64,000 bases of DNA, taken from NCBI GenBank assembly GCA_964354795.1, contig CAYHBB010000037.1, positions 110,197-174,196 on the forward strand, in the 5' to 3' direction. This DNA is from an uncultured Planctomycetales bacterium (lineage in GTDB: Bacteria; Omnitrophota; Gorgyraeia; Gygaellales; Profunditerraquicolaceae). The translations under genes and the position numbers were made by a program. The notes under the pieces were generated by a model that did no database searches, had not been told where the DNA came from, and saw nothing but the letters and a program-made list of their open reading frames with translations. Of this stretch, positions 1 through 64,000 are shown piece after piece. How positions within the stretch are numbered: the stretch's first letter is position 1; each line of letters begins with the position of its first letter.

Positions 1-800
1 AAACCGAACAATAAAGCGTTTTTAAAGCTGGACTTTCTATGCAGGTTGATCAGGAAATTTAAGGATATCAGGAACCAGGCACATACCATGATATCTACGT
101 ATGCAATATTCATCTGCTTAAAATAATTCGGGGTGACCGTCATCAGCAGCGCGGCAAAAAACGAATATTCCTGCGAAACACACATCTTACGGCTTAGCTT
201 ATATATGCTTAAAGCAGCCATTGCAAAAAAAGGCAGTTGCCCAAGATCCGCCAGGAATACGCTCTTAAAGGGAAAAATAAGCCATAGGTAGATCAGGCTA
301 CCGTTTATAGGAAAGTAAGACGGGCAGGGATTGTCACCGATGACTATCGGAACATCCAGATTTGCGGACTTAAGCCACTCAACAGCAAAGGTAAAGTGAT
401 AATTAAGACTGTCCCAGCCAAAAGGCGCATTAGCCAGGTTGATGACGATCTTGACCAAGGTAAAAGCAATCACCCCGCAGATAAAGAAAATAATGAATTT
501 ATTCTCCGAAAAACCCTTTACCGCCTGAGCAAGGTTTCCAGAGATCTGCTGAGGCCCGATGACCTTAACCCCAGGAATAAACAACAATACCAACATGGCA
601 AGCGCGTTGATCAGATATAGGTTCTCGATACGCAAAACACCAAACATCCCCAAAACCTGCTGGGTAATGACAATATATGAGAAATAAAGAAGCGCGCTGG
701 CAATTACCCTATCCCCTGCCTCAAGGTAATAAAAAAACCGGCGGGTTAGTTCATGCGCAAGCAAAATCACCGGAAAGTTTAATAAGATTAACGCGATCAT
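1..800 (-). CDS. Polytopic membrane protein, 5' part only (ATG at 800-798; runs off the window at position 1). Hydrophobic GT-C/ArnT-like glycan-locus membrane protein.
   Basis: I translated the minus strand by eye: an uninterrupted ~266-codon frame starting MIALILLNFPVILLAHELTRRFFYYLEAGD..., rich in hydrophobic segments. The ATG overlaps the TGA stop of the downstream methyltransferase gene (ATGA). The gene is absent from the supplied ORF track, probably because it is truncated by the window edge. The 74-aa ORF 396-620 (+) lies antisense inside it. Confidence 0.5.
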   Translation of the reverse strand, partial: MIALILLNFPVILLAHELTRRFFYYLEAGDRVIASALLYFSYIVITQQVLGMFGVLRIENLYLINALAMLVLLFIPGVKVIGPQQISGNLAQAVKGFSENKFIIFFICGVIAFTLVKIVINLANAPFGWDSLNYHFTFAVEWLKSANLDVPIVIGDNPCPSYFPINGSLIYLWLIFPFKSVFLADLGQLPFFAMAALSIYKLSRKMCVSQEYSFFAALLMTVTPNYFKQMNIAYVDIMVCAWFLISLNFLINLHRKSSFKNALLFG

Positions 801-1510
801 TTCTTTAGCACCGCCATGTAATGCACGCCGAATTTACGGAAAAATATCCGCTCGCAGAAATCATTTACCCTGCCAAAACTTTTAAACATAAACTTGGGGA
901 TTATGTGAGGGAAAAAAGTATAGTAATGGATTTCCACGACTTTAAACAAACCCTGGCGCAGAAGGTTTTGAGGAGAAACCCAGTTCTCTCCCCCGAATTT
1001 ATCGATCTTATTGGTAAGTGGAAAAATGTAATTAAGGAATACCCTGAACAGAAAAAAGGTGTTTAACTCATGAATGATCAACAGGCCGCCTTTTTTAAGT
1101 ATGCGATGCGCCTGAGCCAAAGCCGAGTTTAACTGCGCGTTATCTCTTAGATGATGCAGGCTGTTCACGCAATAAACGAAATCAAAACTCTCTCGCTCAA
1201 AATTAAGCGCTAAGATGTCCCCCTGCCTGATCAGCGCTAAATTACTTGAATTATGCCTTTTAGCTTCTTCGACTAATGACGCGGAATTATCTATCCCCGT
1301 CATTTCATAGCCGCATTCCGCAAAATTCCTAACATACCAGCCTGTGCCACAGCCAAGATCCATACCTTTACCTTTACCTATCCCGTATTTCTTTAACGCC
1401 GCAACAGTGAGCCTTGTTTTTTTGGCAAGCAGGAATACCCTGATATGTTCAGGAAGCTGCTCATCATAAGTGGAAGCAATAGTATCAAAATGGATATATT
1501 GATCTTGCAT
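797..1510 (-). CDS. Class I SAM-dependent methyltransferase
   Basis: Glycine-rich SAM-binding motif DLGCGTGW, acidic residue after beta-2, and the Methyltransf_11/25-like layout ...FDFVYCVNSLHHL...LKKGGLLII. Confidence 0.8.
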   Translation of the reverse strand: MQDQYIHFDTIASTYDEQLPEHIRVFLLAKKTRLTVAALKKYGIGKGKGMDLGCGTGWYVRNFAECGYEMTGIDNSASLVEEAKRHNSSNLALIRQGDILALNFERESFDFVYCVNSLHHLRDNAQLNSALAQAHRILKKGGLLIIHELNTFFLFRVFLNYIFPLTNKIDKFGGENWVSPQNLLRQGLFKVVEIHYYTFFPHIIPKFMFKSFGRVNDFCERIFFRKFGVHYMAVLKK

Positions 1511-1519
1511 ATAAGAAGC

Positions 1520-2206
1520 CTACGGCTTGCAGACAGCGATAAAGTCTAATGAATCTTCAAGGTTATCCGGCGCAATCTTAAAACTCTCTGGGCCTGCGTT
1601 AATATAAAGCTGTTTTAGTAAACCAATTTTCTTAAGCCGGTGAAAAAAATTAAGCCGCGCCGTGCGTTTAAGCCCGACAATACGCACAGAGCCGTAATAT
1701 TTCTCTAATAAATCCTTAAATTCCTGAAAAGTGTATTCCTTCACATGGAACTTATTCGCGGGAGTAGACTGGCCTGGAGAGGAATCTTTGATATTGCAGG
1801 TTGAGACTATAAATATGCCGTTAGCGGTAAGTAGGACGCGGATATTCTTCAAAAACGATTCTGTGTCAGCCAGATGCTCAATTACCTGAAAACAGCATAT
1901 CACCTCAAATTTATCTGAGATTGTATGCAAGTTCTTTACATCAAGCTGACGGTAGTTGAGATTAGCTTTAGGGTATTTTGACCGTGCGTACTGAACAACC
2001 TCAGCGCTATAATCCAAGCCGGTCACGCTCTTTGCTACGCCGGAAAGATAATGGCTGCCGTATCCGTCTCCGCTTCCAATATCAAGCACAAACTTGCCGG
2101 AACAATAATCTAAGGCGTACTGGTAGGCGCGCAAGTGCCGCGCGATCATCAGGGGGGTTTCTTTTTCTAGTAGGATTCTCTCTCCGGTATTTGAAATTTC
2201 GGTCAT
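1520..2206 (-). CDS. Class I SAM-dependent methyltransferase
   Basis: Motif I VLDIGSGDGYGSHYL, motif post-I GLDYS, and ...FEVICCFQVIEHL...LLTANGIFIVS. Confidence 0.8.
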   Translation of the reverse strand: MTEISNTGERILLEKETPLMIARHLRAYQYALDYCSGKFVLDIGSGDGYGSHYLSGVAKSVTGLDYSAEVVQYARSKYPKANLNYRQLDVKNLHTISDKFEVICCFQVIEHLADTESFLKNIRVLLTANGIFIVSTCNIKDSSPGQSTPANKFHVKEYTFQEFKDLLEKYYGSVRIVGLKRTARLNFFHRLKKIGLLKQLYINAGPESFKIAPDNLEDSLDFIAVCKP

Positions 2207-2967
2207 TTAATCTCAGTTAGCTTTACGCTATTGAGAAAACCGCCGGCGAGTATCTTGATCAAAACAGGAGTATTGTCTGAACCGTTCTTTAACAACACTA
2301 TATCGACCTTGGATTTATGGTAGGGGTTCTTATCCTTCCTGCGGATAGTCGACTTTACGATATAGATCCTATACGCCTTGCCTTTGATCAAAATGTCTTT
2401 GGGCTCTACGGTCCCCTCAAAAATATAATTCTTCTGGTTAGTGTTGACGCTAAACTCAATATTCTTGGCCTTGTCCAAATCCATCCTGCGGATATTAGCT
2501 ATCAAAGTCAGATGGTCCTGAGTATTGGGGAATATCTGGCGGCTTATGCCTGCTACGGTTATAGTGCCTTTCTCCTGATCATAGACAGCTTCCCGGTAAA
2601 GATCCTGTTTGCCGGTGACTACGATCTTTTGCTTATACTCAAGGACATTGAAATTACCCCGGTCCATGTAGGAATCAAAAATAGCGTAGGCGCTAAAGAG
2701 CTTGGAAAGATAGTCGAGATTTTTTACGGTTGCTGTCAAGTGATATACCTGCTTTCCTTTAAAATCCTCTTCCTTAGGAACGCCAATAGTCGCCTCTGCC
2801 ATGGGAACCAGGCTTAAAAGATAGGCCCTGAATTTCAGCTCTCCTGACTGCTGCAGCTGATCTTTTTCAATAAGGTTAGATATGGCGGATTTATAGTCTA
2901 GATTACGAGAGGAAACAAACCATAGAAGCAAAACAACGGCAAGTATGATAAAAAATAACTTTTTCAT
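2203..2967 (-). CDS. Hypothetical exported/membrane-anchored protein
   Basis: N-terminal signal/anchor MKKLFFIILAVVLLLWFVSS with no recognisable catalytic motif. RBS GGGTAAGGAGAAAG lies upstream of the ATG. Confidence 0.55.
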   Translation of the reverse strand: MKKLFFIILAVVLLLWFVSSRNLDYKSAISNLIEKDQLQQSGELKFRAYLLSLVPMAEATIGVPKEEDFKGKQVYHLTATVKNLDYLSKLFSAYAIFDSYMDRGNFNVLEYKQKIVVTGKQDLYREAVYDQEKGTITVAGISRQIFPNTQDHLTLIANIRRMDLDKAKNIEFSVNTNQKNYIFEGTVEPKDILIKGKAYRIYIVKSTIRRKDKNPYHKSKVDIVLLKNGSDNTPVLIKILAGGFLNSVKLTEIK

Positions 2968-2971
2968 CTTT

Positions 2972-3062
2972 CTCCTTACCCCACAGGGGTAGGCCTTACT
3001 GTCCTATAAGTAAGGGCCTTATCCAGAGGGTTAGGCCTTACTATCCTATAAAGTAAGGGCCT
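2972..3062 (-). repeat. GC-clamp hairpin repeats (TACCCC-ACA-GGGGTAGGCCTT + GGCCTTACT...AGTAAGGGCC, second hairpin duplicated). Member of a hairpin family also present at 48096-48560.
   Basis: The near-identical 45-nt sequence TTACCCCACAGGGGTAGGCCTT(A/C)CT...GGGCCTTA occurs at 2972 and ~48165, with compensatory changes in the second stem. It lies between the SxtK-like stop and the next gene start. Confidence 0.7.
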
Positions 3063-3218
3063 AGAAAAGTGTATAGATAAACGGAGCGACTGCGCTGCCC
3101 TGCGAAAGGAATATCAAAATGCCCAGCAACAGCAAAACTATGATGATCGGCGCAAGCCACCATTTCTTCCTTACCCGCAGGAACTGCCAAAATTCATTGA
3201 TAATTGAAAGCTTTCCCA
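3063..3218 (-). CDS. SxtK-like small membrane protein (51 aa), unannotated in the ORF track
   Basis: Minus-strand ORF MGKLSIINEFWQFLRVRKKWWLAPIIIVLLLLGILIFLSQGSAVAPFIYTLF*. The ATG sits immediately after the SxtJ-like stop. The EFWQFL.RKKWW...APFIYTLF pattern matches, from my recollection of the family, the tiny protein that accompanies SxtI/SxtJ-type carbamoyltransferase modules. Confidence 0.6.
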
Positions 3219-3620
3219 TTAAAATTGCCTTTCGTAATTTAAAGGATTAAAATGTGTTTTTTCTTTGGGCTTCCAGTAAGAATCTTTATCTTTCTGTAGT
3301 CCCCTATCCAGCAAATCTATTCTAAATATTTTAATACCAATACCTATCGGTGTAAAGAACAAATAAAACAAGATACATAGGATTATGCGGGTATTGATCC
3401 AGCCTAAAACAATGGCAAATTTCATCCAGATTATATACACCCATTTTAATGAGCTGGGGAGGACCAAGGAAATAAACAAGAATGCAGCGGAGATCGCAGA
3501 AACCGGCATTGGGCTATGCCTATGCTTAAAAGAAATAACCAGCGCAATGACCGCAAAAGCAGCGCTCATGGTAATCCCAAACTTCCTTAGGTTTTTTTTG
3601 CTAAAATTTAACTTTTCCAT
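3219..3620 (-). CDS. SxtJ-family small membrane protein
   Basis: 133 aa with 3-4 transmembrane segments, immediately downstream of a carbamoyltransferase. This is the typical SxtJ-like arrangement. Confidence 0.6.
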   Translation of the reverse strand: MEKLNFSKKNLRKFGITMSAAFAVIALVISFKHRHSPMPVSAISAAFLFISLVLPSSLKWVYIIWMKFAIVLGWINTRIILCILFYLFFTPIGIGIKIFRIDLLDRGLQKDKDSYWKPKEKTHFNPLNYERQF

Positions 3621-3622
3621 AT

Positions 3623-5434
3623 TTAATCCAGCTCAAATTCCTTCTGCCAGGCAGAATCTTTCTCAAGAGGCTTCTGCTCAAGTTTATCCAGCATGATACT
3701 ACCCATCACCAGATAATCCATCTCTGTACGCATAAAGCACCTGAAAGCGTCTTCAGGCGTGCAAACCAGTGGCTCTCCCCTGACATTGAATGAAGTGTTA
3801 ATGATCACCGGACAGCCGGTCAAATCAAAAAAAGCTTTGATCATATCGTAATAAAGCGGGTTGTCTTCTCGCTTGACTGTCTGAACTCGGGCAGAATAAT
3901 CCACATGCGTGACTGCCGGGATCTGGGACCTGCGGAGTTTCAGCTTATCAAATCCCGCTGCCTTATCCTCAACCCGCAGGCATTTATCTCCGCTTACAGG
4001 AGAAACCAACAACATGTAAGGGCTTTCTTCCTCCATCTCAAACCACTCAGCCACCTCTTCTCTTAATACCGTCGGAGCAAATGGCCGGAATGACTCGCGG
4101 TACTTGATCTTTAAGTTCATGCGCGACTGCATCTCGGGACTGCGCGCATCTCCGATGATACTGCGGGCTCCCAGAGCCCGCGGACCAAACTCCATCCTAC
4201 CCTGAAACCAACCGATAACATTACCTTCATCGATCAACTGAGCGGTCTTTTCGGCTATCTCGGGATAGGACATTCTCTTATAAGAAATATTTTCTTTCTT
4301 TAAGAATGCTTCAATATATTCATCGCTATAATGGGGTCCGAGTAAAGAAGCATGCTGAAAATCCTTTTTGTCATCTGCCTGGCGCTTATTCCCCAGATAT
4401 CTATACCACCCTACCAATGCCGCACCCAAAGCACCTCCCGCATCTCCGCTTGCCGGCTGGATCCAAATCTCTTTAAACGGGCCCTCGCGTAGAATCTTTC
4501 CGTTTCCTACACAGTTAAGCGCCACCCCTCCGGCAAGGCAAAGCTTGTCCTGCTTAGTGACTTCATGCACATGATGCGCCATCTTCAACATTATTTCTTC
4601 GGTGACTTTCTGGATAGAAGCAGCGATATCCATATCTTTTTGGGAGATTTTAGTTTCAGGTCTTCTGGGTGCACCACCAAACAGCCTCTCAAATCTCCAG
4701 TTGGTCATACGCATACCGTAGCAATAGCCAAAATATTTCATATTCAGCTTAAATGACCCGTCTTTTTTGAGGTCAAGCAGCTTATCTTTAATCAAATCCA
4801 CATATTTAGACTCGCCATACGGAGCCAGGCCCATTAATTTGTATTCACCGGAATTAACCTTAAATCCAGTGTAGTAGGTAAAAGCGGAATACAACAAACC
4901 CAGAGAATGTGGGAAACGCAGATCCTTCAACATCTCAATTTCATTATCTTTGCCCACGCCAAAACTTGCAGTCTCCCACTCCCCTACTCCATCCAAAGTC
5001 AAGAATGCCGCTTCCTTAAAAGGCGATGGGTAAAATGCGCTAGCCGCGTGCGACTCGTGATGCCCGGCAAAAATAATCTTACCCTTATATCCCGTTAGCT
5101 CTTCCCTGATCACATCAGGGATCCAAATCTTCTGCTTAAGCCATAAAGGCATGGCCTGAATAAATTGTCTGATTCCCGTCGGAGCATAGGTGAGAGATGT
5201 TTCAAGTATACGTTCAAACTTAATAAACGGCTTCTCGTAGAAAACAATTACATCCAAATCGCTGATCTTGATCTTACCTTCCTGCAGGCACCAATTAATA
5301 GAGTGAATTGGAAAACGGAAATCGTGCTTCTTACGGCTAAAGCGCTCTTCCTGCGCCGCGGCGACAATCCTGCCGTCCTGCACAAAGCAAGCCGCGCTAT
5401 CGTGATAAAATGCTGAAATTCCAAGAATATTCAT
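3623..5434 (-). CDS. Carbamoyltransferase (NodU/CmcH/SxtI family)
   Basis: 603 aa. N-terminus MNILGISAFYHDSAACFVQDGRIVAAAQEERFSRKKHDFRFP is diagnostic of carbamoyltransferase N-domains, and there is a YrdC/HypF-like C-terminal half. Confidence 0.85.
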   Translation of the reverse strand: MNILGISAFYHDSAACFVQDGRIVAAAQEERFSRKKHDFRFPIHSINWCLQEGKIKISDLDVIVFYEKPFIKFERILETSLTYAPTGIRQFIQAMPLWLKQKIWIPDVIREELTGYKGKIIFAGHHESHAASAFYPSPFKEAAFLTLDGVGEWETASFGVGKDNEIEMLKDLRFPHSLGLLYSAFTYYTGFKVNSGEYKLMGLAPYGESKYVDLIKDKLLDLKKDGSFKLNMKYFGYCYGMRMTNWRFERLFGGAPRRPETKISQKDMDIAASIQKVTEEIMLKMAHHVHEVTKQDKLCLAGGVALNCVGNGKILREGPFKEIWIQPASGDAGGALGAALVGWYRYLGNKRQADDKKDFQHASLLGPHYSDEYIEAFLKKENISYKRMSYPEIAEKTAQLIDEGNVIGWFQGRMEFGPRALGARSIIGDARSPEMQSRMNLKIKYRESFRPFAPTVLREEVAEWFEMEEESPYMLLVSPVSGDKCLRVEDKAAGFDKLKLRRSQIPAVTHVDYSARVQTVKREDNPLYYDMIKAFFDLTGCPVIINTSFNVRGEPLVCTPEDAFRCFMRTEMDYLVMGSIMLDKLEQKPLEKDSAWQKEFELD

Positions 5435-5436
5435 GA

Positions 5437-7224
5437 TTACTGTTCTACCTTTGACTCTTTAGGCTGGGCAATAACCTCATACACATCAATGGGTCCGGTT
5501 TCCCGCACGCACCTGATATCCGAATCAGGACAGCTCTCAACAGGAAAAGTATTTACAAATTTTAGTCCGGGATTACTATTTATCCTCGCCACTTCTTCTT
5601 TATCCTCGGTCAATTCTGTCTTTAAGTAATCACCCTTGTGCACCAATACATACTTTACCCCTAACCACTTCAACCTCGCTGCAGCACCCGGATCAGACAA
5701 CTTAGCTACTGTATGAGCAACCTTATTAGCATAGGTTCCCGGAACGGTATAGTTGATCATTTTCTTTTCATGAGTCACCTGATAAAAACGATACATCTCA
5801 TTAGGAGCATCCTGATCCAGCGGATATTCCGCTATAACTGAATCTTTAGGCTGATCTTTAAGCCAATAATACACCTGAGGCACTCTGGAAAGATCTATAA
5901 CCTTAAAAGGAGGATAATTCCAGAATTCAAAAAGCAACAGAAAGGAACAAAGTAAAACCAATCCAGCTTTAGACTTTCTGGTCTTAAAGCTATACAACAA
6001 AAACTTAAGCCCAAAACCCGCCAATACGCTCACCGCGAACATCACCACAATCCCAAACCTGCAATAAGCCCTAAAGGCCGGCAAAATCTGATGGATAAAA
6101 AACGCCGGCATATAAATCTTGATATTCCCTATCTTCCACCACGGAGGTTGTGAGAAAAACCATGCAATCAATGCTAAAAAGACAAAGTATCCGACGTAAA
6201 ACCTGTCTCCTGAATTCTCTCCTCTTTTACGCCTACGAAATGCGATGAAAGCCAGAACAAGCGGCACCCACCCCAAGTAAAGCGTATGCTCGGTAAAACT
6301 TGCTCCGTAAAGCTCCGTACCCACAAATTGCTCAGTAAACCCTCCGAACAAAGGATGCACCACCGCGGGAAGTATATAACTAAGCGGTCGAGCTGACTGG
6401 TCAAATAAATCCTCAAAAGGCCGGTTGTAAACATTAAACGCCGAAGGAGCCATGCCTTTGGAAGCCAGCATTCCTTTAGCCACGGAAATAATCTGGGGAA
6501 GCATAACCAGACAAAATATTAAAAAAGCGAATATAGCCGCTTTTATAAGCTTCTGATTTTTATTAGAAACAAGTGTTTTATTTCTTAATTCCCGTAAAAA
6601 AAAGAATAGAGAAAATAAAACCAAAACCAAACCGGCATACAGGAAATTAAACCCTATGGACATAGAGATTATGCCTAACGAGAATACTAACATACGCTTT
6701 TTTGTGACCTCCGAGGACAGAAGCGCAAAGCCGTATAATGCAAAAGGGATAACCCAGATATATGTATCTCCCAAATGCTGCCAGGTGCGCACAAACATAT
6801 AAGGACAGAATGCAAAAGCAATCCCCGAAAAAAACGCGGATATTCTGTTTTTTGAAACAAAATAAACAAAAGAATAAGCGAAAAAAGCGGCGAGAAAAAA
6901 ATTAACCAATACCTGCAAGTTATAGGTTAGTATGGGGGTAGTCAGGATCGCCAACAGGTAATTTACGCCAAGCCAGATAAAACCAATCTTCTTATAAAGC
7001 TCAACGCCAAAGGGATAAGAAATAAAATCAGTCTTTATTAAGGCAAGATGATTGACAGAGGCAAACTTATTAAACCACCCGGCCCAAGGAATCGAGAATG
7101 ACTCGTCAGAAGAGAAAAAACCGGGCACGTGATCCGTAACCTTAAAAAATAGCGGATACGTCATCGCGATTTCAAGTAAAATAAAAATAATTAAAATGTA
7201 TACAGTCTTTTTCATCCCCACCAC
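5437..7224 (-). CDS. Large polytopic membrane protein (>=10 TM + C-terminal soluble domain); putative glycan polymerase / GT-C-type transferase
   Basis: 595 aa, hydrophobic over about 400 aa. The likely start is MKKTVYIL (M4, ~7215), overlapping the upstream stop as ATGA. Confidence 0.45.
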   Translation of the reverse strand: MVGMKKTVYILIIFILLEIAMTYPLFFKVTDHVPGFFSSDESFSIPWAGWFNKFASVNHLALIKTDFISYPFGVELYKKIGFIWLGVNYLLAILTTPILTYNLQVLVNFFLAAFFAYSFVYFVSKNRISAFFSGIAFAFCPYMFVRTWQHLGDTYIWVIPFALYGFALLSSEVTKKRMLVFSLGIISMSIGFNFLYAGLVLVLFSLFFFLRELRNKTLVSNKNQKLIKAAIFAFLIFCLVMLPQIISVAKGMLASKGMAPSAFNVYNRPFEDLFDQSARPLSYILPAVVHPLFGGFTEQFVGTELYGASFTEHTLYLGWVPLVLAFIAFRRRKRGENSGDRFYVGYFVFLALIAWFFSQPPWWKIGNIKIYMPAFFIHQILPAFRAYCRFGIVVMFAVSVLAGFGLKFLLYSFKTRKSKAGLVLLCSFLLLFEFWNYPPFKVIDLSRVPQVYYWLKDQPKDSVIAEYPLDQDAPNEMYRFYQVTHEKKMINYTVPGTYANKVAHTVAKLSDPGAAARLKWLGVKYVLVHKGDYLKTELTEDKEEVARINSNPGLKFVNTFPVESCPDSDIRCVRETGPIDVYEVIAQPKESKVEQ

Positions 7225-8222
7225 GGACTCAATAACTGACTATTAATAATACAGTCCCCACATACCGGGTTTCCATTGAACACCCCTTCAAGATGCTGCT
7301 TACGGATATCCGCCAAATTCTTGCCCCGCCAAATATCCATAATCTTCTCTTTTACGGCATCCCCTAACTGGACCCTGGTCTCATAATCCTGGCAACACAA
7401 AGCTACTTTACCGTCAAAAGCAACATAAAGAGTCGACCAAAGGTTATAGCAGGGGAACTTCACCAAATGGAAATTGCGGGGAAGATTGTTACTGATATTG
7501 CTCCCCGGCCAATTGAAAATATTCATGAAAATATTCACCTTTTCAACGCTTTTTTTATACTTCTTAATAAACCTGTGCAGATCGCTTTTATTGACATCAA
7601 AATCCTTGAATCTTACCTCGATCTCCGGCTTACTGCTCTTTAATTCTTTCTTTAAAGCGATCAGAGCGTCTATATTCTTTACCACGTCCGGAAACTTATC
7701 GCTGGGTGAGGCAGACCCGGGAGTCTTATGAAGCTGGCCATACACCTCAGGAGATGCGGCATCGATACTGATATAAAGCCGGTCCAAACCCACCTTTATA
7801 AGCCCTTCGGCAATATCCCGAGTCAAAAGCGTACCATTAGTCACACAGTGGACACTTTTAATACCGCTAGCCTTGGCATAGCTGACCTTGGCAAGATAAT
7901 CCTTATCCAGAAGCGGCTCTCCGAAGCCCTGGATCAATACATTTGGAACCTTTTCTTTAGCACACTGGTCAATGACGGACTTAAACAACGCTTCTGCCAT
8001 AATACCGCGCTTTCTTTTCATGGACTCATTGGGGCAGAAAATGCAAGAAAGATTACAAAGGTTAGAATTCTCTACAATCACAAAACTGGGGCATTTTTCC
8101 AGCTGCGGTATTTTTTTGCGCACATTACTTTGGTATAAAGAGCGATATACCGGATTACCCGTTATCAAAGGTGAACCGAGTAGAAAATAGGAGAGTTTCT
8201 TTAATCTATAAAAAGAATTCAT
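7212..8222 (-). CDS. Radical SAM / SPASM-domain protein
   Basis: CNLSCIFC (CxxxCxxC) near the N-terminus and a Cys-rich C-terminus CCQDYETRV...CGDCI. Confidence 0.8.
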   Translation of the reverse strand: MNSFYRLKKLSYFLLGSPLITGNPVYRSLYQSNVRKKIPQLEKCPSFVIVENSNLCNLSCIFCPNESMKRKRGIMAEALFKSVIDQCAKEKVPNVLIQGFGEPLLDKDYLAKVSYAKASGIKSVHCVTNGTLLTRDIAEGLIKVGLDRLYISIDAASPEVYGQLHKTPGSASPSDKFPDVVKNIDALIALKKELKSSKPEIEVRFKDFDVNKSDLHRFIKKYKKSVEKVNIFMNIFNWPGSNISNNLPRNFHLVKFPCYNLWSTLYVAFDGKVALCCQDYETRVQLGDAVKEKIMDIWRGKNLADIRKQHLEGVFNGNPVCGDCIINSQLLSPWWG

Positions 8223-8933
8223 TTAAGCCTTAAGCAATTTGTGGCAGCAGATAGCGTAAAGGTCATTTCTGGCATCAATCGACTCTGCCTCCATCCTTGA
8301 GCACTCATACCAATCTCCGGCATCATCCTGTAGATAGTAAGCTTCCTCAGAAAGCGTAAGCCCGGCCTCAATACGCCTTAGCCATGCAAAATCATAAACC
8401 CGGCAATCAGGCCGGATGATCTTCGCCTTGCCAAAAGGAACGGTTATTATCACCACGCCTCCCGGCTTAGTGATCCTTCTCATCTGGGCCAGGGCCTTAC
8501 AATCGCTATCCATATCCTCATCCATCCCATACCTGCCTGATAAACCTATATGCTCCACTGTAGAAGTAGAGATCACCGCGTCAAAAGTATTATCGGCAAG
8601 GACACATTTCCTAATGTCTCCTTTAAAAAACTGAAAGTTAGGAAAACTCAACCTGTTGGTAATGGCGTACTCGCGCACATCCATACCCTGCACCTGATAT
8701 CCGAACCCGGCAAGCAACAAGGGAAAATAACTTCCAGCAGACCCGACATCCAGTATCCTCGCCGGAGGCTTGGGAAGATTCCTAACTATAAAAGGATACT
8801 CCACATACCTGTCAGTTGGCCTTAACGGCTCTTTCCCAAATTGATTGGGAAAGATCTTCTGAAAGAGCTTGATTCCCGCTAAGCTAAGTGTGCGATAAAG
8901 CTTTTCCTTAATTCTAATCTTTTCTTTTCCCAT
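8223..8933 (-). CDS. SAM-dependent methyltransferase-like protein (paralog of 10639-11304)
   Basis: ILDVGSAGSYFPLLLAGFGYQVQGMDV and ...VISTSTVEHIG...ITKPGGVVIITVPFGK, with co-linear similarity to the 10639-11304 product. Confidence 0.65.
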   Translation of the reverse strand: MGKEKIRIKEKLYRTLSLAGIKLFQKIFPNQFGKEPLRPTDRYVEYPFIVRNLPKPPARILDVGSAGSYFPLLLAGFGYQVQGMDVREYAITNRLSFPNFQFFKGDIRKCVLADNTFDAVISTSTVEHIGLSGRYGMDEDMDSDCKALAQMRRITKPGGVVIITVPFGKAKIIRPDCRVYDFAWLRRIEAGLTLSEEAYYLQDDAGDWYECSRMEAESIDARNDLYAICCHKLLKA

Positions 8934-9007
8934 ACTATTTACTGGCTATGCATAAATGGCCGCTATCATAATAAGAAATACCGATATTCTTTTATCGCAC
9001 CATATTA

Positions 9008-9835
9008 CTATATTTTTTTATATAAACTCTCTACTATAAAACAAAATCTAGACGGGCAAACTAAGTAAAATAAGGATTCAACGATGTATATTAGAATATC
9101 CAAAAAAATCTTACTTTTCTTTTTTTGAGATAAGATAGAAATTCTGCTCTCCAATTCTGAAGCAGAAGATTCTTTAGAAAAACCAAGAATTCTCTTCAAA
9201 CTATACAGAATCTTACGGAATCCTAATATTGGCCAGAGCTTTTTACCAACACATATAAACCCACGTTCCTTAAGGAATTTATCAATACTACAAAATTCCA
9301 ATTTATGAATATGGTATTGTGACAAGCGATCTTTGTAACCCCACCTCTCAAGAAAGCTAGTTATAGGCGTAGTATTTTCATAGTATAAAAAAAGATACCC
9401 ATTATTTTTTAACCCATTCGAAATCTTTTCAAATGTATTTTCGATTGAAAGCATGTGGTCCAAAGCATTTATCGAAATAATCAAATCGAAATCATCATTT
9501 TCTATTGAAAAATCTTCGAATAGGCAACTAACATAACTAACCTTTGTCGAGCGATTAAATTTACTTGCATAAGAATCATTCAACGGATCAATTGCAACCA
9601 TTTCTTTGCAATCTATAGGTAAAACTTCAAAACTAGAGATAGGGCCCGAACCAATATCTAATAATCTCATTTCCTTTGTTATATTTTTCATTAACTTGCG
9701 AAAAGGAAAGGTATTGATAAACTTCCTATAACAGCTCAAATAATAATCTGCAGTTAACCCTGTATCTAAAGTAGCAGATTTTTCAAGAATCTGAGCATTA
9801 TTCCATTTATCATTTACTTCTCTGTTTATTAACAT
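9008..9835 (-). CDS. SAM-dependent methyltransferase (AT-rich, likely acquired)
   Basis: LLDIGSGPISSF...AIDPLN...FDLIISINALDHM...LKNNGYLFLY. Local GC is clearly lower than in neighbouring genes. Confidence 0.65.
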   Translation of the reverse strand: MLINREVNDKWNNAQILEKSATLDTGLTADYYLSCYRKFINTFPFRKLMKNITKEMRLLDIGSGPISSFEVLPIDCKEMVAIDPLNDSYASKFNRSTKVSYVSCLFEDFSIENDDFDLIISINALDHMLSIENTFEKISNGLKNNGYLFLYYENTTPITSFLERWGYKDRLSQYHIHKLEFCSIDKFLKERGFICVGKKLWPILGFRKILYSLKRILGFSKESSASELESRISILSQKKKSKIFLDILIYIVESLFYLVCPSRFCFIVESLYKKI

Positions 9836-9938
9836 AACATGCTCCTTTTAAAATATAATCGATTAGGCGGTAGAAATGTAAACTGGACATTCCCTACGTG
9901 CCCTGCTATGCCATTCTAGGAGACGGATAAGAAAAAAT

Positions 9939-10637
9939 TTAAATCGTCCCATTTTTTCCTACCCGCATTATTCCCAATTTAAATAATTTTAAATTGGGAC
10001 AATTAACCGATATGCAGAAATCATCAAAAGCGCTATTGTCAGTAATATCATCAGAAACAATCAAGCCGTTTTTATTCACGTAAGTAATTACGGTGTTAAA
10101 CTCAAAAGCCATACTCTCATAACTATGATCGCTATCGTGATAAAAAATATCGATATTCTTTAATTTATCACAAAGTGCAGGAAGCTCTTTTCTTGAATCA
10201 CCCAGTGTCAATTCCCAGCGGACTTTAAGATTATCCGGCACAAGCCAGCCAGCCTGCCTGCCGCCTTTGATCTCCTGCCCTTCCTGATTAGGCAAGTCAA
10301 TAGAATACAATTTGCCTTTTTGGTTAGCCTCCAAAGCATATAGAATAAAGGCCGAAGAGAATCCGTCAGCAACTCCTGTTTCTACCACTGCCCCCGGTTT
10401 AAGCAATCTGCACAAAACATACAACGTAGGAGCGCGCAGTACCATACACATATTAAAATCAAATAGGCCTCGTTTTACCCCTGCCTTTTCGACAATCTCT
10501 TTAATAAATTCGGAATTATTTATTTCAGTATATACCTTATCAACCTCTTCTTTCTTCAGATTTAATAATTTGGCAATCCGTTGCGAATAAGATACCCTAG
10601 CATTTAAATAAGAGAATAATCTTTTTATAATCTTCAT
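9939..10637 (-). CDS. Class I SAM-dependent methyltransferase, CmcI/TylF (macrocin-O-MT) family
   Basis: VVETGVADGFSSAFILYAL and ...YSIDL...IDIFYHDSDHSYE. AT-rich. Confidence 0.7.
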   Translation of the reverse strand: MKIIKRLFSYLNARVSYSQRIAKLLNLKKEEVDKVYTEINNSEFIKEIVEKAGVKRGLFDFNMCMVLRAPTLYVLCRLLKPGAVVETGVADGFSSAFILYALEANQKGKLYSIDLPNQEGQEIKGGRQAGWLVPDNLKVRWELTLGDSRKELPALCDKLKNIDIFYHDSDHSYESMAFEFNTVITYVNKNGLIVSDDITDNSAFDDFCISVNCPNLKLFKLGIMRVGKNGTI

Positions 10638-10638
10638 T

Positions 10639-11304
10639 CTAGGTTTTCTGCAGTTTCAAAAGATGCTGCCCCATCTTGAGTTCTTTTTTCAGAATTATAT
10701 AATGGCCTCTGATCAACCTCTCAATTGTCGCATCATCATAACCCCTGAAGTCTGCGACAATATTATTTTTAAGCTCAAATTCTCTCGCCCATTCTTTTGA
10801 CGGTATAGTTAACAGCAATATTCCATGCGGTTTGGTTATCCTGTGTATTTCAGCAATAGCTTTAAGGTCTCCATCATCATGGATAGGGGCATCATATTCT
10901 CCCGTACCCACATGCTCTATAAAAGAAACAGCGATAACACAATCAAAATAATTACTCTCAAAAGGGGTATGCAGGATATCGCCTTTGTTAAATTGAGCGT
11001 TTTTGGGCAGCCTCTCAACACAAGGCGTAAAATCCAGACCAAACGTTTCATATCCGCGGTGGGCAAGCTCATGCATCAGCAGGCTGCGGGCGCAACCCGC
11101 GTCTAACACCCGGGCAGGAGGCTTGATAAGGTTACCTAAAACAAAATCCCACTCTTTACCTCTTGAATAATCAGAATAGCCTAAAGAAGGTAAAACTAAA
11201 TACGCCAGACGAGTTAAAGAAAATCTCTGCCAACCAAACTTTCCACTTTTGACATTCTTAAGGCGGCTACCGAAAAAATTCGCAATTTTATCTTTTACTT
11301 GCAT
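10639..11304 (-). CDS. SAM-dependent methyltransferase-like protein (paralog of 8223-8933)
   Basis: VLDAGCARSLLMHELAHRGYETFGLDF...VIAVSFIEHVG...ITKPHGILLLTIPSKE. Confidence 0.65.
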   Translation of the reverse strand: MQVKDKIANFFGSRLKNVKSGKFGWQRFSLTRLAYLVLPSLGYSDYSRGKEWDFVLGNLIKPPARVLDAGCARSLLMHELAHRGYETFGLDFTPCVERLPKNAQFNKGDILHTPFESNYFDCVIAVSFIEHVGTGEYDAPIHDDGDLKAIAEIHRITKPHGILLLTIPSKEWAREFELKNNIVADFRGYDDATIERLIRGHYIILKKELKMGQHLLKLQKT

Positions 11305-12098
11305 AATTTATCTCCCGTTTTTTTTCCTCTGATGATAATAAATGACCCGAAACGATTCATCAAGAATTTACTTTTATGGAGTAAAGCATGCACATATTTT
11401 AATACCGGGTGCCTCTGCGCGCCTCCGAAAGTAGTCATGGATAAATCCAACCCCTTAAAATTGCTGAAAATATCACGGATCTCTTTCTTGGAATACATCC
11501 TTGATAAAGGTGTATTATCGTACCGGCTGGTAAATTTATCCTGGCTGTAAAGCCCGAATAGCCTCTTATAGCCGTGTAACAGCCAAAGTGCATAATAGGC
11601 GTAGCCTTTATGGTAAAGCATGATCACACATTTACCGTTAGGCTTTAAAACCCGGTAAGCCTCATTAATAGCTTTTTGAGTATCAGGAGTATGATGCAAA
11701 ACTCCGAATGAATAGACAATATCAAAGGAGTTATCTTTAAAGGGAAGACGCTCAGCATCGGCATTGACCCCTTTCCCTTTAAGCTGCAGAATCTGCATCC
11801 CCTTCAGAGTAAATGCCACGTTTCTGTGTGACAGATCGAGGCTGATAATATCTGAGCCGTGCTTTGAGATATACCGGCTATCCGTACCCATACCGCAGCC
11901 TATTTCCAGGACCCGCCTTCCCTCTTTGACAAAAGAATCAATGAGCGCGGGAATATAAGAATCGTACTTATAGCGGTGAGCGTCTGTTTCAGTGTAAAAT
12001 TCTTTCTGCTCCGGAGTATATTTCTGCGCAATCAGATCTAGCCCCGGGACATTCTGCGTCCAATAATATTGTATAGTTTTCTTTAATTTTTCTGTCAT
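11295..12098 (-). CDS. Class I SAM-dependent methyltransferase
   Basis: VLEIGCGMGTDSRYI...SLDLS...FDIVYSFGVLHHTPD...LKPNGKCVIMLYH. Confidence 0.8.
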   Translation of the reverse strand: MTEKLKKTIQYYWTQNVPGLDLIAQKYTPEQKEFYTETDAHRYKYDSYIPALIDSFVKEGRRVLEIGCGMGTDSRYISKHGSDIISLDLSHRNVAFTLKGMQILQLKGKGVNADAERLPFKDNSFDIVYSFGVLHHTPDTQKAINEAYRVLKPNGKCVIMLYHKGYAYYALWLLHGYKRLFGLYSQDKFTSRYDNTPLSRMYSKKEIRDIFSNFKGLDLSMTTFGGAQRHPVLKYVHALLHKSKFLMNRFGSFIIIRGKKTGDKLCK

Positions 12099-13579
12099 CT
12101 TGCCATTTCTGATTTTCTGCTCAATTCTCTCCTGAAGTCTTTCAACACTTTAAGCGTTAGTTTATCATATACCTTTTCAATAAAAATACCCTCTAACGGG
12201 AAATAGAAAAACCTCATCTTTATTCTAAGCTGAGTCAAATGATACAGGAATAGAATAGCCATGTTCCTTAAGGATAATGTTTGGGGTTTCTGGGAATACA
12301 TACTTGCCGGAGATAAGACATAAAGTGCGCGGTTGACCTCTTTTGGAATGCGATAAAACTGCGTCTTCTGATAAGTCACGTTGCACCAATCATACGAGTT
12401 ATCGGGTAAAGAATCCTTAATACTGTTTAGAATAGGCATTTTGGGATACGGAATAAAACGAAATATCCTTGTTGAAGCCTGAGGGTAAATACCCTTGATC
12501 CAACGTACTAAATTCAATGTCTCGTAGAAATCTTCTTTTGTTTCCCCTGGCAATCCTGCCATAAAACTAAAATCACATTGGATATTTTGTTTCTTAAGCC
12601 TAATGGCCGTTTCTCTAACCTGCTCTACCTTGATACCTTTATTTAGAGTATTGAGGATGCGCTGAGACCCAGACTCTGCGCCTATGCTTACCCAAACAAG
12701 CCCGCTTTCTGTAAGCTTCTCAATAACCTCATAGTCTAATCGAGAAAAAGTATCCGCCCTACAAAAACCGGACCAGGAAAAATGGATATTCCTTTCTCTC
12801 AGCTTTGTAAAAATATTGACTAATCTATGCGCGTCCACAAAAAGATTGTCATCCCAGAAAAGAATTGATTTAAATTTGTATTTATCATAGGCTTCGCTGA
12901 TTTCAGCAATTATCTTACCCTCTGACTTATCGTGCCAGCGCCTATTATAAATCTCAGAGGCTACGCAATAAGAGCAATTAAAAGGACAACCTCTGCTGGT
13001 AAAATAACTGAATTCCTCGTTTAATAGCTTCGGATAATCTTTCTCTGCGACCGAATAATCTAATTGAGGGAATTCGTCAATATTAAAATTTGACTCTGTC
13101 CGATTTTGCCTGATTGTGCCGTTTTCCTTATATATTAGGCCTGGCACTGAATTAAGGGGCAAATAATCATCGAGCGACTTAACCAACATCAGCAAACTTT
13201 TCTCCCCTACCCCTTTTATCACAAAATCAGCAAGCTGCCTCTTTATCAAATCATCGCCCATCAGGGACGCATGCGGCCCTCCCCAGACTATGGGTAGATC
13301 AGGTTTAATCTTTCTTATGGCCTCCGCTACCGATATCGCATAACTTAAATAAGGCCCGGACATGCTGGATATGCCCACCAAATCAACATTATTTAATTCA
13401 TTTAATATTTGATCTATTGCCCCCGGTAAAGCGGTAGAGACAACCTTGCACTGAATACCCTGCTGCTTCAGATAGCTCGATAAAGCCATAGTGCCGAATG
13501 GAAGGCAGCCGGGAGAAATATTATTCCCAAGCGCAGGCGCTATGGCACCCACTAATAGGCATTTTCTAGTGTTAGACAT
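12095..13579 (-). CDS. Cobalamin(B12)-binding radical SAM protein (class B)
   Basis: N-terminal B12-binding-like Rossmann region (VDLVGISSMS...IVWGGPHAS), then RGCPFNCSYC (CxxxCxxC). 494 aa. Confidence 0.8.
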   Translation of the reverse strand: MSNTRKCLLVGAIAPALGNNISPGCLPFGTMALSSYLKQQGIQCKVVSTALPGAIDQILNELNNVDLVGISSMSGPYLSYAISVAEAIRKIKPDLPIVWGGPHASLMGDDLIKRQLADFVIKGVGEKSLLMLVKSLDDYLPLNSVPGLIYKENGTIRQNRTESNFNIDEFPQLDYSVAEKDYPKLLNEEFSYFTSRGCPFNCSYCVASEIYNRRWHDKSEGKIIAEISEAYDKYKFKSILFWDDNLFVDAHRLVNIFTKLRERNIHFSWSGFCRADTFSRLDYEVIEKLTESGLVWVSIGAESGSQRILNTLNKGIKVEQVRETAIRLKKQNIQCDFSFMAGLPGETKEDFYETLNLVRWIKGIYPQASTRIFRFIPYPKMPILNSIKDSLPDNSYDWCNVTYQKTQFYRIPKEVNRALYVLSPASMYSQKPQTLSLRNMAILFLYHLTQLRIKMRFFYFPLEGIFIEKVYDKLTLKVLKDFRRELSRKSEMAR

Positions 13580-14218
13580 TTATTTCTTGCAAGCAATAAA
13601 GATAAACTGGAACGCGAACAAATTAGGCAATATCTTGATAATAGACCCGAAACCCGTAGGTTCAATCTTTTTTATCTGATATCCGCTTGATTCAAGGAGC
13701 GCTTTTGCTGTTTTTTTAGTAAATAAACGCAGGTGGCCTTTACTCAAGCCCCCACCTTCGGCATAATTAAACTGCCCAAAAAGTAACTGCAACCTGTGCT
13801 CAATCCTTGCTATATTGGGGATAGAAACGATCAACTCGCCGTTTTCCGCTAGGTATGGCCTTAATTTATCCAAGGCAATATCCGGCCTGGCAAGATGCTC
13901 AAGCACATCAAGGCAAAGGATATAATCAAAATACCCCTGGGGAAAAGGTAACACTTCGAGCCTGTCCAGGTCTGCCTCGAATGCTTTTACGCAATGGTTC
14001 TTAGCAAGCTGGCAAGCAGCGGGGTCTTTTTCGATTCCCGAAACAGAGCAATTTTTTTTATTTAACTCACGCGCCATATGCCCCTTGGCGCAACCGACAT
14101 CCAGGACTTTTGAATCAGGCTTGATAAGCTGCAAAGCCTTATAAGTAGGACTGTGCTTCCAGGGGTTATATTCCTGCACCCCCGCTACATCCAGGTCAAA
14201 ATAAAGTTTTTCCGCCAA
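13580..14218 (-). CDS. Class I SAM-dependent methyltransferase
   Basis: VLDVGCAKGHMARELNK...GIEKD...FDYILCLDVLEHL. Confidence 0.8.
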   Translation of the reverse strand: MAEKLYFDLDVAGVQEYNPWKHSPTYKALQLIKPDSKVLDVGCAKGHMARELNKKNCSVSGIEKDPAACQLAKNHCVKAFEADLDRLEVLPFPQGYFDYILCLDVLEHLARPDIALDKLRPYLAENGELIVSIPNIARIEHRLQLLFGQFNYAEGGGLSKGHLRLFTKKTAKALLESSGYQIKKIEPTGFGSIIKILPNLFAFQFIFIACKK

Positions 14219-14219
14219 T

Positions 14220-15413
14220 TTAGCTCTCCATGCTTAAAGAAACAACTGAATCAAATATTTTCTCAGTAGTGTACTGTTTAGCAAACTCTGAAGCAGCTTG
14301 CTTGTATTTCTTTAATTTACCATCATCTTTCAAGATAGAAATGACCGCATCGCGAAGGTCATTACGGTCATATCTTATCACAAGACCCGCACCCTTCTCC
14401 TGTATTTCCCAGGCAGCCGGCATGCCATTGGTCATCACGATAGGAATGCCGCAGAAAGCATATAATTTAGGCTTGCCTGTATCGGCGTAAAGCACATTAT
14501 CTTCTTCGGAACAGGTATATGGCGCGACTCCCAAAGCGCATTTTGAGAGGATATCCAGCACCTGTGACTCATCTTTAATAAAACCGTGAAAGGTAAAATA
14601 ATCCTCCAATCCTGCCTGTTTTACCTCTGCTTTGAGATGAACCTCATAAGGGCCTGTGCCGATCACTCTCACGCGCGCCTTAGGAAACTGCTTGATGATC
14701 TCAGGCATCACCCCTATGAGGAGCTGTAACCCCTGGTTCTGAGAAAGGCTGCCGACAAAACCAATAGTATAACGCTCGATATTCTCAAGCGGGACAAATC
14801 TCTTTATACGCGCATCATAAGTCAATGGCGCTGTGAAATGCCTGTATTTATCCAAATTTACACCTGAAAAATTCTCCCTGCCCTGCGCAATACGCGGTGA
14901 GATATGCCAAGTCACATCTGCATACTTAACGCACAATTTGTCAAGAAACCTGAAAGAAGCGATTATAAGAGTAGCAAAAGACGATCTTGATGGCTTAGGA
15001 TAATAATCAATACTATAATAAATAAGCTTTTTGGTTACTCCCAGCTTCTTTAAGATCACACCTACAAATGTCGAGAAGCAGGCGACGCCTATAAAATAAT
15101 CAAATTTTTTCTGTAAACGCAGAGCAGCGTAGAATATCACCAAAAAATACATAAAGAACGATATGGCAATAAGCGGCTGCTTATACCAGGTCATCCTACC
15201 TACCTGAAAACTTGCTAAACCAAACTCCCTACACTTGCGGCCGCGCTCATACAGCGTACACCGCGAGATATTACACGAAGTATAAGCACTGGTGATGCCG
15301 ATTACTCCGAGCGTATTTACCCTATCCTTAAAATATTCCTCCAGCGTCTCTGTGCGGCTTGAGATCAACTGACCGGAAAGCAGAATATTTAAATCGGATA
15401 AAGCGCGTTTCAT
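14220..15413 (-). CDS. Glycosyltransferase family 4 (GT-B fold); start uncertain
   Basis: GT4-type C-terminal domain (...GVAPY...EEDNVLYADTGKPKLYAFCGIPIVMTNG...). The N-terminal 70 aa are atypical and Cys-rich, so the true start may be internal (MTWYKQ..., ~15194). Confidence 0.6.
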   Translation of the reverse strand: MKRALSDLNILLSGQLISSRTETLEEYFKDRVNTLGVIGITSAYTSCNISRCTLYERGRKCREFGLASFQVGRMTWYKQPLIAISFFMYFLVIFYAALRLQKKFDYFIGVACFSTFVGVILKKLGVTKKLIYYSIDYYPKPSRSSFATLIIASFRFLDKLCVKYADVTWHISPRIAQGRENFSGVNLDKYRHFTAPLTYDARIKRFVPLENIERYTIGFVGSLSQNQGLQLLIGVMPEIIKQFPKARVRVIGTGPYEVHLKAEVKQAGLEDYFTFHGFIKDESQVLDILSKCALGVAPYTCSEEDNVLYADTGKPKLYAFCGIPIVMTNGMPAAWEIQEKGAGLVIRYDRNDLRDAVISILKDDGKLKKYKQAASEFAKQYTTEKIFDSVVSLSMES

Positions 15414-15414
15414 A

Positions 15415-16377
15415 CTATCTCTTATTTACCTGCTCAGAAATCCACTCGTAAGTTTCTGCTAACCCCTCTTCAAGAGTGACCTGCGGCTCCCATTTAAGCA
15501 CCTGGCGCAATTTAGTATTATCACTATTCCTGCCGCGCACGCCTTGAGGCTTAGTCAGGTCATAACGCTTAGTGATCTTCTTTCCGGAGATCTTGGCCAC
15601 GATATCCACCAGCTCATTAATAGAAACCAGATCATCCCTGCCTAAATTAAGCGGCTCATGAAAATCCGAATGCATCAGGCGATACAAACCCTCAACGCAG
15701 TCATCGATAAAACAATACGAACGAGTCTGCAAACCGTCCCCCCACACCTCGATCTCATCCACATCCTTGGCCAGCGCCACCTTTCTGCAAATCGCTGCCG
15801 GAGACTTCTCTCTTCCTCCGTCATATGTACCAAGCGGGCCATAAATATTATGGAACCTTACAGTATATGTCTTAAGGCCGTAATCTTCCATGTAATGCCG
15901 GCAGGCGCGCTCAGTGTAAAGCTTTTCCCAGCCATAACCATCTTCAGCATCCGCCGGATAAGCATCTTCTTCTTTTAGGGCGGTAACATCGGTAGATTTC
16001 TGCTTATATCCGGGATAAACACATGCTGATGAAGTATAAAGGAATTTGTTGACTTTCTCCTGCTTCGCTGCTTCCAGCATATAAAGGCTGATCAGAGTAT
16101 TATCATAGACTATCTCAGCCTTATGCGTCTCAATAAAACCTATCCCGCCCATATTCGCGGCTAAATTATAGACCTCACTGACTCCCTTAACCGCCTTCTG
16201 GCAATTTTTCAAATACCTCAAATCAAGTAGCTTAAAATCATCAGCAGTAGTCTTTTCGTATTCCGGCTTCTTGATGTCCACACCGCGTACCCAATACCCT
16301 TTATTCTGCAGGAACTTAACCAGATGATGCCCGATAAATCCGCCTGCTCCGGTTATCAAAACTTTTGTTTTTGCCAT
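15415..16377 (-). CDS. NAD-dependent epimerase resembling GDP-mannose 3,5-epimerase (GME)
   Basis: VLITGAGGFIGHHL, YTSSACVYP, FHNIYGPLGTYDGGREKSPAAICRKV, WGDGLQTRSYCFIDDCVEG and GVRGRNSDN closely follow the plant/bacterial GME signature blocks, as judged from memory of the GME sequence. Confidence 0.6.
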   Translation of the reverse strand: MAKTKVLITGAGGFIGHHLVKFLQNKGYWVRGVDIKKPEYEKTTADDFKLLDLRYLKNCQKAVKGVSEVYNLAANMGGIGFIETHKAEIVYDNTLISLYMLEAAKQEKVNKFLYTSSACVYPGYKQKSTDVTALKEEDAYPADAEDGYGWEKLYTERACRHYMEDYGLKTYTVRFHNIYGPLGTYDGGREKSPAAICRKVALAKDVDEIEVWGDGLQTRSYCFIDDCVEGLYRLMHSDFHEPLNLGRDDLVSINELVDIVAKISGKKITKRYDLTKPQGVRGRNSDNTKLRQVLKWEPQVTLEEGLAETYEWISEQVNKR

Positions 16378-16473
16378 AATTACTCCTTCCGCAGAAAGCG
16401 GAACACCAGCCTATCCGCCCCAGAAGGGGCGTACTTGGCAATCCTTTATGCCAAGGTGCTTTAAGGCTGGGTG

Positions 16474-17799
16474 TTACAATCCTTCGCCAAGATGTTTAAT
16501 AGTAATCCCTTTAACGCTTTCCAACAATCTCCAACAATCAAGAAAAACCGTTTTTTTGCTTAGCTTCCTGAATTCTATTCTTTTAAACTCCTGCCATGGC
16601 ACAGCGATGATCGCTAAATCAGCTGCGCTTACACAATCAGTAGCATTCTTGGCGTAACGCACTGTATCTCCCAAGACGCCGCGCACATTTTCTAAAGCCT
16701 GAGGATCATAAACGCTTACCTTATAGCATTCGCTGACTAAAACCTGCGCGATACTCAATGCCTGAGAATCCTCAATAATCGGCGTATTGGGCTTATAGGA
16801 TAAACCTAAAACTGCGACTTTTATCTTATTTTTAGCGATGCGCGGTCTGCCTAAGACTTCATGCACACGCTCGACGATCCTGGTCGCCTGGTCGCGGTTG
16901 ACCTCATCCACCATTTCCGCAAGCTTGGCTTTTGTCTCAAGCCTCCTGGCGAAAGCGGCAAAAGCCACATTGTCGCGGGGAAAACACGGGCCTCCATAAC
17001 CTAATCCCGGACGGATATATTTTGCGCCAATTCGCGTATCCAGGCCAAGGGCTGCGGTGATCACATTGGCATCAGCGCCCTTCATCTTCTCGCAGATCGC
17101 GGCAATAGAATTAGCAAAGGTGATCTTTGTAGTTACATAGCAATTTAGCGATATCTTGGTGATTTCGGCGTTCAAAGGCGACATGCGGGCAAAACGGGGC
17201 TGATTATCGCAGGTCTTCTTGTAAATCTCTTCAAGCATCAATCCGTCTCTCGCGCTCATCTCGCCAATCAAAAGAAAATCCGGATTAAGAAAATCATGGA
17301 TCACGCTTCCTAAAGCGATAAACTCCGGATTGTAGACCACCCCGAAATCCTTGCCACAGGCTTTGCCGGAAGCCTTCTCCAAAATAAATTTAGCTACAGT
17401 CTCCACTGTCCCAGGCATGACCGTAGAAGTCACTACAACCAAGTGATACCCTTTTTTATTTTTTAAAGCCTCACCTATTTTATGTAAAGATTTCTCGAGA
17501 TAATCATTGGAGAAACTTCCATCAGCTAGACTGGGTGTGGCTACCACGATAAAAGTAATATCGCTATTCCTGATCGCCTCGTTATAATCCACGGTGGCAA
17601 ACAGATTCTTACGCACCACTTTAAGCAAGTCGCTCAAACCTGTCTCATCTATTGGAGATATACCTTTATTTATCTTATTTACTTTTTCGATATCCACATC
17701 CACACCAATTACTCTGTAGCCTTTTGAGGCAAAACACGCTGCCGTACATAAACCTAGCTTACCTAAACCTATGACTGAAAGTGAGTTGATTTCTTTCAT
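16474..17799 (-). CDS. Nucleotide-sugar dehydrogenase (UDP-glucose/GDP-mannose dehydrogenase family)
   Basis: N-terminal NAD fold IGLGKLGLCTAACFASKGYRVIGVD, central GGPCFPRD-like catalytic Cys region, and C-terminal UDP-binding domain. 441 aa. Confidence 0.8.
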   Translation of the reverse strand: MKEINSLSVIGLGKLGLCTAACFASKGYRVIGVDVDIEKVNKINKGISPIDETGLSDLLKVVRKNLFATVDYNEAIRNSDITFIVVATPSLADGSFSNDYLEKSLHKIGEALKNKKGYHLVVVTSTVMPGTVETVAKFILEKASGKACGKDFGVVYNPEFIALGSVIHDFLNPDFLLIGEMSARDGLMLEEIYKKTCDNQPRFARMSPLNAEITKISLNCYVTTKITFANSIAAICEKMKGADANVITAALGLDTRIGAKYIRPGLGYGGPCFPRDNVAFAAFARRLETKAKLAEMVDEVNRDQATRIVERVHEVLGRPRIAKNKIKVAVLGLSYKPNTPIIEDSQALSIAQVLVSECYKVSVYDPQALENVRGVLGDTVRYAKNATDCVSAADLAIIAVPWQEFKRIEFRKLSKKTVFLDCWRLLESVKGITIKHLGEGL

Positions 17800-17812
17800 C
17801 CGAAAAACCCCC

Positions 17813-19207
17813 TTATCTTCGCCACTTTTTTGGTAACATCCAATCCGGGAAGAATACCTTTATGAATCTCACTGCAGCCCAGAGCCATCTTCCCGTAAAA
17901 ATAAAGTTCATTATAATTCTTGGCCTGAAATAAAACCTTTTAATTGCAAACTTACGCATATCATCTAGTTCCTGCGTTGTCATGCCCTCTGGCGCATACA
18001 AGACGCGATCCGTGCCTAATTGCGTAAAATCAAAATCTTTAGGAAATTCACCCTTTGCCAAAAGTTCATCGACAATCGGAGACCCCGGCAAAGGTATAAA
18101 CGGAGTAAAAGACGCTCCCCAGAGATGCTTGGTCCTTACCGCCCAATCGATGGTCTGAAACATCTCATCCCTTGTTTCTCCGGGATAGCCTAAAATGAAG
18201 TTGCCATCCGGCCTGAAGCCATATTTATTCAATAACGCTAACCCGCAAGTCAGCTCTTCCTGTGAAAGCTGCTTATCCATAAGCTCGCGCACCCGGGGTA
18301 CCGCGCTTTCTATTCCTACAGCAAAGAACTTTCCGAACCCGGCCTTCTTCATCAAGCCGAGCATCTCCTTATCCATTGTATTAAGCCTGATCCCCCGCGC
18401 GGCCTCAAATTTAAAACGCGCTTTCTTCTCTATCATAAATCGGCAGAAGTCTTTTACATACCCTATATTTATCGGGAAACCTTCGTCCCCAAGGTGAAAC
18501 CTCTCTATACCGTATTCTTTGTTTAAGAAAGATATCTCCTGCCAGACGTCTTCGATCTTCCTGTGCCTAAGTTTCCTGCCAAGCTTCACGCAGAATTTAC
18601 AGCCAAAAGGGCATCCCCTGCTTGCATAAATAGCTGTAGCTTTATCTCCGATTACCGCACACTTAAAATATTTTCTCGGGTCGATCAGGTCCCAGGCAGG
18701 AAAACCGAAATCCTCAAGATCCTTGTGCTCCACGATTTCATTACACCTGACAATCCCATCTTCCCTCCAGATTAACCCAGGCACAGCGCTGATCTTGATC
18801 TGGCCTTTCAACGCCTTATCAAACTGTTCTAAAGGAATTTCTGCTTCTCCCCGGAAAGCAAAATCCGCATCGTGTAAATATTGCAGCGTATGCTCCGGGA
18901 CAGCGGTGGGATGCGGCCCTCCTACGATAGTGATAATTTTCGGGTTATTTCTTTTTACGCGCTCCAGGATATCAAAGGTATTCAATAAAGCAGAAGAGAA
19001 TACCGTAATGCCTACAATATCCGGGCCTGTCCGGCTTACATGATCGACCACGTCTTGAACGCTCCAGCCGTTTATGATACTGTCCTGGATATCCACGGCA
19101 TGCCCGAGCTTACGCAAAACGGTAGCTACATACCCCAACCCTATAGGAGGATGCCCCTGCAGATAATTCATCCCCGCCTTAGGGGGCGCGATAAGAGTAA
19201 TCTTCAT
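17813..19207 (-). CDS. Cobalamin(B12)-binding radical SAM protein (class B)
   Basis: B12-binding-like N-domain (PDIVGITVFSS...IVGGPHPT) followed by SRGCPFGCKFC. 464 aa. Confidence 0.8.
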   Translation of the reverse strand: MKITLIAPPKAGMNYLQGHPPIGLGYVATVLRKLGHAVDIQDSIINGWSVQDVVDHVSRTGPDIVGITVFSSALLNTFDILERVKRNNPKIITIVGGPHPTAVPEHTLQYLHDADFAFRGEAEIPLEQFDKALKGQIKISAVPGLIWREDGIVRCNEIVEHKDLEDFGFPAWDLIDPRKYFKCAVIGDKATAIYASRGCPFGCKFCVKLGRKLRHRKIEDVWQEISFLNKEYGIERFHLGDEGFPINIGYVKDFCRFMIEKKARFKFEAARGIRLNTMDKEMLGLMKKAGFGKFFAVGIESAVPRVRELMDKQLSQEELTCGLALLNKYGFRPDGNFILGYPGETRDEMFQTIDWAVRTKHLWGASFTPFIPLPGSPIVDELLAKGEFPKDFDFTQLGTDRVLYAPEGMTTQELDDMRKFAIKRFYFRPRIIMNFIFTGRWLWAAVRFIKVFFPDWMLPKKWRR

Positions 19208-19218
19208 ATTTAAATATT

Positions 19219-20244
19219 TTAGCTCTTCAGCTTGTATAACCTTGATTCAAACCCCGGGACCCCGATCTTCTTAAACACATAAATTTTACCTATTTCTTTT
19301 GCCATTTTCTTTAGAAGCAGCCTATCTGTAATAACTTTACCTCTGTTTATTCTTTTGTGCTCATTCCAGGTATCCTTAAAGTTATTTATATTCCAAATAT
19401 AGGCCTTAAAGTAAGCATCTTTAACTATTTTATATTGTCCGGAGAAAATAAGCGCCATTAGCTCTAGGCAACTCAATAAAATATATTGCGGCAGAATATA
19501 AGTAAGTGTGGATAAAGAATAATTCTTGAGTATTGAGCGGATAAGATTGCGCTCGCCAAGCTCTCTTTTCCAAACGTTTGTCTTATATTGCTTTTGTTTT
19601 TCAATATCTCCGCATGCGGAATCATGCAGAAACCTGGCGGATCCGACAGGGACTATCTTGTATCCCTGCAACCAAACCCTCCAGCACAAATCCCGGTCCT
19701 CGCCATAAAGAAACAGTTTTGGGTCAAACCCGCTTATCTTGTCAAACACTATCCTGCGGATAAAGATCGCGGCGTCCGGATAAAATATCGGATGCCCAGG
19801 CCTGGAATACCCGCAAGGATATCCAAACCTGTCTACAGAAATCCCTATGCTTTCACCGATCCGGTTCTTCCCGTCATAAGTAAAAACATCGCAGGCGCAA
19901 ACCGCGACCCTTTTGTCTGACTGCGCAGCCTTTACCAGCTCCGTCAGTATATTTTTTTCTACAATCGTATCATTATTAAGAAAGAACAGATATTCGCCCT
20001 GCGCAACTTCAGCCCCGCGATTACTAGCCACTGCCAAGCCAAGGTTTACTTTTAGTTCCAGAACCTTTATTTTAGGGTAATTCTTACGGATGAGCTCAAC
20101 GCTATCATCAGAAGAACCATTATCCACAAAGATCAGTTCAAAATCCGAATAATCGACTTTCTCAAGCGAATCAAAACAGTTTTTTAAATACTTCCTACCG
20201 TTATAATTGACAATGATAACGCTGACTAATCCGGGCTTCATCAT
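19219..20244 (-). CDS. Glycosyltransferase family 2
   Basis: [17 protein letters not shown]...[14 protein letters not shown]...FFLNNDT (GT-A DXD region). Confidence 0.85.
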
Positions 20245-20795
20245 AACTGCTTCACGATCCTTGCAGGCACTCCGGCAACCATCACATTAGACGGCACATC
20301 CTTAGTCACTACGCTATTTGCTGCAATAATCACATTATCGCCGATTGTGACCGGGCCCAAGACACAACTACCCGCCCCCATAAACACCCAATTACCTATG
20401 GAGATCCTGTCTTTACTATCCCAGCCCGGCGGCTCAACCCCTAAAGCGCCAACCGGCTTCTTCCCTCCCACAGTGCAATTCTGGGCAATGGTAAAATTCT
20501 TTCCGATGGTTGCACCCCCAATAACGACACCAAATGGATGCGGCATGTACAGTCCCGGCCCGATCTGAACCCCATAATAGCGCAGCACCGAAGTGCCGAA
20601 AATCATCTCTTCCAAGCGCAGTATCAGTATTTCCAGAATACCCAGATGATGCCGGGCAAGCCAGGCACGGATGCGGTAACTAAAAACAAACTGCACTCCC
20701 GGAAATACTATTGGTGCGATAAACTTAAGCAATAAATTCTTCGACAGCTTATTGCACTCAAAATAACGGTTCAGGTCCTGAGAATAGTTGCTCAT
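20241..20795 (-). CDS. Hexapeptide-repeat (LbH) O-acetyltransferase, serine-acetyltransferase-like
   Basis: Left-handed beta-helix repeats [34 protein letters not shown]...[13 protein letters not shown]. Confidence 0.75.
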
Positions 20796-20798
20796 AGA

Positions 20799-21815
20799 TT
20801 ATGCCCCCGCTTTTTGCCTAAAAAGATGCTCCACTAAAACCTTTCTCCCCTCGGGCAAAGCAAAAGTCCAATATAAATACGTCCAAGTCTGCAGAAAACA
20901 CATCAGCGGATGATACAGCCAGTAAATATCGCGATCTCGGATCATCAGATACAAAGAGTGCAAAATGGAAAACACCGGCACCAGACTGTAAATCACCCAA
21001 AAAAACATTTTAAGGCGGAAATGCCCGTAATAAAACCAGTCAATCCTGCGCTCGCATCGAGTCTTAAGAAATATCTGGGTGTAGTTCCTTTTCCATTTTG
21101 AAACCCAGTGCCTGACAGAATTGACCGTATGATGGTAAATATTCAGGTTGAAAGAATAAGCAACCTTATCCGCGCCCTTTTCAACCATATACTGGAATAG
21201 CTCATTATCTCCGGTGTATCCCTCTTTCAGATACAAATCGCGCACGCATTTAAGCCTATAGACTAATCCGTTCGCTCCCCAGCATAGCGGACGATTAGGG
21301 TCAACTTGAAAAAGTTTGAATTCTATTCCGGAGGATATTTCTTTATTGGCGTGCTTCAAATAATATTGGAGATTACGGTTCAGGAACTGCGCCAAAGGCT
21401 CACTCTGGATCAACTCATAATAACGCATGGTCTTCGGATCGTCTTTGGAAGCGATCATTTTCCCCCAAACGCAGGATAAATCCGGATATTTCTGAAATAA
21501 AACACTGACTTTCTTTAACCAGTCATTACCTACCAAACCGTTATCCGCGGCAAAGACTACAAATAAATCTCCGGAAGCTTTGCTTGCGGCAAGTTGAGTG
21601 CCGTATTCGCCAAGTTTAAGTTTATTTTCAAAGATCAAATCTGTATACTTCCTGGCTATCGCTAATGTTTCATCAGTTGAACCGGCATCAGCGATGATTA
21701 TCTCAATGAGTTCCCTGGGATAATCCTGATTTACGATAGACGCAAGACAGCGCTGAAGATACTTTGCGGAATTAAGCGTGGGGATTGATATAGTAAACTT
21801 TAAATATTCTCCCAT
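20799..21815 (-). CDS. Glycosyltransferase family 2 with C-terminal membrane segment
   Basis: FTISIPTLNSAKYLQRCLASIVNQDYP...IIIADAGSTDET...VVFAADNG. Confidence 0.8.
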   Translation of the reverse strand: MGEYLKFTISIPTLNSAKYLQRCLASIVNQDYPRELIEIIIADAGSTDETLAIARKYTDLIFENKLKLGEYGTQLAASKASGDLFVVFAADNGLVGNDWLKKVSVLFQKYPDLSCVWGKMIASKDDPKTMRYYELIQSEPLAQFLNRNLQYYLKHANKEISSGIEFKLFQVDPNRPLCWGANGLVYRLKCVRDLYLKEGYTGDNELFQYMVEKGADKVAYSFNLNIYHHTVNSVRHWVSKWKRNYTQIFLKTRCERRIDWFYYGHFRLKMFFWVIYSLVPVFSILHSLYLMIRDRDIYWLYHPLMCFLQTWTYLYWTFALPEGRKVLVEHLFRQKAGA

Positions 21816-21817
21816 CG

Positions 21818-22552
21818 CTATAGCATGCTCATGCCGCCATCAATAGAAATGGTCTGGCCGCTGATGTAATCCGAGGCATTTGACGCCAGAAACAGGATCA
21901 GCTTTGCCACTTCTTCCGGCGAACCCAATCGTTTCAAAGGAACAGCTTCAATAAGTCTAGCTAAACGCTCTTCAGGGATTTTTTTCACCATGTCGGTGTT
22001 GATGAGGCTGGGAGCGATAGCATTCACGTTGATATTATCTTTGCCGTAAATTCTTGCTAAAGATTTGGTCATGGCGATGACCCCCGCCTTTGCCACGGCA
22101 TAATGCGGAGCGGCGGAAGAGCCGATCTTGCCTGACAAAGACGAAACATTAATGATCTTTCCATGCCCTTGCTTCTTAAAATAAGGCATCACTCTTTGGG
22201 CTAAGAAAAAACCTCCTTTTAAATCCAAACTCATCACTTCATCAAAATGGCTCTCCTCGATCTCCTCAAAATCAACGCATTCGAAAGTCCCGGCATTGTT
22301 TACCAAAATATCTATCTTTGTAAATTTATCAAAAGCTTCTTTTACCAGCTTCTTAATATCTTCTTTCAAACGCAGATCAGCCTTAACTACCAAAACCTGC
22401 TTATTTTTAGCAAGATCATTAAGCAATTTAACATTCTGATGCGCGCTCAGGACCAGGTTCGCGCCTTCTTTTAAGAATAATTCGGCAGTAGCTTTTCCGA
22501 TTCCCCTACTTGCTCCGGTGATGATCGCGGTCTTGCCCTCAAGGATACCCAT
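21818..22552 (-). CDS. Short-chain dehydrogenase/reductase (FabG-like)
   Basis: TGASRGIGKA cofactor motif and YxxxK catalytic motif (YAVAKAG). 244 aa. Confidence 0.85.
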   Translation of the reverse strand: MGILEGKTAIITGASRGIGKATAELFLKEGANLVLSAHQNVKLLNDLAKNKQVLVVKADLRLKEDIKKLVKEAFDKFTKIDILVNNAGTFECVDFEEIEESHFDEVMSLDLKGGFFLAQRVMPYFKKQGHGKIINVSSLSGKIGSSAAPHYAVAKAGVIAMTKSLARIYGKDNINVNAIAPSLINTDMVKKIPEERLARLIEAVPLKRLGSPEEVAKLILFLASNASDYISGQTISIDGGMSML

Positions 22553-23634
22553 TATTTGATTCTCCTCAATCGCTCTTTAAGCTGCGTCTCAAAAGATTGT
22601 ATTTTTTTGTAAGGTATCAATACCGGCTCCACATCCATTCCCCGCACCCAAGCTAAGCCATTAGGCAAGGGATTGATCTTTCTCTTGATCGCCGGCAGTT
22701 TCTCGCCAAACGCCGCCTTGATGTAGATATACGGCATATTCAATCCCGCTTCGGTGAAAAATTGATGGGTGGTGAAGAACCTTCCGATATTTATCTCTGT
22801 AGGATTAGCCACACCGTTTCTATCATAAGTGAGATCTACGCCATAGATCCCATGCGGGCAGTCATCAATAGCCTGGATGGCTTTTATCGCCAGCTTATCC
22901 AACTTTTTGTCGCTTACCGTAACACCCGTCCCGGTTATACCGGTGACTCCGGATACACTGCGATTGCCAAATTCCCAGTACAGCCGTTTCCTGCCCTGCG
23001 CTACCACCAGCTCACCATTCTTCCAGATAGATAGCCAGGTAATACTATCCGGGCTTAAATATTCAGCCACGCTGAAATTCCCCCATCCCTTGTAATAATT
23101 TATCCAGTTCCGGGCAAAATTAAAGCTATCAGTAGGCAAAGACCATTTGCCGAATGCTCCTGAGATAGCGCGCACCCAGACTTTGCCTTTAATCTTGCGG
23201 AAAGCCCCCTTCAAGTCCTTCTCACTATTAATGAGATAAGTCTTAGGCACCTTCATCCCGGAGTCCTTCCAGGCCTCGGCAGACTTAAACTTATCCTGGC
23301 AGATCTCGATCACTTCATGGCGGGGCAAAAAAGTATTAACTCCCCATTCATCGCGATACTTAGAAACTACAAACACCTCTTCGTCATTCTGGGCATGGAA
23401 GAAATCCGGCTTGGTTTCCTTAATGATCTGCTTGATCACCGGGACATAATCCTGCTCGTCTTTTGCCGGAGGCACCAGGAAATATTTATCCACCATGCCG
23501 ATAGACTTGCACAGATCATACTTATTGCAAGTCACACCTATTAGATAAAACTTCTCTTTTGATTTTCGAAGCGAGCGGATAAAATTAAGGCTGGGAGCGC
23601 CACCCGCACCGCCTACAAGTATGCATTTAATCAT
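22552..23634 (-). CDS. ATP-grasp domain protein (carboxylate-amine ligase-like)
   Basis: ATP-grasp-like architecture (...KVPKTYLINSEKDL...KGKVWVRAISGAFGKW...). The start was moved to MIKCILVGGAGG (M22), because the ORF-track start would overlap the upstream gene by 70 nt. Confidence 0.55.
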   Translation of the reverse strand: MIKCILVGGAGGAPSLNFIRSLRKSKEKFYLIGVTCNKYDLCKSIGMVDKYFLVPPAKDEQDYVPVIKQIIKETKPDFFHAQNDEEVFVVSKYRDEWGVNTFLPRHEVIEICQDKFKSAEAWKDSGMKVPKTYLINSEKDLKGAFRKIKGKVWVRAISGAFGKWSLPTDSFNFARNWINYYKGWGNFSVAEYLSPDSITWLSIWKNGELVVAQGRKRLYWEFGNRSVSGVTGITGTGVTVSDKKLDKLAIKAIQAIDDCPHGIYGVDLTYDRNGVANPTEINIGRFFTTHQFFTEAGLNMPYIYIKAAFGEKLPAIKRKINPLPNGLAWVRGMDVEPVLIPYKKIQSFETQLKERLRRIK

Positions 23635-24616
23635 TTTTCCAGTAGTGCTTTTTGTTTTCCCGATAAAATTTGACTGTTTCCTTAATGCCACTATCAAGGC
23701 TTACCTTAGGCTTCCAACCCACGACCCTCTTGATCTTGGTAATATCCGCGTAATAATCTCCCGGCTCAAGGGCCTTGCGCTCATTTGTAAACTTAGTGAA
23801 CCTGATACTGCCGCTATGGGCGATCTTTACGATTTTCTTAGCCAGATCAATAAAGTTCACCGGCTCACCTGTGCCTACATTAAAGACCTGGCCATAAGCC
23901 TTTGGCGTAAGTCCGCATTTAAGCAGACAATCCACTAAGTCGTCAATATAAAGAAAATCACGCAGGATCCTTCCGTCACCGAAAATATCAATCGGTTCAC
24001 CGTCAATAGCCTTACGGATAAACCAGTTAAACACCCCGTATTCATCATGCTGCATCTGATGCCGCGGCCCATAAGTATTAGTAATACGCAAAGCAATCGT
24101 ATTAAGCTTATGCACCTGATTATAAACCGTCACCAGATTCTCCGCGCATAGATTAGTGATTGCGTAAACCCCCTTAGGATGCATTGGGTGTTCTTCGTCA
24201 ACCGGAAGCCTCACGCTTGAGCCATACTGCCCGCGGGTGCCGGAAAAAATCACCTTTGCCTGAGGATTAAACTTCCTACAGGCTTCCAATACCACTAACG
24301 TTCCTTCGGCATTAATGCTTAAATCCTGCAAAGGATTCTTAATGCTATCCACGTGGCTGACCTGGCCGGCAAGATGGAAAATATAATCCTTATCTTTGAC
24401 CAGTTCATTCATCGCGTCGGGATCGCGGATATCCGCGTAATCCACCACCACCTTGCGCTCCACCGGTTTAATATTAAAAACATTCCCGCCCTGCCGGGGA
24501 AGCAAGCAATCAACGATAGTGACCACCGCGCCTTTTTTCACTAAAGCGATAACCAGATTGCTGCCCACAAATCCTAACCCACCGGTAATCAAAACTTTCT
24601 TAAATTTATAGCTCAT
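23627..24616 (-). CDS. NAD-dependent sugar epimerase/dehydratase (UDP-hexose 4-epimerase-like SDR)
   Basis: VLITGGLGFVGSNL; catalytic YxxxK (YAITNLCAE..). Confidence 0.75.
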   Translation of the reverse strand: MSYKFKKVLITGGLGFVGSNLVIALVKKGAVVTIVDCLLPRQGGNVFNIKPVERKVVVDYADIRDPDAMNELVKDKDYIFHLAGQVSHVDSIKNPLQDLSINAEGTLVVLEACRKFNPQAKVIFSGTRGQYGSSVRLPVDEEHPMHPKGVYAITNLCAENLVTVYNQVHKLNTIALRITNTYGPRHQMQHDEYGVFNWFIRKAIDGEPIDIFGDGRILRDFLYIDDLVDCLLKCGLTPKAYGQVFNVGTGEPVNFIDLAKKIVKIAHSGSIRFTKFTNERKALEPGDYYADITKIKRVVGWKPKVSLDSGIKETVKFYRENKKHYWKND

Positions 24617-25686
24617 AAATTAAGCGACTGCTTGACCTGTTTTTCATTCTTACGGACCCAAGCATAGATATCGCCCATGATCTCGGGAGCTGATTTCTTA
24701 GGTGACCAGCCAAGCTCCTGAGTGGCCTTGCGGTTATCCGTCAGATAGATCGCGATATCTCCCGGACGGTTCTTTGTGTCTTTGCCGACTTTAATCCGGT
24801 TTCCGCAGATCTCCCGACACAGCTGAGTAGTCTCCAGAAGCGATAGGCTCACCTCTCTGCCGCCTCCCACATTGTAAATCCGTCCGTTAATCTTCGCCAA
24901 CTGTGAAGCTTCCAGATCAATAAGCGCGAAAAGGTCGCGTATGTGCAACAGGTCGCGCACCTGCTTGCCCTTGGCGCCAAAACCGATATAGTTCAACTCT
25001 TTCTTAAAATAATGGCTCAACATCCAGAAAGTAAAAACTCCCTGATCCACCTTTCCAAATTGCCAAGGACCTGCAATCACCCCGCAGCGATTGACCACTC
25101 CCTTTATGCCGTAATTAACGATGTACTCCTCAAGTAATAACTCAGAGGCTAGTTTTGTCGCGCCGTAAAATGTCTTTGCGCCTTCGGTGGTAAAGCCCAC
25201 ATCAACGCCTTTCTTTGACCAGCCATGGATATGCTGTCCATCCTGCCAATCCAGCCGGGTCTCCAACTCTTTGGTCTTGATCTTATTGAGCGGCCCATAA
25301 GGATAAACCCGGCTGGTAGAAAGAAATATAACATCCGCCTTATGCTTACGCGCCAACTCCAGGCAATTCACTGTCCCCATAAGGTTTGTATGGATAATAT
25401 AGCCCGGATTATCCTTTAAACCTGATAAAACACTTGGCTCGGCAGAGCACTCGATCAAAAGATCGATCCTTTCCTCCAGAACCAAATCCTCAGGGCAACG
25501 GATATCCGCGTGCATAAATTCTACATCGTTGGCTTTCAGACGGCTTAAATTCAGTTCACTTCCCCTGCGTTTTAAGTTATCTAAAGCAATTAAACGCGCC
25601 TTAGGATATTTTCTTTTAAAAGAAATAGCCAGATTACTGCCTATAAATCCCGCACCACCGGTTACAAGTATGGTTTTATATTTCAT
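24613..25686 (-). CDS. NAD-dependent epimerase, CDP-paratose 2-epimerase-like
   Basis: [22 protein letters not shown], and [17 protein letters not shown] (compare the GNGKQVRD block of RfbE). Confidence 0.7.
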
Positions 25687-26750
25687 GCCTTCACCTGCTC
25701 CTTCTGCACCGCGTAGATCTCTTTTAAGGTATCCTCGATATTATATTTATAATCCCAGCCCGGATAATGCGCTTTAAACTTTGAGACATCGCTGATCCAC
25801 CAGATATGGTCGCCGGTCCTATTCTGATCCACATATTCGTATTCCAGGCGCAGGCCGCCGCTGATCTTAACGCATAGGTCAATAGTTTCAAGTATAGAAA
25901 TATTAGCGAACCTACTTCCGCCCATATTGTATACTTCGCCGCAGCGGGGATTCTTATAAAAGTGATTGAATGCCTCCACCAGGTCATGGGAATGGATATT
26001 GTCGCGCACCTGCTTACCTTTGTAGCCGAAAATCTTGTATTTTTTTCCTGTCACTAGGCACTTGACCAGATACGACAGAAAACCGTGCAGCTGCGCACCT
26101 GAATGCATCGGTCCGGTAAGGCATCCGCCGCGAAATACGCCTGACTTCAACCCAAAATACCTTCCATACTCCTGCACTAGGACATCAGCCGCTACTTTTG
26201 ACGCCCCAAAAAGGCTGTGCAGGCAACTATCAATGCTCATGGATTCATCGATGCCCTTATAGTATTGATGCTCCTTGGGCAGCTCAAATCGCTTTTCCAG
26301 CTCCACTAGCGGCAGGGAATTCGGACGGTCTCCGTATACTTTGTTAGTAGAAGTAAAAATAAACACCGCATCCGGTGCAAACTTCCTGGTTGCCTCCAGC
26401 ATTACCAGCGTGCCGTTAGCATTGACCGTAAAATCTATTTTTGGATCCCGAGCTGCCCAGTCATGAGATGGTTGTGCCGCGGCATGCACGATGAGCGAGA
26501 TATTTTTGCCGTATTTCTTAAAAAGACTAGCCACCTTCTTTTCATCGCGGATATCTATAGAATAATGCTTATAGTTTTTGTGTTTCTTCTCTAAGCGCGC
26601 CTTATTCCAGACAATACTTCCGTCTTGCCCAAAAAAGAACTTACGCATATTGTTATCTATGCCAACGACGTCAAATCCCTTTTCGCAGAAATAACTGACT
26701 GTCTCAGAACCAATCAGACCGCATGAGCCAGTGACTAAAACAATCGCCAT
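25683..26750 (-). CDS. NAD-dependent epimerase, CDP-paratose 2-epimerase-like (paralog of the preceding gene)
   Basis: [37 protein letters not shown]. Confidence 0.7.
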
Positions 26751-26772
26751 ATTAAATCCCTCTTCCAGATAA

Positions 26773-27021
26773 TTACTTGTATTGATAAAACAAAAATACC
26801 AGAATCACAACGCTTAATAGAGAAACCGAATTAGCCGCAATAATGATCGGATCTTTCAAATGAACGCCGTAGGCAAGCCACAAAGATACGCCCACGCCAA
26901 ACTGCAAAATAGTAGTCAGGCTAACATCCCTTACAGACTTAGTCTTAAATATCTTAATGATCTGCGGAACAAAAGCAAATGTCGTCAAAGCCGCAGCTAA
27001 GCCGCCTATGATATACCACAT
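26773..27021 (-). CDS. SemiSWEET / PQ-loop sugar transporter (82 aa, 3 TM)
   Basis: Three transmembrane helices with the PQ motif ([13 protein letters not shown]). Its stop overlaps the rmlB start. Confidence 0.65.
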
Positions 27022-28010
27022 TATTTATATAATGGCGCGATACTTTCCCATTTGGAAAACAGCCATCCCCGGTTAACCTTTGCCCAAGAAACAGTTTTCT
27101 TTAAACCTTCTTCTAAATTCACTTTCGGCCTCCAGCCGGTCTCTCTTACCGTCTTAGAGCAATTAAGCCTATAGCGGATATCATGGCCGAGCCTGTCTTT
27201 TACAAATTCTATCCTGTCCAACGAAACCCCGAGCACATTCAAAAGCAACCTTATGGTATCCAGATTCTGACGCTCTTCATTGCTGCCAATATTATAGACC
27301 TCACCGATTTTTCCTTTTAGCAATATTGACAAAATTCCACGTGCGCAGTCATCCACATAAAGCCACTCCCGCACATTCCTACCAGTACCGTAAACCGGTA
27401 TATCCTCTCCCCGGAAGATCTTTAATATTGAAAGCGGGATCAGCTTTTCCGGGTATTGCCAAACTCCGTAATTATTGCAGGGCCGTACAATCACAGCAGG
27501 AAATTCATAGGTCCTGATATAAGAATTAATCAAGAGATCCGCGGCTGCTTTTGAAGCAGCATAAGGACTATTGGGTTTTATGGGGGAAGATTCGGTAAAT
27601 TCACCGCTTGCAATCTCTCCGTACACCTCATCTGTCGAGACATGGACAAATCTTTCAACGCCATACTTACGCGAAGCATCCAATAAAATCTGGGTCCCAA
27701 TGACATTGGTCTTAAGAAAAACTTCCGCATCGCGAATACTTCTATCCACATGGGTTTCCGCGGCAAAGTTTACGATCACCCTGGGCTTGTGCTTCTTAAA
27801 GATCTTCTCCACCTCAGCCTTGTCCACGATATCAGCTTTATAAAATCTACATTCATCCAAGACGCCTTTTAACCTTTTTAGATCTCCGGCATAGGTAAGT
27901 TTATCCATAATAATCACCCGGAATCCAAATTTTACCGCAAGTCGCACAAAAGCGCTGCCGATAAACCCTGCACCGCCGGTAACTAATATTGGGTGTATTT
28001 TTCTACGCAT
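27021..28010 (-). CDS. rfbB: dTDP-glucose 4,6-dehydratase
   Basis: [15 protein letters not shown]; ...FVHVSTDEVYGE...YAASKAAADLL. 329 aa. Confidence 0.85.
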   Translation of the reverse strand: MRRKIHPILVTGGAGFIGSAFVRLAVKFGFRVIIMDKLTYAGDLKRLKGVLDECRFYKADIVDKAEVEKIFKKHKPRVIVNFAAETHVDRSIRDAEVFLKTNVIGTQILLDASRKYGVERFVHVSTDEVYGEIASGEFTESSPIKPNSPYAASKAAADLLINSYIRTYEFPAVIVRPCNNYGVWQYPEKLIPLSILKIFRGEDIPVYGTGRNVREWLYVDDCARGILSILLKGKIGEVYNIGSNEERQNLDTIRLLLNVLGVSLDRIEFVKDRLGHDIRYRLNCSKTVRETGWRPKVNLEEGLKKTVSWAKVNRGWLFSKWESIAPLYK

Positions 28011-28801
28011 TCTTCAAGCACCTCATGGATGTCGCGGACTTTAAAACCGCTTTTTCTTAATTTACGCGTTGAGAGGATCAAATTGGTCCTTACCAGATTC
28101 AGGGCCTTAAAGCTAACTAACTTATATTTAAAATCAGGATTAAATTTCTGGTAAATATCCAGCAGCTCGGGATACCTTAAGGCTCCGGCATTCACCGTAT
28201 TATAAATCCCTGTCGCCTTGATCTTGATCAGATGCTTCAGGGCTTTTATAAAATCCGGCAGGTAAGTAATAGAATTGGCCACATCAATGGCTTTCCCGTA
28301 TTTGATCAGCTTGGTAAGTATGTTCTTGGGATGCGGACGGTCATCCAAAGGAATACGCGGCCGCATGATCAATACTGGATATTTTTTAGCTAACGGCAAG
28401 AGCGCCTGCTCAGCATAGATCTTACTGCGGCTATAAAAAAGATCAAAAAAATCCGGAGTGCGCTCTTCAGTTATCGGTACAGCCCGCTTATAATCAAAAT
28501 TATAAATGCAACCGCTGCTTAAATGCACAAACCGGATTTTAGTACGCACCGCCGCTTCAGCAAGGACAAGCGGAACAAAAGTGTTAGCGCTTAATGTCAG
28601 GTCCTTTGCTTTTTCGCAGTCATCTACATTGCCACCGGTATATCCGATACAATTGATGATCACCGCAGGCCGATGAATCCTTACCTCATCCAGAACGTCA
28701 TTTAAACATTTGATCTTTCTTTCACTGACAGCGCAACCCAGCTTTTCCTGAATCCGGGAACCGATAAAGCCTTTTCCGAAAATGAGAATCTTGTTATTCA
28801 T
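27983..28801 (-). CDS. rfbD: dTDP-4-dehydrorhamnose reductase-like (RmlD family 4-ketoreductase)
   Basis: [13 protein letters not shown], 272 aa, RmlD-like SDR layout, sits between rmlB and rmlA. Confidence 0.7.
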
Positions 28802-29661
28802 TTCTTGACCAAGCCCCTCAGGTACTCCCCATACTCAGTAGGAATATTCTTAGCTAAGATCAAGAGTTCCTTTGCGCTGATATAGCCTCTAGCATAGGCC
28901 ACCTCTTCGATGCACCCGATCTTCAAACCCTGCCGCTCTTCAATAGTCTTTATAAACGTCGAGGCGTTCACCAAAGAATCATATGTCCCGGTATCCAGCC
29001 AGGCAAAGCCACGGCCCAAAGTAACAACATTAAGTTTCTTTTTCTTTAAGTATTCCCGGTTTACATCAGTGATCTCAAGCTCGCCCCTTGCGGAAGGCGA
29101 GATATTTCTTGCGATATCCACTACGCCGTTGTCATAAAAATATAACCCGGTGACCACCCAATTTGACGCAGGCTTCTTAGGCTTCTCAATTATTGAGCTG
29201 ACTTTTCCCTTCTGGTCAAATCCGATTACCCCGTATCTTTGCGGACTAGTTACATAATAGCCGAAAATCGTGGCCCCTGACTTATGCCCGGAAGCTTTTT
29301 TCAGTATGCTGACCAGATCGCTTCCGTAATAAATGTTATCCCCCAGGATCAACGCGACACTGTCTTGGCCAATAAACTGCTCGCCGATAATAAAGCTCTC
29401 CGCGATCCCCCGCGGCGCGCTTTGCGACGCATAAGTTATGCGTATGCCTAAGGAAGAACCGTCTCCCAGCAACGCCTCGAATTGCGGCAGGGCATGGGGC
29501 GTGGAAATGATCAGGATATCTTTGATGCCGGCAAGCATCAAAGTAGAAAGCGGATAATAAATCATCGGCTTGTCGTATACCGGCAGAAGCTGCTTGCAGA
29601 CGCTTCTTGTGATCGGATAAAGCCGTGTTCCGTTTCCTCCCGCTAAGATTATACCTTTCAT
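28798..29661 (-). CDS. rfbA: Glucose-1-phosphate thymidylyltransferase
   Basis: [46 protein letters not shown] matches the RmlA N-terminus almost residue-for-residue. Confidence 0.9.
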
Positions 29662-29670
29662 AAGTTTCTC

Positions 29671-31155
29671 CTAGTTAACTTTAGAATAATCTTTTTTGAA
29701 ATCCACAATATGGCCGATGACTTTCTGGGCTGCGCGCAGAGAATACTTAAGGTCATCCGCATCGCGCATGGAGAATATTTTCCTGAGCATAAACTCAGGG
29801 GTAAATGAGACCTTATACATCTGCCGGGCAAAACCCATGATCTCCTCGTCAGGAATCGGACTGCTCATCACCGGGCGCTTCATATCAAAATCATCCCAGT
29901 CAGTAGTCTTGAGCCACCCGTTATTCTTAGCCTCCTCAAACAGCGGACTTCCCGGATAAGGAATGACCACAGTCGCCTGCATGGTATAAGCATAGCCTTT
30001 TTTAAGCAGCCAGCGGCCGAGGTTTAAGGTGTTCATAGCCTGCTCATAGCTCTCCCAGGGGTAGCCAAACATCATGGTGATATGAGGAAAAAGCCCGGCT
30101 TTTGTCGCGGCAATGCAATCCGCGATGATCCTTTCCACTTTCAAATTCTTATTTATACGGTCAAGCGTCTCCTGATTAGCCGATTCCAAACCAAATAACA
30201 ATAAACGAAAGTTCGCCTTCTTCATCAGCTTAAAATCTTCCCCAGAAAGCGCGCCAAAACGCATATTACAGTCAAAATATATCTTTTTATTATATCCGCG
30301 CTCGACCATGCCCCGACAGAAATCTTTAAGCCATCCGCCGGCTGAAAAACATCCGGCGTCATCCATGACCTCCCGCACGCCATAATTCTCGATCAACCCG
30401 CCGATCTCATCCAAAACATTCTCTACGCTACGGGTGCGATATTGAGGATAAAGCGTCGGCCATGAGCAAAATGTGCACTTGCCCCACCAGCAGTCGCGTC
30501 CGCTCATGATATAAGCTCCGGGAGTACGCTTATAATTACCGTTTTTATAAGCGTAATCTTCCCAGCGGGTCAGTTCGCGCTCAATTGGCGGCAGAGAATT
30601 CAGATCGTGGTTAAGCTGAAACTGACCGGTGTTCTTGACCGAATCGCCATCGCGATAGTAGATACCCGGTTCCAATTGGGGTGAGTTGCGGGTTGTGGGT
30701 TGTGTGGATAAATGATTACATAAATTTAGCAGAAGGAAATCATAATCTCCACCGGTAAGCACAAAATCCACGCCACATTCTTTAAACGACTCTTCTGCCA
30801 GCGCCGTAACATGATCACCGAAAAGCACAACCTTTGGAAACCCGCGCAGCGCCCCCTTGATCTCATCAATGATCTCCCAGTGCTGCTTTACCGCAGGGGT
30901 CTTAGTTTCTATGGCGATCACATCCGGCCGCTCGGCCTTCAGAGTCTTAAGAAATTGTTCAAGACTGATCTCTGCGGCAATACAATCAAGCCATATCACC
31001 TGATGACCGGCCTGCTTAAGCATAGTTGCGGCCTGCGCCGGAACAACCGGATAAATATAGGTCGGCTCCTTAAAATACTGGAACTGCCGGTTTTGTCCCA
31101 AAGTGGGACAACCCTTAAACCTGTTTAAAGGCGGATATGCAATAATTATCTTCAA
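29671..31155 (-). CDS. Cobalamin(B12)-binding radical SAM protein with apparent variant Cys motif
   Basis: B12-binding-like N-domain (PDVIAIETKTP...). The Cys cluster reads GRDCWWGKCTFC, i.e. Cx4Cx2C by eye rather than CxxxCxxC. 494 aa. Confidence 0.7.
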   Translation of the reverse strand: MKIIIAYPPLNRFKGCPTLGQNRQFQYFKEPTYIYPVVPAQAATMLKQAGHQVIWLDCIAAEISLEQFLKTLKAERPDVIAIETKTPAVKQHWEIIDEIKGALRGFPKVVLFGDHVTALAEESFKECGVDFVLTGGDYDFLLLNLCNHLSTQPTTRNSPQLEPGIYYRDGDSVKNTGQFQLNHDLNSLPPIERELTRWEDYAYKNGNYKRTPGAYIMSGRDCWWGKCTFCSWPTLYPQYRTRSVENVLDEIGGLIENYGVREVMDDAGCFSAGGWLKDFCRGMVERGYNKKIYFDCNMRFGALSGEDFKLMKKANFRLLLFGLESANQETLDRINKNLKVERIIADCIAATKAGLFPHITMMFGYPWESYEQAMNTLNLGRWLLKKGYAYTMQATVVIPYPGSPLFEEAKNNGWLKTTDWDDFDMKRPVMSSPIPDEEIMGFARQMYKVSFTPEFMLRKIFSMRDADDLKYSLRAAQKVIGHIVDFKKDYSKVN

Positions 31156-31165
31156 GTTTTAGTTT

Positions 31166-32170
31166 CTATTTTTCCTCAGAAAGCCTTGCGGAAAGCAGGC
31201 CCTTAAGGAAAAAGATCCCGTATGCAATATGACTAAATATTATAGCAAAGAATACGGGAAATATCAACTGTAACTCTTTGGAAAGGCTCGAGATAAAGGC
31301 GAGCAAGAGATACAGTCCAAGGCAGGTAAAATAGGCTACTTTTATCCAAGGGCTAAGCATAGACAACACACCGCCTGAAACCAGCCCAAGCACAAAAACC
31401 GTAGGCAGAAAATAGGATAATCTTAGAGATGTCTCCGGGTACTTTTTCACAAAATAACCCCGGTGCAGGCCATAGCTTGAGATCTGCTTTAAATGCGGGA
31501 GATATATCTTTCGGCGGTGATGGTAAACCAAAACTGCAGGGTCATAAACGATTCTTTTCTTTAATTTATGGGTGATATCCAGGCAAAGCTTGGTATCCTC
31601 TCCCGGCCAGAACTTAGTATCAAAACCACCCAGCTCATCCATCACTGACTTACGCACCAGCAGATTACAGCTGGGATAATCATCCACGTCCCTCTTCTTC
31701 CCTGCTATATATCTGTAGCGGTACTGACCGCTTATCAACCATGATTCATATACTATCCCGCTGACTTTCTGACGCCATGAATCATCAAGAGGTGTAACCG
31801 CCGGCCCTCCCACTGCCGCGACCTCAGGATCGCTGAAATTAGCCAGTGCGGCTTTAAGCCAGCCCTTTACCGGATAGGCGTCATCGTCGAGAAATGCCAA
31901 GATCTGCCCCTTGGCGTGCTTTAAAGCGATATCCCGTTTGTCTGAAGGTTTAAGGGGGCCGGTGGGAATAATCTGAACAGAAGGGGACACTCTTGGTATA
32001 GCATCTTTTGCGCTTCCAAGGGTGTCCCCTTCTGTTGTAAGAGTCCCTATTTCAGCGTCTGGAAGTATGATTATCTCAAAATCCGGATAATCAAGCTCTA
32101 GACACCTAGCGACGCATTCTTCTAAATTCTTTTGCCAGGTTTTTACGGCGATGATAATCGATACGGTCAT
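31166..32170 (-). CDS. Glycosyltransferase family 2 with C-terminal multi-TM domain
   Basis: VSIIIAVKTW...FEIIILPD...ILAFLDDDAYP (GT-A), then hydrophobic helices. A 47-nt perfect hairpin (31983-32029) lies inside the coding sequence. Confidence 0.75.
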   Translation of the reverse strand: MTVSIIIAVKTWQKNLEECVARCLELDYPDFEIIILPDAEIGTLTTEGDTLGSAKDAIPRVSPSVQIIPTGPLKPSDKRDIALKHAKGQILAFLDDDAYPVKGWLKAALANFSDPEVAAVGGPAVTPLDDSWRQKVSGIVYESWLISGQYRYRYIAGKKRDVDDYPSCNLLVRKSVMDELGGFDTKFWPGEDTKLCLDITHKLKKRIVYDPAVLVYHHRRKIYLPHLKQISSYGLHRGYFVKKYPETSLRLSYFLPTVFVLGLVSGGVLSMLSPWIKVAYFTCLGLYLLLAFISSLSKELQLIFPVFFAIIFSHIAYGIFFLKGLLSARLSEEK

Positions 32171-32900
32171 AGTATTTTAAGATGTACATCCTGTACCAGA
32201 CTGCCAAAGTATCCCAGAAAGTAGTGAAAACTGCTGGGGGCTTAATAAATCCAAATCTACTTGCTGGAAGATATTCTATAGGGGCATCAGTAATTTTATA
32301 TCCAAGGCGATACGCATTAGCAAGTAACTCAATATCAAATGCAAATTTCTTAACGAGCAATCGCGGAAAGACATCGCGCAATACATTTGCTTTAAATAGC
32401 TTTAAGCCTGTCTGAGTGTCTCTGCAAGGCAAGCCAAAAAGCATTTTCACAATAGCATAATAAACTAAGCTTACTATCCTACGATGCCAAGGATAAATGA
32501 CTACGGAATTAGGATGCATTTTTGAGCCAATAACTACATCCGCCCTATCCAGGCGCATGATATCAAAAAGGGTCTGTATTTGCAAAGGATGCAGATCCAT
32601 ATCCGCATCCAGAAACACCACATATTCTCCGGTCACAAAATGCAGCGCCCTTTTTATTGCCCGGCCCTTGCCCATGTTGTAAGAATTCTTCTTAACTATT
32701 ATATGGGCAGCGTGCCTGGACGCGGCATTAAGAGCTACTTCAAAAGTATCATCAGTAGAGCCATCATCAAGCACGATAAGCTCCAACTCGCATCCGAAAT
32801 CAGTAAAAGCTTTTGTGGTTTCTTCTATACTGTGAGCAATCCGATTTGCCTCATTATATGCAGGCATCACTACCGATATTTTTTCTTTTATGTCTTTCAT
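32106..32900 (-). CDS. Glycosyltransferase family 2 (Dpm1/polyprenyl-phosphate sugar synthase-like)
   Basis: ISVVMPAYNEANRI...LELIVLDDGSTDDT...VVFLDADMD. Overlaps the next GT2 gene by 65 nt. Confidence 0.85.
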   Translation of the reverse strand: MKDIKEKISVVMPAYNEANRIAHSIEETTKAFTDFGCELELIVLDDGSTDDTFEVALNAASRHAAHIIVKKNSYNMGKGRAIKRALHFVTGEYVVFLDADMDLHPLQIQTLFDIMRLDRADVVIGSKMHPNSVVIYPWHRRIVSLVYYAIVKMLFGLPCRDTQTGLKLFKANVLRDVFPRLLVKKFAFDIELLANAYRLGYKITDAPIEYLPASRFGFIKPPAVFTTFWDTLAVWYRMYILKYYDRIDYHRRKNLAKEFRRMRR

Positions 32901-34135
32901 TTTCTATAAATCAGCCTTAGATGAACAAAGAAAAGCAAGATCGAACTAAAACACATGATCACCTGTACTACTAGCAACGACGGATGAAATAACATTATCC
33001 CGATCACCTGCGCAAGGCTGACCGGAACCAAAAATTTAATAAATCGCAGGTCCCTTACAGACAGAAAATAAGTCACCAGGATAAACAACAGCGTATAAAA
33101 AGTCATGGATACGCTAAACAGCCTGCCTAAAATTATCGATTCCGGATAAGCCTTCCCCGTAAGCACGGTCAAGACAAATCCAGGAAAGACATTATAGAAG
33201 ATAGCGGCAATTATCGCCAAAATAAAAACATAAAACAAGGATTTCTTAAGCGTGGAGTGAGTATCCTGATTCTTCGCATGCAGCCCGGAAGTACGTGGAA
33301 ACATCACCACACTTATTGCTCCGGGAAGGAAAAGAAATATCTTTCCGATCATCTGCGCCAAAGCGTACGCTCCTGAATCTTGCTGGCTGAAATAATATCG
33401 CACCAGGACCATATCAAAAGAAGTTATCGCAGTAAAACAAAAAAACGCGATAGCTACGGGAAATAGATAAGTGAATATTTCTTTAAAATTTATCTCCTGC
33501 CTACCTATCTTACCGATCAAATACTTCTTTAAAGGCACATAGGCAAATCCGATAGCAGCCAATGCCGATATCAGAAGCGCTGCCATTGCTCCGGCAATGT
33601 TGTAACTAAGGATAATAAATACAAAGGCCAGGCCTAACTTTAAAGCCCCGGAAATAACTGTAGCAGCGGATAGCCACCAAAACAATTCCAGCCCCTGCAG
33701 AGCTCCTAAAAATACCGGAGAAAGCCACGCCGAAGCGATGAGTGCCGCAAAAATATACCCTAACGCCACAGATTCGATCTTGAGCAGGCTCATTAAGTAC
33801 GCCGAGCCAAGGCAAAATATCGCAAGCGTCACAACAGCGCAAATAAATGCGGCCTTAAAAAAACTTGAGAATAAATAACTTATTTTTGCTTCTTCGCCGC
33901 GGGCATTAAAAGCCGAGATGTATTTGGCTAAAGCCAACTGCAGAGTCCCCAGCGGCACCGAGAAAAGCATAAATACGGAAAGCAGCGAATTAAATCCGGC
34001 GAATTCTATCGAGGTGAGCTTATGAGCGATGAGCAGCTGAAAAAGCAGGTTCAGGAAATTAAGGAGTGAAGCTGAGGCAAAAACAACGATGATGTTGCGG
34101 GTGAAGGCATCGATCTTCTTAAGCTTTGCGAGCAT
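32897..34135 (-). CDS. Oligosaccharide flippase (Wzx/PST family)
   Basis: 412 aa, about 12 transmembrane segments, N-terminal pattern typical of polysaccharide-biosynthesis (PST) exporters. Confidence 0.7.
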   Translation of the reverse strand: MLAKLKKIDAFTRNIIVVFASASLLNFLNLLFQLLIAHKLTSIEFAGFNSLLSVFMLFSVPLGTLQLALAKYISAFNARGEEAKISYLFSSFFKAAFICAVVTLAIFCLGSAYLMSLLKIESVALGYIFAALIASAWLSPVFLGALQGLELFWWLSAATVISGALKLGLAFVFIILSYNIAGAMAALLISALAAIGFAYVPLKKYLIGKIGRQEINFKEIFTYLFPVAIAFFCFTAITSFDMVLVRYYFSQQDSGAYALAQMIGKIFLFLPGAISVVMFPRTSGLHAKNQDTHSTLKKSLFYVFILAIIAAIFYNVFPGFVLTVLTGKAYPESIILGRLFSVSMTFYTLLFILVTYFLSVRDLRFIKFLVPVSLAQVIGIMLFHPSLLVVQVIMCFSSILLFFVHLRLIYRK

Positions 34136-34144
34136 TTAGGAGGT

Positions 34145-35311
34145 TTAGATGATGACTTTAAGGAATCTGCGGCTTCCAACCTTAAGAACACCTGCTTTAT
34201 CCAAAACAAAACTATCTTTATCAATTTTTTCGTCGTTAAAAATGACCGCGCCCTGTTTCAGGAGCCTGCGCGCCTCATTCCCGCTTTGCACCAGGCCGCT
34301 TTCCTGAAGGATGACTAAAACCGTCTTTTTTCCGTCGGTCTTAAATTCAGGCATATCCTGAGGCAGTTCTTTCTTGGAAAAAACGCGCTCGAATTCTCCT
34401 TGAGCTTTCTCGACATCAACCTTAGAATGGTATTGCCGGATGATCTCTGCGGCAAGCTTGACTTTAGCCTCTTTAGGATGCATAGCTCTTACATCATTTA
34501 AGTCACAATCCGTAAGAAGCTCATAATATTTGAGCATCAATTCATCGGAAATAGACATGATCTTGCCGAACATCTCACCGGCTGATTCATTGATGCCGAT
34601 ATAATTGCCGTAAGACTTGCTCATCTTCTGCACGCCGTCAGTGCCTTCCAGTAAAGGCATGGTCAACACCACCTGCTGAGGCTGGCTAAAGTCTTTCTGC
34701 AACTGGCGGCCGAACAATAAATTAAATACCTGGTCAGTACCACCAAGCTCCACATCCGCCTCAAGCACCACCGAGTCATATCCTTGCATTAAAGGATACA
34801 AAAACTCTAAAATGGAAATATTCTCTCCCTTTGTATAGCGCTTTTTAAAATCATCGCGGGCGAGCATCTGAGAAACCGAGGCATGAGTGGTAAGGCGCAG
34901 CATCTCGACTATCGGCATATGCTCAAACCACTTGCTGTTAAAGACGATCTTTAGCTTATCTACATCGAGAATCTTGGAAACCTGCTTCTTATAGGTAACG
35001 GCGTTCTTAGCCACTTCCTCTTTAGTCAGCTGCTTACGGGTTTCCGAGCGTCCGGAAGGATCCCCGATCTGACCGGTAAAATCACCGATAAGAAAATACA
35101 CCTCATGCCCCAGATCCTGAAACTGGCGCAGTTTCCTTAAAAGCACGGTGTGGCCCAAATGCAGATCAGGAGCAGTAGGGTCAAAACCCGCCTTGATCTT
35201 AAGGGGTTTCTTAAACTTGATAGACTGCTCAAGCTTCTTCTTAAGCTCTTCCTCAGAGATTATCTCAACCGCTCCGCGCTTGATGATCTCTAGTTGTTTG
35301 TGAATATCCAT
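34145..35311 (-). CDS. tyrS: Tyrosine--tRNA ligase
   Basis: HLGH (DLHLGHTV) and KMSKS motifs, and a C-terminal S4-like domain. The start was moved to MDIHKQ (RBS AAGGA upstream); the ORF-track N-terminal extension runs through an intergenic hairpin repeat. Confidence 0.9.
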
Positions 35312-35328
35312 AGATATCCTTAAAATCA

Positions 35329-35417
35329 GGGACAGTCCCCTTAGGTTAGGGGACACTCTTGGGATAGCATCATTTGCGCTTCCAAGGGTGTCCCCTATTA
35401 GGACGGGGGACAGTCCC
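35329..35417 (-). repeat. 47-nt perfect hairpin (GGGGACAC-TCTTGG...CCAAG-GGTGTCCCC) flanked by 11-12-bp palindromic direct repeats GGGACAGTCCC(C). Second copy at 31983-32029 inside a GT2 coding sequence.
   Basis: The two copies differ at 2 of 47 positions. The flanking GGGACAGTCCC repeats are at 35329-35340 and 35407-35417. Confidence 0.75.
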
Positions 35418-35425
35418 TTTATTTT

Positions 35426-36973
35426 TTATATATGCGTCCTCGCGGAAAGGCCGATCTTGGCCTGCTCCACGTCGACTTTGATCACTTTTACTTTAAGCTT
35501 ATCTCCCGGCTTAAGCCCTGCCACCATCTCCCGGTCGATCTCGCTTGAATACACCAGCCCCTCCACTTCATCGTCAAGCTTCACAAAAACTCCGAAGTCA
35601 GTAAGGCTGACCACTTCCGCATCCAGAATAGTATCCATCGGATACTTCTGGGCTATCTCGGCCCATGGATTTGGCTGCAGCTGCTTTAGCCCAAGCGATA
35701 TGCGGCGGTTTGAGCTATCCACGGAAACGATCACCACATCCACTTTCTGCCCCTTCTTCAAAACATCCTGCGGATGCGCGACTCTCTTGGTCCAGGACAT
35801 ATCAGATACGTGGATCATTCCTTCCAAGTTGCTGTCCAGCTCGACAAACGCGCCGTAATCAGTGAACCCTCTCACCTTTCCGGAGACCTGAGAGCCGACA
35901 GGGAACTTTCCGTCTGCCTCAAGCCAGGGATTAGACTCCAGCTGCTTTAAGCTTAAAGAGATCCTACGGGAATCCTTGTCCACATTCAGGACCTGGGCTT
36001 CCAAGGTATCTCCGATAGCGAACATTTCGCTTGGGTTATTCACTCTCTTAGTCCAGGAGATCTCGGAAACATGGATCAGGCCTTCGATGCCCTTATCCAG
36101 CTCGACAAATACTCCGTAAGGAAGAATGTTCACTACCTTACCTTTTAACTTTTGCCCCGCGGAAAACTTTTCCTCGATCTGCGACCACGGATCAGGCATG
36201 CGCTGCTTCAGGCCTAAAGAAACCTTGCCTGATTCACGGTCCATATTCAACACCATCACTTCAATCTTATCACTGATAGCCACTGCCTCAGAAGGATGTG
36301 ATATCTTTGACCAAGACATATCCGTGATATGCAAAAGCCCGTCCACGCCGCCCAGGTCCACAAACGCGCCGAAATCGGTGATGGCTTTTACGATCCCCGG
36401 GTAGATGTTGCCGATCTTGAGCTCACCCCAGATCTTTTCCTTAGCCTCTTCTTTTTCCTTTTGCATTGCCTCGCGGCGGCTGACGATTACGCTGCGACGC
36501 AAGTTGTTGACCTTGACGATCTTGAACTTGTAGGCCTTAAACATGATATCTTTTTCCTGCACGCCCTTAAACGCCGACAATGACAGCGGCAAGAACCCTT
36601 CGATACCCTGGCAGTCCACCAGATACCCGCCCTTGACCTTCTTGACCGGCCTTCCGTCGATAAGCCCACCGTCGGTAGACAACTTTACCACCTTGTCCCA
36701 ACCCTGCATGCGCATGGCTTTTTCACGCGATAGCGTAATATTACCCGCCTCATCCTCGACAGAATCGACATAAAACTCAAGCTCCTTGCCGACTTCCAGA
36801 TCTCCTTGAGAAAACTCAATTATCGGCACCAGGCCCTCGGACTTAAATCCGACATCCACCAACACATCCTTCTGGCGGATGGAAATGACCTTTCCGGTGA
36901 CCACTTCGCCGTCGTGTATTATTTTTATGCTTTGATTGTATAATTGTTCTAATTCAGCTCTCGAATCCGTCAT
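35426..36973 (-). CDS. rpsA: 30S ribosomal protein S1
   Basis: 515 aa with multiple tandem S1 domains (GxV...G.V..I....AFV...G..GL.H.S). RBS AGGAGAGG upstream. Confidence 0.9.
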   Translation of the reverse strand: MTDSRAELEQLYNQSIKIIHDGEVVTGKVISIRQKDVLVDVGFKSEGLVPIIEFSQGDLEVGKELEFYVDSVEDEAGNITLSREKAMRMQGWDKVVKLSTDGGLIDGRPVKKVKGGYLVDCQGIEGFLPLSLSAFKGVQEKDIMFKAYKFKIVKVNNLRRSVIVSRREAMQKEKEEAKEKIWGELKIGNIYPGIVKAITDFGAFVDLGGVDGLLHITDMSWSKISHPSEAVAISDKIEVMVLNMDRESGKVSLGLKQRMPDPWSQIEEKFSAGQKLKGKVVNILPYGVFVELDKGIEGLIHVSEISWTKRVNNPSEMFAIGDTLEAQVLNVDKDSRRISLSLKQLESNPWLEADGKFPVGSQVSGKVRGFTDYGAFVELDSNLEGMIHVSDMSWTKRVAHPQDVLKKGQKVDVVIVSVDSSNRRISLGLKQLQPNPWAEIAQKYPMDTILDAEVVSLTDFGVFVKLDDEVEGLVYSSEIDREMVAGLKPGDKLKVKVIKVDVEQAKIGLSARTHI

Positions 36974-37065
36974 TTTACTACCTCTCCTTTACAGTTATTT
37001 AATTTTTAGTTTAGATTTTGTGCTACAACACCTCCTTCACAGAGAAATTTTTACTATTGTGTTAC

Positions 37066-38448
37066 TTAAAGCTGCCTGGATATTGCTTTACCTACCTCCA
37101 GGATTTTCTTGGCAAGACTAAGATTCTTCGCCTCAGCGTATACGCGCATCAACGGCTCGGTCCCTGAGCCGCGCAGCATCAACCAGCTTCCGTCAGATAA
37201 TATCAGTTTTATGCCGTCGTAATCCTTGACCTCTGCCACAATCTTACCCAGGATCTCCTTCGGCATCAAATCCTTTTTTAACTCCACCTGCTTTTCCAGA
37301 TGCTGGTCAGCGCGCACATAATAATACCTGCCGAACTGCTTTTCCGTCTCGTTAAGGATCTTGAGGATGTTCTTATTGCGATAAACCATCATCTCAATAA
37401 GCAGAAGCCCTGCCACCGATCCGTCACGCTCCGGGATATAACCTTTGACCCCCATGCCGCCGGCCTCTTCCCCTCCGGCAACGATATCCTGCGTCTCCAT
37501 GAGGTTGGAGATATATTTAAAGCCCACGGGAGTTTCATAAAGCTTGATACCGAGATATTTGGCGATATTATCCATCATCGTGCTTCCGCAAATGGTCTTC
37601 ACTAACCCGCCCGACCAGTGCCTATCCTGATTTAAATGCAGTGCCAGAAGGCCAAGTATTTTCTGAGGATGGATGAACACTCCGCCCGGAGCAACCGCGG
37701 CGATCCTGTCCGCATCTCCGTCTAAGGCAATACCTAAATCGAATTTTTCCTTTTTAACCCGCTCCTTAAGCTCCTTAAGATTATCTTCCACCGGCTCAGG
37801 CCTACCGCCTCCGAAAGAAGGATTGATGTCATTACGCATAAACACGACCTTGATCTTTGAGCCTTTGAGGATCTGCGCTATAAAACTATCTCCCGAGCCG
37901 TACATAGAATCGACTAACACTTTAAATTTTTTATTCTTTATTTTCTTAAAATCAATGTAGGAGCGGATAAAAGAAACGTAATCCTTGGTCATGTCCACTT
38001 CCTCGATCTTTGCCGAAGTGGAGTTCACTTCTTTTACAGGATTTAACCCGAAAAGCTCTTCTACCGCAGCAGTCACTTCCGAACCGGCAGCACCTCCCGA
38101 AGACATCTTGATCTTAAAACCGTTATATTCCGCCGGGTTGTGAGAAGCGGTGATCATCACACCGAGGTCAAGCTTGCGGGTCTTCACCGCAAAACTCAAT
38201 GTCGGCGTAGGCACGGGCCTGTCCGCTAGCACCACGTCGATTCCGTTATTACACAATACTTCCGCCACTAATTTGGCGAATCGGCCGGACATAAAACGAG
38301 TATCAAACCCGACAGCGGCCTTTTTCCCTGAACCTAAGTAATCCGCCACTGCCTGGGAAACGATCTTTAAATTCTTAAAAGTATAATTGTCCGCGATGAC
38401 CCCTCTCCAGCCGTCCGTACCGAATTTTATTTCCCCGTTACCGTACAT
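37066..38448 (-). CDS. Phosphoglucomutase/phosphomannomutase family protein
   Basis: FGTDGWRG at the N-terminus, active-site TASHNPAEYNGFK, and sugar-binding GEEAGG. 460 aa. Confidence 0.85.
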   Translation of the reverse strand: MYGNGEIKFGTDGWRGVIADNYTFKNLKIVSQAVADYLGSGKKAAVGFDTRFMSGRFAKLVAEVLCNNGIDVVLADRPVPTPTLSFAVKTRKLDLGVMITASHNPAEYNGFKIKMSSGGAAGSEVTAAVEELFGLNPVKEVNSTSAKIEEVDMTKDYVSFIRSYIDFKKIKNKKFKVLVDSMYGSGDSFIAQILKGSKIKVVFMRNDINPSFGGGRPEPVEDNLKELKERVKKEKFDLGIALDGDADRIAAVAPGGVFIHPQKILGLLALHLNQDRHWSGGLVKTICGSTMMDNIAKYLGIKLYETPVGFKYISNLMETQDIVAGGEEAGGMGVKGYIPERDGSVAGLLLIEMMVYRNKNILKILNETEKQFGRYYYVRADQHLEKQVELKKDLMPKEILGKIVAEVKDYDGIKLILSDGSWLMLRGSGTEPLMRVYAEAKNLSLAKKILEVGKAISRQL

Positions 38449-39085
38449 TTCTGATCCTTTCTATGGCTGTTTTATAATTTTGTGAACCGAAGATGTATGA
38501 ACCTGCGGCTAGGACATTTGCCCCGGCCCTGACTGCCTTAAGCGCGGTATCCTCATTTATCCCGCCGTCAACCGCGATATCCCCTTCAAATATTTCCCGA
38601 AGCTTTTTTATCTTGCCCAGTGCCGCAGGGATAAAAGCCTGTCCGCCGAAACCGGGATTGACCGACATCACCAAAACAAAATCTACCAACGGCAGAACTT
38701 TCTTTATCTTGGCCAAAGATGTAGCAGGATTTAAGGATATCCCTACTTTTATACCTTTTTTCTTTAGGCTCATTGCCTGCTTTTTGAATCCGATAAAACC
38801 AATAGTCTCAATATGCATAGTGATCATATCGCTCCCAGCAGAAACGAAACTATCCACATATTTACCGGGGTTCTCGATCATCAAATGCACATCCAGAGGA
38901 AGCTTAGTGACCTTGCGGATATATTTGACTACCACCGGTCCAATAGTGATATTAGGCACAAAGTGCCCGTCCATCACATCGATATGCAGCAGGTCAGCAC
39001 CCGCAGCCTCGACTTTACGTATCTCTTGACCTAAGCAGCTGAAATCCGCGGATAATAACGACGGGGCAACTAAGATTTTACGCAT
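38438..39085 (-). CDS. rpe: Ribulose-phosphate 3-epimerase
   Basis: APSLLSADFSCLGQEIRKVEAAGADLLHIDVMDGHFVPNITIGP. Confidence 0.9.
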   Translation of the reverse strand: MRKILVAPSLLSADFSCLGQEIRKVEAAGADLLHIDVMDGHFVPNITIGPVVVKYIRKVTKLPLDVHLMIENPGKYVDSFVSAGSDMITMHIETIGFIGFKKQAMSLKKKGIKVGISLNPATSLAKIKKVLPLVDFVLVMSVNPGFGGQAFIPAALGKIKKLREIFEGDIAVDGGINEDTALKAVRAGANVLAAGSYIFGSQNYKTAIERIRNVR

Positions 39086-39644
39086 AAAGCCTCTTTTTCA
39101 AAATGTATTTGTACACACTATCTGCCACTAAATACCGAAAAGACTTCTTTTCTTTTACGCACTGCCGGATCTCAAACCCCGAGATATCTACTGCCCTGAT
39201 AGGCAAGGTCGTTAGATACGACGGCAAATTCTGAAGCGGGTACCCCGGCCGGGTCGCGGCGATAAATTTTACCATCTTGATTATCTCGTTCAGGTCCTTC
39301 CACGCATCCAGATAAGTTAAAAGGTCTGAGCCGATGATAAAATAAAGCTCATCATTGGGGTAAACCTTCTTAAACTCGCGCACCGTGTCTATTGTGTAAG
39401 AGCGGCCGTCCCTCTTGATCTCCATGTCCGAGACGCTAAAGAGTTTGTTTCCCTTGATCGCCAGCCTTGCCATATTCAGCCGGTGCGCCGCGGGAGCAAT
39501 ATCGGAATTATCCTTATGCGGAGGCAGATACGCCGGAACAAAAATGATCCTGTCCAGCCCAAGCTTCTCCCTTACCTCTTCAGCAAGGATCAAGTGCCCG
39601 ATATGGATAGGATTAAATGTCCCACCCAATAAGCCGATCTTCAT
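39078..39644 (-). CDS. nadD: Nicotinate-nucleotide adenylyltransferase
   Basis: GLLGGTFNPIHIGHL (HxGH nucleotidyltransferase motif). 188 aa. Confidence 0.9.
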   Translation of the reverse strand: MKIGLLGGTFNPIHIGHLILAEEVREKLGLDRIIFVPAYLPPHKDNSDIAPAAHRLNMARLAIKGNKLFSVSDMEIKRDGRSYTIDTVREFKKVYPNDELYFIIGSDLLTYLDAWKDLNEIIKMVKFIAATRPGYPLQNLPSYLTTLPIRAVDISGFEIRQCVKEKKSFRYLVADSVYKYILKKRLYA

Positions 39645-40897
39645 GATCTTACCTGTCCGTTACCAAACACCATGTACTTATACGTGGTCAGCTCCGCAAG
39701 CGCCATTGGGCCGCGGGCATGTAATTTATCTGTTGAGATCCCGATCTCCGCCCCCATGCCAAATTGATTACCATCAGTAAAACGGGTCGAGGCATTCACA
39801 TAAACGCAGGCAGAATCTACCTGCCGCAAGAACTTCAGCGCAACCTTATAATTTTCCGTAACGATGGTGTCAGAGTGATGCGAACCGTAATGATTCACGT
39901 GTTGAATTGCCTCATCAATATCCTTTACCACCTTGACCGAAAGAATCAAGTCTAGATATTCGGTATGATAATCCTTTTCCGTGGCTAACCTTACGTCTTT
40001 AACGATCCTGCGGGTCATTGCGCAGCCGCGGATCTGGACGCCGGCCTCCTTAAGCTGCTTGATCATCCCAGGCAAGAATCTGGCTGCCACATCTTTATGC
40101 ACCAGCATACACTCCATGGCATTGCACACGCCCGGCCGCTGCACCTTGGCATTGAAACATATCTTCTGAGCCATAAACAGATCCGCCCGCTCATCCACAT
40201 AAACATGGCATATTCCTTTGTAATGCTTGATCACCGGAATCCGTGAAAGTCTGACCACCTTGCGGATCAGGCCCTCGCCGCCCCGGGGCATCACCAGGTC
40301 GATATACTCATCCAGCTTAAGCAGCACATCCACTGCCCGACGATCTTTAGTAGTGACCATATTTATCAAGCCTGCGGGAAGATGATGCTTATGGGCAACT
40401 TTGTTAAGTAACTCATAAATAGCTATATTGGAATGCAGGGCTTCGCTTCCGCCGCGCAGGATCACGCTATTGCCTGATTTCATACACAACCCGATGCAAT
40501 CTGAAGTGACATTGGGCCTGGCCTCATAAATAATAGCTATCACTCCGATGGGAACGCGCACTTTATGGATCCATAATCCACTGGGGACCCTCCAGGCCTG
40601 AATATCCTCTCCCACGAAATCCTTAAGCTTAGCGATCTCAAGCAAAGACGCAGCCATCCCGGCGATGCGTAATTCATTCAAAGTCAACCTGTCGATCATC
40701 GCCAAGTTAAGCCCGGCGGCCTTAGCTGCCAAAACATCTAATTTATTCGCCTTTAGAATAAGCGCTTTTTTGCTTAAAAGAGCTTTGGCCATACCCTTGA
40801 GAGCTTTATTTTTTACCTCGCTAGAGACATTCAGCATCATGCGGCTTGCCTGCTGCGCTGCCTTGGCGGTATTGATCAGTTCAATTTTAAGGTCCAT
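39641..40897 (-). CDS. proA: Gamma-glutamyl phosphate reductase (glutamate-5-semialdehyde dehydrogenase)
   Basis: 418 aa aldehyde-dehydrogenase-family protein in the conserved obg-proB-proA-nadD gene order. Confidence 0.85.
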   Translation of the reverse strand: MDLKIELINTAKAAQQASRMMLNVSSEVKNKALKGMAKALLSKKALILKANKLDVLAAKAAGLNLAMIDRLTLNELRIAGMAASLLEIAKLKDFVGEDIQAWRVPSGLWIHKVRVPIGVIAIIYEARPNVTSDCIGLCMKSGNSVILRGGSEALHSNIAIYELLNKVAHKHHLPAGLINMVTTKDRRAVDVLLKLDEYIDLVMPRGGEGLIRKVVRLSRIPVIKHYKGICHVYVDERADLFMAQKICFNAKVQRPGVCNAMECMLVHKDVAARFLPGMIKQLKEAGVQIRGCAMTRRIVKDVRLATEKDYHTEYLDLILSVKVVKDIDEAIQHVNHYGSHHSDTIVTENYKVALKFLRQVDSACVYVNASTRFTDGNQFGMGAEIGISTDKLHARGPMALAELTTYKYMVFGNGQVRS

Positions 40898-40899
40898 AT

Positions 40900-41964
40900 T
40901 TATAAAATTACGATATTGTCCCGGTGAATGATCTCTTTATCAAAACGCGTACCCTTGACTTTTTCTAAAACCTTTGCGCTAACGTTCACCTTGCCGCGGG
41001 CAAACTCTACATTAGCCCTATCGCGTATGCTCACCACGTCTGCGTCAACAAAGCTACCCTCAAGGTCAGTTACACCCACGCACAAAAGGCTCTTCTTATT
41101 CAATAACGCTGCCTTTGCTCCATCATCTACAAAGATTCTTCCCTTAGTCTTGGTGCCAAAAGCGATCCAGCGCTCCTTGGCGGTCAGGCCTTCCTTGGAA
41201 ACAAAAAGCGTCCCTGTCGGCTGATCATCATTGACCACGGAGAGAATGACTCCGTCAGTCCTGCCGTTTGCGATCACGCAGGATATCCCGGAGTCTACCG
41301 CGATTTTGGCTGCCTCGATTTTAGTGATCATCCCTCCCACAGAAGTCTTCCTCTTAGTAGAACAGGCCAAAGATTTTATTTCCGCAGTGATAGCGTCCAC
41401 TACCCGTATTAAACTCTTATCTCTATCCAGCAACCCATCTACATCTGAAAGCATGATCAAAAGATCGGCGTTGACCAAAGTAGCTACCAAAGCGCTGAGC
41501 CGGTCGTTATCACCAAATCTTATCTCATCCGTTGAAACGGTGTCGTTTTCATTGATCACCGGAATGCAGTTTAACTGCAAAAGTTTAAGCAAAGTGTTTT
41601 TAGCGTTAAGATAACGGCTGCGGCTTGAGAAGTCTTCCCAGGTCAAAAGCACCTGCCCGCAATTTAACTGCCTGCCTTTAAAGAACCTGCGGTAAATATC
41701 CATCAGCTCATGCTGGCCGATAGCCGCGGCAGCCTGCAAAGTAGCGAGTTCCTTCGGCCGCTCTCCAAGCTTCAGAATCGACATCCCCAAGGCAATGGCG
41801 CCTGACGTGACCAGGATCACTTCCTTTTTCTCTCTGACCAGCTGGGAGATCTGGCCGGTGATCTCATTGACCAGATCAGCGTCCAGCTCATTCTTTGAGG
41901 AATAAAACAGGCTTGAGCCGATCTTAATGACTATGCGTTTATAATTTTTTGCTGAGTGCCTCAA
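40900..41964 (-). CDS. proB: Glutamate 5-kinase (with PUA domain)
   Basis: Amino-acid kinase N-domain (IVIKIGSS...VTSGAIALG) and C-terminal PUA. Confidence 0.85.
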   Translation of the reverse strand: MRHSAKNYKRIVIKIGSSLFYSSKNELDADLVNEITGQISQLVREKKEVILVTSGAIALGMSILKLGERPKELATLQAAAAIGQHELMDIYRRFFKGRQLNCGQVLLTWEDFSSRSRYLNAKNTLLKLLQLNCIPVINENDTVSTDEIRFGDNDRLSALVATLVNADLLIMLSDVDGLLDRDKSLIRVVDAITAEIKSLACSTKRKTSVGGMITKIEAAKIAVDSGISCVIANGRTDGVILSVVNDDQPTGTLFVSKEGLTAKERWIAFGTKTKGRIFVDDGAKAALLNKKSLLCVGVTDLEGSFVDADVVSIRDRANVEFARGKVNVSAKVLEKVKGTRFDKEIIHRDNIVIL

Positions 41965-42898
41965 TCAGATCCTCCAGACCTTCTCTCTTAAGCGCTGAGA
42001 TAGGATAAATCTTCTTCTTCACTACTTTCTTAAAACGCTCCAAGTTATCCCAGGCGCCGTCGAGATCCATCTTGTTTGCCGCGATCACCTGAAGTTTCTT
42101 AGCTACCGCAGCGCTGTATTTCTTCAGCTCCGCGTTTATGGTCTTATAATCATCCAGCGGGTTTCTACCTTCAAAACCCGCCATATCTACAATATGCACT
42201 AAGATCTTGGTGCGCTCCACATGCCTTAAGAACTTATCTCCTAGCCCCTTGCCATCCGCAGAGCCCTCGATCAAACCGGGGATATCCGCGATAGTAAAAA
42301 TCTGCTTATGAGCCTTGACCACCCCTAAAACCGGAGCCTTGGTGGTAAATGGATACGCCGCCACCTGAGGATGGGCATTGGAAATCCCGGATATAAGCGT
42401 AGACTTTCCCGCATTGGGAAACCCCACTACGCCCACATCCGCAATCACCTTTAAATCGAGCAGTAATTCTTTTTCTTCGCCCAGTTCTCCGGGCTTGCCT
42501 TCTTTTAAGTGGCGGTGTCCGTTGCCTAGCCCGCCTTTACCGCCGTGGACGATGGTCACTTCCTCGCCGTCTTCCTTCATATCGCGAAGGATAGAGTCGC
42601 TACGGGTATCCTTGATCACCGTGCCCGCAGGTACACGGATAACGATGTTTTCGGCATCCCGGCCTTTTTTGTTATTACCGGAGCCGTGCGCCCCGTGCTT
42701 ACCGTAGAAATGCTGGTTATAGCGGTAATCCAAAAGGGTATAAAGATTGCGGTCAACGCGAACTATAATATCCGCGCCCCTGCCTCCGTCTCCACCGTCG
42801 GGGACGCCGTGGCGGGTGTACTTATCGCGGTAAAAACTGCTGCATCCTCTTCCGCCGTCACCGGCCTTCACATAGATTTTTGCGCTGTCAATGAACAC
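41939..42898 (-). CDS. obg: GTPase Obg
   Basis: Glycine-rich Obg fold (GGDGGRGADII..., HGAHGSGNNKKG) followed by a G domain (GFPNAGKST). 319 aa, no C-terminal TGS extension. Confidence 0.9.
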   Translation of the reverse strand: MFIDSAKIYVKAGDGGRGCSSFYRDKYTRHGVPDGGDGGRGADIIVRVDRNLYTLLDYRYNQHFYGKHGAHGSGNNKKGRDAENIVIRVPAGTVIKDTRSDSILRDMKEDGEEVTIVHGGKGGLGNGHRHLKEGKPGELGEEKELLLDLKVIADVGVVGFPNAGKSTLISGISNAHPQVAAYPFTTKAPVLGVVKAHKQIFTIADIPGLIEGSADGKGLGDKFLRHVERTKILVHIVDMAGFEGRNPLDDYKTINAELKKYSAAVAKKLQVIAANKMDLDGAWDNLERFKKVVKKKIYPISALKREGLEDLIEALSKKL

Positions 42899-42901
42899 GC
42901 T

Positions 42902-43219
42902 TTACAGGCTGATTTCTTTTACCTGGAGCCGGGTCAATTTTTGACGATGACCTTTTTCCCAGTGAGAAGACTTACGGCGGCGGTATTTGTAGGAAATAAG
43001 CTTTTTGGCCTTGATCTCTCCAAGCACCAAAACGCTCACCTTTGCGCCCTTGACATAGGGAGTCCCCACCTCAAGCTGCTTGTCTTTTGAAACCAAGAGC
43101 ACCTTATCAATGGCGATCTCTTTACCAGCCGGAGTAGCCTCCCTTTCCACCTCAATAATATCGTCCTTTTTTACATTGTACTGTTTTGCTCCAACTTCAA
43201 TCACGGCATACATTTTCAT
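42902..43219 (-). CDS. rplU: 50S ribosomal protein L21
   Basis: MYAVIEVGAKQYNV...; 105 aa. Confidence 0.9.
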   Translation of the reverse strand: MKMYAVIEVGAKQYNVKKDDIIEVEREATPAGKEIAIDKVLLVSKDKQLEVGTPYVKGAKVSVLVLGEIKAKKLISYKYRRRKSSHWEKGHRQKLTRLQVKEISL

Positions 43220-43285
43220 CGCTCCTTTTTATTAAATACTGGCTAGACAATAGAAGAAATATTATATACGATTAGGACAGCAGGG

Positions 43286-43864
43286 TCAAGGGGAAATATG
43301 GGCCTTAGCCAGCACATCAAACTCGATATTTACCGGGTCAGATGGCCCTTTAAAGCTTAAAGTGGTGTGTTTGAGGGTGTGCGGGATGATATAAACGCTA
43401 AACATATTGGATTTCTTGCTTACCAAGGTCAAGCTTATCCCGTCTACGGCAATAGACCCCTTGACCAGGCAGAATTTCAAGAATTGCGCGGGGATAGCTA
43501 CTTCAAAACTTAGGTTTCCCGCTACAAGACGTTTGCTACGGATAACTCCCGGGCAATCCACGTGTCCGGTGACAAAGTGGCCGGAAATCCTATCTCCCAC
43601 TTTAAGACTACGTTCTAAATTTACCTTATCCGCCGCCTTTGCCGAGCCCAGATCAGTGGTTTTTAAAGTCTGAGGCATAGCTTCAAAAAAAAGCGAATCT
43701 ACGCCAACCTTGACTACAGTAAGGCAAGTTCCGTTTACCGCGATGCTATCCCCTATCTTGGTGCCTTCCAAAACCTTTTCCGCCGTGATTTCAATAAGGG
43801 TGATATTTCCTCGGCGGGAAAAAGACCTGACCTGGCCCAACTCCTCAATTATTCCACTAAACAT
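43286..43864 (-). CDS. ribE: Riboflavin synthase (alpha subunit)
   Basis: MFSGIIEELGQV...GDSIAVNGTCLTVV and the internal repeat ...GDRISGHFVTGHVD. The start is ambiguous: GTG at 43876 or ATG at 43864, with no clear SD. Confidence 0.85.
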   Translation of the reverse strand: MFSGIIEELGQVRSFSRRGNITLIEITAEKVLEGTKIGDSIAVNGTCLTVVKVGVDSLFFEAMPQTLKTTDLGSAKAADKVNLERSLKVGDRISGHFVTGHVDCPGVIRSKRLVAGNLSFEVAIPAQFLKFCLVKGSIAVDGISLTLVSKKSNMFSVYIIPHTLKHTTLSFKGPSDPVNIEFDVLAKAHISP

Positions 43865-43876
43865 AAGTGAGCGCAC

Positions 43877-44023
43877 ATTTTACGGAACAAAGTGACGTAA
43901 AATGTATGCGCGAACTTATTCCTGCAGCAACAAGTAAATTTATTGAGCGAAGCGAAAGAAATTTACGAAGTGCTTTGCTGCAGGAATTAACTCCTAAATA
44001 CATTTTACTGACATTATTACTTA
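43877..44023 (-). promoter_or_regulatory. Structured 147-nt ribD-ribE spacer. It has a long nested hairpin (TTCCTGCAGCAA...TTGCTGCAGGAA, 12-bp outer stem, 8-bp inner stem GTAAATTT/AAATTTAC) plus a second hairpin abutting the ribE start.
   Basis: Perfect inverted repeats are visible in the sequence. The second hairpin (GCGCACATTTTACG...CGTAAAATGT-GCGC) overlaps the candidate ribE start codons. Confidence 0.5.
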
Positions 44024-45112
44024 TCATATATAAGCATCAACCAGCATATCTTCGCCGAAACGACGCAGTTTTATCTTTTTAAGCTTTACAGCCTTATCCA
44101 TGCGCTCAATACCTCTGCCCATCACCGAGCTGATAGCCTCTTTTCCGCCCACGATCTTGGGGCTGACAAAAAATAATACTCTATCCACCAGCCCATCATC
44201 AAATAATGACCCCACCAGCGTACCTCCGCCTTCTACCAGAATACTGGTAATATCCATGCGCGCCAACTTCTTCATCATGTCATTAAGATTGATCTGGCCG
44301 TCTTTTTCTTTCACTTCCAAAATCTTTGCCTTAGCAGACAAAAGCTTCCTGTTTTCCGTTTCCTGCCCGGGGCGCACATTAAGCGTCACTATTATTACCT
44401 GAGATTTCCCGGAAAAAAGATTCGCATCCTGTGAAATGCTCAGCTGGCTGTCCACAATGATCTTGACAGGATGCTTCTTGGAAAACCAGGAATCCAAACG
44501 CGGATCGTCCTTTCTTACCGTGTTCACCCCCACCATAATAGCGTCAAACTGCGAGCGGATGCGGTGGGCATACCCGCGCGATTCATCAGAGGTGATCCAC
44601 TTAGAATCTCCGGAGCGGGTAGCGATCTTTCCGTCGAGAGACTGCGCCACCTTGACCGTGACAAAAGGTATGTGCTTGGTGATATGTTTAATAAAAGATT
44701 CATTTATCTGACGCAGCTCGTCCTCACAAAAACCCACCTGCACCTTAATACGATTCTGGCGTAGAATTTCAATACCCTTGCCGTTATTAAGCGGATTAGG
44801 GTCCTGCATCCCGATGATGACTTCCTTTATCCCGCTTCTTAAGATCATATCCGTGCAGGGAGGCGTACGGCCATAGTGGGCACATGGCTCTAATGTCACA
44901 TAAAGCGTTCCACCCTTTGCCTTTGCTCCCGCCTTACCCAAAACCACCACCTCGGCATGAGCCAGGCCTGCCTGCTCATGAAAACCCTCGGCAATGATCC
45001 TGCCGTTTTTTACCACTACGGCACCAACCATGGGATTAGGCGAAGTCTTTCCTTTAGCCTTGACAGCCAATTCGATTGCCCGACGCATAAAATATTCGTG
45101 GTTTTTTTTCAT
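44024..45112 (-). CDS. ribD: Bifunctional diaminohydroxyphosphoribosylaminopyrimidine deaminase / 5-amino-6-(5-phosphoribosylamino)uracil reductase
   Basis: CMP/dCMP-deaminase zinc motifs HAEVVVL...PCAHYGRTPPC and a C-terminal RibD reductase domain. 362 aa. Confidence 0.9.
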   Translation of the reverse strand: MKKNHEYFMRRAIELAVKAKGKTSPNPMVGAVVVKNGRIIAEGFHEQAGLAHAEVVVLGKAGAKAKGGTLYVTLEPCAHYGRTPPCTDMILRSGIKEVIIGMQDPNPLNNGKGIEILRQNRIKVQVGFCEDELRQINESFIKHITKHIPFVTVKVAQSLDGKIATRSGDSKWITSDESRGYAHRIRSQFDAIMVGVNTVRKDDPRLDSWFSKKHPVKIIVDSQLSISQDANLFSGKSQVIIVTLNVRPGQETENRKLLSAKAKILEVKEKDGQINLNDMMKKLARMDITSILVEGGGTLVGSLFDDGLVDRVLFFVSPKIVGGKEAISSVMGRGIERMDKAVKLKKIKLRRFGEDMLVDAYI

Positions 45113-45934
45113 CTAAATTTTCTCTTTCGCCTCTTTTAGTTTCTCAACCAACTCGTAAGGAATCCTGACGCAACCGATCTTGACATCCGGTTTAGCGCTA
45201 CCGTGACAATCCGAACCTCCGGTAGCCAAAAGATTATATTTCTTAGCCAGCCCCAGATAGAAATTTACCAGGGACTGCGAATGCTCCGGATAGAATATCT
45301 CAAGCCCCATTATCCCGTATTCCACAAACTGCGGGATAAGATCGTCGTTATTCAAAACATAAGGATGGGCCAATACCGGCACTCCCCCTAAGTCGCGGAT
45401 AAACTTCACCGCGTCTTTTGGGGTAAACCTGAAACCGCAGACATAAGCCGGGCCCTTGTCTCCGATATATTTTTTAAACGCCTCGTAAATATTACCCACT
45501 GCCCCGGACTCAACCATTGCCCGGGCGATATGGAGCCTGCCCACCGTACCTTCCTGGGCAAGCTCAAAGACTATTTCCGGATCAAGGCGGACGCCAAGCT
45601 TGTCCAGTTTCTCCACGATCTTATGCACCCGGTCAACCCGGATATTTTTCAGATGCTCAAGCTTTTCCCTAAGCGACTTGCTCTTATAGTCAATAAGATA
45701 TCCGAGAATATGCACCTCAGAGCCGTCATTCTCGGCAGTCAGCTCTATGCCGGGTAAGACCTCGATCCCCTCTTGTTCAGCAATAGCTAAAATAGGATCC
45801 AGGCCCTCGACAGTATCATGATCGACTACCGAGACACAATCTAGCCCCGCTGACTTAGCTTCCTCTATAAGCTGGGCGGGAGTAAATGTCCCGTCGGAAT
45901 ATAGGGTATGGACATGCAGGTCAGCGGATTTCAT
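45113..45934 (-). CDS. PHP-domain phosphoesterase (TrpH/YciV-like)
   Basis: DLHVHTLYSDG...VVDHDT... metal-binding PHP motifs. 273 aa. Confidence 0.8.
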   Translation of the reverse strand: MKSADLHVHTLYSDGTFTPAQLIEEAKSAGLDCVSVVDHDTVEGLDPILAIAEQEGIEVLPGIELTAENDGSEVHILGYLIDYKSKSLREKLEHLKNIRVDRVHKIVEKLDKLGVRLDPEIVFELAQEGTVGRLHIARAMVESGAVGNIYEAFKKYIGDKGPAYVCGFRFTPKDAVKFIRDLGGVPVLAHPYVLNNDDLIPQFVEYGIMGLEIFYPEHSQSLVNFYLGLAKKYNLLATGGSDCHGSAKPDVKIGCVRIPYELVEKLKEAKEKI

Positions 45935-46347
45935 TTTTCCAATTCTATCTTTATCTTATCCAGTATGGCGTTGACGAACTTGCCAGCTTCGACTCCGGAG
46001 AATTTCTTAGCCAGGTCCACCGCCTCATTGATGGCTACCTTGGGCGGAATGCCTGATGAATACTCTAGCTCAAAGCCGCCCATGCGCAGGATATTACGGT
46101 CCACCACTGCCATACGCTCCAGCTCCCAGTTTGTGGCGTACTGAGCGATCTTGCGGTCGATCTCAACCAAATTCTGCACAACACCCTTGACGATTTCGGC
46201 GGCAAAATCCTTCATCTCCTCATCAATTCCCTCTTCAAGATGCGCCTGCCAAAAATCATTTATAGCGCTAAGCGGCTCTTCGTGGGTGATATCGATCTGA
46301 TAAAGAACTTGAAGAGCATACTCTCTACTTCTTGTACGTTTACGCAT
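45931..46347 (-). CDS. nusB: Transcription antitermination factor NusB
   Basis: RSREYALQVLYQID...; 138 aa, downstream of ribH as in many bacteria. Confidence 0.85.
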   Translation of the reverse strand: MRKRTRSREYALQVLYQIDITHEEPLSAINDFWQAHLEEGIDEEMKDFAAEIVKGVVQNLVEIDRKIAQYATNWELERMAVVDRNILRMGGFELEYSSGIPPKVAINEAVDLAKKFSGVEAGKFVNAILDKIKIELEK

Positions 46348-46379
46348 AGTCGTTGTGATCGTTTGGTTCGTTAGTTTCG

Positions 46380-46847
46380 TTATTTAATTTGACCCAACAA
46401 ATTCGCCATCTCAATAGCAGTAGCTGCCGCATCTCTTCCTTTGTTTCCATCCTTAGTGCCTGCGCGCTCAACCGCCTGCTCAATGGTATCCGCGGTGATC
46501 ACGCCGAAGATGACCGGAACGCCGGTATCAAGAGAAACCTTGGAAATTCCCTTAGCCACTTCCGCGGCGATATAATCAAAATGCGGAGTGGCACCCCTGA
46601 TTATAGTACCTAAACAAATGACCGCGTCAAAATCTTTTGCCTTGGCCAGTTTCTGAGCCACTAGCGGAATCTCAAACGCTCCCGGGACCCAGGTGGTCGT
46701 TACATCTTTTTCTTCCGCTCCGTGCCTGACCAGAGTATCTGTGCAGCCAGCAATAAGCTCCTTAGTCATGAACTCATTGAAACGCGAAGCAACTATCGCA
46801 AACTTCTTTCCCTTCGCTATCATGCCTCCCTCAATCACTTTACCCAT
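46380..46847 (-). CDS. ribH: 6,7-dimethyl-8-ribityllumazine synthase
   Basis: [20 protein letters not shown]...[11 protein letters not shown]...; 155 aa. Confidence 0.9.
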
Positions 46848-46874
46848 CTTTCGACCTCCTTAATTTGCCTGCTT

Positions 46875-48089
46875 CTACTCAATATTCAAATCGTGTCCGA
46901 GTTTCTCTTTCTTCGCCTTTAAATACTTATAATTCAGCGGATTAGGCTCTACTTCAAGCCCGACGCGCTCCACTACCCGCAAACCATACCCCTCTAAACC
47001 GACGATCTTTCTGGGATTATTAGTTAATAATCGGATATATTTTATTCCTAGATCCACCAGTATCTGCGCGCCAATTCCGTAATCACGCAAATCCGCGGCG
47101 TGTCCCAGGGCAACATTCGCCTCAACTGTATCCATACCCTTATCCTGCAAGCCGTAAGCCTTGATCTTTTCTACCAGCCCGATTCCCCGGCCTTCCTGGC
47201 TCATATAAAGGACAACTCCTTTTTTCTCTTTATGAATCGCCTGCATAGCCAAATCTAACTGCCGGCCGCAGTCGCAACGCAAAGACCCGAAAACATCTCC
47301 GGTAAGACACTCTGAATGCACGCGCACTGTCACTGGCTCACTTGCCGCAAACTCTCCCATCACCAAAGCGGAATGCACTTTATTGTTGGTCAGATCCTTA
47401 TACAAGATCAAATTATACGTGCCGAATTCCGTGGGCAACACTGTCTGAGCAACTCTTTCGATCAGTTTCTCCGAGCCCCGGCGGTATTCAATAAGGTTAG
47501 CGATAGAGCAGATCTTTAAATTATGCTGTTTGGCAAAATCCAGAAGCTCGGGCAGACGGCTCATTGTCCCGTCATCATTCATGATCTCACAGATCACCCC
47601 TGCCGGAAACATTGCGCCAAGCTTCATCAGGTCAACCGAAGCTTCGGTGTGACCTGCCCTGACCAGCACCCCGCCGGCCCTGGCACGTAAGGGAAAAATA
47701 TGCCCGGGTCGGATCAGGTCTTCGGGCTTGCTTTGAGGATTGATCAAAACTTCAATAGTGCGGCTTCGGTCAGGAGCGGAAATCCCTGTAGTTACGCCTC
47801 TAGCCGCATCCACGGAAATCACCCAGGCAGTCTTAAGGGGGTCTTCCTTCTTGGAATGAGTCCGGTCTTTAAGCATGGGCTCAAGGTCCAGCTGCTGCAA
47901 CCTTGACTCTTCCATGGGCACACAGATAAGCCCGCGGCCGTACTTGGCCATGAAGTTGATGTGTTCAGGCCTGGCAGCGGAAGCAGCCATGACCAGGTCG
48001 CCCTCGTTTTCGCGGTCCTCATCATCGACGATGATCACCATGCGGCCTTTTTTTAGATCTTCTAAGATTTCTGGGATAGAGTTAAACAT
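46875..48089 (-). CDS. ribBA: Bifunctional 3,4-dihydroxy-2-butanone-4-phosphate synthase / GTP cyclohydrolase II
   Basis: DDEDRENEGDLVMAA... (DHBP synthase) and a C-terminal GTP cyclohydrolase II domain (CDCGRQLD zinc site). The start was moved to MFNSIPEIL (RBS AGGAAA); the ORF-track extension spans a leader hairpin. Confidence 0.9.
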   Translation of the reverse strand: MFNSIPEILEDLKKGRMVIIVDDEDRENEGDLVMAASAARPEHINFMAKYGRGLICVPMEESRLQQLDLEPMLKDRTHSKKEDPLKTAWVISVDAARGVTTGISAPDRSRTIEVLINPQSKPEDLIRPGHIFPLRARAGGVLVRAGHTEASVDLMKLGAMFPAGVICEIMNDDGTMSRLPELLDFAKQHNLKICSIANLIEYRRGSEKLIERVAQTVLPTEFGTYNLILYKDLTNNKVHSALVMGEFAASEPVTVRVHSECLTGDVFGSLRCDCGRQLDLAMQAIHKEKKGVVLYMSQEGRGIGLVEKIKAYGLQDKGMDTVEANVALGHAADLRDYGIGAQILVDLGIKYIRLLTNNPRKIVGLEGYGLRVVERVGLEVEPNPLNYKYLKAKKEKLGHDLNIE

Positions 48090-48095
48090 ATTAGT

Positions 48096-48215
48096 TTTCC
48101 TAACGGTACCCCCGTTGTTTCGCTTCGCGAAACAATTCACGGGGGTTATTTCAGCCATACACTTTACCCCACAGGGGTAGGCCTTCCTATCCGATTAAGG
48201 AAGGGCCTTATGTCG
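48096..48215 (-). repeat. Two GC-clamp hairpin modules (family TACCCC-stem-loop-GGGG + short palindromic hairpin) in the ribBA leader, between the riboswitch terminator and the start codon
   Basis: TACCCCCGTTGTTTCGC...GCGAAACAATTCACGGGGG and TTACCCCACAGGGGTAGGCCTTCCT...AGGAAGGGCC. The latter is nearly identical to the element at 2972. Confidence 0.65.
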
Positions 48216-48244
48216 CCCAGTGAGGGCTTCCATAAAGTGTGGCT

Positions 48245-48276
48245 TCAATAAAAAGCCCGAAGATGATCTCCGGGCA
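48245..48276 (-). terminator. Intrinsic terminator of the FMN riboswitch expression platform (GCCCGGAGAUCAUCUUCGGGC + UUUUUAUU)
   Basis: GC-rich 7-bp stem, 7-nt loop, and a U-tract on the minus strand. The stem contains AUCUUC, identical to the 5' strand of aptamer helix P1, which could compete for the P1 3' strand GAAGAU. Confidence 0.7.
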
Positions 48277-48285
48277 TGGGTGGAA

Positions 48286-48592
48286 TGAATAATCTTCTCT
48301 CATCTAGACTTTGCCGAGAAACGGCACCCCAATCTATCCTTTAAGATTGGGGGTACCCACTTCTGCGCTACCCCCAGCTTTATAGGTACAGCTGGGGTAT
48401 GCTTTCGGCATTACTATCGGCTCTGGCTTTACCAGATCTGCTCCAGCTATTGCTGAAGCTCGCGGGCTTTACCCCCAGCTTTATTGGAAAAACTGGGGTG
48501 CAGTCTGCATTACCCCCGGCGTTATTGGAAACGCCGGGGTAGGCTTTCTGCCTTACCGCCGGTCGGGAATCTCACCCTGCCCTGAAGATTAC
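48286..48592 (-). promoter_or_regulatory. FMN riboswitch (RFN element), unusually long (~300 nt) with about four inserted double-hairpin modules
   Basis: The minus strand reads AAUCUUCAGGGCAGGGUGAGAUUCCCGACCGGCGGUA... at the 5' end and ...GGCAAAGUCUAGAUGAGAGAAGAUU at the 3' end. These match the highly conserved 5' and 3' halves of the RFN consensus, and P1 is AAUCUUC/GAAGAUU. The element lies upstream of ribBA-ribH. Confidence 0.8.
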
Positions 48593-48603
48593 ATCAGAAT
48601 GTA

Positions 48604-48631
48604 AGTATAGCAGAAAATCTTAGCTTGTCAA
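48604..48631 (-). promoter_or_regulatory. Sigma70-type promoter for the riboswitch/rib operon (-35 TTGACA, 16-nt spacer, -10 TATACT)
   Basis: Minus strand reads TTGACAAGCTAAGATTTTCTGCTATACT, placed about 10 nt upstream of the aptamer 5' end. Confidence 0.55.
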
Positions 48632-48653
48632 TGCTTTTGGAAGGCACTATAAT
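48625..48653 (+). promoter_or_regulatory. Sigma70-type promoter for cinA/pncC (-35 TTGTCA, 17-nt spacer, -10 TATAAT). Its -35 overlaps the -35 of the divergent rib promoter, and the predicted TSS is at the ATG (leaderless).
   Basis: CTTGTCAATGCTTTTGGAAGGCACTATAATATAGCTATG. The ATG lies 6 nt after the -10 and there is no SD. Confidence 0.55.
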
Positions 48654-48659
48654 ATAGCT

Positions 48660-49142
48660 ATGCTGCAACATATTATAAATCAAGTACATAAATCCCTAAT
48701 AAAATCCTCCAAAACTATCGCAGTAGCAGAATCTTGCACCGGAGGACTCCTCTCTGCCATGCTTACCGAGCTTTCCGGAAGCTCAAAATACTTTACCTTA
48801 GGCGTAGTCACCTACAGCAATAAAGCCAAAGAGAAAATCCTGGGTATCCCCTCATCAGTTCTCGCCAATAAAGGAGCGGTGTCAGAAGATGTCGCTAAAT
48901 TAATGGCACAAAAAGTGCGTAGGCTAGCCAAAACTGACTTTGGCATAGGTATCACCGGCATCGCCGGGCCAAGCGGCGGGACAACCCGAAAGCCGATCGG
49001 AACTGTCTTCATCGCTATCGCAACTAAAAATAAGACAATCTGCAAGAAATTCAGCTTTAAGGGCAATCGCAGCAACATTAGAAATCAATCCGCCTTTGAA
49101 ACTCTGAAGTTATTGGAAATTTTACTAAAACCTAAAGGGTGA
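48660..49142 (+). CDS. CinA C-terminal domain protein / nicotinamide-nucleotide amidohydrolase PncC-like
   Basis: TIAVAESCTGGLLSAMLTELSGSSKYFTLGVVTYSNKAKEKILGI...GIGITGIAGPSGG is a typical CinA_C sequence. 160 aa. Confidence 0.85.
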   Translation: MLQHIINQVHKSLIKSSKTIAVAESCTGGLLSAMLTELSGSSKYFTLGVVTYSNKAKEKILGIPSSVLANKGAVSEDVAKLMAQKVRRLAKTDFGIGITGIAGPSGGTTRKPIGTVFIAIATKNKTICKKFSFKGNRSNIRNQSAFETLKLLEILLKPKG

Positions 49143-49160
49143 TTTGGTATAGTTTCAAGT

Positions 49161-49202
49161 CTTGCTTACGAAGTTTGGCTTCCTAACCTTCTGTGATAGA
49201 AT
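49161..49202 (+). promoter_or_regulatory. Promoter with extended -10 (TGATAGAAT) upstream of the AT-rich hypothetical gene. Strong SD GGAGG before the ATG.
   Basis: CTTGCTTACGAAGTTTGGCTTCCTAACCTTCTGTGATAGAAT ... AAATGGAGGTTAAAAATG. Confidence 0.45.
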
Positions 49203-49275
49203 ATATTACAGAGAGTTTTGAAATATAGTGCTTTTGAAATAGAAGTATATAGCTGAGTGTAAATGGAGGTTAAAA

Positions 49276-49629
49276 ATGCACAGGTTTACAAAAGATTTAA
49301 ATTTATCTCATTTAATAGGCGGAGAGCTTACTTCGGTTTCCATAGACCAAAACAATCTTTACTTTGCTTTTGACCCAGATAACCACATAAGCATTTCTGG
49401 AGAATGGAAAGTGATAGATGATAAGAATATTTTGGTTGACGGTGGTATTTTAGGAGAAGACAAAGACGCATATAAAGTCCATAAACTTTTAGGCAAAAAA
49501 ATAAAAGATTATAAAATAAATTCCCCTAAATCACTCTCCATTATCTTTAATAATAATTGGACATTGGAAATAATAGATAACTCTGACCACTACGAGAGTT
49601 GCTCTATATCTCCAAATATATACATTTAG
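49276..49629 (+). CDS. Hypothetical protein (117 aa), AT-rich, no recognisable domain
   Basis: Clean ORF with a strong RBS and its own promoter. Codon usage is markedly more AT-rich than the neighbours. Confidence 0.5.
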   Translation: MHRFTKDLNLSHLIGGELTSVSIDQNNLYFAFDPDNHISISGEWKVIDDKNILVDGGILGEDKDAYKVHKLLGKKIKDYKINSPKSLSIIFNNNWTLEIIDNSDHYESCSISPNIYI

Positions 49630-49698
49630 GGGACCGCAAACTTCTTTTAGCGGCTGGCTTGGCTTAATTCTGAATAGGCTAATAGTAGGTTTAGTGGG

Positions 49699-49776
49699 TG
49701 ACTTGGCTTGATCCGAGCACGGCCATAAGCCGCGCGCAGGACAAGCCAAGGCAGGACCCACTAAACAATAACATAA
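49699..49776 (+). repeat. Long imperfect hairpin (11-bp outer stem GTTTAGTGGGT/ACCCACTAAAC, 9-bp inner stem CTTGGCTTG/CAAGCCAAG, 31-nt apical region)
   Basis: Perfect inverted repeats read directly from the sequence, with no downstream T-tract. It sits between the hypothetical gene and thpR. Confidence 0.55.
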
Positions 49777-49825
49777 GTAGTTCTTTAGGAAGAAGCAAGA
49801 CAAGACAGACGCTAAACAAATAAAC

Positions 49826-50398
49826 ATGCGCACATTCATCGCCATTGAACTACCCGAACCCATTAAGAATTCCCTCGCCAGACTGATTGATAAGCTTAAA
49901 GAAACCAGCGCAGATGTCAAATGGGTTCAACCGCAAAATATCCACCTTACCCTCAAATTCCTGGGCGAACGCGACGACAAAAAAGTAGACCGCATAACAG
50001 AAATCCTCGATGAAGTCGCCAAGAATCACAAGGCCTTTCCGATTCGCATCAACGCCTTAGGCGCTTTTCCGAATATGAGTTCACCGAGAGTCATCTGGGT
50101 AGGGATCGATCAGGGAGATATCGAAACTAAAAGTATCTTTAAGGATTTGGAAGATTCGATATGCAAGGTAGGCATCCCCAAAGAAGACCGCGCCTTCTCC
50201 TCTCACATCACAATAGGCAGGACCAGGTCAGCGAAAGGAATAACAGAACTTTCTCAGGCTATTGCTTCTTTGAATGATTCAATCGGCAAGGATAAACTTG
50301 AATTTACGGCAGGCTCAATCACCCTCTTCAAAAGCACTCTCACCCCAAAAGGGCCCATCTACGAAGCTCTGAAAGTCGTAAACCTTACCACCACCTGA
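49826..50398 (+). CDS. thpR: RNA 2',3'-cyclic phosphodiesterase (2H phosphoesterase, LigT/ThpR)
   Basis: Two HxT/S motifs (HLTLKF and HITIGR). 190 aa. Confidence 0.85.
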   Translation: MRTFIAIELPEPIKNSLARLIDKLKETSADVKWVQPQNIHLTLKFLGERDDKKVDRITEILDEVAKNHKAFPIRINALGAFPNMSSPRVIWVGIDQGDIETKSIFKDLEDSICKVGIPKEDRAFSSHITIGRTRSAKGITELSQAIASLNDSIGKDKLEFTAGSITLFKSTLTPKGPIYEALKVVNLTTT

Positions 50399-50829
50399 AG
50401 CGTAATATTGGTATAGATCCCGGCCACAATATCATCGCTCATCACTCCAAGGCCGCCTTTTAGCTTCTGCAGCCCATTAGCAGGATAAGGCTTTAAGGTA
50501 TCCAGCGCCCTGAAGATAAAAAACGCGAAAAATATAATTGCCGGATCCGGCGGCAGGAATAGTAAGCTGATAAGCATTCCGCTTACCTCATCAATGACAA
50601 TCCTGCGGTCATCTTTCTTATTAAAGACCTTCTCCGCTTCCTGACTTGCCAAAAACCCCAGCACCATCACTATAAAAGTGACAAAAACCAGGTCAAAAGT
50701 ACTTCCCTTAACAAAAAAGAATATCGCAAGTCCCGCGAAGCTGCCAAATGTCCCGGGAACAAGCGGTAAATATCCCACAAAAAAGAAACTGGAGATCAGT
50801 TTAACGATAAAGCGATGGTAGGAGCTCAT
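50359..50829 (-). CDS. pgpA: Phosphatidylglycerophosphatase A
   Basis: 156-aa membrane protein (...GYLPLVPGTFGSFAGL...DEVSGM...). PgpA family. Its 3' end overlaps thpR convergently by 40 nt. Confidence 0.8.
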   Translation of the reverse strand: MSSYHRFIVKLISSFFFVGYLPLVPGTFGSFAGLAIFFFVKGSTFDLVFVTFIVMVLGFLASQEAEKVFNKKDDRRIVIDEVSGMLISLLFLPPDPAIIFFAFFIFRALDTLKPYPANGLQKLKGGLGVMSDDIVAGIYTNITLQVVVRFTTFRAS

Positions 50830-50840
50830 GTGATGAGGGA

Positions 50841-51419
50841 TTATAACCGCGTGATGATCTTACGGTTCTCCCAGAGATAGGATACGCCGGAGTAAAGCGT
50901 AAAACCTACGGTGACCAGCATCAGCGAATAGATGACCGTGCGGAACATCTTTTCCCATTCCGGATTCCAGATGAAGTAAGTCAACATCGTCTCTTTGGCC
51001 ACAATAAAAAGCAAAATGACAAAGATAACCGACATCTGGGAGACGGTCTTGTGTTTACCGGCGCGCGCCGCAGACAGAACTTTGCCCTTATTCAAAGCGA
51101 ATAATCTTAAGGACGTGATCAGGAGCTCGCGCGAGATTATGATCACAAACATCCAGGCTTCGATCAGCTGCAGCTGCACAAAAGTAGCAAAAGCCGCCAA
51201 AACCAAGATCTTATCCGCAATAGGATCCATCAATCTGCCGAAATCGGTGATCATGTTCTTTTTCTTAGCGATCATCCCGTCCAGATAATCGGATATCGCC
51301 GCAATGATAAAAACCACCAGCGCGAAAACCTTGGCCCAGAACCCGTGGACAAACAAAAAGAACATAAAAACAAAAGTCAGAACGATCCTTAACATGGTCA
51401 ACCTGTTTGCGATATTCAT
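50841..51419 (-). CDS. pgsA: CDP-diacylglycerol--glycerol-3-phosphate 3-phosphatidyltransferase
   Basis: CDP-alcohol phosphatidyltransferase motif DYLDGMIAKKKNMITDFGRLMDPIADK. 192 aa. Confidence 0.85.
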   Translation of the reverse strand: MNIANRLTMLRIVLTFVFMFFLFVHGFWAKVFALVVFIIAAISDYLDGMIAKKKNMITDFGRLMDPIADKILVLAAFATFVQLQLIEAWMFVIIISRELLITSLRLFALNKGKVLSAARAGKHKTVSQMSVIFVILLFIVAKETMLTYFIWNPEWEKMFRTVIYSLMLVTVGFTLYSGVSYLWENRKIITRL

Positions 51420-52660
51420 ACAGCTTCTCCTACAAGGTCGTATTCAAGAGTATCGGTGATATTTACTTTGACAAAATCACCCGGTTTAAGTGGCTTCTTG
51501 CTATCTACATAGACCATACCGTCCACTTCCGGCGCATCGTACTGGCTGCGGCCTATGTATTGATGGTTCTCTGATCCATCTATCAAAACTTCCAGCGTCT
51601 TTCCTAAAAAATTCTGGTTCACCTCTTGCGAGATCTTCTGTTGACAGGACATGACCTGATTAAAACGATCAAGTTTAACGCCCTTAGGAATCTGACCCTT
51701 AAACGAATAAGCCGGTGTCCCCTCTTCGCGCGAGTAAATAAAAGCCCCTAGGCGCTCAAACTTTACATCTTTGATAAACTTAAGCAGTCCCTTGAATTCC
51801 TTATCCGTTTCAGAAGGCATTCCCACTATCACCGAGGTGCGTAGCGCCACCTGTGGGATCATCCTACGGGCCTTCTCTATCAGCTTTATTATATCAGCTT
51901 TTGCGGTTTTTCGGTTCATTAATTTCAAAATACGGCTTGAGATATGTTGAACCGGAAGATCGACATATTTACAGATCTTGGGGTCGCTAGCGATGAGCTT
52001 CAAAAGCTCATCGGTCACGCGCTCAGGATTAAGATATAATAACCTGATCCAGGCGATATTCCCGGAATTTCTGGAGATCTTTCTTACTATATCGGCAAGC
52101 TCAAATCTATCGTGTAAATCTATACCGTAGCCGGTGATGTCCTGGCCGATGATATTTAATTCCGAGATCTTTTCTTTATTAAAAAGCTTAACTTTATTCA
52201 GGATCACACGCTCGTCAAGACTGGTAAATTTTCCCTTGATAACCGGGATCACGCAATAGCTGCAGTTATTGACGCAGCCCTCGCAGATCTTTAAATAGGC
52301 GTAATGCCCCGGCGTGATAGGAAATCTCTTAGTCTCCTGGTCAAGAGACACCTTGCCGATAAAAGCATCCACCTCGGGTAATTCTTTGCGTAGCTCGTCC
52401 TTGTATCTCTGGGCAAGGCAGCCGTAGACAATGATTCTTTTAAGCTTGCCCTCTTTCTTAAGCGCCACTAAATCGAGGATCGCCTCAATGGACTCCTGCT
52501 TCGCTTCCTCGATAAAAGCACAGGTATTGATGATCGCCACCTGCGCCTTATCCATATCCACTACCCGGTGGCCCTTGAGGCTTAAAGCCCCGACGATACT
52601 TTCCGAGTCTACCAGATTGCGCGGGCAGCCGAGACTTAGTATGCCGACCCTTTGCCTCAT
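51416..52660 (-). CDS. rimO: Ribosomal protein S12 methylthiotransferase RimO (radical SAM MTTase)
   Basis: MTTase N-domain RVGILSLGCPRNLVDSE, radical SAM CEGCVNNCSYC, and C-terminal TRAM. The start was moved to M51 of the ORF-track product (ATGA overlap with the upstream gene). Confidence 0.85.
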   Translation of the reverse strand: MRQRVGILSLGCPRNLVDSESIVGALSLKGHRVVDMDKAQVAIINTCAFIEEAKQESIEAILDLVALKKEGKLKRIIVYGCLAQRYKDELRKELPEVDAFIGKVSLDQETKRFPITPGHYAYLKICEGCVNNCSYCVIPVIKGKFTSLDERVILNKVKLFNKEKISELNIIGQDITGYGIDLHDRFELADIVRKISRNSGNIAWIRLLYLNPERVTDELLKLIASDPKICKYVDLPVQHISSRILKLMNRKTAKADIIKLIEKARRMIPQVALRTSVIVGMPSETDKEFKGLLKFIKDVKFERLGAFIYSREEGTPAYSFKGQIPKGVKLDRFNQVMSCQQKISQEVNQNFLGKTLEVLIDGSENHQYIGRSQYDAPEVDGMVYVDSKKPLKPGDFVKVNITDTLEYDLVGEAV

Positions 52661-53505
52661 CTGGGGATGGTCAAACCTTCGCGGGTGATCAGAATACCTT
52701 TGATCGATTCTCCCCTGCGCCCGAGTTTTGAAAAGATCTGGCCGTTTACTTCCAGCTCCACAGCTCCGGCATTTCCGATAGAAAGCTCCATCTTGTTTTT
52801 CCCGGTCCAAATCTCAGGACGGCCCTTGGCAAGCTCCTGATGAAAGACAACTTTTCCGTCGATTTTTAAATGCACAAAACAATTCTCGCGGGTGCGGATC
52901 ACCAGGCGGATCTCGGAAAGCAGGTCTTTTCTCGGCTTCAGGGAGATCTCTAAAGGCTTGACGACTGCAGGCTGGACCTTAACCGGCTGTTGCGGCGATA
53001 CAGATTTCTTAGCTTCTTTCTTAACTTGCGAAATCCTTGCCACGGATTTTTGGGATTTTAATGCCGGAGCGGATCTATGGGAAGCGATCAGTTTGCCTAA
53101 AGAAAATAGCACCAACGAAATGACGGCAAAAGCGATAAACAGGATCACCGCCATCTTGACTTTATTGCCGGGATTAAACCCTCCCATTTGAATAGGCTTG
53201 GCGTTAAGAATGGAATTATTCTTAGCCGGATCAGACCCTGACAACGTCCCCCTTACCTTGGCTACCTGGGGCGCAGGCACAGGCTCAGGCAAGTCATGGC
53301 TGACATAATCCTTATAATCGACTCCGAGATACGCGCAGTATATCTTAATAAAGCTTTTTAAGTATATCGGGCTTAAATTAGAGATACTGTCGCCCTCAAC
53401 AGCCTTAAGGATATTAAGGTTGATCCTGGTCTTTTTCTGGACCTCTTCCAGGCTTAAACCTCTTTCAAGGCGTAACTGCTTGAGTCTTGCTCCGTGTGAA
53501 TCCAT
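52657..53505 (-). CDS. RodZ-like cytoskeleton protein (HTH-XRE + TM + C-terminal DUF4115-like domain)
   Basis: N-terminal HTH LKQLRLERGLSLEEVQKKTRINLNILKAVE, a single transmembrane segment VKMAVILFIAFAVISLVLF, and a beta-rich C-terminus. Confidence 0.7.
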   Translation of the reverse strand: MDSHGARLKQLRLERGLSLEEVQKKTRINLNILKAVEGDSISNLSPIYLKSFIKIYCAYLGVDYKDYVSHDLPEPVPAPQVAKVRGTLSGSDPAKNNSILNAKPIQMGGFNPGNKVKMAVILFIAFAVISLVLFSLGKLIASHRSAPALKSQKSVARISQVKKEAKKSVSPQQPVKVQPAVVKPLEISLKPRKDLLSEIRLVIRTRENCFVHLKIDGKVVFHQELAKGRPEIWTGKNKMELSIGNAGAVELEVNGQIFSKLGRRGESIKGILITREGLTIPR

Positions 53506-53609
53506 AATTATTAGTGGAGCTCCCCGGACTAAAGTCCGAGGCTCCCTCCTGAACAGAAATCAATCTACATTCATCCCTCGGGTTAAAACCCGGGGATTTC
53601 TGTGAAGGA

Positions 53610-55799
53610 TTACTGTGTTTCGCTGACAGCTTTACGCTCGGCAGTGTTGCGCGCGAGCCAGTCTTCTCTATTGACGAGGATCTTGCGGGGCTTGCTTCCT
53701 TCGAAGGGGCCGACAAGGCCCTCCTGCTCCATGTTATCTATGATGCGGGCCGCGCGGGTGTATCCGAGGCGCATGCGCCGCTGTAAAATCGATACTGACG
53801 CCTGGTTGCTTTCCATGATGATGCGGGCTGCCTCATCATAAAGCTCATCTTTTTCTCCGGTGTTAAACTGCGACTTCTGCTGCTCTTTCAGGATCTCCTC
53901 ATCGTAAACCGGCTCTCCTTGAGAACGGATAAACTCTACCACCCGCTCGATCTCGGCATCTTTAAGGAATGTGCCCTGAATACGGATAAGCTCCTCCTTG
54001 CCCGGCTCCTGAAAAAGCATATCACCTTTACCAAGAAGAGCCTCAGCCCCGTTTTTGTCCAGCACGGTGCGCGAATCCACCTTGGAAGCCACTTTAAATG
54101 AAATGCGCGCGGGAAGATTAGCCTTTAATACTCCGGTGACTACATTTACCGACGGGCGCTGTGTGGCAAGAACAAGATGGATTCCTACAGCTCGGGAAAG
54201 CTGGGCCAAACGGGTGACCGCGTTTTCAATTTCTACGCGGGCAATACTCATCAGATCAGCAAATTCATCGATGACCACTATGATATAAGGAAGTTTCTCC
54301 CTCTTTTCATTATAAGCCTCGATATTACGCGCCCCGGCCCCCTGCAGCAGATCATAACGCTTACTCATCTCACTCACTGTCCAGTTAAGAGCAGCGGAGA
54401 CCTTCTTGTGGTCAGTGACCACAGGACATAATAAATGCGGCAGGCCGTTATAAGGCATAAGCTCCACGCGCTTGGGGTCCACCATGATGAACTTGACTTC
54501 ATTAGGACTAGCCTTATACAAAAGAGAGAGAATCAGCGAGTTCACGCAAACCGTTTTCCCTGAGCCTGTCGTGCCGGCGATCAACAAATGCGGCATCTCA
54601 TCAAGGTCAGTGACTATGGAGTGGCCGGTAATATCTTTGCCCAAGGCAAGGGTGAGTTTGGACTTTGCCTCCTGAAACACCTTGGAAGCGATGACGTCTT
54701 TTAAGAATACAAAGCTTCCCTTAGTATTGGGGATCTCTACACCTACGCGAGCCTTGCCGGGAATGGGTGCGATGATCCTTACTGACTGGGCCTTCATGGC
54801 CAAAGCTATATCGTCGCTTAAATTCTCGATACTGTTTACTTTTACTCCCGGCGCCGGCTCAAGCTCAAAGCGGGTGATGATCGGGCCGCGCACGATATCC
54901 GTGACTTTTGCCGAGATCCCGAAATCGGAAAGTGTTTCTTCCAGGACCCGGGCGGTATTCTCCATGTCCTCTCCGGGATCAAAAGTATCTCTTGTAGGAG
55001 GAGAATCCAAAAGCTCTATTGACGGAAGATGATAATCGCCGATTTTAACTTCCTGCTGTTTGACTTTAGGTTCCTCTACCGGCAAACGGGTCTTGATCTT
55101 AGACTTAAGCGTAGCTAAAGAAGGAAATGATGAAAACATGGGCTCTTTAGCCCCTTCTTTTTCTTTAGGCTTAAATAAAGACTTCTCTGCAAGCGCAGAT
55201 TTTACTCTAAGCGCTCTCTCCTTCCCCTTTTTAAAGAAAGCGAACATCCCGCCAAGGACGGCGAAAACATCTTTGGTCAATTTGTAGCTCTTTAAAAATA
55301 TGGAAGAAATCAGGGTCTCAGTGACCAAAGCCAGTGATAGTATGCCAAAGGTAATAAAGATGATGAACCCGCCGAGGCGGCTGAAATACGCGGTGATGAA
55401 ATTTGAAAGATTAAACCCGGCGAAACCCGCGAGATAAAAACGCACGTTCTGGGTTCCGTATCCAAACATTCCAATAAGCGAACACATGGATAATAACAGA
55501 ATGATCATCCCCAGGATGCGCGGAATGCTTAAATACGGGGACTCCTGGCGGAAATACTTGACACCCAGGAGTAAAATCAAAATCGGCAGGACGAGACTTG
55601 TCGGCCTGCCGAATAAAAATACAATTGCCTCGCTTAAATACGCTCCGAATATTCCTAAGAGATTCCTGGAGGGGTAATACGGATGGGAGGTGTAAAGAGA
55701 CAGGTCCAGGCGTTCGAATCTGATCAGGCTAACCAAAACCATCAGCCCTATCGCCAAGAGGATTACGCCTTTTAATTCATTTATTCGCTTTTCTCTCAC
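53610..55799 (-). CDS. ftsK: DNA translocase FtsK
   Basis: N-terminal transmembrane segments, motor domain with Walker A (GTTGSGKT), and a C-terminal gamma winged-helix domain. 729 aa. Confidence 0.9.
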   Translation of the reverse strand: MREKRINELKGVILLAIGLMVLVSLIRFERLDLSLYTSHPYYPSRNLLGIFGAYLSEAIVFLFGRPTSLVLPILILLLGVKYFRQESPYLSIPRILGMIILLLSMCSLIGMFGYGTQNVRFYLAGFAGFNLSNFITAYFSRLGGFIIFITFGILSLALVTETLISSIFLKSYKLTKDVFAVLGGMFAFFKKGKERALRVKSALAEKSLFKPKEKEGAKEPMFSSFPSLATLKSKIKTRLPVEEPKVKQQEVKIGDYHLPSIELLDSPPTRDTFDPGEDMENTARVLEETLSDFGISAKVTDIVRGPIITRFELEPAPGVKVNSIENLSDDIALAMKAQSVRIIAPIPGKARVGVEIPNTKGSFVFLKDVIASKVFQEAKSKLTLALGKDITGHSIVTDLDEMPHLLIAGTTGSGKTVCVNSLILSLLYKASPNEVKFIMVDPKRVELMPYNGLPHLLCPVVTDHKKVSAALNWTVSEMSKRYDLLQGAGARNIEAYNEKREKLPYIIVVIDEFADLMSIARVEIENAVTRLAQLSRAVGIHLVLATQRPSVNVVTGVLKANLPARISFKVASKVDSRTVLDKNGAEALLGKGDMLFQEPGKEELIRIQGTFLKDAEIERVVEFIRSQGEPVYDEEILKEQQKSQFNTGEKDELYDEAARIIMESNQASVSILQRRMRLGYTRAARIIDNMEQEGLVGPFEGSKPRKILVNREDWLARNTAERKAVSETQ

Positions 55800-55807
55800 G
55801 GCAACCG

Positions 55808-57892
55808 CTAAGAGCTGGCCTGCTCAGCCTGCTTCTTACTGAGCTTTATCCTGCCAAGCTCGTCAATCCCGATGACCTTGACCCTGATCTCATCGCCGAT
55901 CTTCACCACTTCCTCGACAGTCTTAACGAACTTATCGGAAAGCTCTGAAACATGCACCAGGCCTTCTTTGCGGGGTGCCAGTTCAATGAACGCCCCAAAT
56001 GGCATGATGCGCTTGACTTTACCTATATATATGCGGCCGATCTCTACGTCGTCAGTAATAGCCCTGATCATTTTTATAGCGGCATCGGATTTATCGGGCT
56101 GATCGGAACCGACCAGAACAGTACCGTCATCTTTGATGTCAATACTGGCTCCGGTAGCCGCGATTATCGCTTTAATATTCTTACCCCCTGGACCGATGAG
56201 CTCTCCTATCTTCTCGGTATTGATCTTAAGCACCTCGATACGCGGGGCATAGCTGGATAATTCCGCCCGCGGAGCGGTCAAGGCCTCGCTCATCTTGCCC
56301 AATATAAACATCCTGCCTTCTTTTGACTGGGCAAGGCTGCGCTTCAACAAGTCCACTGAAACACCATCTATCTTAAGGTCAAGCTGCACCGCGGTCATCC
56401 CGTTCTTAGTGCCGGCGACTTTAAAATCCATATCTCCAAAATGGTCCTCGACCCCCGCGATGTCGGTAAGGATTACCTCCTTATCGCCTTCCTTGATCAG
56501 ACCTAAGGCAATTCCGCTGACCGCTTCCTTGATAGGAACTCCGGCATCCATCAAGGACAAAGCAGCCGCGCAAACTGTGGCCATGCTTGATGAACCGTTG
56601 GATTCCAGGATCTCGGAAACCACACGAATAGTATAAGGAAATTTCTCTTTGGAAGGAATGACCGCAAGAAGCGATTTCTCGGCTAAAGCTCCATGGCCGA
56701 TCTCGCGCCTACCGGGACCGCGCACAGGGCCGGTCTCGCCCACGCTAAACGGCGGGAAAGTGTAGTGAAGCATAAAAGTCTTATACCTCTCACCCTCCAG
56801 CGCCTCGAACTTCTGCTCATCGTCTCCGGTACCAAGCGTAGTCACTGCCAGGCTCTGGGTCTGTCCGCGGGTGAATAAAGCCGAACCGTGGGTGCGGGGC
56901 AAAAGCGGGACTTGGCAGGTAATAGAACGGATCTCCTTGAGAGAACGGCCGTCAACGCGCACGCCGTCTTCAATGATCTTCATACGCACCAGCCCCTCTT
57001 CAACCTCCACCAGGGCGTCTTTCACCTGTTGGGCAGCGCAGGCGTCAGTTACCAGGGTAGTTTCAAGCTCCTTAGCCAAAAGATCCACCTGGTCCTCACG
57101 CGCTTCCTTACTTGCCAATTTATATATCTCTTTTAATCTATTAGCCGCCAGATCCTCAATACGCTTTTTAAGCTCGGGGTCCACGATCTTAAATTCAACG
57201 CTGGATTTGGGCTTGCCATACTGCTTGGCAAATTCATCCTGCGCATGCAACAACGGCTTCAAACTCTCATAACCGAAAGCGAGCGCCTCCGCGTAAACTT
57301 CTTCAGAGACCTCGTTACAGCGGGACTCAAGCATCATCACGCCTTTATGATTGCCGGCCACCACGACGTCCAGCTCAGCAGCCTCTATCTCCTTATATGT
57401 AGGATTCAGTATAAGTTCATTATTCACCCGCGCCACGCGGCAGCAGGCCAGCGGGCCGTTAAAAGGAATATCAGAAATGGATAATGCAACAGAAGCACCT
57501 GTGACCGCTAAGATATCCGGGTCATTCTCCCCGTCACTGGAAAGGACAATTGCCATGACCTGGACCTCGTTAAGCATTCCCTTAGGGAATAACGGACGGG
57601 TCGGGCGGTCGATAAGGCGGGCGGTCAGGATCTCGCTTTCCGAAGGCCTACCCTCGCGCTTAAAGAATCCTCCGGGGATCCTTCCTGCGGCGTAAGTCTT
57701 TTCCTGATACTCGACGGTCAAAGGGAAAAAACCCTGGCCTTCCCTGATCTTGGTGGACATACAGGCAGTGACCAAAACAACGGTGCCGCCATAGGTGATA
57801 GTGATAGACCCGTTTGCCTGCTTGGCAATGCTGCCGGTCTCCAAAATCAAATCGGCCCTGCCAAATTTAATTCTTTGAGCATTCTTCTGCAT
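55808..57892 (-). CDS. pnp: Polyribonucleotide nucleotidyltransferase (PNPase)
   Basis: Two RNase PH domains plus KH and S1 domains (...IGPGGKNIKAI..., C-terminal S1 GKVKRIMPFGAFIEL). 694 aa. Confidence 0.9.
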   Translation of the reverse strand: MQKNAQRIKFGRADLILETGSIAKQANGSITITYGGTVVLVTACMSTKIREGQGFFPLTVEYQEKTYAAGRIPGGFFKREGRPSESEILTARLIDRPTRPLFPKGMLNEVQVMAIVLSSDGENDPDILAVTGASVALSISDIPFNGPLACCRVARVNNELILNPTYKEIEAAELDVVVAGNHKGVMMLESRCNEVSEEVYAEALAFGYESLKPLLHAQDEFAKQYGKPKSSVEFKIVDPELKKRIEDLAANRLKEIYKLASKEAREDQVDLLAKELETTLVTDACAAQQVKDALVEVEEGLVRMKIIEDGVRVDGRSLKEIRSITCQVPLLPRTHGSALFTRGQTQSLAVTTLGTGDDEQKFEALEGERYKTFMLHYTFPPFSVGETGPVRGPGRREIGHGALAEKSLLAVIPSKEKFPYTIRVVSEILESNGSSSMATVCAAALSLMDAGVPIKEAVSGIALGLIKEGDKEVILTDIAGVEDHFGDMDFKVAGTKNGMTAVQLDLKIDGVSVDLLKRSLAQSKEGRMFILGKMSEALTAPRAELSSYAPRIEVLKINTEKIGELIGPGGKNIKAIIAATGASIDIKDDGTVLVGSDQPDKSDAAIKMIRAITDDVEIGRIYIGKVKRIMPFGAFIELAPRKEGLVHVSELSDKFVKTVEEVVKIGDEIRVKVIGIDELGRIKLSKKQAEQASS

Positions 57893-57930
57893 GATGATTT
57901 AACTTTCTTTTTTTCGGGGTTAAGGAAGTT

Positions 57931-58200
57931 TTACTTCCTCAGGTTAAGCTTCGTCAATACCTCTTCGTACTTCTTGGTGTCTTTTATCTTGAGATATTCG
58001 AGAAGCCTGCGGCGCCTGCCGACTAACAAAAGCAAGCCACGGCGAGAATGGAAATCATTCTTATGCTGCTTAAAATGCTCTCCTAAGAGCTTGATCCTCT
58101 CGGTAAGGATAGCAATCTGCACTTCTGAGGAACCGGTGTCCCTAGCGTGGACCTTAAATTCATCGATGATCTTTATTTTCTTTTCTTTTATTAAAATCAA
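57931..58200 (-). CDS. rpsO: 30S ribosomal protein S15 (TTG start)
   Basis: 89 aa. ...[19 protein letters not shown]...[15 protein letters not shown]. The SD AAGGAGGUG lies 8 nt upstream of a TTG start. Confidence 0.85.
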
Positions 58201-58232
58201 AACAATTCACCTCCTTAAAATATTCGTAAAAC

Positions 58233-58261
58233 ATTATACTGTTAAATTCGCTATTAGTCAA
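58233..58261 (-). promoter_or_regulatory. Consensus sigma70 promoter for rpsO (-35 TTGACT, 17-nt spacer, -10 TATAAT)
   Basis: Minus strand reads TTGACTAATAGCGAATTTAACAGTATAAT, about 30 nt upstream of the SD. Confidence 0.6.
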
Positions 58262-58305
58262 CTAATTCTGTGATATTATTTTCTTTTTAAATATTACTGG
58301 TTGGA

Positions 58306-58674
58306 TTATAGGCAGGCCTGGATAGAACGCAGGGCTATCGGCACCGGTTTAAGCGCGCAATCTTTTAAACGTATCCCAATCATATAATGGTCGTCATTGG
58401 CTTTACGGGACCACACCACCTCTCCACGCACATTGATTTGCTCCCCGTTATCCGCCATGTGCAGGCACATATTCAGGATAGTCGATGGTTTTATGGACTC
58501 GGTAAGGATAAGCCGTATTCCGTGGGTGCTTAAATCGTAAGTCTTAGCCAGATAGACTCTGCTATTGGCAGGATTGACGCATAACGCCGCGACCCTGGCT
58601 TGGAATCTGGAGCTCGATCTACGTTCCGTGAAATCGGTTTCCTGCATCGGCTCACCACCTCTTTTCGAGAACAT
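58306..58674 (-). CDS. PilZ-domain protein (putative c-di-GMP receptor)
   Basis: RRSSSRF (RxxxR) and DLSTHGIRL (D/NxSxxG) motifs. 122 aa. Confidence 0.75.
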   Translation of the reverse strand: MFSKRGGEPMQETDFTERRSSSRFQARVAALCVNPANSRVYLAKTYDLSTHGIRLILTESIKPSTILNMCLHMADNGEQINVRGEVVWSRKANDDHYMIGIRLKDCALKPVPIALRSIQACL

Positions 58675-58890
58675 CAGCCTAAGCGAACAGAAACTTTCTA
58701 ATTAACTATGCCTGATGCACAGACGAATTCAAGCCTATTCTAACCTAAAAAGAAAGCGCTTTCAAAGACCGGTGGAGCCCCTAGAATTAATGGTCGAGGC
58801 TCCCCCCTGAAGCACACCTTGCCTTAAAGGATAGGCAAGTGTGTTGCTTTCTGCAACAAACCACATTCCGCAAAGAACATAGCAGGGGAA

Positions 58891-59625
58891 TTAATACTTA
58901 TAATAATTCGCCGGAATTGTCTGTGCGATGTAGCGCACTGCCTCGATAATACAGATGCGAATAGCCTTTTCCATAGGCGTATTGGCATAGCCGCCCAATC
59001 CCACGCCTAATCCCCAGCTGCCGAAAAATCCCATACCGATACCACCTGCGATATCTCTGGCTTCTCCCTGCACACGGGTGGCCGCTATAACTTCGGAAGT
59101 AGAGGTGTCGATTATGCGCAGGTCCAGCGCCATGTGCGATTTGTTCATCGCGCCACCTATGATCCCGCCCAATATTCCGCTGCCCACGCTTCCGCCGCCG
59201 CCGATACCGCCTCCCATACCTGAAGCATTGGGCTCAAACTCGGTAACTGCCGCGCTCACCAGAATATCCGCGGTCTTGATCTGGCCTCTCTGGGCCCCGC
59301 TACCGGGCTGGGCGGCACCCGATGCCGCCAACTCTTGCTCCTGCATCACAGCCTTTAACACCTGACGCTCAAGCACGGAAAATCTGCCGCTATTCATCAG
59401 CGCGGTGACCAACATCTCACGCAGGCCTGTCCCGATCTCTCCTCCTGCCTTGGCAGCCTTGACATCAAAATCCGCGACCGCGATACGCGCCTTTGGCCCT
59501 GAATACGGGGGTAAAGGCTGCGCGCCGGCATTATTATCCACCTGCGCGGTGGGCTGCATTCCCGCAAAACATAAAGTTGCCGTAAAGACAAACATCAAAA
59601 CGCTAAGAAACAAAATCTTTTTCAT
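58891..59625 (-). CDS. CsgG-family (curli-secretion-channel-like) lipoprotein
   Basis: Signal plus Cys (LCFAG), and blocks ARIAVADFDV...LREMLVTALMNSGRFSVLERQVL...ADILVSAAVTEFE...ALDLRIIDTSTSEVIAATRV that parallel E. coli CsgG. The start was moved to MKKILF (SD GGAGG). Confidence 0.65.
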   Translation of the reverse strand: MKKILFLSVLMFVFTATLCFAGMQPTAQVDNNAGAQPLPPYSGPKARIAVADFDVKAAKAGGEIGTGLREMLVTALMNSGRFSVLERQVLKAVMQEQELAASGAAQPGSGAQRGQIKTADILVSAAVTEFEPNASGMGGGIGGGGSVGSGILGGIIGGAMNKSHMALDLRIIDTSTSEVIAATRVQGEARDIAGGIGMGFFGSWGLGVGLGGYANTPMEKAIRICIIEAVRYIAQTIPANYYKY

Positions 59626-59701
59626 CCATACCTCCACTATTTAGTAAACTCTTCTTCCTTCACAGCAAGTGAACACCGGCCTCACCTATAAGGCCGGGTG
59701 T

Positions 59702-60184
59702 TCAATATACTCTTCTTCCTTCAACCTTCTCCCAATCATTCAAAAGCTTCATACACTCGGCTCTGTCAAAGTGAGCGAATATTTTAACACTGCTTTTGCC
59801 TTTTGTCTTCAAATTTTTAGCTGAAATACTTAGCTCGCAAAATCCCAGCTTCTTGACGTCGGCGATGTTCGTCCCGTAGATCACCGCATCCAGTCGCGCC
59901 CAGTGAATAGCGCTGAAGCACATCGGACACGGCTCGGTAGTGGAATATATGACGCATCCTGAAAGGTCAAAATGCCTCACTTTTCTCGAGGCAATACGGA
60001 TGGCGTTTACTTCCGCATGGCAGGTGGCGTCTTCTTCCAGCACCGTATTATGCGCTACTGCCAGGACTAAATTATTCCTGACAATGCAGGCGCCGAACGG
60101 GCCGCCATTAAGGGTTCTTAAGTTTTTGCGCGCCTCCTTTATAGCCAGGCGCATATAATTTAGCTGCGGCCTCATCCGGATCAC
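59702..60184 (-). CDS. Nucleoside/tRNA-specific deaminase (CDA fold)
   Basis: Zinc motifs CHAEVNAI ... PCPMC. 160 aa. Confidence 0.75.
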   Translation of the reverse strand: MIRMRPQLNYMRLAIKEARKNLRTLNGGPFGACIVRNNLVLAVAHNTVLEEDATCHAEVNAIRIASRKVRHFDLSGCVIYSTTEPCPMCFSAIHWARLDAVIYGTNIADVKKLGFCELSISAKNLKTKGKSSVKIFAHFDRAECMKLLNDWEKVEGRRVY

Positions 60185-61524
60185 TTATTCAGGACTTCGA
60201 TAGTCTCAGTTGCAGTGCCTATGTTACCTTTGTCATCCTGCACAGTGAGCGTAACGGTAAACTGCTTGGGCTCAAATGAACCGCTGTAAAAAGTGTTTAT
60301 CGGGTCCGGCTTCTTGGCCTTGTCCCCATCGCTAAAATCCCATTCGTAGGAGACTATTTTTCCTTTTATAGCGTGCGATTTTCCGGCGGAAAAGCGCACC
60401 TTAAGCGGAGAATAACCCTTCATCGGCTTGGCCGTGATTATGGCTACCGGAGGCTCGCCGGGAATGCGCTCGGTGAGCTTTACGGTCTTTTCTTTGGGTT
60501 TAAACATCTTCTTCCAGAAACTTTCTTTAGGCGGCTTTTCTTCTTGGGTCTGAACTTCTTGCACCTCTTCCTGCGGCTTAGCAGGCTTAGGCTTACGCTT
60601 AAAGAAATTCTTGGTCTTCTGCCAGAGACCGGTTTTCTTGGGCTTAACTTCTTGTTTAGCCAGCTCCTCGTCCATCTTTTCTTCTATCGCCGGAGCCCCT
60701 ACAACAGGCGCTTCTGTTTTTGCAACTTCCACTACAGGTACTGACTCAGATTTTTCAGCAGGCGCCTGCGCCGCTTCTTCTATTTGTGTAGCTTCAACGG
60801 GCGGGGTTACTTCTGTCGGCTGAGCAGTTTCAACAGGCTTTTCTTCGATTACCGCCTCTGCCGGCTTCTCTTCCACCACAGCTTCGGCAGGCTTCTCTTC
60901 CACCGCAACTTCCGCGGGTTTTTCTTCAACCGCTGTTTGGGCAGGCTTTACTTCTGTAGCCGCTTCCATAGGCAACTCTTCCTGCTTAGACGGCTTCTGC
61001 GCCAATTCACGGGCCTCTGTTTTTCCCTTGACCGCCAACAACTCCCGCTCAAAAGCCAGATCGTCCTGAATATACTTGCTCAAATAATCCCTGACGATCT
61101 TCACCCGTTCTCTTTGCTTCTGGTCAGCCTGATCGTCGATCTTATCCATCTTCTCTTTATAGGCGGGATTATGCTCGTATTTATAATCCTGATACGCCGC
61201 CATGGGAAGCCTTACGGGGCTGGCTACTAGCCCCCCGGCAGTGCTCAAGGGCTTTAGAAAATAAGATTTAAAATTGCTGTCGATATCCCCGAGCTTCTCG
61301 TAATAATACTCGACCGATTTTTTCCTGCGGCTGAAACGCTCCTGCGCCAGTTCCAGGTCCGCAGGTACAGTACTATTTTCACCGATGGTATATTCCGCGA
61401 TGACAAATCCGCGGCGGGAAACCACGTAACCTTTATCATAAGGCTTAAGGCCTTTTTGGAATTTATAGGTCGTACACCCTGATAAAGTGATAACTGCTAA
61501 TAATAAAACTAAACTCTTTCTCAT
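60181..61524 (-). CDS. Lipoprotein with acidic EEKPAE tandem repeats and a C-terminal PKD domain
   Basis: Lipobox LSGC after a signal peptide, (EEKPAEAVV)x4-5 repeats, and a C-terminal PKD-like block WDFSDGD...FTVTLTVQDDKGN. The start was moved to MRKSLV (SD AGGAG). Confidence 0.7.
   Translation of the reverse strand: MRKSLVLLLAVITLSGCTTYKFQKGLKPYDKGYVVSRRGFVIAEYTIGENSTVPADLELAQERFSRRKKSVEYYYEKLGDIDSNFKSYFLKPLSTAGGLVASPVRLPMAAYQDYKYEHNPAYKEKMDKIDDQADQKQRERVKIVRDYLSKYIQDDLAFERELLAVKGKTEARELAQKPSKQEELPMEAATEVKPAQTAVEEKPAEVAVEEKPAEAVVEEKPAEAVIEEKPVETAQPTEVTPPVEATQIEEAAQAPAEKSESVPVVEVAKTEAPVVGAPAIEEKMDEELAKQEVKPKKTGLWQKTKNFFKRKPKPAKPQEEVQEVQTQEEKPPKESFWKKMFKPKEKTVKLTERIPGEPPVAIITAKPMKGYSPLKVRFSAGKSHAIKGKIVSYEWDFSDGDKAKKPDPINTFYSGSFEPKQFTVTLTVQDDKGNIGTATETIEVLNK
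60850..60965 (-). repeat. 4-5 imperfect 27-nt tandem repeats encoding EEKPAE(A/V)(V/A)(V/I)
   Basis: Direct repeats are visible both in the nucleotide sequence and in the translated protein. Confidence 0.7.
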
Positions 61525-61584
61525 AGAAAGCTCCTTGCGCGGAAAGCGCAACACCAACCTTTCCTATTAGGTTGGGTGTATCTC

Positions 61585-62658
61585 CTATTGTAATTTTATA
61601 AGTTCGTAATCTAAGTTCCCCAGGCCGATGGCGGCGGCGTATTCCAGCTGCTTTGAGCCGTCACGCCGGGGATGGGACTCCTTAAAAATATCTTTTTTGC
61701 TTTCTGCGATCACCGTATCCAACGCCGCCTTATCGCAGCTTACCGCGTCGCGCGAGACGAATATCCCCGCATCAGGGGTTATGCGCGGATCATCCTTGGC
61801 CAGGCAGTCGCACTCTTTAGTGATCTTTACGGCAAAATTTATGAAGACGGACTTCTGTAATTTATCAATTAAAACCGCTTTAGCGTATTCGATCATTTTC
61901 TCCTGTATTGTCGAACCACCCGGTTCCCAATCCACGTCAATAGCGTGAAATTTACAGGCGGCAATGCAGCTGGCGCAGCCGATGCAAAGCTTTGCCTCAA
62001 TTCGGGATAATTTGTCCTTTAAAGTAACGGCATTGACCGGGCACACCTTGACGCATGCCCCGCAGCCGGTGCAATTCTCAATATGCACCATAGGCGAAAC
62101 ATCCGAATGCTGGGCGAGTTTTCCCTCGCGGGTCGCGCAACCCATTCCGATATTCTTTAAGACCCCGCCGAAACCGGTCATCATATGCCCCTTAAAATGC
62201 GCGATATCCACGATCGCGTCGGCATCCCGAAAAAGCTTGACTATCTTTGCGGTCTTGATGAACTTGCCGTTAAGAGCGACTCTAGCCACATTTCCCGGCT
62301 CTCTCTCGTCAGGGATAACCACCTCACCCAAGGTAGACTCTTTTGTAAATCCGTGCTCCTTGGCCAGCGCCAGATGGTCTTTGGAATTCATCCTCCTGCC
62401 GCAATAAAGGGTATTGGTGTCAGAGAGGACCGGCCGGCCGCCGCTTTTCAAAACCGCCTCACAAGCGACCCGCACATACTCAGGCCTAACGTACCCCTTA
62501 TTACCACCTTCTCCAAAATGCAGCTTTACCACCGCCAGGTCATCCTTGCGGATAAAATCCAGGCAGCCGCTTTCCTTTAGAAGCCGGGAGAATTTTTCTA
62601 TAATGATCTTTGGGGTGTCGGAATTGCCGACTTTGGTAAAATAAACTTTACTTTTCAT
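61585..62658 (-). CDS. DUF362-domain protein with two 4Fe-4S ferredoxin motifs
   Basis: CTGCGACVKVCP and CIGCASCIAACK. 357 aa. Confidence 0.7.
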   Translation of the reverse strand: MKSKVYFTKVGNSDTPKIIIEKFSRLLKESGCLDFIRKDDLAVVKLHFGEGGNKGYVRPEYVRVACEAVLKSGGRPVLSDTNTLYCGRRMNSKDHLALAKEHGFTKESTLGEVVIPDEREPGNVARVALNGKFIKTAKIVKLFRDADAIVDIAHFKGHMMTGFGGVLKNIGMGCATREGKLAQHSDVSPMVHIENCTGCGACVKVCPVNAVTLKDKLSRIEAKLCIGCASCIAACKFHAIDVDWEPGGSTIQEKMIEYAKAVLIDKLQKSVFINFAVKITKECDCLAKDDPRITPDAGIFVSRDAVSCDKAALDTVIAESKKDIFKESHPRRDGSKQLEYAAAIGLGNLDYELIKLQ

Positions 62659-62662
62659 AAGA

Positions 62663-63364
62663 CTAATCTCTGAACTGTGATTTTTCTACCTGAATTCTTA
62701 CTGCTTTTAAGCAAAAGCCCCAGCAAAATACCATAAGCATCAATAAAAAAAAGGCTCCTGCCGAGGTCCTGGAGAAAACAAAGAAATCGTATAACCCGTG
62801 CGCCAGTATCGCCAGGCCCAGCCCCATATAAATATTCGCTTGTTCGAGCTTACGGTCAGCGCAAAACTTAGCCAGCCCCAGATAATACCCCATGATCACA
62901 GCGAAAAAAGCATGCGCGGGGACCGCAAACACTGCCCGGGGTATGCCGCACATCAGGCTCCCAAAAATACCCAGCTTAAAATGCGAAATAGCCACATACA
63001 TGATATTCTCTAAGGTGGCAAACCCCAGGGATATCATAACCGCGTACATGATCCCGTCATAGGGCTCATCGAATTCCTTATTATCGTATATCAGGCGCTT
63101 AAATACAAGAAATTTAAAACCTTCCTCCACTATCCCGGCGACCAGAAAACTCTTTAGCAATATATTAAGAAAGAAATCGCTGACCTGCTGGACAAAGCCC
63201 CACATAAGGACAGTTTCTACGATCATCGCCAGAAAAGTCACCCCGGCGCCCGCGAAAAAAGCCCTGGCTAAAAGCCCCAGCGGCTCCGGCTCATACTTAT
63301 CCTTATGGTAAAAGTAAATGATCAGGGCTATGGCCGGAGATATGGCAACTATCAAAACAAACAT
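62663..63364 (-). CDS. PrsW-family intramembrane metalloprotease
   Basis: Multi-TM protein with the VEEGFKFL motif characteristic of PrsW/CPBP-type proteases. 233 aa. Confidence 0.7.
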   Translation of the reverse strand: MFVLIVAISPAIALIIYFYHKDKYEPEPLGLLARAFFAGAGVTFLAMIVETVLMWGFVQQVSDFFLNILLKSFLVAGIVEEGFKFLVFKRLIYDNKEFDEPYDGIMYAVMISLGFATLENIMYVAISHFKLGIFGSLMCGIPRAVFAVPAHAFFAVIMGYYLGLAKFCADRKLEQANIYMGLGLAILAHGLYDFFVFSRTSAGAFFLLMLMVFCWGFCLKAVRIQVEKSQFRD

Positions 63365-63402
63365 TTACGCTCCTCTAAAAGGGTAAATTTGGCTTATTTT
63401 AC

Positions 63403-63431
63403 CTTGACAATGGCACAATTTCAAGTATACT
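63403..63431 (+). promoter_or_regulatory. Sigma70-type promoter for rpmB (-35 TTGACA, 16-17-nt spacer, -10 TATACT)
   Basis: CCTTGACAATGGCACAATTTCAAGTATACTC, about 30 nt upstream of the SD AGGAGTGA. Confidence 0.55.
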
Positions 63432-63463
63432 CTTTTAACTATACAATATAGGAGTGATTAGCT

Positions 63464-63691
63464 ATGCTTAAAAAATGTGAAATCTGCAAAAAAGGCGCTC
63501 TTACCGGAAAAACTATCGCGCGTAAAGGCCAATATAAGGCTAAGGGCGGTACCGGCTCAAAAATTGCCCGCTGGACCATGCGCAAATTCTTTCCCAACCT
63601 ACAGAAGATGCGCATCCTCGTCAACGACCACCCCAAAAGAGTATACCTTTGCGCAAAGTGCATCAAAAGAGGCAACTTCAAAAAAGCCTAG
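63464..63691 (+). CDS. rpmB: 50S ribosomal protein L28
   Basis: CEICKKG...RKFFPNLQKMRILVNDHPKRVYLCAKCIKRG is the L28 signature. 75 aa. Confidence 0.85.
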   Translation: MLKKCEICKKGALTGKTIARKGQYKAKGGTGSKIARWTMRKFFPNLQKMRILVNDHPKRVYLCAKCIKRGNFKKA

Positions 63692-63705
63692 GGCCCTCGC
63701 CCTCT

Positions 63706-63972
63706 TTATTTGGGCTTTGAAACAGTATACTTAGTGTAAATAAAAGATACCCCCAGAAATAAAACTCCCAGAATAATAAAGCTGATTATTTTATAAATCA
63801 CGGGAAGTTGCGCCATATCCGCATATACCACCCTGGCTATGGTGACCCCGAAAAGAGCAAATCCACCCCACCGAAAGACCTTATCCTTCATAATGAATCC
63901 GGCGCCAAACAGTATCACTCCCTCCAGGCCCAAAGCGACCGAAATCCATGAAGGAGAGACATACCTGAACAT
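63706..63972 (-). CDS. Hypothetical small membrane protein (2-3 TM)
   Basis: Hydrophobic 88-aa ORF convergent with rpmB. No recognisable motif. Confidence 0.35.
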   Translation of the reverse strand: MFRYVSPSWISVALGLEGVILFGAGFIMKDKVFRWGGFALFGVTIARVVYADMAQLPVIYKIISFIILGVLFLGVSFIYTKYTVSKPK

Positions 63973-64000
63973 CGACCAGGTAAACAGAAACGTAGATACG

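Follow-up and report, generated by a model that had tools for sequence, protein, structure and literature searches.

The rib leader of the 64-kb window (the whole stretch of DNA analysed here) carries a 300-nt FMN (RFN) aptamer that, judged from its sequence, is a genuine FMN riboswitch, and whose P3 and P6 loops hold copies of a repeated double-hairpin module. These modules belong to a structured, covarying repeat family that also occurs elsewhere in the window and that comes and goes between closely related strains. The element is probably a functional FMN transcription-termination riboswitch with a palindromic repeat element colonising its tolerant loops. The aptamer runs, P1 to P1, from 48291 to 48590 on the minus strand, and exceeds the usual length of about 120-140 nt because four ~45-nt modules occupy its loops. 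The features of the leader and the dispersed copies of the module are collected in Table 1.

Table 1. Features of the rib leader and module copies elsewhere in the window (bit scores for modules are from covariance models R1 and R2; strand is that of the feature)
Feature	Position	Strand	Evidence and remarks
Sigma-70-type promoter: TTGACA, 16-nt spacer, TG-TATACT	48604..48631	-	11/12 matches, extended -10; kept in relatives' leaders
5' core: P1-5' (48584-48590), J1/2, P2, J2/3, P3-5' to GGUA	48554..48590	-	All highly conserved consensus positions matched
Module 1, P3 loop, sense; A = GGC-AGAAA-GCC, B = ACCCCGGCG...CGCCG(G)GGGGU	48509..48557	-	R1 63 bits; common to L169 and L081
Module 2, P3 loop, sense, hairpin A shortened	48468..48505	-	R1 32.8 bits; in L081; L169 has just an extra hairpin A there
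Central core: P3-3' (AAAGCCCGCGAG), P4, P5, GCCGA, P6-5' (UAG), UA	48412..48470	-	RF00050 alignment, fold, relatives
Module 3, P6 loop, sense; closest to module 2 and the second P3 module of L081	48367..48415	-	R1 53.6 bits; repeat family D1/D2
Module 4, P6 loop, inverted relative to the RNA	48309..48357	+	R1 38.9 bits on + strand
3' core: AAAGU, P6-3' (CUA, 48305-48307), J6/1 GAUGAGA, P1-3' GAAGAUU (48291-48297)	48291..48312	-	Fold, relatives
Intrinsic terminator: 9-bp stem GCCCGGAGA/UCUUCGGGC, 3-nt loop, U-run	48247..48275 (hairpin 48275-48255)	-	Terminator scan; conserved in all relatives
Post-terminator insert, 143 nt, before Shine-Dalgarno; second repeat family (AAUGAGGCCACAACUUAUGG...)	48104..48246	-	Absent in L169, L081, L082, L085
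Variant module nested in post-terminator insert, inverted; A = CCCC-ACA-GGGG, B = GGCCUUCC...GGAAG(G)GCC	48162..48211	+	R2 46.4 bits (in R2 training set); R1 12 bits
ribBA, 404 aa, first regulated gene	46875..48089 (ATG at 48089)	-	Upstream of ribH, nusB, PHP, ribD, ribE
Dispersed module filling the DUF362 / PKD-domain gene gap, antisense	61533..61582 (R1 match 61537-61580)	+	R1 34.9 bits, E = 4e-7
Dispersed module, deaminase gene / CsgG-like gene gap	59656..59704	+	R1 33.8 bits; flanked by 15-bp direct repeat ACTCTTCTTCCTTCA
Dispersed module, CsgG-like / PilZ gap, sense to both	58811..58861	-	R1 24 bits, E = 2.5e-4
Dispersed module whose hairpin-B loop contains a nested second module (16413-16462)	16386..16477	+	R1 27.1 bits; inner copy R2 25.8 bits
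Two tandem variant modules, intergenic gap	2974..3065 (copies start 2974, 3029)	+	Pattern scan and R2

Identity and core anatomy of the aptamer

The minus strand contains the two most conserved blocks of the RFN element, AAUCUUCAGGGCAGGGUGAGAUUCCCGACCGGCGGUA at 48590-48554 (5') and AAAGUCUAGAUGAGAGAAGAUU at 48312-48291 (3'). In a local E-value search against Rfam, the aptamer matched RF00050 with 53 bits (E = 4e-11), which falls short of the family's gathering score of 66.2 bits; it is therefore missed by a default Rfam scan, and scanning the whole window at gathering thresholds returned zero matches. In the RF00050 alignment, P1-5', P2, P3, P4 and P5 map cleanly, P4 and P5 at high posterior probability, and the P3 loop contains an insertion of 81 nt. 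The P6 loop contains another large insertion, which the model cannot span; as a result, P6 and P1-3' are misplaced and the score falls short. An unconstrained minimum free energy (MFE) fold of 48286-48596 recovers every helix from P1 to P6, with the extra hairpins branching off P3 and P6, at -139.8 kcal/mol (z = -7.8; none of 100 shuffled sequences was as stable). P1 is formed in this fold by AAUCUUC (48590-48584) and GAAGAUU (48297-48291) with two further pairs. Together, the fold, the covariance model and the alignment to the leaders of L081 and L085 give a six-helix junction, P1-P6, closed by P1. The preliminary description had proposed an FMN riboswitch of about twice normal length from the same two blocks and the same P1, with an RF00050 search as a check; the proposal holds, with a match that is local and below the gathering score.

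Several observations indicate that the core has been preserved. Its conserved nucleotides are present (AGGGC, GGUG..UCCC, ACCGGCGGU, CCGCGAG, AGA, GCCGA and AGUC.AGAUG.GAGAAGA), and the window sequence with its modules removed by eye agrees with the RF00050 consensus. Leaders of relatives with shared cinA/ribBA synteny match RF00050 over the full model (for example, 80 bits in L081 and 92 bits in L085), by which the 3' block of the window can be assigned to P6-3', J6/1 and P1-3'. Moreover, P6 has undergone a compensatory change, pairing as UAG/CUA in the window versus UGG/CCA in relatives. With conserved positions intact, P6 pairing kept and insertions restricted to loops, the riboswitch core is under purifying selection.

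Expression platform and regulated genes

An intrinsic terminator with a U-run follows the aptamer, as the preliminary description had stated, and its 3' arm indeed repeats the AUCUUC of P1. The terminator arms GGAGAU/AUCUUC mimic the two P1 strands, which allows several alternative pairings, none of them convincing; likewise, no convincing anti-terminator was found, the segment from P1-3' to the terminator folding into the terminator only. By keeping P1 (48590-48584 with 48297-48291) in its closed state, bound FMN would let the terminator form at 48275-48255, and transcription would stop ahead of ribBA-ribH-nusB-PHP-ribD-ribE. Both the gene context and the expression platform are thus those of an FMN riboswitch, even though the score is below the gathering threshold.

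Between the terminator and ribBA lie ~158 nt, versus about 170 nt in the preliminary description, which had placed two more modules of the same family in this stretch. One of them is an inverted variant module (48162-48211); the other is a B-like hairpin (48107-48145), and the 143-nt insert that holds both consists mainly of a second repeat family. Homologues of the 5' part of this insert were found in L089, L092, L095 and L013, and in the P6 loop of L011. Gene callers extend coding calls across the leader, with a 427-aa ORF in the window and a 443-aa call in L172.

A riboswitch in decay, its FMN sensing disabled by the insertions and its leader now constitutive or terminator-only, would account for the sub-threshold RF00050 score, for a module load that is the heaviest or near-heaviest seen, and for the ability of the P6-loop modules to pair together as one long hairpin in the MFE fold. 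However, the highly conserved core is intact, with P1, P2, P4, P5 and P6 all pairing, and promoter and terminator are intact as well. Moreover, the confinement of insertions to loops argues for continued purifying selection on the core, and decay is very unlikely. The insertions probably leave the FMN riboswitch working, and we infer that the 300-nt aptamer still binds FMN and retains regulation.

Architecture and covariation of the inserted modules

The extra RNA is divided between the loops of P3 (48557-48468) and P6 (48415-48309), each holding two ~45-nt double-hairpin modules, and the canonical P3-3'/P4/P5/P6-5' core (48470-48412) separates the two pairs. Both insertions occur at an equivalent point between GGUA and AAAG, flanked by GGCGGUA and AAAGCCCGC in P3 and by GAUAGUA and AAAGUCUAG in P6. 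The count of about four modules in the preliminary description was therefore right; its picture of one tandem array was not, since the core intervenes and the fourth module is inverted. Each module consists of a hairpin A of 3-5 bp with an A-rich loop, followed by a hairpin B of ~10 bp with the base (A/C)CC/GG(G/U), a loop resembling AUCCUAUA and a conserved one-nucleotide G/A bulge in its 3' arm. Most copies carry GC-(A/UA)-CACC before hairpin B in a 40-copy alignment. Module 3 has no counterpart at the same position in any relative. Module 4 has its bulge on the opposite arm, a small loop that is UUUCU at the RNA level, and a stem, CCCCAAUC/GAUUGGGG, that corresponds to the P6 module of L081, L082 and L085.

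Alignments of the copies revealed extensive covariation. In an 18-copy alignment, 94% of cells are paired, versus 31-41% when the 3' partners are slid, and two-sided changes occur in 10 of the 14 pairs. The 40-copy alignment, which takes in inverted, dispersed and variant copies, gave corresponding values of 95% and 26-39%, with two-sided changes in 13 of 14 pairs. The module is a real structured, covarying family, and the extra length of the aptamer is made up, as first described, of repeated double-hairpin modules whose pairing is kept by compensatory changes. A variant sub-family is characterised by A = CCCC-ACA-GGGG and B = GGCCUU.CU...AG.AAG(G)GCC. When the modules were compared with other Rfam families in the local E-value search, nothing rose above noise. 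Conservation of the bulged purine and of the hairpin-B loop extends down to relatives with 66% RibBA identity, which suggests that something recognises the structure.

Dispersed copies in the window

A simple hairpin pattern, CCCC...GGGGGUA, occurs five times in the window, versus 0.48 expected by chance, and all five matches lie within the rib leader. The reading that this pattern invites, namely that the module is not dispersed, was ruled out by covariance-model search. Two models were used: R1, trained solely on leader copies, and R2, whose training set included the variant at 48162-48211. A hand-written hairpin-B pattern scan proved too loose, with 103 mostly spurious matches outside leaders, and it flagged the variants at 2974, 3029 and 48162. 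In total, the 64 kb contain 12 copies, five in the 0.57-kb rib leader and seven elsewhere. Four of these seven were found by R1, which was not trained on them, and the nested copy at 16413-16462 was found solely by R2, likewise untrained on it.

All seven non-leader copies occupy short gaps between minus-strand genes, and six are antisense to those genes. The window is 91% coding, and relative to its other non-coding DNA, the rib leader is enriched in modules about six-fold. The copies at 2974-3022 and 48162-48211 have almost the same sequence, despite lying ~45 kb apart; the latter is inverted relative to the leader RNA. Flanking direct repeats are irregular, measuring 15 bp at 59656, ~7 bp at 16386 and 5 bp at 61533, with none at the cinA insertion found in relatives (see below). 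The 15-bp repeat at 59656 re-creates the C-terminal codons of the upstream gene.

Gain, loss and placement of modules among relatives

Comparison with relatives showed that the modules vary over short evolutionary distances. By its RibBA relatives, the bacterium belongs to the Omnitrophota. A metagenome scan with RibBA yielded relatives of at most 79% identity among the matches listed, and closer ones were retrieved individually. L169 (RibBA 99%) carries one module and an extra hairpin A stub in the P3 loop, nothing in the P6 loop and no post-terminator insert, its intergenic region measuring 291 nt versus 571 nt in the window. L081 (92%) has two modules in P3 and one in P6, L170 (85%) has at least one in P3 and none in P6, and L082, L085, L088 and L172 (84-86%) have none in P3 and one in P6. 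In L002 (77%), both loops are free of modules and the aptamer is fully compact. Among farther Omnitrophota, one or two P3 modules were observed in L001, L007, L008, L012, L090, L093 and L100, and P6-loop modules in L009, L089, L091, L094 and L095. Modules also occupy the P4 loop in L003, L007 and L089, and relatives carry insertions in the P2 and P5 loops as well. Thus, besides P3, the P6 and P4 loops can hold 45-160 nt of extra structure.

Across relatives, insertions are confined to loop positions, and their lengths are quantised at ~45, 90 and 135 nt. A single loop may hold zero to three modules in either orientation. Inverted modules inside riboswitch loops are found in the window, L091, L094 and L095, and nested copies in L009, L011 and the window (16386-16477). 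As the module load rises, the RF00050 score drops, from 106 bits in L002 through 98 in L012, 95 in L001, 92 in L085 and 80 in L081 to 75 in L090 and L008, 71 in L007 and 69 in L095; the window follows with 53 bits, and L094 gives no match. The aptamers of the window and L094 therefore escape curated thresholds, which marks a blind spot in annotation. The clade also supplies FMN aptamers with zero to five or more modules, in effect a natural experiment on how peripheral bulk affects the co-transcriptional folding of a kinetically driven switch.

The module has also entered a protein-coding gene. In L081 and L170, cinA, which adjoins the rib leader, contains a clean 42-nt (14-codon) in-frame module insert that is absent in the window, L082 and L085. 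CinA accordingly reads GPTG-CAEAHTGAS(Y/F)SAG..-T..KPIG in L081 and L170 versus GPSGGTTRKPIG in the window. In 457 kb of sequence from relatives, rib leaders account for about 30 of 35 module matches, and this cinA insert accounts for two of the remaining five.

Are the modules riboswitch domains?

The preliminary description had taken the covariation as a sign of selection on riboswitch RNA rather than of insertion debris, and had named in advance, as evidence to the contrary, homologous leaders with the same flanks and no modules. Such leaders exist: L082, L085 and L088 lack modules in P3, L169 lacks them in P6 and L002 lacks them altogether. Because the module is also found inverted, nested, intergenic and in frame in a protein gene, its covariation is a property of the palindromic repeat family and not of a riboswitch-specific function.

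The underlying idea, that the modules are adaptive RNA domains serving to stabilise the T-loops of P3 and P6, to adjust co-transcriptional folding or to bind a protein or another RNA, nevertheless draws on several further observations. The bulged purine and hairpin-B loop are conserved over 66-99% RibBA identity, most leader copies are in sense orientation, the great majority of the matches in relatives lie in rib leaders, and the P6 module is kept, with compensatory changes, in several relatives at 84-92% RibBA identity. Against this stand the difference in presence between strains with 99% identical RibBA, the compact aptamers of the same clade, such as that of L002, and inverted copies, with complemented loop sequences, in the same loops. 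Copies antisense in unrelated intergenic gaps or in frame in cinA, and zero to three copies per loop with nesting possible, speak against it as well, and we regard adaptive domains as decidedly unlikely. Appearing, vanishing, inverting and nesting between close strains and in unrelated contexts, the modules are best read as a tolerated palindromic repeat.

Origin and spread of the repeat

On our preferred reading, that a working riboswitch has been colonised, the repeat would be a DNA element, unstable or mobile, belonging to this Omnitrophota lineage, and selfish or slippage-prone DNA would have supplied the modules as "expansion segments". The repeat would persist in the riboswitch because extra helices can be accommodated in the P3 and P6 loops, as they can in the P4 loop of relatives. 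Structural work supports such loop tolerance: in the FMN riboswitch, L2-L6 and L3-L5 form peripheral contacts, whereas L3a and L4 face the solvent (PMC3201879). FMN riboswitches are, moreover, recognised to have a facultative insertion, P3a, in the T-loop of P3 (PMC2258182). The neutrality of the modules is, like the mechanism by which they would be copied, something we infer. The findings thus point to a concrete source of the "variable insertions" of riboswitches, a palindromic repeat coming and going between near-identical strains.

A dedicated mobile element may be superfluous if the palindromes expand, invert and shift over short distances by replication slippage, template switching and ectopic gene conversion, seeded by the GGUA...AAAG flanks common to the P3 and P6 loops, with the leader as a local hot spot and distant copies as rare by-products. 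Tandem arrays and an inverted neighbour inside one loop are what such processes would leave, and module 3, in the P6 loop, most resembles the second P3-loop module. Every P3-loop module ends in GGGGGUAA, echoing the GGCGGUAA flank, and cinA, the one coding sequence in which an insertion was seen, adjoins the leader. The direct repeats around copies have no constant length, and a scan of 29 small and medium ORFs of the window, including those near copies, revealed no transposase. However, members of the family occur at distances of 10-45 kb from the leader, with those at 2974 and 48162 nearly the same in sequence, and the same conserved features recur at RibBA identities as low as 66%, which would be hard to obtain by independent slippage. 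This explanation is possible but doubtful.

The concentration of modules in rib leaders bears on all of these readings. Part of it may be due to passive tolerance in a gene-dense genome, although tolerance alone is no obvious explanation. With about 30 of the relatives' 35 copies in rib leaders and another in the neighbouring gene, there is room for target preference or a riboswitch-linked function. Either of these, or local copy-and-paste via the GGUA/AAAG flanks, may lie behind the concentration. A bolder proposal is that the module represents an undescribed mobile element or mobile RNA domain that resides mainly in T-loops and hairpin loops within a structured RNA gene, its bulged purine and hairpin-B loop being recognised by an enzyme that either targets DNA encoding loops or works via an RNA intermediate. 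We consider this unlikely; if true, the variable insertions of riboswitches would stem from active, site-preferring invasion and not from drift.

Relation to known repeats and RNA insertions

The element resembles other members of RF00050 in its six-helix junction, conserved core, riboflavin-gene context and terminator platform. It differs in having insertions in the P3 and P6 loops (P4, P2 and P5 in relatives), in the recurrence of a ~45-nt module in one to three copies and either orientation, and in a 300-nt aptamer that falls below the gathering threshold.

As a repeat, the module resembles REP/REPIN and the Rickettsia palindromic elements (RPE) in behaviour, without their tags or size and, in the ORFs scanned, without their known enzyme. 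Like the REP, REPIN and BIME sequences of proteobacteria, which are associated with RAYT transposases, it is a short imperfect palindrome with a bulged base, mostly intergenic, found in tandem and inverted pairs, biased in orientation and kept as a hairpin by compensatory change; its seven intergenic copies outside the leader are repetition of the REP type in extragenic DNA. Unlike them, it is a two-hairpin unit without a consistent GTAG/CGTC end tag (GTAG precedes hairpin B solely in the variants at 2974 and 48162), and no RAYT was found among the window ORFs scanned. Its copy number is apparently low and focused on one leader, and copies also reside in structured RNA and coding sequence. Nor does it fit a MITE, as terminal inverted repeats and a target-site duplication of fixed length were not found, the 40-copy alignment revealing two independent hairpins. 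RPE are palindromic repeats of about 100-150 bp, from a different phylum, that can enter protein genes (in frame) and RNA genes and do not destroy them. The in-frame cinA insertion of L081 and L170 is comparable, the likeness being one of behaviour.

Among the papers searched, none described repeats inside riboswitch aptamer loops or Omnitrophota repeat elements; the nearest case among them is the pneumococcal BOX element, which in the trp leader separates two T-box riboswitches (PMC3049150). There, too, a small structured repeat is co-transcribed in a riboswitch-controlled leader, with regulation kept in the BOX case, although BOX lies between two aptamers and the module lies inside aptamer loops. 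A further parallel comes from rRNA expansion segments, extra helices at tolerant peripheral loops of a conserved structured RNA, which in yeast mitochondrial genomes are added by small mobile palindromes, the GC clusters (PMC4478555); the RNA, the organisms and the element all differ, and the placement of extra helices on peripheral loops is shared. The module thus adds, from the little-studied phylum Omnitrophota, a repeat family that resides in both RNA loops and coding sequence.

Divergence and reading frames of the rib leader

At the Omnitrophota locus L169, RibBA is 99% identical to that of the window, and the rib leader, which holds the FMN aptamer and terminator upstream of the ribBA operon, is almost the same from the promoter through the first module (a double-hairpin repeat). 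Helices P4-P5 of the two aptamers differ at many positions, compensatory changes among them, which suggests recombination, or else unusually fast turnover, within the leader.

An upstream in-frame ATG in the window opens an ORF of 427 aa that runs through the leader hairpins, as does the public gene call of 443 aa at the related locus L172. The true start of RibBA is MFNSIPE, which relatives of 403-404 aa share.

Coordinates of features in the window and in related loci
Feature	Locus	Position	Strand
Central core with P4-P5	window	48412-48470	
Central core with P4-P5	L169	1360-1420	
Upstream-ATG ORF	window	46875-48158	-
443-aa gene call	L172	589-1920	
RibBA start (MFNSIPE)	window	48089	
P1 3' strand through terminator arms	window	48255-48297	-
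Post-terminator insert	window	48104-48246	-
cinA module	L081	232-279	-
cinA module	L170	799-846	-
Module copy with direct repeats	window	59640-59725	+
Dispersed module copies, starts	window	2974, 16386, 59656, 61533	+

Terminator and P1

The terminator arms GGAGAU/AUCUUC nearly duplicate the P1 strands GAAGAU/AUCUUC, so that the 5' strand of P1 together with J1/2 could, by complementarity, pair with the terminator 5' arm over ~10 bp. No standard anti-terminator hairpin was predicted in this segment.

Modules outside the aptamer

One module copy is flanked on both sides by a 15-bp direct repeat, ACTCTTCTTCCTTCA. With three synonymous differences, the duplicated segment restores the end of the deaminase gene that lies upstream (final codons ..EGRRVY-stop) and, because these codons are re-created, the deaminase C-terminus is unaltered by the insertion. 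Four dispersed copies, each of them antisense to its flanking genes, start immediately 3' of a complemented Shine-Dalgarno sequence (SD), CTCCTT or CCTT, that belongs to the next minus-strand gene. This shared start could mean that the module prefers such targets or carries a portable SD, or simply that gaps of 60-100 nt offer no other free space.

In cinA, the divergent neighbour of the rib leader, an in-frame module of 42 nt (14 codons) is kept in two lineages (L081 and L170) and is missing from the window, L082 and L085. The cinA gene call at L169, at 156 aa, has the length of the uninterrupted genes.

Other inserts in FMN riboswitch leaders

A different inserted hairpin, CCUGCCUG...CAGGCAGG, occupies the P2 loop of the Omnitrophota FMN aptamers L090, L096, L099 and L100, and the L098 aptamer carries a ~45-nt insert in its P5 loop; thus, all peripheral loops of the aptamer are expandable in Omnitrophota, including ones thought to form tertiary contacts.

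A second small repeat family reads AAUGAGGCCACAACUUAUGGAGCGAA...CAUAAGUUGU..., followed in most cases by the hairpin GAAUUAUCCCC...GGGGGAUAAU. In the rib leaders of several Omnitrophota loci (L089, L092, L095 and L013) it directly follows the U-run of the terminator, and in L011 it lies within the P6 loop. The window's 143-nt post-terminator insert belongs to this family and has a module nested inside it.

Gene content of the window

Coding sequence makes up ~91% of the window, with 57 of the 63 long ORFs on the minus strand. Many class-I methyltransferase and sugar-nucleotide genes occur in the first ~30 kb.
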